From positions 1 to 13,164 of the forward strand of contig CAWBHS010000024.1 of the NCBI GenBank assembly GCA_963788655.1: a DNA stretch of 13,164 nt. The letters are read 5' to 3'. The stretch's first letter is position 1; every line of letters begins with the position of its first letter. A program made the position numbers and the translations under genes. The notes below the pieces were generated by a model. The model was not told the origin of the DNA, did no database searches, and saw only the letters and a list, made by a program, of their open reading frames with translations. The DNA comes from an uncultured Verrucomicrobiae bacterium (GTDB lineage Bacteria > Verrucomicrobiota > Verrucomicrobiia > Limisphaerales > JAFGQR01). Shown here in pieces: positions 1 through 13,164 of this stretch.

Positions 1-69
1 CACACTTTGCGCTTTGCGCTTCGCTGGCGCCTTGCCTATAACCAACCCGTGTCCGGACCCGTCCCGACA

Positions 70-379
70 CCGCTCAGCGGCGCCAGTGTTTTTGCCTGGC
101 CCAGGATGCGCCGGCCGTACCGCTGCGCGGAAGCGTGCCCGAGGCGGGAGTGGCACGGTTGTTTCTTGTCAATCGCACGGCCAGCAAAGCGGAAGCAGTT
201 GCCGCAGAAGTCCGGCAACCTTTTCCCGGCACCGTGGTGGAACTGGGCGATCCAGTGCCAACAGTGATTTGGTGCTGAACACCACGTCCCTGGGGCTGAA
301 GTCGAACGATCCGATACCGCTGGCCGCGATGCCGACGGTCCGTGAAAGCAATATCTATGGAAAATCAGGACGTGTTTGA
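70..379 (+). pseudogene. aroE: Degenerate C-terminal part of shikimate dehydrogenase (AroE-like), frameshifted and internally deleted
   Basis: AroE NADP-domain motifs appear in order across three frames: LSGASVF, VFLPGPGCAGRTAA (cf. VLLLGAGGAGRAA), AGVARLFLVNRTASKAEAVAAE (NRT..KA motif), DLVLNTTSLGLKSNDPIPL (cf. DLxVNATSLG), then an abrupt jump to a C-terminal ...ESNIYG. Start approximate. Confidence 0.65.
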
Positions 380-525
380 ACAACGCAGTCGCCGAGGTGA
401 CGAGGCGGACGCGTCCCTGCATTGTGGTCACAAAAGCCGCCACTTCATCTCGGCAGTTGCGCATCTTCCGTCTTTGCAGACATGCTTTGCAGGCCGCGTA
501 ACTCGACGTTTCACAACCACTGTTT

Positions 526-1626
526 ATGTCACGCTACTTTGATCGCGAAGTCTGGGCGGCAGTGCCGTTCCAATTCTGGGCGGCAGTCTTCTTCGTGTTC
601 GGAGCCATTGTCGGGAGTTTTCTCAATGTCTGCATTCACCGGCTGCCGCGGGGGGAAAATCTCATCCGGCCTCGTTCGCACTGCCCGCACTGCGGCTACA
701 TGATTCCCGGTTATCTGAACATCCCCCTGATCACCTGGCTGGTTTTGCGGGGCCGGTGCGCCAACTGCCGGGCGCCAATTTCGGTTCGCTATTTCCTGGT
801 TGAGCTGCTGACCGCCCTGTTCTTTCTGGCTTGCTGGCTGAATTTCGGACCGCATTCCGTGCTGCTGGCGTTGGTCTATTGCGTGTTGCTGGCGGGCTTC
901 ATCGTGGCCACGTTCATCGATTTCGAGCATTTCATCATTCCCGACGAAATCACCATCGGCGGCATGGTGGTGGGATTCTTGTGCTCGTTCCTGGTGCCCA
1001 TCCTGCACGGCGAATCGGTGCCTTATCGTTCGTTGATCAACAGCTTTGTCGGCATCGTCGTTGGGGCCGGAATGGTGTATCTGATTTTGCGTCTCGGCAA
1101 ATTGCTGTTTGGCCGACAGAACGTGGAACTGGCGCCCGGCACGCGGATCATCTTCACGGAAACCGCCCTTATTTTGCCGGATCAGGAAATCTTTTATGAG
1201 GATCTGTTCTACCGCCAATCGGACACGCTCAAGCTGGAGGGCACACGGGTGGAACTGGTGGACCGATGCTACCAAGAAGCCACCGTGCAGTTGTCGCCGG
1301 AACGCCTGCAAGTCGGCGAAGACACCTTTAATCCCGAAGACGTGCCTCACTTGGAAGTGGTCACGGATCGTCTGGTGCTGCCCCGCGAAGCGATGGGATT
1401 GGGAGACGTAAAGTTCATGGGCGCCATCGGGGCGTTTCTCGGGTGGCAGGCCACGGTGTTTTCGCTCATGGCCAGTTCCATGATTGGCGCGCTGGTCGGC
1501 ATCACACTCATCGTGCTCAAGAAACGTGAATGGTCCAGCCGGCTCCCGTATGGACCCTACATTGCCCTGGCCGCGACGATCTGGGTGTTCTGGGGACGGC
1601 AGATTTGGGCGATGATCTTGCCATAG
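526..1626 (+). CDS. pilD: Prepilin peptidase / N-methyltransferase (peptidase A24A, PilD/GspO family)
   Basis: GSFLNVCIHRLP N-terminal motif, two CxxC zinc pairs (CPHC, CANC), catalytic Asp motifs FIDFEHFIIPD and MGLGDVK, C-terminal PYGPYIA, many TM segments; intact 366 aa ORF. Confidence 0.95.
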   Translation: MSRYFDREVWAAVPFQFWAAVFFVFGAIVGSFLNVCIHRLPRGENLIRPRSHCPHCGYMIPGYLNIPLITWLVLRGRCANCRAPISVRYFLVELLTALFFLACWLNFGPHSVLLALVYCVLLAGFIVATFIDFEHFIIPDEITIGGMVVGFLCSFLVPILHGESVPYRSLINSFVGIVVGAGMVYLILRLGKLLFGRQNVELAPGTRIIFTETALILPDQEIFYEDLFYRQSDTLKLEGTRVELVDRCYQEATVQLSPERLQVGEDTFNPEDVPHLEVVTDRLVLPREAMGLGDVKFMGAIGAFLGWQATVFSLMASSMIGALVGITLIVLKKREWSSRLPYGPYIALAATIWVFWGRQIWAMILP

Positions 1627-1636
1627 AGGCTGGCCT

Positions 1637-1926
1637 CTCCAACGTGCTGCCAGCATCTTGCCGGCAGTTTTGGAACGGAGGACAGCGCAACGAACGGGGC
1701 CAGATGTTCGAACGCGCCTCGGACATCCGATTCTGCCGGCGAGACGCCGGCAGCACGTTACTCCAGCGTGTTGCCGGCATCCTGCCGGCAGTTTTGGAAC
1801 GGACGAGAGCGCAACGAACGGGGCCAGATGTTCGAACGCCCTTCGGACATCCGATTCTGCCGGCGAGACGCCGGCAGCACGTTACTCCAGCGTGTTGCCG
1901 GCATCTTGCCGGCAGTTTTGGAACGG
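1637..1926. repeat. Tandem 124-bp repeat (~2.3 copies) built from inverted REP-like palindromes (BIME-like)
   Basis: Units start at 1637, 1761 and 1885. Each has (a/g)cgtg(c/t)tgcc(a/g)gcat(c)(c/t)tgccggcag, and the two full units also have its near-inverse ctgccggcgagacgccggcagcacgtt. Lies between convergent pilD and aroC. Confidence 0.9.
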
Positions 1927-1937
1927 CCCGTGCGAAC

Positions 1938-2040
1938 CAATGTCCAATGTCCAATCGACCAGTGGCAATCGTGCCAAGTCAGCTTCGTGCTTGGACTTTG
2001 GACATTCTCTGGTCCTTGGCTATTGCTCATTGGTCATTCA
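1938..2040. repeat. Short heptamer-repeat intergenic element (AATGTCC / TTGGACA / TTGGTCA-type blocks)
   Basis: aatgtccaatgtccaat, then the inverse-like ttggactttggacatt and ttggctattgctcattggtcattcatt; overlaps the aroC stop codon. Confidence 0.6.
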
Positions 2041-3122
2041 TTCCGCCGCATTGCGCCTGTTGCCGCAGCGCATGATCCACCAAGACCAAGGCCGTCATGG
2101 CTTCCACAATGGGAACAGCCCGCGGCAGGACACACGGGTCGTGCCGCCCGCGTCCTTTAAGGGTGGTATTGTGGAACGATTCATCCACGGTATTCTGCGC
2201 GTGCATAATGGTCGCCACGGGTTTGAAGGCGACCCGGAAATAAATCGTTTCTCCGTTGGAGATGCCGCCCTGCACACCACCGGAGCGGTTGGCGCTGGTT
2301 CGCACTTTCCCGGCCCGCATCCGAAACGGATCATTATGCGTTCGCCCGGTGAAGTTCACGCAGTCGAAGCCTGAGCCAATATCGAATCCCTTGGAGGCCG
2401 GCAAACTCAACATCGCTTTCGCCAGCTCGGCCTCGAGCCGGTCAAACACCGGCTCCCCCCAACCCGCCGGCACCCCGCGAGCAACACCGCCGACAATCCC
2501 ACCGACACTGTCGCCCGCTTGGCGCATTTTTTCGACGAGGCGGATCATCTTTGCTGCCATCGCCGCGTCCGGGCAGCGGATGATGTTGGCTTCGACGTTC
2601 TCGGGCTTTCACTTTGTTGGGGTCCACGTCAGCCTGGAGGCGCTGCACTTGTTGCACGTAGGCCAGGATTTCCACGCCGTAGCGTTCGCGCAGGAGCTTT
2701 TTCGCAATAGCTCCTGCGGCGACGCGGCCAATCGTTTCGCGCGCACTGCTACGTCCCCCACCCTGCCAATTGCGAACGCCATATTTGGCGAAATATGTGT
2801 AGTCGGCATGCGACGGCCGGAACTTGGTGGCCATCTCCGCATACGCTTCGGGACGCGCATCTTCATTGCGGACCCACAGGCAAATCGGGGTGCCCAGGGT
2901 CTGGCCATTGAAGATGCCGGAGAGGATTTGCACCGTGTCCGATTCCCGGCGTGGCGTGACAATTTTGGACTGCCCCGGACGCCGGCGGTCGAGGTCCGGT
3001 TGAATGTCGGCTTCGCTCAATCGGAGCCGCGGCGGGCAGCCATCCACCACCACGCCCACACCGCCGCCGTGAGATTCACCCCAGGTCGCAATCCGAAACA
3101 AATGGCCGAAAGTATTGCCCAT
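2027..3122 (-). CDS. aroC: Chorismate synthase, with one +1 frameshift near 2606-2609 (probably sequencing error)
   Basis: N-terminal [50 protein letters not shown]-terminal frame has [51 protein letters not shown]. Removing one base in aaa-g-ccc joins the two ORFs. Confidence 0.93.
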
Positions 3123-3130
3123 GCGCGGGC

Positions 3131-3159
3131 AGTGTGGAGGAAAAGAGATGGCAGGTCAA
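3131..3159 (-). promoter_or_regulatory. Putative sigma70 promoter for aroC (near-leaderless transcript)
   Basis: On minus strand TTGACC (3159-3154), 17 nt, CACACT (3136-3131), 8 nt, ATG; no Shine-Dalgarno. Confidence 0.5.
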
Positions 3160-3281
3160 ATCGTGGGAAGGACTGAAAAGATGAACGACGCCATGTCGAG
3201 TGGAGGCTGCTTCACTTTGTGGTGCGCAGCCGGCAGGGCCAGGAATTTGAACGGAATATGGTGGATCAGAATGTGTTCCTG

Positions 3282-3389
3282 TCGGCCGGCCTCGGAGCGG
3301 AATAGGTGCTCGACCACTTGAGACACTGTGCCGGCGGCCAATTCACTGCGTGAAGGACTTTGAATATGGCTCGGCTGAGGCGCGGTCAT
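3282..3389 (-). pseudogene. N-terminal stub of an ECF sigma-70 factor of the YciI-associated type
   Basis: VSQVVEHLFRSEAGR resembles the xEHLFRxExGRxVA start of region 2 in YciI-linked ECF sigmas. The rest of ORF 3156..3389 is unrelated, implying deletion. Gene context fits. Confidence 0.55.
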
Positions 3390-3404
3390 TCGCAGTTTGG
3401 TGGT

Positions 3405-3701
3405 TCAGCCCCCCGCCATGGCGCCCACGATCAGGAACGGCTCCACACCGCTCACGACTGCCTCGGGCAACGCGGCCTCCAGTGGTTCATGCGACAAGTC
3501 CTCCGCGCAGGCGAAGAACCGGACGAACGGTCGGCGTCGCCGCGTGACGTGATCGCGAATGGTTCCGCGCAGCATCGGATAACGATTCTCGATGGCGTCC
3601 AGCAATGTGCCCAACGTTACCGGGCCCGCCACGTCAAGTGACACTTCGCCGTTCACGCCGGCCAACGTGCGCAAGTGGAAAGGCAATGCCACGCGAATCA
3701 T
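3405..3701 (-). CDS. MoaD/ThiS family ubiquitin-like (beta-grasp) protein
   Basis: 98 aa; [36 protein letters not shown]-terminal AMAGG di-glycine; ATGA overlap with the upstream gene. Confidence 0.92.
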
Positions 3702-4858
3702 GGCAGACTCTGGACTTCAACGGACAGGACCGCGGGAAGGTCACGCACGATGGGATTCCACGAATCACCATGGTTGGCCGAAGCATAGACCTGCCGACCG
3801 GTGGTTCCAAAATACACACCGCAAGGCTCCAGCGAATCCACTGCCATTGCATCGCGCAGGACGTTGACGTAGCAATTCGCCTGCGGCAGCCCTTTCGTAA
3901 GCGCTTCCCATTCGTTGCCGCCCGTCCAGCTGCGATAAACGCGCAGCTTTCCGTCCGGCGGAAAATGTTCGGAATCACTTTTGATGGGCACGACGTAAAT
4001 GGTTTCCGGTTCGTGGCTGTGTACTTCGATGGGAAAACCGAAGTCGGTCGGCAAATTCCCACTGACTTCGTTCCATTGCTCGCCGGCATTGTCACTGCGC
4101 ATCACGTCCCAGTGTTTCTGCATGAACAGGACGTCCGGACGCGACGGGTGCAGGGCAATGCGATGGACGCAATGTCCCACTTCGGCATCCGGATCGGGAA
4201 GTTCGTATGGGGACTTGAGGCCCTGGTTGATTGGCCGCCAAGTTTTGCCACCATCATCGGTGCGAAAGGCGCCCGCCGCGGAGATGGCGATGAAGATTCG
4301 CTCCGAATTATTGGGATCCAAAAGAATGGTGTGCAAACACATGCCGCCGGCTCCAGGCTGCCACAAATGACCCTTGGCCTGACGCAATCCGGGCAACTCC
4401 TTCCATGTCTTCCCGCCGTCCACCGTCTTGAATAACGCGGCATCTTCCACTCCAGCATAGACGGTCTCCGGATCGGTCGGGGACGGTTCGAGATGCCAGA
4501 CGCGTTTAAACTCCCAGGGATGCTGGGTGCCATCGTACCACTTATGGGTGCCTACCTCGCCTTCATACACGAACTTGTTGCTCTCGCCGCGGGGCATGCC
4601 GTCCGGGCTTGGTTCTGGACCACCGCCGGGCGTCTCCCACGTTTGACCACCGTCGTTTGAACGCTGGATGATTTGCCCGAACCATCCGCTCGTCTGCGAG
4701 GCGTAAATGCGGTTAGGGTCAATCGGCGACCCTTTGAGATGATACATTTCCCAGCCTGCAAAGTGTGGGCCGCTGACTTGCCAGTTCTGGCGCCGGCCAT
4801 CCGCCGTGAGGATGAATGCGCCTTTCTTGGTGCCGACCAGGACACGGACATTGCTCAT
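3698..4858 (-). CDS. BNR/Asp-box repeat beta-propeller protein (often annotated exo-alpha-sialidase / glycosyl hydrolase)
   Basis: [10 protein letters not shown] start; Asp-box-like repeats [59 protein letters not shown]; no signal peptide. Confidence 0.9.
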
Positions 4859-4889
4859 AGAATGTTCCTTTCTTCCGGTTGTCGCCGAT

Positions 4890-4949
4890 TATTCAGCAAA
4901 TTGATCATTCGTGCCGGCCCAATCCTGTTCCATGCTGTCGCGTTTCCAT
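4890..4949 (-). pseudogene. Scrap of an SRPBCC/AHSA1-domain gene (C-terminal helix only)
   Basis: Translates WKRDSMEQDWAGTNDQFAE*, resembling the AHSA1 terminal helix pattern xMxQGWxGTxDQLAEYL. SRPBCC genes commonly accompany VOC/YciI clusters. Confidence 0.45.
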
Positions 4950-4956
4950 ACGAGGG

Positions 4957-5403
4957 CTATTGCATCTGTTCGGTCCTGACTAGAACCATCCAAGACACGC
5001 CGAAGCGGTCCGCCACCATGCCAAACCGCGGCGAGTAGAACGTTTTGGCCAACGGCATCTGCACCTGCCCGCCGTCACTCAATCCAGCAAAAAACTTTTC
5101 CGCCTCGGCTTCCGTCGCCACCATGATCGCCAGCGAGAAGCCTTGGAAACTGGGCGTGCCGGTGCATCGTCCGTCGGAAGCCATGATAATTGTCCCGCCG
5201 ACACGAAAACAGGCGTGCATGACTTTATCGTCGGAATGGGGCGGACACATTCCGGGTTTGGGCGGCTCCGGACTGTCCTTAAAACGCATCAAGGCGAGGA
5301 CTTCCGCATTAAGAGTGCGGCGATAGAATTCGAGCGCTGCTTGACAGCAGCCATCGAAGAACAATTACGGTTCGATTGTGGGGGTGGTATTTGAGGCAGT
5401 CAT
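4957..5403 (-). pseudogene. VOC/glyoxalase family protein (PhnB-like) with in-frame TAA at codon 13
   Basis: ATG at 5403 gives MTASNTTPTIEP*LFFDGCCQAALEFY (family pattern PYLFFDGxCxxAxxFY), with TAA at 5367-5365. Downstream VMHA, IMASD, MPLAKTFYSPRFGMVADRFGVSWMV. Confidence 0.85.
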
Positions 5404-5419
5404 TGTTTTTCAGTGCTCT

Positions 5420-5645
5420 TTAGTGGTTTGATTGGACGAGTTCCGGTTCAGCTCGCAATTCCTCCGCGAGGGGACATTCGGCCGCCACCGGCCGGACTTC
5501 CACGCGGATGCCGTAGGGTAAGCCGGGACACTCCTGGGCGATGGCCACTGCCTCGTCGAGGGTGCCAACGTGCAGCAAAAAGTAGCCCCCGATGGTTTCC
5601 TTGGATTCGGCGAAGGGACCGTCCACCACCACTCGCCCAGCAGCT
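5420..5645 (-). pseudogene. YciI/DGPF-domain protein, C-terminal half only
   Basis: GRVVVDGPFAESKETIGGYFLL...DEAVAIAQECPG...VEVRPV is the DGPFAESKE signature; the N-terminal half is replaced by unrelated sequence. Confidence 0.85.
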
Positions 5646-5889
5646 CGGTGAACATGGGCGGCATCATCCATGCGATCATCCCGAGTCCCTTGACTGATGA
5701 AGATCCTAACCTCACAGAATCTGCAACCATCGGGAGGAAGGCCAAACACATATAAGCAAAAAACCATCTCAAGGAAAAGACAATGGGCCGGCGACCAATG
5801 AGGGTTTTGAGAGCAATGAAAATCAAGAAGGCCGACATCAGAATGCAGATGAGTGGCATTGCAACTTTGAAAAGGACGGGGGTATTCAT
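5640..5889 (-). pseudogene. Truncated integron-cassette-like membrane protein gene
   Basis: ATG about 20 nt after the attC GTTAGCA core; AT-richer than its neighbours; three hydrophobic segments; runs out of frame into the YciI remnant at ~5640. Confidence 0.6.
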
Positions 5890-5905
5890 AGTATTGTACT
5901 ATTTC

Positions 5906-6025
5906 TGCTAACGCCAGAACTGAGCGACAGCCGCCCCGCCTTAATAATGTCCGTGACTCTCGACAACCAGAGCGCGTTGCCGAAGTCCGCGACTCTCGAA
6001 GAGCAAAGCGGGGCGGCTGTTCGCT
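5906..6025 (-). other. attC (integron cassette recombination site), 3' portion, interrupted by the group II intron
   Basis: Minus strand: AGCGA-ACAGCCGCCCCGC ... GCGGGGCGGCTGT-CGCTCAGT-TCTGGC-GTTAGCA. Perfect 13-bp inverted repeat (5927-5939 / 6008-6020), an extrahelical base, L' box GCTCAGT, GTT core, followed directly by a gene start. Confidence 0.75.
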
Positions 6026-8208
6026 GCCGGGTAGGAGCCGGGGTTGCCCCCGACGCCCCCCACAGACCCGTGCGTGAAGTATTCCCTCACACGGTTCCTC
6101 AGTACCCACCGGTCGGTGGGTGTCCCAGGCCGTTCCCAGCCTGGGCGCATGACGCGTTGCTGCCCACACTCAAAACTCATGGACGATCCTCGGTTTCGGC
6201 AGTGGACAGATCGCCTGCCACCGCACCATCCATTGCTCCCAGTTCAGCCGGTGCTTGGAACTCCGACGGCTCAACCATCGCTTCCACACCCTCTCGGCGT
6301 GTTCATACGCAACTTCCAGCATCTTGAAGTTCCCGCGCACACCATAGTAATCATAGTGCCCGCGTAGTTTGGCCTTCAATATCCGGTGTTGCTCCACGAT
6401 GGGGTCGTGGCGGTGCCTGCGGCACCATTCGTGTATCCCGCTCAGGAACCGGCGCAGCCGTTTCCCCTGGGTTTTGCGTTTGATGGTCCAGCCACCCTTC
6501 AGGGTTTTCCCCCAGTAGTGGTTGAACCCCAGGAACGCGAACGTCCCAGGCCCTTTGCCCTTCCGCCCGAACGGACGACTGAATTGCACCAGCCGGCTTT
6601 TCTCCGGATGGATTCTCAGCCCATACCGCTTGAAGCGCTTGGGCAATACCCGGAACGCTTTCTCCGCGTCGGTCTTAATCGCAAAACCCATGACAAAGTC
6701 ATCCGCAAACCGCACCAGAAAGCAGTTCCCGCCCATGCGGGGTCGCACGACCGTTTCAAACCACTCGTCCAGCACCGTGTGCAGAAAGATGTTTGCCAAT
6801 ATGGGCGAGATCACTCCCCCTTGCGGGGTGCCCGTCTCACTCCGCTTCACTTGCCCTTCCTCCATCACGCCCACGTGCAGCCACATCCCGATCAGTCTCA
6901 GGAGCGCGCCGTCGTTGACGCGCTTTTGGAGGATCGCTCGCAAGTGCTTCGGCTCGATGGTATCAAAGAACTTGGCAATGTCGGCATCGATAATCCAATT
7001 GATGCCCAGCTTCAGACACTGGTCCCGCAGATAGCTCAGTGCTCCGTGCGCGCTGTGCCGCCGCCGAAAGCCATGCGAGAACCCATAAAAGTAGGGTTCA
7101 TAGATCGCTTCCAGCAGCATCGCCACCGCTCGTTGCACGATTTTATCTTCCAGGACCAGGATCGCCAGCGGTCGCTGGCTGCCGTCACGCTTGGGAATCC
7201 ACACCCGCCGGGCCGGTTGCGCCCGATATTTCCGGGTCTTCAACCGTTGCACCAGGTCGGCCAGGTTTTCCTTCAAGTTCAGCTTGTATTCCGCCACGGT
7301 CATCTGGTCGATGCCCGCCGCGGCGTCTTTACGCAGTTGGTGAAAGGCTTCCAAAAGGAAGTCCTCGTCCAGGTGATGAGCCAGGGTGGTAAACACCATC
7401 CCCGGCTCCCGTTTTGATTGCTCCGCAATCTGGGCCAGTCGCATGGATACCGTTGGTGCGCTCGAAGTCACTCCGGTAGTTCCCTGGTCCAGAGGTCATG
7501 CCCGGCTTCGCCTTCCCGCGGCCTCGCGGCCTGTATCGTGGGTCCCTTGGGCCTTGGTTCCCCACGCGTCCGGTCTGGGTGCCGCTCGGCTCCATGACCC
7601 GCGGTACTACGCGTTGCTACGACTACCTTCGTCCGTCCCGGTCGGTTCGCTTGCGGCTCCCTGCCGGTACCTTGGGTTGACGCGCGGCTCTTTGTGTTCC
7701 GTCCGGCTTGCGCCGGGTTTGGCTCGTTCACCGCCCGCCTCCAACGGTAAACGCCCGGGTATTGGTTATGCCGGTCACCCGTGTTCCGGCGGTTGGTCCC
7801 AAGGAGACGGGCGGTTCTCCCGAGTTCCCGGATTACCCCTTTAAGCATACGCCCCGATCTCAGATCCCGGATGGGTCCCGCCCCGCTGGCCTTAACGCGG
7901 ACAGGACGGCTGCCTTCCTCTCGCTGCACGAGTCGGCTTTCGTTCCGGTTGCCCGGACTTCTTCTCTGACCACCACGATACATTTTTCGGGATTCAATTC
8001 CGCGGCCTGCGCCCTCGCTTCCCCTCGGCTTCGCACACCGTCGGCTGACGATCGCACTTCGGTTCCGCTACCGACCCGATGGCTAGTCTTTGGTCGGGTG
8101 GGATTGGTCCGCACCCGCGGACGCACCCACTGGGTAATAATGACGAGTTTCAAGGGGGGTCACCTTGGGGGGCACCCCTATTCCATCGTCCCGAGCTTGT
8201 CTCGGCAC
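6026..8208 (-). mobile_element. Group II intron (retroelement), non-IIC, probably bacterial class E/F-like; 5' boundary 8208-8211
   Basis: 5' GTGCCGAGAC at 8208; about 740 nt structured 5' region; RT ORF; domain V GAACCGTGTGAGGGAATACTTCACGCACGGGTC (6097-6065); domain VI with GCAA loop and bulged A (6032) in CCTACCCGGC. Confidence 0.92.
6170..7471 (-). CDS. ltrA: Group II intron reverse transcriptase/maturase, no endonuclease domain
   Basis: RT0 (AAGIDQMT), RRVWIPK, RPLAI..DKIVQ, SHGFR, DADIAKFFD, GTPQGGVISPILANIFLH, RFADD, FAFLGF, X-domain LRGHYDYYG; ends PLPKPRIVH without HNH. Confidence 0.97.
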   Translation of the reverse strand: MTSSAPTVSMRLAQIAEQSKREPGMVFTTLAHHLDEDFLLEAFHQLRKDAAAGIDQMTVAEYKLNLKENLADLVQRLKTRKYRAQPARRVWIPKRDGSQRPLAILVLEDKIVQRAVAMLLEAIYEPYFYGFSHGFRRRHSAHGALSYLRDQCLKLGINWIIDADIAKFFDTIEPKHLRAILQKRVNDGALLRLIGMWLHVGVMEEGQVKRSETGTPQGGVISPILANIFLHTVLDEWFETVVRPRMGGNCFLVRFADDFVMGFAIKTDAEKAFRVLPKRFKRYGLRIHPEKSRLVQFSRPFGRKGKGPGTFAFLGFNHYWGKTLKGGWTIKRKTQGKRLRRFLSGIHEWCRRHRHDPIVEQHRILKAKLRGHYDYYGVRGNFKMLEVAYEHAERVWKRWLSRRSSKHRLNWEQWMVRWQAICPLPKPRIVHEF

Positions 8209-8210
8209 GA

Positions 8211-8478
8211 CCAGTGGCTGGCTAGCCCTTCGCTCAAGGCAGCGGTTGAATCCCTACGCCTGCCCTTGGCGTTGGAAACGCTGTATCGGTTGCGCCGCCA
8301 GCTGCGTGAGCGACTGGACCGGTTGCGCTCGCGGTTGTGTCGCGAACGCCCACCGCCGGCCAGCACGCAGGCCGATCCCTTAAGGCAAACCGTGGAGCAT
8401 CTCCAAAAGGTGTTCCCTGACTCGGCGTGTCCGCTCGCCGCCTTTCAACTCCATTTTCAGCAACCGTTCTTGGGATAA
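8211..8478 (+). pseudogene. C-terminal part of a transposon-associated hypothetical protein, cut by the intron
   Basis: QWLASPSLKAAVESLRLPLALETLYRL...PPPASTQADPLRQTVEHL...FQQPFLG* is protein-like, has no start outside the intron and sits just upstream of the transposase. Confidence 0.55.
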
Positions 8479-8678
8479 GGTTCCTTCGCCGGGCTTCGGG
8501 CCAGGTCCGAGGTTGGCCGAATTAGCACTGCCGATGTGCTTCGGGCGGATCCTTCGCTTCAGCGACAACGCCATAATATGATCCCCCGGCGAGCCAGCGC
8601 TCTCGTAAGGTCCGCGCCGAAACAAAAACTGCTGCTGCAATCGAATGCCGGCGGCGACAACGACGAAATAAATTATCC

Positions 8679-9923
8679 ATGCGCAATCCAACGGCTTATC
8701 TGAAAATGCGAGTGCTGGGGGCCATCGACATGGCCGCAGGGCAACTCGATTACTGGCCCGCATCAAAGCCGTCAGCCAGATGACGTTCACCGATGAGGAG
8801 GGCCATCCCCGCCAGTTCACCTGGCGCACCATCCAAACCTGGTATTCCCGCTACCAGAAACACGGCGTCACCGTCATGGAAAACCAAGCCCGCTCCGACA
8901 AGGGCAAAGTCCGCAAGGTGGTGCTAGAAGACGTGGCCGAGGCGATCCGCCAGGTGCTGCCCAAAGTCCACGGCAAAACGCCTTCCCGCGCCTTGCTCTA
9001 CCGGCTGTGCATCGAGGCAGGACTGCTCACCCGCTCGCAAATCGCGCCCAACACCTTCCGCCGCGTGGTCAAACAATACGAGTTGCTCAAGCCCGATCGC
9101 GGAGTGCTCGAACAAACTGCGACTGGCCTTTGCCAAGGCCCACGCCAACGAAATGTGGCAGGCCGACACGCTCTACGGGCCCTTCATTCCGGTCAAGGCG
9201 TTCCCCGGTGCAAACCCGGCTCATCGCCTTCCTGGATGACGCCTCGCGCGTTTGTTGCCACGGCCAGTTCTTCGCCGGCGGAAAACGTGGACACGCTCAT
9301 CGAGGCCTTGCGCGCGGCCTTCTACAAACGCGGCGTACCCCAATGCCCTCTATGTGGACAACGGATCGATCTACGCCTCCAAAGAAATCATCCAAATCTG
9401 CGCCCGCGTCGGCTGTCTGCTCCTCCACACGCCCGTGCGCGACGGCGCCGCCAAGGGAAAAATCGAACGGTTCTTCCGCACCGTGCGCGACCAGTTCCTC
9501 GCCCGCGAGCTGGATCTGTCCTCGCTCGAGGCGCTCAACCGCCAGTTCACCGCTTGGGTCGAGGAACACTACAACGCCCAAAAGCATTCGGTGCTGGGCA
9601 TGACGCCCGCTGGACCGCTTTGCGCTGGACCGAAATCGCATCCGCTTCCTGCCGCCCAACGAGGCCAACGACGAACTGTTCTTCGTCGAGGAAGAGCGCC
9701 ACGTCCGCGCCGACAACACCTTCTCCTTCAAGATCGTGCGCTTCGAAGCCCCGCGCCACCTGCCCGACCGCACCATCCAGATCCGCTTCGAGCGTTCGCA
9801 GCCCACGCGCGCGTCGTCGTTTATTACAAAGGCGAACGCATGGGCGAAGCCCGTCCGCTCAACCCCATCGCCAATGACCGCAAACCCTCAACTCGAAACA
9901 CTCCACCTACAACCGACTTATGA
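8679..9923 (+). CDS. DDE-type integrase/transposase (rve core, Mu-transposase C-terminal like), multiply frameshifted
   Basis: Stitched frames: MRNPTAYLKMRVLGAID, FTWRTIQTWYSRY (HTH), RSDKG, ANEMWQADT (D), RLIAFLDDASR, LYVDNGSIY (D), KGKIERFFRTVRDQFL (E), YNAQKHS, RHVRADNTFS. Confidence 0.88.
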
Positions 9924-10741
9924 TCCGCTCCCACTTCGGCCTCCACGCAACCCCTTCGACACCGAGTCCCTCACCCTGCTGGCCCACCAGCAGGAAGTCT
10001 TCGACATCCTCCAAGTCCACGCCCAGCAGGGCGGCCTGTGCCTGGTGCTCGGCGAACCCGGCACCGGCAAGAGCGTCCTCAAACAGGCCCTGCTCACCCA
10101 CGATCCCAAACGCATGATCACGCCCGTGGTCAATCGCACCCTGCACACCTATCACAACACCCTGCGCATCCTTTGCGACGCCTTCCAGATCGAGTTCGAC
10201 GGGCGCGACCACCACTGCGAACGGCTCCTGGTCCAGCAGGCCTTCAGCGTCCACCGCGCCGGCAAGATGCTCGTCCCCATCATCGACGACGCCCACCTCA
10301 TGCCCACCGACTGCCTGCGCAAACTCCGCCTGCTTGTGCGAGGACTTTCCCCGCTCCCACAACCTGGTGCTCATCGGCCAGCCCCCGCTCATGCAATCCC
10401 TGACCCTGTCCATCAACGAGGAAATCCGCTCCCGCGTCACCTACTCGGCCCTGCTTGCCGCGCCTGGGTCCCGAAGCCGTCGAACAGTTCATCCTCGACC
10501 AACTCGACCGCGCCGGCCTGGGCCACAACACCTTCACCGCCGAAGCCCTCGCGCTCATCGTCCGCTCCGGCGAAGGCCTCCTGCGCCGCACCCGCAACCT
10601 GTGCCTGGGCGCGCTCATCGAAGCCGTGCGCGACCAGACCCGCACCGTCGACCTCAAACAAGTCAACCGCGTCCTCCTCCAACCCCACTGGCGAAAAGAC
10701 TATGACCAACCCGCTCCCCTACAACCCCGGTGGACGCGTGA
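9920..10741 (+). CDS. ExeA/GspA-type AAA+ ATPase (transposition helper, MuB/TnsC/IstB analogue), frameshifted
   Basis: MIRSHFGL..NPF start with ATGA coupling to the transposase; Walker A GEPGTGKS; Walker B IIDDAH; LVLIGQPPL; IRSRV; SGEGLLRRTRNLC. End approximate. Confidence 0.85.
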
Positions 10742-10980
10742 GCAAATCCGCGCCGCCCGGCTGGCCCCGCTCGTGCCGCTGCTCGAAAAGCGCGGGCTCG
10801 AACTCGTCGAACCGCGCGGCCGGCAACTTCAATTTGCCCGCCTATCCCGGCCTGATCGTCAAAGACAGCTACTGGCGCTGGCCCGAACGCGACCTGGCCG
10901 GCAACGCCATCGACTTCTTCATGCACGTGCTGGGCCTGTCCTTCCACGACGCCATGCGCCAGATCACCGGTGCGCAATAG
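10702..10980 (+). CDS. Small hypothetical protein resembling a primase N-terminal (CHC2-type) domain without the Cys ligands, frameshifted
   Basis: Stitched: MTNPLP..WTREQIRAARLAPLVPLLEKRGLELVERAAGNFNLPAYPGLIVKDSYWRWPERDLAGNAIDFFMHVLGLSFHDAMRQI. GNAIDF...GLSFxDA matches the DnaG/CHC2 tail pattern. Confidence 0.55.
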   Translation: MTNPLPYNPGGRVSKSAPPGWPRSCRCSKSAGSNSSNRAAGNFNLPAYPGLIVKDSYWRWPERDLAGNAIDFFMHVLGLSFHDAMRQITGAQ

Positions 10981-11055
10981 AACTGCAACCGGCTCCGGAC
11001 TTTGTCGCCGTACGACCTCAGTTCGGACACCGGCCCGCATCCAATCAAAATCGGG

Positions 11056-12389
11056 ATCGGTGTCAAACCTAGGGAGCTATCATCTCGCATACAAGGCCTT
11101 GAGCCGGAGCACGGCGACGGCTTCCGTCGCTTGGTCCTGGAGGGAATGGCGAATCCATCGGATGAACTTCACGCTGCGCTGGGTGGCCCTTCGCGCTTGC
11201 ACCACCAGGGCGAAAGGGACTGGCCCGCGGCCGACATTTCGTGTTCGCCGCTTGCGTTCGTTGGGCCCGCCGTTGGTCTTCGGCTTGGTTGGTGACCCCG
11301 TGCTCGGTCGCCAACGTTTGTTCGTAGCCCAGCAGCAGATTGTGCGTCATCGCGATCAATTGCGCTTGGGCCGTCTTTGGCCACCAAGCTCGTCGCCCAG
11401 GCTTTCTTTTCGGTCAGCTTGTTCTTGATCTCATCGAACACTTTCTCCACTTCCCAGCGCCGCCGATACAATTCGGCGATGACGCCCGGCGGCAGGTCCA
11501 TCTCATTGGTCAAGAACTCATACCGCTCGCCGGTGAGCGGATCAGTGTAGTAAACAATCCGCAAGGCATGTCCTTCGCGCGTCCGCACCTGCCGGTCTTC
11601 GGTCACCCCGGCGTTGCGGGGATCGGACTCGTCCCAGGGCACGCTCTCGAGCCAATCGTAAACCATGTTCTCTTTCACTCGGCTCAGGAAATAGACCGCG
11701 CATTCCTGGCGGCAGCGCTTCCAATAGTGGAAATCAATGCCCGCTTTGTCATAGATGCAGATCACCCGTTTGCCCTTCGGCACCCGCTGTCGCAGACCTT
11801 TGGGTTTGATCCGTTTGAGCGCACTCATGTCGTGTTCGTGTAAGCCCTGGCCGGCGGCCAAGTGCTCCAGCAGCTGCGTCCGCAGGTTCAGACTATAAAA
11901 ATGGCCCACCGCCAGCTTGGCGCCCTCGTGGCGCGGATCGTGGGTCGCCGCCTGATGCCAGTGGCCGTCTTGAGTAAAGCATTCATACTGGGCTAACTCG
12001 GGAATCGCCGCCAACCGATCGTGGAGGGGGCGGTGGGCCGCCGTGAGCAACGTGAGGTTGACCGCGCGCAGGACCGCGCCGCGGCGGGCGCTCTGCAGGG
12101 CCGCAAAGTAATTGGAAGTAGCCCGGGGTGTTCGCGAAGCGCAGCCCGTGTTCCTGGAGAAAGCCCCGGCCACTTGCCGAGCGTTCGAGCACGCGTTGGA
12201 CGCCCAAGCGGAGGAACGCTTCATCCGGGAACTCCGGGCACGGACGCGCGTGCGAACTAGCGGCGGCCAGGCCGTTGAGTGGTTGAAAGATGGTCTGATT
12301 CACGGTGTTATGTTTTTGAGTAATAGGCATTGAAGCAATTTTGGCGGCCCACGGCCCTGTCAAGCCTATTTGTTGACCTTATACGCCTC
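11056..12389 (-). mobile_element. IS4-family insertion sequence; boundaries tentative
   Basis: Single DDE transposase; weak terminal similarity (GGTGTCAAA vs GGCGTATAA) and CGGG on both flanks (11052-11055, 12390-12393). Confidence 0.6.
11080..12330 (-). CDS. IS4-family (DDE_Tnp_1) transposase, frameshifted
   Basis: ATG 12330 MPITQKH; QDGHW (D), IYDKAGID (D), YEFLTNEM, LYRRRWEVEKVFDEIK (IS4 YREK motif); C-terminus RATQRSVKFIRWIR...LYAR*. Frameshifts near 12117, 11375 and ~11210-11250. Confidence 0.88.
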
Positions 12390-12526
12390 CGGGTGAGGTT
12401 TTTTCGCGCGCGGAGACGTTCGAAGACCCGCGCCATCGCGACCCGCGGAAGCCGCTCCTCCGGGTCATCCTGACCCGATTAACCTTCACAATTCCCTGGC
12501 ATTCATGGACACCATTCCAAAATCGG

Positions 12527-12758
12527 CTCGGTACGATGTCAGTGTGGGTATCGGATCGGATGCAGTCTCGGTACGATGGCAACTTGGTGAAAAATCTTAC
12601 CCCTCTGAAACAATCTGGAAATGCATCCACCCGGTCGTAACCGTACGACCAAAGCACGGTTATTTGAGCACGAATTACGATGGCAGTCTGGTCAACCACT
12701 CAAAAACCGTACGACCCCAGCCCGGCCAAAAAGTACCATCAGAAAAAAGTGCGTAACA
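12527..12758 (-). repeat. Array of direct sub-terminal repeats (consensus about YTGnnRTCGTACSG on minus strand), putative transposase binding sites
   Basis: GTACGA-type cores on + at 12531, 12571, 12643, 12675 (ttacga), 12709 and 12733 (gtacca), plus one at 11010 on the other side of the IS4. Confidence 0.65.
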
Positions 12759-13164
12759 CCTTGGCCTGAACAATTGGGGGTGAAGTTATAGCCGTCGGTG
12801 TGAACCGTCGTGTGAAAGCGGGTCTGAAAATCAGTTCTCGCGAATGGTTCAACGGCGGAAGTTGTCGGGTTCATCAGCCAGCCCTGCAGGGATACCTCCC
12901 AGATTCGCCAAAACGCCATTTCACACCCGTTAAGCACCACCGCCTCCGAATCCAGTGCAGATAGATGGTATTCGTGCCTTCGGTGAGATCGGGCGCAATA
13001 TCCTGCTGGAAGTGTTCAACATCCTGGTCGCCGGCGATTGATTCAGACCAGACGAGATCTTCAACGTTGGTCCCATTGACATAGACCTTCTTGAACAGGC
13101 TTCCGTACCGGACACCTCCACTGTCTTCCGGAGCAATGCAACTGTCGACCGTATCACAATGGAA
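12759..13164 (-). pseudogene. Hypothetical (possibly secreted beta-rich) protein entering from the window edge, interrupted by the transposon end
   Basis: Open frame FHCDTVDSC...KKVYVNGTNVEDLVWSESIAGD...DLTEGTNTIYL; frameshift near 12955; continues LDSEAVVLNG...FTPNCSGQG and runs into TGTTACG without its own stop. Confidence 0.5.

Follow-up and report, generated by a model that had tools for sequence, protein, structure and literature searches.

An endonuclease-less, class E-like group II intron lineage that probably retrohomes into integron attC sites

A group II intron in the genome of an uncultured Verrucomicrobiae bacterium very probably belongs, judging from sequence comparisons, to a widespread, class E-like lineage that lacks an endonuclease domain and has integron attC sites as its specific retrohoming target. 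The 5' exon ends in six bases that form the L'' box of an attC site and serve also as the IBS1 of the intron, paired at the level of the lineage by EBS1. The intron lies in the window, by which we mean the whole stretch of DNA analysed here (13,164 nt of contig CAWBHS010000024.1, assembly GCA_963788655.1); labels beginning with C (C9, C38, C49, C59, C67) denote contigs of the window's own genome. A preliminary description of this DNA had proposed a separate attC-homing lineage, distinct from the antisense IIC-attC introns. That interpretation is now supported by the reverse transcriptase (RT) tree, the RNA family, covariation between EBS1 and L'', and the attC-like flanks: the RT stands apart from class C, the proposed loop behaves as EBS1, and the flanks of homologous introns resemble attC. 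Coordinates are collected in Table 1.

Table 1. Features of the intron and of the attC-like site that it splits, in window coordinates
Feature	Positions	Strand	Basis or detail
R''-like box GGCTAGC, degenerate (AGC where family members have AAC)	8221..8227	-	Family members read GGCTAAC or GCCCAAC
L'' box CACTGG, equal to IBS1, directly 5' of the insertion point	8211..8216	-	
Group II intron, 2185 nt, 5'-UCGUG...GGC-3', class E-like by sequence, without endonuclease domain	6026..8210	-	Empty-site comparison
5'-terminal part of domain I outside the Rfam model: two hairpins and a conserved UUACCCAGUGGGUG segment	8108..8210	-	
Domain I core, Rfam RF02005 (group-II-D1D4-6)	7855..8107	-	55.5 bits against a gathering score of 49
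EBS1 hairpin (GCCGAC-stem-loop-stem-GGAAGGC)	7912..7937	-	Pairing and covariation; loop 7929-7921, EBS1 GCAGCG 7927-7922
Intron-encoded RT/maturase, 433 aa, FADD motif	6170..7471	-	Pfam RVT_1, NCBIfam TIGR04416
Domains V and VI, Rfam RF00029	6026..6099	-	37.9 bits; gathering score 40
Remainder of the attC: 3' exon start AGCGAAC, then a long imperfect stem	5906..6025	-	
3' boxes of the attC: TCGCT, L' CAGT, R' GTTAGCA	5927-5923, 5922-5919, 5912-5906	-	

Boundaries and class of the intron

The same attC family has members that no intron splits (C49:299127-299235, C38:55542-55657 and C9:2767-2650). They supply an empty site that reads ..CACTGG AGCGAAC.., from which the insertion is seen to be precise and without duplication. 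The resulting boundaries, 8210-6026, are also backed by four copies in the same genome and five close copies from other genomes. The preliminary description had given the element the span 5906..8230; this span does contain the intron, but the empty-site comparison sets the intron at 8210-6026 and the span is thus a split attC plus the intron. The rejoined junction proposed at that stage, CCACTG|CAGCG, missed the true one by a single base on either side (the empty site is CACTGG|AGCGAAC).

With the ends UCGUG...GGC, the intron does not follow the consensus 5'-GUGYG...AY-3'. These ends are a clade variant and not a defect, because the whole clade carries UCGUG, UUGCG or UCGCG at the 5' end and GGC at the 3' end. 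A GUGCG motif at 8126 was first assumed to be the 5' splice site and later dropped, since distant relatives share the 5' segment and the EBS1-IBS1 pairing fits only 8211|8210; the motif is internal. The 86 nt that precede it, interpreted at first as an exon carried along, as the remnant of a twintron or as a small ribozyme, are the true 5' end of the intron, and no further RNA family emerged from an Rfam search of this segment at E values up to 5. The part of domain I that extends beyond the Rfam model has homologues at the 5' ends of relatives that start with UUGCG or UCGCG and share 45-52% amino acid identity, and changes in its hairpins are compensatory in copies L019, L020 and C59. At the other end of the intron, RF00029 scores 40-55 bits in relatives, as compared with a value below the gathering score in the window copy. 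Domain V, at about 6097-6065(-), has AAC at 6096-6094 in place of the usual AGC, a variant common to 10 of the 11 relatives listed beside the window copy. From a reading of the sequence, a putative branch-point A is bulged at 6032(-), the seventh base from the intron 3' end.

The RT ORF matches TIGR04416 over the full model (333.9 bits against a cut-off of 300) and terminates after the maturase region; RVT_1 is its sole Pfam match at E values up to 0.01, and no match to a nuclease (D/En) domain was found within the 433 residues. In a tree of 29 RT rows, the window RT falls in a clade of 25 that includes the class E reference (support 94/97). Kl.pn.I3, the IIC-attC reference, stands outside this clade on a long branch, and its RT is 27.8% identical to that of the window. 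The Rfam domain I families divide the references in the same manner: Kl.pn.I3 matches D1D4-3 and D1D4-1, the class D reference D1D4-2, Ni.ha.I1 (F/g3) D1D4-4, and the class E type D1D4-6, the family matched by the window intron and by 18 of 20 relatives' loci. On these RT and RNA sequences, compared with one reference per class in a set from which B, CL and ML references were absent, the window intron is class E-like (with a putative IIB-type RNA) and not class C, as the preliminary description had it in calling the element a non-IIC group II intron. The class E reference is the S. meliloti intron that has a disrupted copy on pRmeGR4b, identified by a paper's description and not by a database name; part of that source assigns the disrupted pRmeGR4b intron to class E as S.me.I4 (PMC5894124). 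The Kl.pn.I3 reference is a full copy from another plasmid; p1220-IMP carries its RT only in part.

A split attC site

When the two exons are brought together, R'' (8227-8221) is complementary to R' (5912-5906) except at one position. The final G of L'', at -1 relative to the insertion, corresponds to an unpaired (extrahelical) base of the hairpin, and the -1 base is likewise unpaired in the joined-exon folds of relatives. The segment downstream of the intron, 5906-6025, shares 82-90% identity with three copies elsewhere in this genome that are not interrupted, and the attC family of the window also holds the intron copies L020 and L021.

These features recur throughout the lineage, and homologous introns are flanked by attC-like sequence, as had been anticipated. 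The AAC of R'' occurs at -14 or -13 in 64 of 66 distinct metagenome 5' exons among the matches listed, mostly within the forms GCCGAAC, GCCTAAC or GGCTAAC, and the first base of the 3' exon is A in 23/23 among the matches listed. Joined exons fold as attC-type hairpins with R'' and R' paired, for example with 7/7 complementarity in L080 and L126, and L boxes with unpaired bases and a variable stem are present in folds both of joined exons and of uninterrupted sites. An automatic attC test (R''/R' complementary at five or more of seven positions and paired in the minimum free energy fold) was passed by 7 of 17 sets of joined exons; among the failures that were checked, several reflect a mispicked R' or short flanks. 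Across these sites, the intron occupies a fixed position, immediately downstream of the unpaired base on the strand that is in cassette sense.

Pairing of EBS1 with the L'' box

The loop at 7929-7921, which the preliminary description had placed at the EBS1 position some 280 nt into the intron, begins at intron position 282 within the hairpin 7937-7912, and covariation identifies it as EBS1. Among 56 non-redundant copies, exon positions -1, -4, -5 and -6 covary with intron positions 284, 287, 288 and 289, with 75-87% of cells paired. At least six contiguous pairs anchored at -1 are formed in 21 of 40 distinct exon/loop pairs, versus 6.3% when loops are dealt to other exons as a control. Pairing is nonetheless often imperfect, since 19/40 exon/loop pairs fall below six contiguous pairs. 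Perfect matches of 6-7 bp, each with a different sequence, are found in C38, C62, L020/L021 and L019; the Desulfosarcina copy (L047/L116) has no EBS1 match to its own exon. A complementarity search and mutual information across the 56 copies revealed no consistent EBS2 partner for exon positions -7 to -14, nor was an EBS3 located.

The earlier proposal that EBS1 reads L'' therefore stands for the lineage, on the covariation and the excess over dealt loops, but does not hold in full for the window: between its EBS1 GCAGCG and its L'' CACTGG, 4/6 positions are paired, with a mismatch at -1. Nor does the pairing cross the junction, as had been proposed; it is confined to the 5' exon. In the C59 copy, which shares this EBS1 loop, pairing is again 4/6. 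The window copy may be a weak or ectopic insertion.

Genomic context and spread of the lineage

In 49 of 64 loci, an upstream ORF in the sense orientation has its stop at a distance of 8-60 nt from the junction. The genome contains three intI matches above the TIGR02249 cut-off, two of which have an in-frame stop. On C59, intI (66134-67021) is accompanied by attC sites at 65479-65387 and 62497-62405, in canonical orientation and 0.65 and 3.6 kb away, and the intron copy of this contig is located in that intI-adjacent array, in the same sense as the array. These observations, together with the R''-to-R' reading of the split site, uphold the cassette-sense orientation given to the insertion in the preliminary description. 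On C49, a member of the window's attC family lies 10 kb from an intI gene.

The window itself contains no intI, and a home-made scanner, which looks for AAC...GTT ends that are at least 6/7 complementary and paired in a DNA fold, detected no further attC in it. Because this crude scanner found no other attC there, the window is not a clear cassette array. The scanner is unspecific, returning 385 hits in the part of the genome through contig C67, many of them palindromes seen on both strands, and its hits were used only near intI. No convincing cassette ORF was found just upstream of the site in the window, where the frames ending before R'' look non-coding.

A metagenome scan yielded at least 120 matches, and metagenomes of soil and sediment commonly contain the lineage. 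Close copies occur in metagenome-assembled genomes labelled as Acidobacteriota, Verrucomicrobiota and Candidatus Thiosymbion, and a 49.5%-identical copy is carried by a Desulfosarcina plasmid. No sequencing run contained more than 12% of the sampled words. A contig of 2178 nt from an RNA library, about 91% alike, spans 6025-8214, which is exactly the intron; it shows neither transcription nor excision, because contigs of repeats break at their ends and DNA can be present in RNA libraries.

Alternative explanations

The flanking hairpins might belong to some other family of palindromic repeats that merely resembles attC, and it is in the window that this idea finds its footing, given the lack of intI, of a second attC and of a clear upstream cassette ORF there and the loss of AAC from the R'' box. 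It is nevertheless improbable when set against the complementary RYYYAAC/GTTRRRY ends, the spacer, the L boxes with their unpaired base and the variable stems, against sites of identical architecture that stand beside intI in canonical orientation on C59 and the C49 site that belongs to the window's family and is 10 kb from intI, and against the ORFs that end just before R'' in 49/64 loci. Even if the sites are attC sites, one old insertion could have been moved with its cassette by integrase or recombination, leaving the intron with no attC specificity of its own. Cassettes do travel with their attC, and the same attC family bears the intron in the window, L020 and L021, but a single ancestral insertion that spread would need identical flanks and the flanks differ. 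With 66 distinct 5' exons among the matches listed, several unrelated attC stems, an EBS1 that varies among copies and matches each L'', and empty sites within the same attC family, such passive carriage has very little probability; distinct exons, unrelated stems and an EBS1 that tracks L'' require independent retrohoming events. As for an IIC-attC intron or a close derivative of one, location within an attC and absence of the endonuclease domain, as in class C, are what would recommend it, and it is effectively refuted by the distance of the RT from that of Kl.pn.I3 on its separate long branch, by an RNA that matches D1D4-6 and not D1D4-3 or D1D4-1, by some 880 nt of non-coding RNA (2185 minus the 1302-nt ORF), by the sense orientation as opposed to the antisense orientation of Kl.pn.I3 relative to its cassette, and by a site at the junction of L'' and stem and not beside R''.

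The state of the window copy is a separate matter from the attC specificity of its lineage. Its domain I score is the lowest among close copies (55.5 against 74, 85.7, 87.7 and 99.2 bits), and its second 5' hairpin contains a 12-nt insertion. Given this score, an EBS1 paired at 4/6 and a mutated R'', the copy is probably, as far as its sequence goes, an ectopic or decaying insertion and a poor splicer, although its RT ORF is intact. That it is in fact a dead or crippled relic unable to splice, and so a polar insertion that fuses two cassettes with no reversible lock, has a probability only somewhat short of even. To the poor EBS1-IBS1 pairing with its mismatch at -1, the low domain I score, the enlarged 5' hairpin and the altered R'' may be added domains V and VI that score below the gathering score; on the other side are the 433-aa ORF, intact and matching all of TIGR04416, domains V and VI nearly identical to those of C38 and L020, and three unoccupied sites in the same genome that match the window EBS1 perfectly, so that the element could still move.

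A model for retrohoming into attC and its implications

In the proposed mechanism, the intron enters the top (cassette-sense) strand of attC between L'' and the variable stem, 3' of the unpaired base and 5' of the A. The part of this mechanism that is shown here is ordinary group II base pairing between the six-base EBS1 loop and L'' (IBS1). EBS1 has diversified such that intron variants each match the L'' of different attC families. The invariant A at +1 is probably read by an EBS3 U, and the R'' AAC, 11-12 bases upstream, is probably read by protein or shape, since no EBS2 partner was found; the folded top strand may possibly be read in this way as well. Priming is probably from the replication fork because the intron lacks an endonuclease, as in other endonuclease-less introns. 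Once inserted, 2.2 kb between the arms should prevent the attC from folding and thereby block its use by the integrase, and splicing could take the intron out of cassette transcripts. The preliminary description had proposed these consequences too, with the intron as an array parasite or cassette lock.

A more far-reaching proposal, which we offer tentatively and regard as possible but doubtful, is that group II introns acquired attC targeting twice, the second time in a class E-derived lineage and on a different principle, with a retargetable six-base EBS1 that reads the L'' of the top strand next to its extrahelical base, on the strand that the integrase does not use. Provided that the top strand generally serves as template for lagging-strand synthesis in chromosomal integrons, it would also be the strand that an endonuclease-less intron needs. 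The intron would then act as a reversible cassette lock, with the split attC unable to fold, the upstream cassette frozen and read-through transcripts restored by splicing, and drift of EBS1 would track attC families across phyla.

Given its frequency in metagenomes and the several phyla named on the bins that contain it, the lineage may regularly reside in environmental integrons, with possible effects on the excision, fusion and expression of cassettes. It also makes testable a long-discussed question, the extent to which retroelements shape cassette arrays, and provides a natural intron scaffold that targets a structured recombination site.

Comparison with known systems

The class E reference (S.me.I4 type) shares with the window intron the RT clade, the D1D4-6 family and the absence of an endonuclease domain. 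Its RT, however, is only 43.7% identical to that of the window, and both the reference and its alphaproteobacterial relatives occupy ordinary homing sites and not attC. The attC lineage differs from the reference in a 5' U for G, in its extra 5' hairpins and in the domain V AAC for AGC.

RmInt1-type introns (class D) likely share its mode of integration, in which reverse splicing guided by EBS/IBS pairing is followed by priming from the replication fork, and parts of two sources attribute fork priming in endonuclease-less introns to a protein that cannot cut the second strand (PMC5894124, PMC4424553). RmInt1 differs in that it targets an insertion sequence, and the class D reference matches D1D4-2 whereas the window intron matches D1D4-6; nor is there EBS2-IBS2 covariation in the 56 copies of the window lineage.

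Non-IIC introns associated with integrons have been described from hypersaline samples, namely the IIB introns UHB.I2, H.ha.F1 and H.ha.F2, which lie in cassette arrays or CALINs (Sonbol & Siam 2021, PMC7923331). UHB.I2 is in the cassette orientation, as is the window lineage, but it is of class CL1, follows directly on a complete attC and has exons of poor conservation; H.ha.F1 and H.ha.F2 are of class E, but they are 5'-truncated fragments. The abstract and sections 5, 7, 11 and 12 of that study show no EBS1-attC pairing, insertion point or lineage-wide specificity, and its supplementary figures S7 and S10 may bear on these points. Section 11 places IIC-attC introns antisense to cassettes (PMC7923331).

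A functional parallel exists with the IIC-attC introns (S.ma.I2, Kl.pn.I3 and relatives), which likewise lack the endonuclease domain, have attC as their natural target and split it, but differ in the class of their RT and the family of their RNA. According to reports by Leon & Roy 2009 and Quiroga 2008, these introns recognise the bottom strand in its folded form, through a very short IBS1 adjacent to R''. The window lineage, unlike them, is inserted between L'' and the stem and has a six-base EBS1 that covaries with L''; and where Kl.pn.I3 is antisense to the blaIMP-4 cassette, the window lineage is in the sense orientation. Three target specificities are distinguished for bacterial group II introns in the available part of a review, with the targeting of attC and of terminators ascribed to class C alone (PMC4424553). 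What the present lineage would add to this scheme is a class other than C with a different attC specificity, defined by the sense strand, by base pairing with L'' and by a fixed position beside the unpaired base.

Boundaries and class of the intron

The window is a complete contig (C24, 13,164 bp) of an 8.96-Mb draft genome (G000) that holds three further copies of the intron, on contigs C38 (full, 89% identical to that of the window), C62 (without the ORF) and C59 (fragmentary). The 120 bases 3' of the window intron are part of a repeat of which the genome has three uninterrupted members (82–90% identity). Aligned with these, the empty sites read ..CACTGG AGCGAAC.., and the intron sits between that G and A with no duplication, which establishes a precise insertion of 2185 nt. 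Five close copies (73–90% aa identity), in MAGs labelled Acidobacteriota, Verrucomicrobiota and Candidatus Thiosymbion, all share the 3' end base, and share the 5' start base wherever the 5' junction is on the contig.

A canonical GUGCG first appears 86 nt inside this unit, at 8126; as a 5' splice site it is ruled out by the homologous 5' segment in relatives. In those with 45–52% aa identity, all strong D1D4-6 matches, this segment opens with UUGCG or UCGCG and then a hairpin; these introns end ..CUACUCGGC. Clade-wide, the ends are 5'-UCGUG, UUGCG or UCGCG and 3' ...GGC, as against the consensus GUGYG...AY (window 8206-8210 and 6026-6028; L025-L047, loci of relatives elsewhere). The window intron itself begins UCGUG, and the U at position 1 is typical of the clade. 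Since the pairing of EBS1 with the 5' exon fits a boundary at UCGUG alone, a start at GUGCG was rejected. The domain V triad is AAC in the window (6094-6096, minus strand), its middle A facing a G, versus AGC in most group II introns; this arrangement is common to 10 of the 11 relatives displayed beside the window copy (L025-L037, L047), and AGC is found in the class E reference (L045) and in L041. The intron ORF has no Pfam match besides RVT_1, and an endonuclease domain is absent.

For class assignment, reference introns were taken with the class stated in papers, a single one for each class, with B, CL and ML unrepresented. Kl.pn.I3 is called "group IIc" and disrupts an attC, according to the accessible part of PMC5027574; the full copy used is 99.9% identical to a region of the plasmid in that paper. 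The class D intron of pBpOF4-01, Ni.ha.I1 (F/g3) and Sr.me.I2 (g1) are classified in Tables S1 and S2 of PMC3552965. The class E stand-in is an S. meliloti intron type of which a disrupted copy lies on pRmeGR4b; this fits the description in the accessible part of PMC5894124, by which that plasmid carries a disrupted class E intron, S.me.I4. Among Rfam domain I-IV families, Kl.pn.I3 matches D1D4-3 and D1D4-1, the class D reference D1D4-2 and Ni.ha.I1 D1D4-4; Sr.me.I2 matches none of these families, and D1D4-6 is matched by both the class E type reference and the window intron. In a maximum-likelihood tree of 29 RTs (5 partial RTs dropped), the window RT falls within a clade of 25 (support 94/97) that includes the class E reference. 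Outside it, on long branches, are the references for C, D, F and g1; the attC-inserted introns form a clade of their own (95/95). Both RT and RNA thus bear out the assertion of the preliminary description that the intron is not IIC.

Features of the window and of related sites in the same genome
Feature	Position	Strand	Evidence or remark
Intron	8210-6026	-	Empty-site comparison
Domain I core	8107-7855	-	Rfam RF02005 (group-II-D1D4-6), 55.5 bits; gathering score 49
EBS1 hairpin	7937-7912	-	GCCGAC-stem-loop-stem-GGAAGGC
EBS1	7927-7922	-	Intron 284-289
RT/maturase ORF, 433 aa	7471-6170	-	Pfam RVT_1; NCBIfam TIGR04416, 333.9 bits; cut-off 300
Domains V-VI	6099-6026	-	Rfam RF00029, 37.9 bits, slightly below gathering score 40
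attC R''	8227-8221	-	GGCTAGC
rve-type integrase core and AAA ATPase	8780-11072	+	Over several frames
IS4-like DDE transposase	12224-11169	-
ORF stretch past R'	5410-6169	-	ORF start at 5889
Glyoxalase-like ORF	5364-4957
Chorismate synthase	2027-3122	-	Two overlapping frames, 3122-2442 and 2560-2027
Uninterrupted repeat member	C49:299127-299235
Uninterrupted repeat member	C38:55542-55657
Uninterrupted repeat member	C9:2767-2650
intI match	C59:66134-67021		396.6 bits; one in-frame TAA
intI match	C49:288364-289293		352.1 bits; one TAG
intI match	C69:40024-40947		274.7 bits; no stop
Unoccupied attC left arm	C22:178938		Exact CGCUGC box
Unoccupied attC left arm	C62:15240		Exact CGCUGC box
Unoccupied attC left arm	C67:26765		Exact CGCUGC box

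The interrupted attC and its surroundings

Read in the intron sense, the 5' flank has an R''-like box, then some 5 bases of spacer and a box of 6 bases; past the intron, the 3' flank opens with A(G/C)CGAA and runs through a long imperfect stem, TCG(C/G)T and (C/G)AG.. to GTTRRRY. The integron integrase model TIGR02249 has three matches above cut-off in the genome. Contig C59 has two uninterrupted sites built in this way at 0.65 and 3.6 kb from intI, both on the opposite strand to it, the canonical integron layout; its intron copy is found farther along the same array in the same sense. The window's own attC family also has a member on C49, at 10 kb from intI.

In the window, the R'' box is degenerate compared with GGCTAAC in relatives, a search for a second attC found none, and there is no convincing cassette ORF upstream of the split attC. 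The region just upstream codes for an integrase core with an ATPase and for a transposase, and these transposition genes may have separated the attC from its array. Directly past R', an ORF starts with a hydrophobic N-terminus, and a different frame of this stretch encodes a YCII-domain C-terminus; the glyoxalase-like ORF follows after 46 nt with no attC between. The split of the chorismate synthase reflects a frameshift or, alternatively, an error of assembly.

Insertion sites across the lineage

A degenerate pattern of 30 letters, based on the conserved 5' segment, was used to scan metagenome contigs. From at least 120 matches, 80 loci were taken, and 70 of these loci have the junction TCG[TC]GCC. 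The other ten comprise four that start TTGCGTCA in AT-rich flanks, two wrong 5'-end picks by the pattern and four without a junction. Among the matches listed, the 70 junction loci give 66 distinct 5' exons, 64 of which have AAC starting at -14 or -13 (~3% expected by chance), the commonest R'' 7-mers being GCCGAAC (16), GCCTAAC (8) and GGCTAAC (7); the 3' exon starts with A in all 23 found. Joined exons form hairpins in which the R boxes pair and the -1 base stays unpaired, as in L080 and L126, with 7/7 complementary R boxes. A strict automatic attC test passed 7 of 17 joined sets, the misses being partly wrong R' picks. In 49 of the 64 loci with enough upstream DNA, an open frame on the sense strand, 60 codons long or more, ends 8-60 nt upstream of the junction, which, judged from the reading frames, is the ORF-then-attC layout of a cassette. 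A Desulfosarcina plasmid copy (49.5% aa identity) occupies the same kind of site, and alphaproteobacterial and other relatives outside the attC clade lie in ordinary sequence.

Several relatives occupy other settings. L070, L095, L113 and L133 (also L056 and L074) share the conserved 5' segment, start TTGCGTCA and have AT-rich flanks ending ..ATAT in which no R'' box was found, suggesting a sister group that has a different target. In a gammaproteobacterial MAG, a more distant relative (39% aa identity; region L038:2300-2420) starts directly after GTTAGA of an attC-like hairpin, by its flanks a different attC-associated position, like that of UHB.I2 in the accessible part of PMC7923331. Two introns of one MAG (51-52% aa identity to the window's) adjoin both ends of one ~170-nt element in opposite orientation (regions L023:1435-1600 and L024:1400-1570), reminiscent of homing into the two inverted repeats of an insertion sequence, as some introns do. 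Several loci (L046:2891-4302, L037:6294-6598 and L039:2970-3142) have another, unrelated group II intron, of Rfam family D1D4-4, or D1D4-3 with D1D4-1, a few hundred bases downstream of the first.

EBS1 pairs with the L'' box

From copy to copy, the loop of the EBS1 hairpin changes in step with the end of the 5' exon. Exon ends and loops match at 7/7 positions in C38 (GCGAUGG with CCAUCGC) and at 6/6 in C62 (GGAUGC with GCAUCC), in L020/L021, close copies in the window's attC family (CACUGG with CCAGUG), and, with one G-U, in L019 (CGCUGC with GCAGUG). Among the matches listed, 40 distinct metagenome exons come with a loop; at least six contiguous pairs anchored at -1 are present in 21 of these, versus 6.3% with loops reassigned among exons. 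By the highest mutual information of any intron column in 56 non-redundant copies, exon -1 goes with column 284 (87% paired), -4 with 287 (84%), -5 with 288 (80%) and -6 with 289 (75%); -3 is a nearly invariant T. This covariation identifies EBS1 as intron 284-289, in the stem-loop to which the preliminary description had assigned it. No intron partner was found for exon -7 to -14 by this measure or by complementarity, so the conserved R'' is read by protein or shape, or is present merely because the target is an attC.

The window observation is confirmed, and the proposal of a separate lineage homing to attC in the sense strand through L'' pairing is supported by the AAC motif, the sense ORFs and the covariation. 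The preliminary description had also matched the loop's complement to a common L'': the window EBS1, GCAGCG, does fit CGCUGC, common among targets, but pairing at the window locus itself fails (4/6 with CACUGG, mismatch at -1). At a different attC, the C59 fragment carries an identical loop and likewise pairs 4/6. Three unoccupied left arms in the genome have the exact CGCUGC box; with ~18 further unoccupied arms of the same architecture they are spread over at least 13 contigs. The domain I score of the window is the lowest among close relatives (55.5 bits vs 74, 85.7, 87.7 and 99.2), a 5' hairpin has a 12-base insertion, and the RT ORF is intact; from these features we read the window copy as an ectopic or ageing insertion. 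A sediment RNA-library contig (2178 nt, ~91% alike) spans window 6025-8214, the intron exactly and nothing beyond, which is a hint only, as contigs cannot show RNA ends.

Mechanism and relation to known introns

At the level of sequence, the comparisons show precise, orientation-specific insertion at one position in attC sites of many families, with EBS1-L'' pairing and an invariant +1 A. A 2.2-kb insert between the arms would prevent the attC hairpin from forming, and thereby integrase action at that site; the transcript could be made whole again by splicing. In chromosomal integron arrays, the top strand may usually be the lagging-strand template. By analogy with endonuclease-less group II introns (accessible parts of PMC4424553 and PMC5894124), the intron would reverse splice into the top strand, with cDNA primed from the replication fork.

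The window intron is not a new kind of element. In the accessible part of the review PMC4424553, attC insertion is a property of class C only. Non-IIC introns with integrons were reported in PMC7923331, whose accessible part describes a CL1 intron that immediately follows an attC and is oriented like the cassettes, and, in a CALIN, two class E fragments that lack their 5' part. The full-text literature, with subscription journals mostly outside the scope of the search, yielded no other paper, and an earlier description is possible. That part of PMC7923331 proposes neither EBS1-attC pairing nor a lineage-wide rule. Targeting of attC by group II introns was already known; here the class and the reading of the site are different.

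Follow-up and report, generated by a model that had tools for sequence, protein, structure and literature searches.

The described transposons closest in kind to the present element combine a DDE transposase with an ATP-dependent helper. In Mu (A and B) and the Tn7-like elements (TnsB and TnsC, with or without TniQ) the helper is an AAA+ target-DNA activator; IS21 encodes IstA and IstB, and the Staphylococcus transposon Tn552 carries a transposase (p480), an ATP-binding protein (p271) and the resolvase Bin. Mu and Tn7 duplicate 5 bp of target DNA, and IS481 elements carry one gene. Subterminal repeat arrays at the ends are described for Tn7, Tn5090, Tn5053 and Tn552 in a passage of PMC8649781, and an excerpt of PMC3276174 gives 6 bp for the target duplications of Tn552.

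The stretch analysed here (13,164 nucleotides, hereafter the window) most probably harbors, at 8212-12758, an immobilised copy of a cargo-free transposon of about 3.6 kb, that, like Mu, Tn552, IS21 and Tn7, pairs a DDE transposase with an AAA+ helper; Tn552, Mu and IS21 are nearest in kind. The family is common, yet unnamed, and the present copy is damaged. Its four same-strand ORFs follow the order of the family, orfU-tnpA-ATPase-ORF3. The first-pass annotation had proposed a poorly classified transposon in which two small ORFs, one of them primase-like, accompany an rve DDE transposase and an ExeA-like ATPase; this description is supported, as are the gene overlap, the right-end repeats and the right terminus, whereas the left boundary, the long non-coding right end and the TniQ analogy did not stand.

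Gene content and synteny

The transposase gene tnpA (8679-9923, + strand) encodes a DDE (rve) protein of about 405 aa and is interrupted by nine single-base frame breaks. A piece of it from the window matches Pfam rve_3, and the TnpA proteins of intact relatives match rve, HTH_32 and Mu-transpos_C (the last on the TnpA of G378). With indels removed, TnpA is 88% identical in amino acids to that of L029, contains no premature stop, and keeps all 51 invariant and all 108 near-invariant residues; at the nucleotide level the copy is 87.8% identical to L029. When solved structures were searched with a TnpA profile, type V-K TnsB scored best (E 2e-6), and IS21-family IstA matched as well (E 3.7e-5).

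The stop codon of tnpA overlaps the start codon of the ATPase gene in an ATGA at 9920-9923, in line with the earlier claim that the two are translationally coupled. The ATPase gene (9920-10741, + strand, stop at 10739-10741) contains five uncompensated frame breaks and encodes an ExeA/MuB-like AAA+ ATPase of about 270 aa (Pfam AAA_22), with Walker A (GEPGTGKS) and Walker B (IIDDAH) motifs, all 45 invariant residues and 94% amino acid identity to L029. Its best NCBIfam match, the ExeA-like TIGR03015, falls under the cut-off of that family. The single sequence gave no significant match to solved structures; the profile matched MuB (8xvb, E 6.5e-5) beside the clamp-loader gamma subunit (E 2.5e-5), and VchTnsC at E 0.23 only.

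The upstream small ORF is represented by a C-terminal orfU fragment of about 88 aa (8212-8478, + strand), 65-73% identical to the corresponding part of orfU in L037, L027 and L024, with homology to relatives beginning at 8212-8218. Full-length orfU in the relatives comprises about 165-185 aa, with an N-terminal C4 zinc ribbon and a helical, HTH-like C-terminal part; the ribbon is missing from the window, and the N-terminal part was found nowhere in the genome G000. Since orfU yielded neither a TniQ match in Pfam (two proteins scanned with an E limit of 0.1 and 46 with a limit of 10) nor a clear match to a known fold, the suggestion that the small ORFs are TniQ analogues is unsupported.

The downstream small ORF, ORF3A (10702-10980, + strand, about 90 aa), begins within the 3' end of the ATPase gene and contains three frame breaks, of which two are common to both genes. 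It is 89% identical in amino acids to L029 and keeps 11 of 11 invariant residues. The AF2 model of the L029 orthologue (pLDDT 90.6) has as its top fold match the zinc-binding domain of DnaG (1d0q_A; VIA: Z 8.2, rmsd 2.9, 82 residues aligned, 23% identity; Foldseek: prob 1.00, TM 0.66), followed by the N-terminal domains of Twinkle and T4 primase, so the earlier reading of ORF3 as primase-zinc-finger-like was correct as to fold. None of the Cys or His positions is invariant among 32 sequences, and the CHC2 zinc site has thus been lost in ORF3A.

Relatives were collected from genome contigs, where 405 pattern matches included 334 that encode a relative; the top 80 of these provided the 79 related loci to which the following counts apply. 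The ATPase gene adjoins tnpA in 57 of the 61 loci with room, and orfU does so in 62 of 69 (three divergent). The slot downstream of the ATPase gene is occupied by ORF3A, the type found in the window, in 34 of 54 loci and by ORF3B in four, with neither in 16. The four genes are thus conserved together, as the earlier proposal implied. In L086, a Cys-rich version is retained in the same ORF3 slot.

We doubt that the element simply belongs, as a divergent member, to one of the named IS families IS21 and IS481, with incidental extra ORFs. The nearest solved structure to the single TnpA sequence is IstA of IS5376, of the IS21 family (E 7e-9), the best NCBIfam transposase match is IS481 (160 bits) with IS21 at 74.7 bits, and some plasmid homologues carry an IS481-family annotation; the gene sizes (405 aa and 269 aa) and multi-repeat ends also resemble IS21. 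Both scores, however, lie under the curated cut-offs (224 and 160, respectively), IstB_IS21 is not among the Pfam families listed for the ATPase at E up to 0.1, and IS481 elements have a single gene. Moreover, the conservation of orfU and ORF3A in the loci counted above indicates that the extra ORFs are not incidental. As none of the element's proteins reaches a curated IS-family cut-off in NCBIfam, "poorly classified" is a fair label.

Termini, site arrays and nested insertions

The relatives have been mobile recently: one MAG contains both L037 and L039, which share 99.945% identity across 3615 bp and have unrelated flanks. This near-identical pair defines the ends of the element as TGTTAAG...GCGTAACA with 6-bp target duplications. 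The right terminus in the window, AAGTGCGTAACA at 12747-12758, agrees in 12 of 12 bases with intact L037, L031, L039 and L076, and homology among independent copies stops exactly at the equivalent of 12758, as had been predicted. Both termini were located in 14 loci (regex placement, two mismatches allowed). Identical 6-mers flank four of these (L027, L031, L037 and L039); the remaining 10 show no 6-bp duplication, and their termini are possibly imprecise. The duplications of the four clean insertions (CCTGGT, CTTGCT, ACAAGC and GGTAAA) are unrelated to each other, as are the flanks. By analogy with these four, CCTTGG at 12759-12764 is the presumed right copy of the target duplication in the window, a status that is indirect because the left copy is lost; no matching left junction was found in G000. 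The gene that the first-pass annotation saw cut by the terminus is a candidate only: a frame on the minus strand stays open as far as 12759, and a search of 40 related genomes found no homologue to display its uninterrupted form.

The right end lies in two parts, which were aligned with 300-bp stretches of the relatives' right ends: an inner part (10981-11054; positions 20-71 of the relatives) containing binding-site copy 1 (11008-11026), and an outer part (12519-12758; positions 64-300) containing copies 2-6 and the terminus. The six copies of the 19-22-bp motif start at 11008, 12529, 12569, 12641, 12673 and 12707, all on the + strand. After subtraction of a nested insertion, copy 1 lies 278 bp from the window terminus (277-278 bp in relatives), and copies 2-6 lie at 229, 189, 117, 85 and 51 bp (228, 188, 116, 84 and 50 bp in relatives). 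A matrix built solely from the six window sites recovered six + strand sites in all five relatives with both ends defined, at 277, 228, 188, 116, 84 and 50 bp from the right terminus. At the left end, the same matrix found inverted sites at +9 and +43, each in four of six loci, and a direct site at +70 in all six. Of the repeats claimed earlier, the longer motif is real, whereas the bare hexamer GTACGA is weak (6 seen against 2.5 expected, with 6 also reached in 10 of 200 shuffles). The window has neither an inverted motif copy nor a left end; a TGT start, inverted sites and target duplications are seen in relatives.

The left end has been replaced by a group II intron (6020-8208, - strand) with an intact RT/maturase ORF (6170-7471; Pfam RVT_1; TIGR04416, 333.9 bits against a cut-off of 300). 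The intron contains a match to Rfam group-II-D1D4-6 at 8107-7855 (- strand), has its 5' end, GTGCC, at 8208, and aligns with C38 58229-56048 at 89% identity across 2198 columns. The intron does not belong to the transposon but truncates its orfU and takes the place of the left end, and position 8211, previously read as the left boundary, is the intron junction. Likewise, the right end, supposedly long and non-coding, contains a nested IS4-like element (11055-12518, - strand) with its own transposase ORFs (12363-11983 and 12224-11169; Pfam DDE_Tnp_1; NCBIfam IS4 67.9 bits, under the cut-off of 115). This element is bounded by an 8-bp duplication, AAAATCGG, at 11047-11054 and 12519-12526, and is 98% identical to C61 385-1310, ending at 12518; the right ends of relatives align on either side of it with an 8-base overlap. 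The window copy is unable to move as a unit, because the intron stands in place of the left end together with the ~80 initial codons of orfU and because the IS4-like element separates right-end sites 1 and 2. The search of G000 found neither a left end nor a second DNA copy nor an N-terminus of orfU, and the transposon status of the window copy therefore rests on its relatives.

These data bear on two further classifications. A strict Tn7-like element, in which orfU or ORF3 is a TniQ/TnsD-type selector for a fixed attachment site, would account for the V-K TnsB profile match, the asymmetric multi-site ends with TGT start and ACA finish, the lineage-variable ORF3 slot, reminiscent of target selectors, and the position of relative G378 near a tRNA-Asp gene, at a distance of about 70 bp. 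We nevertheless find it improbable, given the unrelated duplications and flanks of the four clean insertions, a tRNA gene directly beside the element in only one of 23 long loci, duplications of 6 bp instead of the 5 bp of Tn7, the absence of TnsA and cargo, the lack of a TniQ match for orfU, and the poor score of VchTnsC. That the locus derives from a Mu-like transposable prophage of which only the A and B genes remain, and is not an autonomous small transposon, is scarcely credible. The Mu-transpos_C and MuB matches would fit such an origin, but complete units in relatives measure 3.3-3.7 kb, with defined ends and duplications directly flanking the four genes, many relatives are entire 3-5-kb contigs, and the loci read have no flanking phage genes.

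Frame breaks in the window copy

The window copy contains 15 single-base frame breaks, 13 of which are net +1 insertions. They are probably assembly errors rather than decay, since frame breaks also affect rpoB and rpoC and no invariant residue has been lost. In the assembly, rpoB occurs in three pieces and two frames, rpoC (on C45) in six pieces with one in-frame TGA, and aroC in two. The last 347 bp of the contig dovetail with the end of C93 with one substitution and three gap positions. The best sequencing run contained a fraction of 0.11 of the words sampled from the stretch.

The alternative that the copy is a truly decayed pseudogene relic, frameshifted by real mutations after the intron and the IS had disabled it, appears unlikely, though it has a basis in the density of the breaks: this copy has about 6 per kb, whereas rpoB/rpoC and the remainder of the contig have roughly 0.5-1 per kb. 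Compared with other genes of the same contig (one break in aroC, none in the RT, BNR and peptidase ORFs), 8679-10980 shows a roughly tenfold higher density, and relaxed selection is plausible for an element disabled by two other insertions. A uniform error rate alone does not explain this density. Bacterial gene decay, however, is deletion-biased, unlike the excess of insertions here. With indels removed, differences from L029 are concentrated at third codon positions (33:20:104, 13:5:47 and 9:4:18, each triplet giving the counts for positions one, two and three) with no premature stop, and 107 of 107 invariant and 174 of 175 near-invariant residues are kept, the single exception falling within a gapped codon. 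Essential rpoB and rpoC are frame-broken as well, and indels separate the overlapping contig ends, which again favors assembly error.

Proposed mechanism and comparison with known systems

We infer the biochemical roles of all the element's proteins from how it is built and from what is established for Mu, Tn7 and IS21. TnpA (D-D-35-E, rve fold) would bind the arrays of ~19-bp subterminal sites, with six direct copies at the right end and two inverted plus one direct at the left, and would bring the TGTTA...TAACA termini together and transfer their 3' ends to target positions spaced 6 bp apart. The AAA_22 ATPase, translationally coupled to TnpA, may serve as a target-DNA activator of the MuB/IstB/TnsC type. 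orfU is most likely a DNA-binding regulator or an end-binding accessory, and ORF3A, in its lineage-variable slot, most likely an accessory that connects DNA or the replisome with the ATPase or the transpososome. The replication-fork adaptor suggested in the first-pass annotation may be considered a hypothetical role of the small ORFs.

The whole 94-aa ORF3A model superposes on the 102-aa zinc-binding domain of Bacillus stearothermophilus DnaG; unlike DnaG, ORF3A stands alone, without a primase catalytic domain, and has lost the CHC2 zinc site. With Mu and the Tn7-like systems, the element shares the division of labour between transposase and activator, the MuB and TnsB profile matches, the Mu-transpos_C domain, and asymmetric multi-site ends with TGT...ACA termini. 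It is far smaller (3.6 kb), however, has neither cargo nor phage genes, nor TnsA or a detectable TniQ, produces longer duplications, and its targets appear varied. Like IS21, it couples a ~400-aa rve transposase translationally to a ~265-aa AAA+ helper, has several terminal repeats and no cargo, and resembles IstA of IS5376 most closely in structure searches with the single TnpA sequence; it differs in the sub-threshold IS21 score, in its AAA_22/ExeA-like helper without an IstB_IS21 match, and in the addition of orfU and ORF3.

As in Tn552, an rve/Mu-type DDE transposase (~400-480 aa) is accompanied by an ATP-binding helper of about 270 aa, the ends bear subterminal repeat arrays (as a passage of PMC8649781 describes for Tn552), and target duplications are 6 bp (the value in the excerpt of PMC3276174). 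In tblastn, TnpA retrieved Staphylococcus plasmid genes annotated as "Mu transposase C-terminal domain-containing protein" at about 25% identity over 65% of its length (E about 1e-11), whereas the ATPase matched no Staphylococcus record, and hence no Tn552 plasmid, among 68 plasmid hits. The present element also lacks a resolvase and cargo, and it is distinguished from Tn552 by asymmetric site arrays in place of ~120-bp inverted repeats and by two further conserved genes, orfU and ORF3.

Gene order and termini of the transposon family

The four ORFs of the transposon occupy positions 8212-10980 on the plus strand of the window. The first is a small ORF (8212-8478), which represents the C-terminal part of orfU: its product shares 65-73% identity with the final ~88 residues of OrfU in three related loci (L037, L027 and L024). 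It is followed by tnpA, an rve transposase gene which, read across frame breaks, extends from a start at 8679 (MRNPTAYLK) to a stop at 9921-9923. The ATG of the adjoining ATPase gene overlaps this stop (ATGA, 9920-9923), and its own stop (10739-10741) lies within ORF3 (10702-10980), which codes for a protein of ~90 aa.

The ATPase piece of the window matched 18 of the 401 genomes of the phylum at E<=1e-5, its own assembly included, and five genomes besides the latter matched at E<=1e-26. A scan of genome contigs with the TnpA alignment yielded 405 pattern matches, of which 334 were confirmed as relatives, and the best 79 loci were kept. According to the record titles, the relatives are mostly Verrucomicrobiota MAGs, with others in Myxococcota, Planctomycetota, Lentisphaerota, Proteobacteria and further groups. 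Many of them constitute entire contigs of 3-5 kb; elements of this type split metagenome assemblies into contigs of ~3-4 kb. The TnpA relatives form at least 4515 protein clusters (90% identity) at E<=1e-30 among the 7999 candidates scored, and the family is abundant.

The intact operon in the relatives is composed of orfU (165-185 aa), tnpA (~405 aa), the ATPase gene (~265 aa) and a small ORF3. The ATPase gene adjoins tnpA in 57 of the 61 loci with room for it, and orfU adjoins tnpA in 62 of 69 loci, three of which are divergently transcribed. The slot after the ATPase gene is occupied by an ORF3 of type A, that of the window, in 34 of 54 loci, by a 178-aa type B in 4 and by neither in 16, several of the latter containing a third small ORF (~70-aa type) in the same position and one (L086) a Cys-rich version of type A. 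These counts bear out the four-gene synteny proposed in the first-pass annotation, with the addition that the fourth slot is variable.

Additional features were observed in individual loci. A gene for a SEC-C-motif/TPR protein lies upstream of orfU in divergent orientation in L015 (3198-3785) and L014 (4768-5460), and also in L036 and L071; the proteins are 38-55% identical between loci, and the gene may be the fifth of a sub-lineage. An Undibacterium plasmid from a cultured isolate (L097, 2767-5734) contains a relative of 42-48% identity in three to four copies; one copy has TnpA and the ATPase annotated together as a single 686-aa "ATP-binding protein".

The extent of the element was defined from two loci of one MAG (L037 and L039), whose 99.945% identity extends over 3615 bp and gives way to unrelated sequence on either side. 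The two copies have the end sequences TGTTAAGTGCCG...AAGTGCGTAACA, and the termini of the relatives are TGTTA...TAACA. Each copy (3610 bp in L037) is flanked by a 6-bp repeat, CCTGGT in one locus and CTTGCT in the other. A search of the loci by regular expression, with two mismatches allowed, located both termini in 14 loci; identical flanking 6-mers are present in 4 of the 14 (ACAAGC in L027, GGTAAA in L031, and the two loci already described) and absent in 10. The target-site duplication sought on the strength of the earlier annotation therefore exists, at 6 bp, in part of the relatives; the ten loci that lack it may have imprecise regex ends or may be old copies. Near-identical copies at different sites and clean duplications mark the family as recently mobile in Verrucomicrobiota MAGs.

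Nothing supports site-specific targeting, since the four clean duplications are unrelated in sequence. Targeting of tRNA genes was also considered and rejected: such genes occur in 2 of the 23 long loci, and in one of these 23 a tRNA gene adjoins the element.

Both ends of the element carry repeated sites. We built a position matrix from the six repeats of the window only, and then scanned it over the relatives. In all five relatives with both ends defined, the right end contains plus-strand sites at 277, 228, 188, 116, 84 and 50 bp from the terminus. The corresponding sites of the window are 51, 85, 117, 189 and 229 bp from position 12758, and the sixth is at 278 bp after subtraction of a nested insertion sequence and its duplication. 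In the left ends of the relatives, positions +9 and +43 each carry an inverted site in 4 of 6 loci, and a direct site is present at +70 in all 6. The left end expected from the earlier annotation, TGT followed by inverted repeats, is thus found in the relatives (TGTTA, with inverted sites at +9 and +43); the window lacks it, as the matrix detected no inverted site anywhere along its length. Asymmetric multi-site ends of this kind are known from Tn7, Tn5053, Tn552 and Mu (PMC8649781).

Intron, nested insertion and frame breaks in the window copy

The assembly to which the window belongs comprises 8.96 Mb in 115 contigs and is rated 86% complete and 5.6% contaminated. The layout of the contig was derived from a self-search of the genome combined with domain scans. 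Housekeeping genes (a prepilin peptidase, a chorismate synthase split in two frames, a BNR protein, a glyoxalase and a YCII-like gene) occupy positions 1-6019 and are followed by a group II intron (6020-8208, minus strand). To the right of the four transposon ORFs lie an IS4-like element (11055-12518, minus strand), a repeat-rich stretch (12519-12758) and, from 12759 on, an ORF on the minus strand that continues past the contig end. The self-search revealed no second DNA copy of 8214-11590 in the assembly. The terminal ORF had been taken for a gene cut by the transposon; a search of 40 related genomes produced no match to its protein.

Two repeats and a contig overlap were also recorded. A unit of ~124 bp is repeated in tandem within 1632-1964 (1637-1802 versus 1761-1926, 94.6% identical) and has over 100 matches at 74-94% identity, spread across many contigs of the assembly and often arranged in tandem; it looks like a genome-wide repeat, and is possibly a repeated protein module. 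A 116-bp repeat (5910-6025) forms a hairpin with a perfect 16-bp stem (5927-5942 pairing with 6005-6020), adjoins the 3' end of the intron and has copies of 82-90% identity on contigs C38, C9 and C49. The last 347 bp of the window (12818-13164) dovetail with the end of contig C93 (45992-46337), with 344 of 348 columns identical, one substitution and three gap positions; the two contigs probably lie side by side, the end of C93 being 60 bp from the transposon terminus.

The intron contains an intact ORF for a reverse transcriptase/maturase (333.9 bits on TIGR04416, over the cut-off of 300) and an Rfam D1-D4 match at 8107-7855. A copy on C38 is 89% identical, and C62 and C59 carry partial or ORF-less copies. 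Each of the two full copies follows a 5' exon ending in TGGTC and precedes a 3' exon that opens with a hairpin-forming inverted repeat.

The first-pass annotation had placed the left boundary of the transposon at 8211. This position is not a transposon end: the 5' terminus of the intron is at 8208, and the orfU homology of the window begins at the intron junction. Past the 3' terminus of the intron lie the 116-bp hairpin repeat and unrelated genes, the DNA to the left coding for the YCII-like protein and a small membrane protein and not for OrfU. Neither the left end nor the first ~80 codons of orfU were found anywhere in the assembly by exact motif search and blastn, which returned chance-level matches only, and in a tblastn search of the assembly with seven OrfU proteins the sole match was 8212-8475. 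An 11-mer on C49 was considered as a candidate left end and rejected, as it does not continue as one. The window copy is therefore truncated at its left, via deletion or rearrangement at the intron, and consequently cannot transpose as a unit.

At the opposite side the terminus is preserved. The window carries AAGTGCGTAACA at 12747-12758, matching in all 12 bases, which supports the right boundary assigned earlier at 12758. The description of this region as a long non-coding right end does not hold, since the IS4-like element is nested there and accounts for its length. The right ends of the relatives align to 11004-11054 and then again from 12519, with an overlap of eight bases, which delimits the insertion to 11055-12518, flanked by the 8-bp duplication AAAATCGG. 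A boundary at 11143 was dropped for 11055 once these right ends had been aligned. The inserted element matches Pfam DDE_Tnp_1 and scores 67.9 bits on the NCBIfam IS4 model, under the cut-off of 115. It is 98% identical to a partial copy on contig C61 (385-1310), the match ending at 12518; two single-base indels separate the copies, one breaking the frame in the window copy and the other in that on C61.

The frame breaks of the transposon genes were assessed against L029, the closest relative of the window copy (87.8% nucleotide identity over 2306 columns). The coding region contains 15 uncompensated single-base frame breaks, 13 of them net +1 insertions, and one compensated pair. When the extra bases are skipped, identity to L029 is 88% for TnpA, 94% for the ATPase and 89% for ORF3; the differences fall on the three codon positions in proportions of 33:20:104, 13:5:47 and 9:4:18, respectively, and there are no premature stops. 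TnpA retains all 51 invariant and all 108 near-invariant residues (52 sequences), the ATPase all 45 invariant and 52 of 53 near-invariant residues (the exception being a gapped codon), and ORF3A all 11 and all 14. Similar breaks affect other genes of the assembly: rpoB is in three pieces in two frames and rpoC in six pieces with one in-frame TGA (contig C45, 51013-58956), and aroC, the chorismate synthase gene of the window (2027-3122, minus strand), is in two pieces in two overlapping frames. The indels between the two IS4-like copies and the gap positions in the overlap with C93 are further signs of an assembly rich in such errors.

In view of the kept residues, the absence of premature stops and the indel-ridden assembly, errors in sequencing or assembly are the most likely source of the frame breaks, and decay of the genes is a considerably less probable cause. 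Their density is ~6 per kb here versus roughly 0.5-1 per kb elsewhere, an excess not explained from the sequence; an origin in unpolished repeat or GC-rich sequence is one possibility. Among the public sequencing runs searched, none contains this stretch (best share 0.11 of the sampled words). Because the assembly carries many indel errors, frameshifts anywhere in this genome need support from reads before they are taken for pseudogenes, and those of the contig are probably an assembly-quality problem.

Proteins of the element and their possible roles

TnpA matches the Pfam families rve, rve_3 and HTH_32 and, in the related genome G378, Mu-transpos_C. Its catalytic triad (D162, D225 and E261, L015 numbering) is invariant and is kept in the window copy. 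The intact protein of L015 reaches none of the NCBIfam cut-offs: it scores 160.2 bits for IS481 (NF033577, cut-off 224), 74.7 for IS21 (NF033546, cut-off 160), 74.3 for ISNCY (cut-off 250) and 73.4 for IS3 (cut-off 160), and the TnpA piece of the window scores 37.6 bits on the IS21 model. Among solved structures, the single sequence matched IstA of IS5376 (E 7e-9), and a three-sequence profile matched type V-K TnsB (E 2e-6, catalytic core only) and IstA (E 3.7e-5). The best match on plasmids was the multi-copy Undibacterium element (48% identity), followed by matches of 31-33% in Actinobacteria and Firmicutes; identity to Tn552-type genes of Staphylococcus and Enterococcus is ~25% over 65% of the query.

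The ATPase contains conserved Walker motifs (GEPGTGKS and IIDDAH). AAA_22 is the best of the ten Pfam families matched at E<=0.1, and IstB_IS21 is absent from them. The best NCBIfam model is the ExeA-like TIGR03015 (86 bits versus a cut-off of 324.5). The single sequence gave no match among solved structures; a 46-sequence profile matched the clamp-loader gamma subunit (E 2.5e-5), MuB (E 6.5e-5) and, weakly, VchTnsC (E 0.23). Source records label the proteins of the family "putative transposase", "InsO family" or "DDE-type integrase" and nothing more specific.

OrfU contains four invariant cysteines (C15, C18, C50 and C59, L029 numbering). Its AF2 model (pLDDT 93.2, pTM 0.84) consists of a three-stranded zinc ribbon followed by six helices. 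Foldseek returned nothing from the pdb at E<=0.001; in an independent VIA search, residues 67-157 best matched generic HTH DNA-binding domains (Z 5.0), and a match to the zinc ribbon of NrdR reached Z 4.1. TniQ structures are not among the VIA matches listed for OrfU, and neither OrfU nor ORF3 has a Pfam match to TniQ, a distant relationship being possible. Pfam scans produced no fitting family for OrfU, the commonest weak match being the Lar_restr_allev zinc ribbon (21 of 46 members, best E 0.0011). An assignment to DUF6431 (Atlas score 0.94) was dropped, as none of the 46 members matches it in Pfam. On the basis of the zinc ribbon and HTH-like domain, the upstream position and the divergent orientation in 3 of 62 loci, the most plausible role for OrfU is that of a DNA-binding regulator or of a factor bound to the ends of the element.

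The model of ORF3A (pLDDT 90.6) shows the fold of the primase CHC2 zinc-binding domain. Foldseek ranks the Bacillus stearothermophilus DnaG zinc-binding domain first (E 1.6e-3, probability 1.00, TM 0.66), and the VIA alignment with 1d0q_A gives Z 8.2 and an rmsd of 2.9 over 82 aligned residues. Primase N-terminal domains also make up the three VIA matches that follow, among them Twinkle (Z 5.2) and T4 primase (Z 4.3), everything else being at 2.9 or less. Cys and His zinc ligands are absent from the invariant and near-invariant columns of a 32-sequence alignment, and the zinc site has therefore been lost. In L086 (about 7653-8405) the ORF3 slot codes for a Cys-rich (CxxC...CxxC) version of the type A primase-like domain, which suggests a genuine zinc finger as the ancestor of ORF3A. 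The ORF3A family numbers 1257 cluster representatives at E<=0.001, and the relatives are stand-alone small proteins (56-194 aa among the 150 matches listed).

A primase zinc-binding-domain fold within a transposition module is unusual, and its role is directly testable. The overlap of its gene with that of the ATPase and its lineage-variable slot downstream of the latter make an accessory acting together with the ATPase the most plausible reading of ORF3A; a complex prediction for the two proteins scored 0.00 versus a mark of 0.32, and provides no evidence either way. The modeled fold suggests that ORF3A may contact single-stranded or primed DNA, or replisome proteins. We consider it unlikely, though worth stating, that the slot as a whole holds interchangeable small adaptors (the primase-fold type A, the 178-aa type B and the ~70-aa type) which connect either the ATPase or the transpososome with the host replisome, or with DNA that is primed or forked; the type A protein, devoid of zinc, would then steer insertion to forks or recruit priming for replicative transposition. 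If so, the adaptors would form, together with OrfU, a minimal TniQ-independent logic of targeting and regulation in an abundant, uncharacterised transposon family.

Comparison with known transposition systems

Several features place the element in the class of rve-DDE transposases with an AAA+ helper. The DDE triad is accompanied by an adjacent, translationally coupled P-loop ATPase with Walker A and B motifs. The ends are asymmetric and multi-site, with arrays of ~20-bp subterminal repeats and TG...CA termini, of which the window holds the right end only. The 6-bp duplications and the near-identical copies at different sites are present in the relatives. By analogy with Mu, IS21, Tn552 and Tn7, TnpA would assemble on the site arrays, pair the ends and transfer their 3' OH to target positions 6 bp apart, and the ATPase would coat or mark the target DNA and activate TnpA. 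Scans of the element's proteins against Pfam and NCBIfam detected no element-encoded resolvase or TnsA-like second nuclease.

No description of the four-gene family was found in the full-text literature searched; ISfinder and TnCentral lie outside that scope, and "undescribed" thus holds only for this literature. In one report (PMC13049778), a related exeA-int gene pair is mentioned beside mcr-9 without interpretation. For the window itself the result is modest, a single disabled copy nested among an intron and an insertion sequence. The family as such is of moderate interest, owing to its abundance, its compactness and its primase-domain accessory.

The element is, in kind, of the Mu/Tn552/IS21/Tn7 type, and differs from each of the known groups in particular features. 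IS481 is a single-gene element; the family described here has four conserved genes, and its TnpA remains below the IS481 cut-off (160.2 versus 224 bits). Compared with Tn7-like elements, the unit is filled by its four genes, no TnsA appears in the Pfam and NCBIfam scans and no TniQ is detectable; in addition, the target-site duplication is 6 bp, as opposed to 5 bp in Tn7. IS21 is the closest as a cargo-free two-protein core, but TnpA is below the NF033546 cut-off and the ATPase lacks an IstB_IS21 match (Pfam, E<=0.1). In size and in its target duplication, which is likewise 6 bp (PMC3276174), Tn552 comes nearest to the element. Tn552 also possesses a resolvase (Bin) and a res site, whereas here the four genes fill the 3.6-kb unit and none was identified in the Pfam and NCBIfam scans. 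As a compact, cargo-free system of four genes that shares its basic type with Mu, Tn552, IS21 and Tn7, the element offers a tractable model for the wiring of an AAA+ target activator to small accessory proteins.
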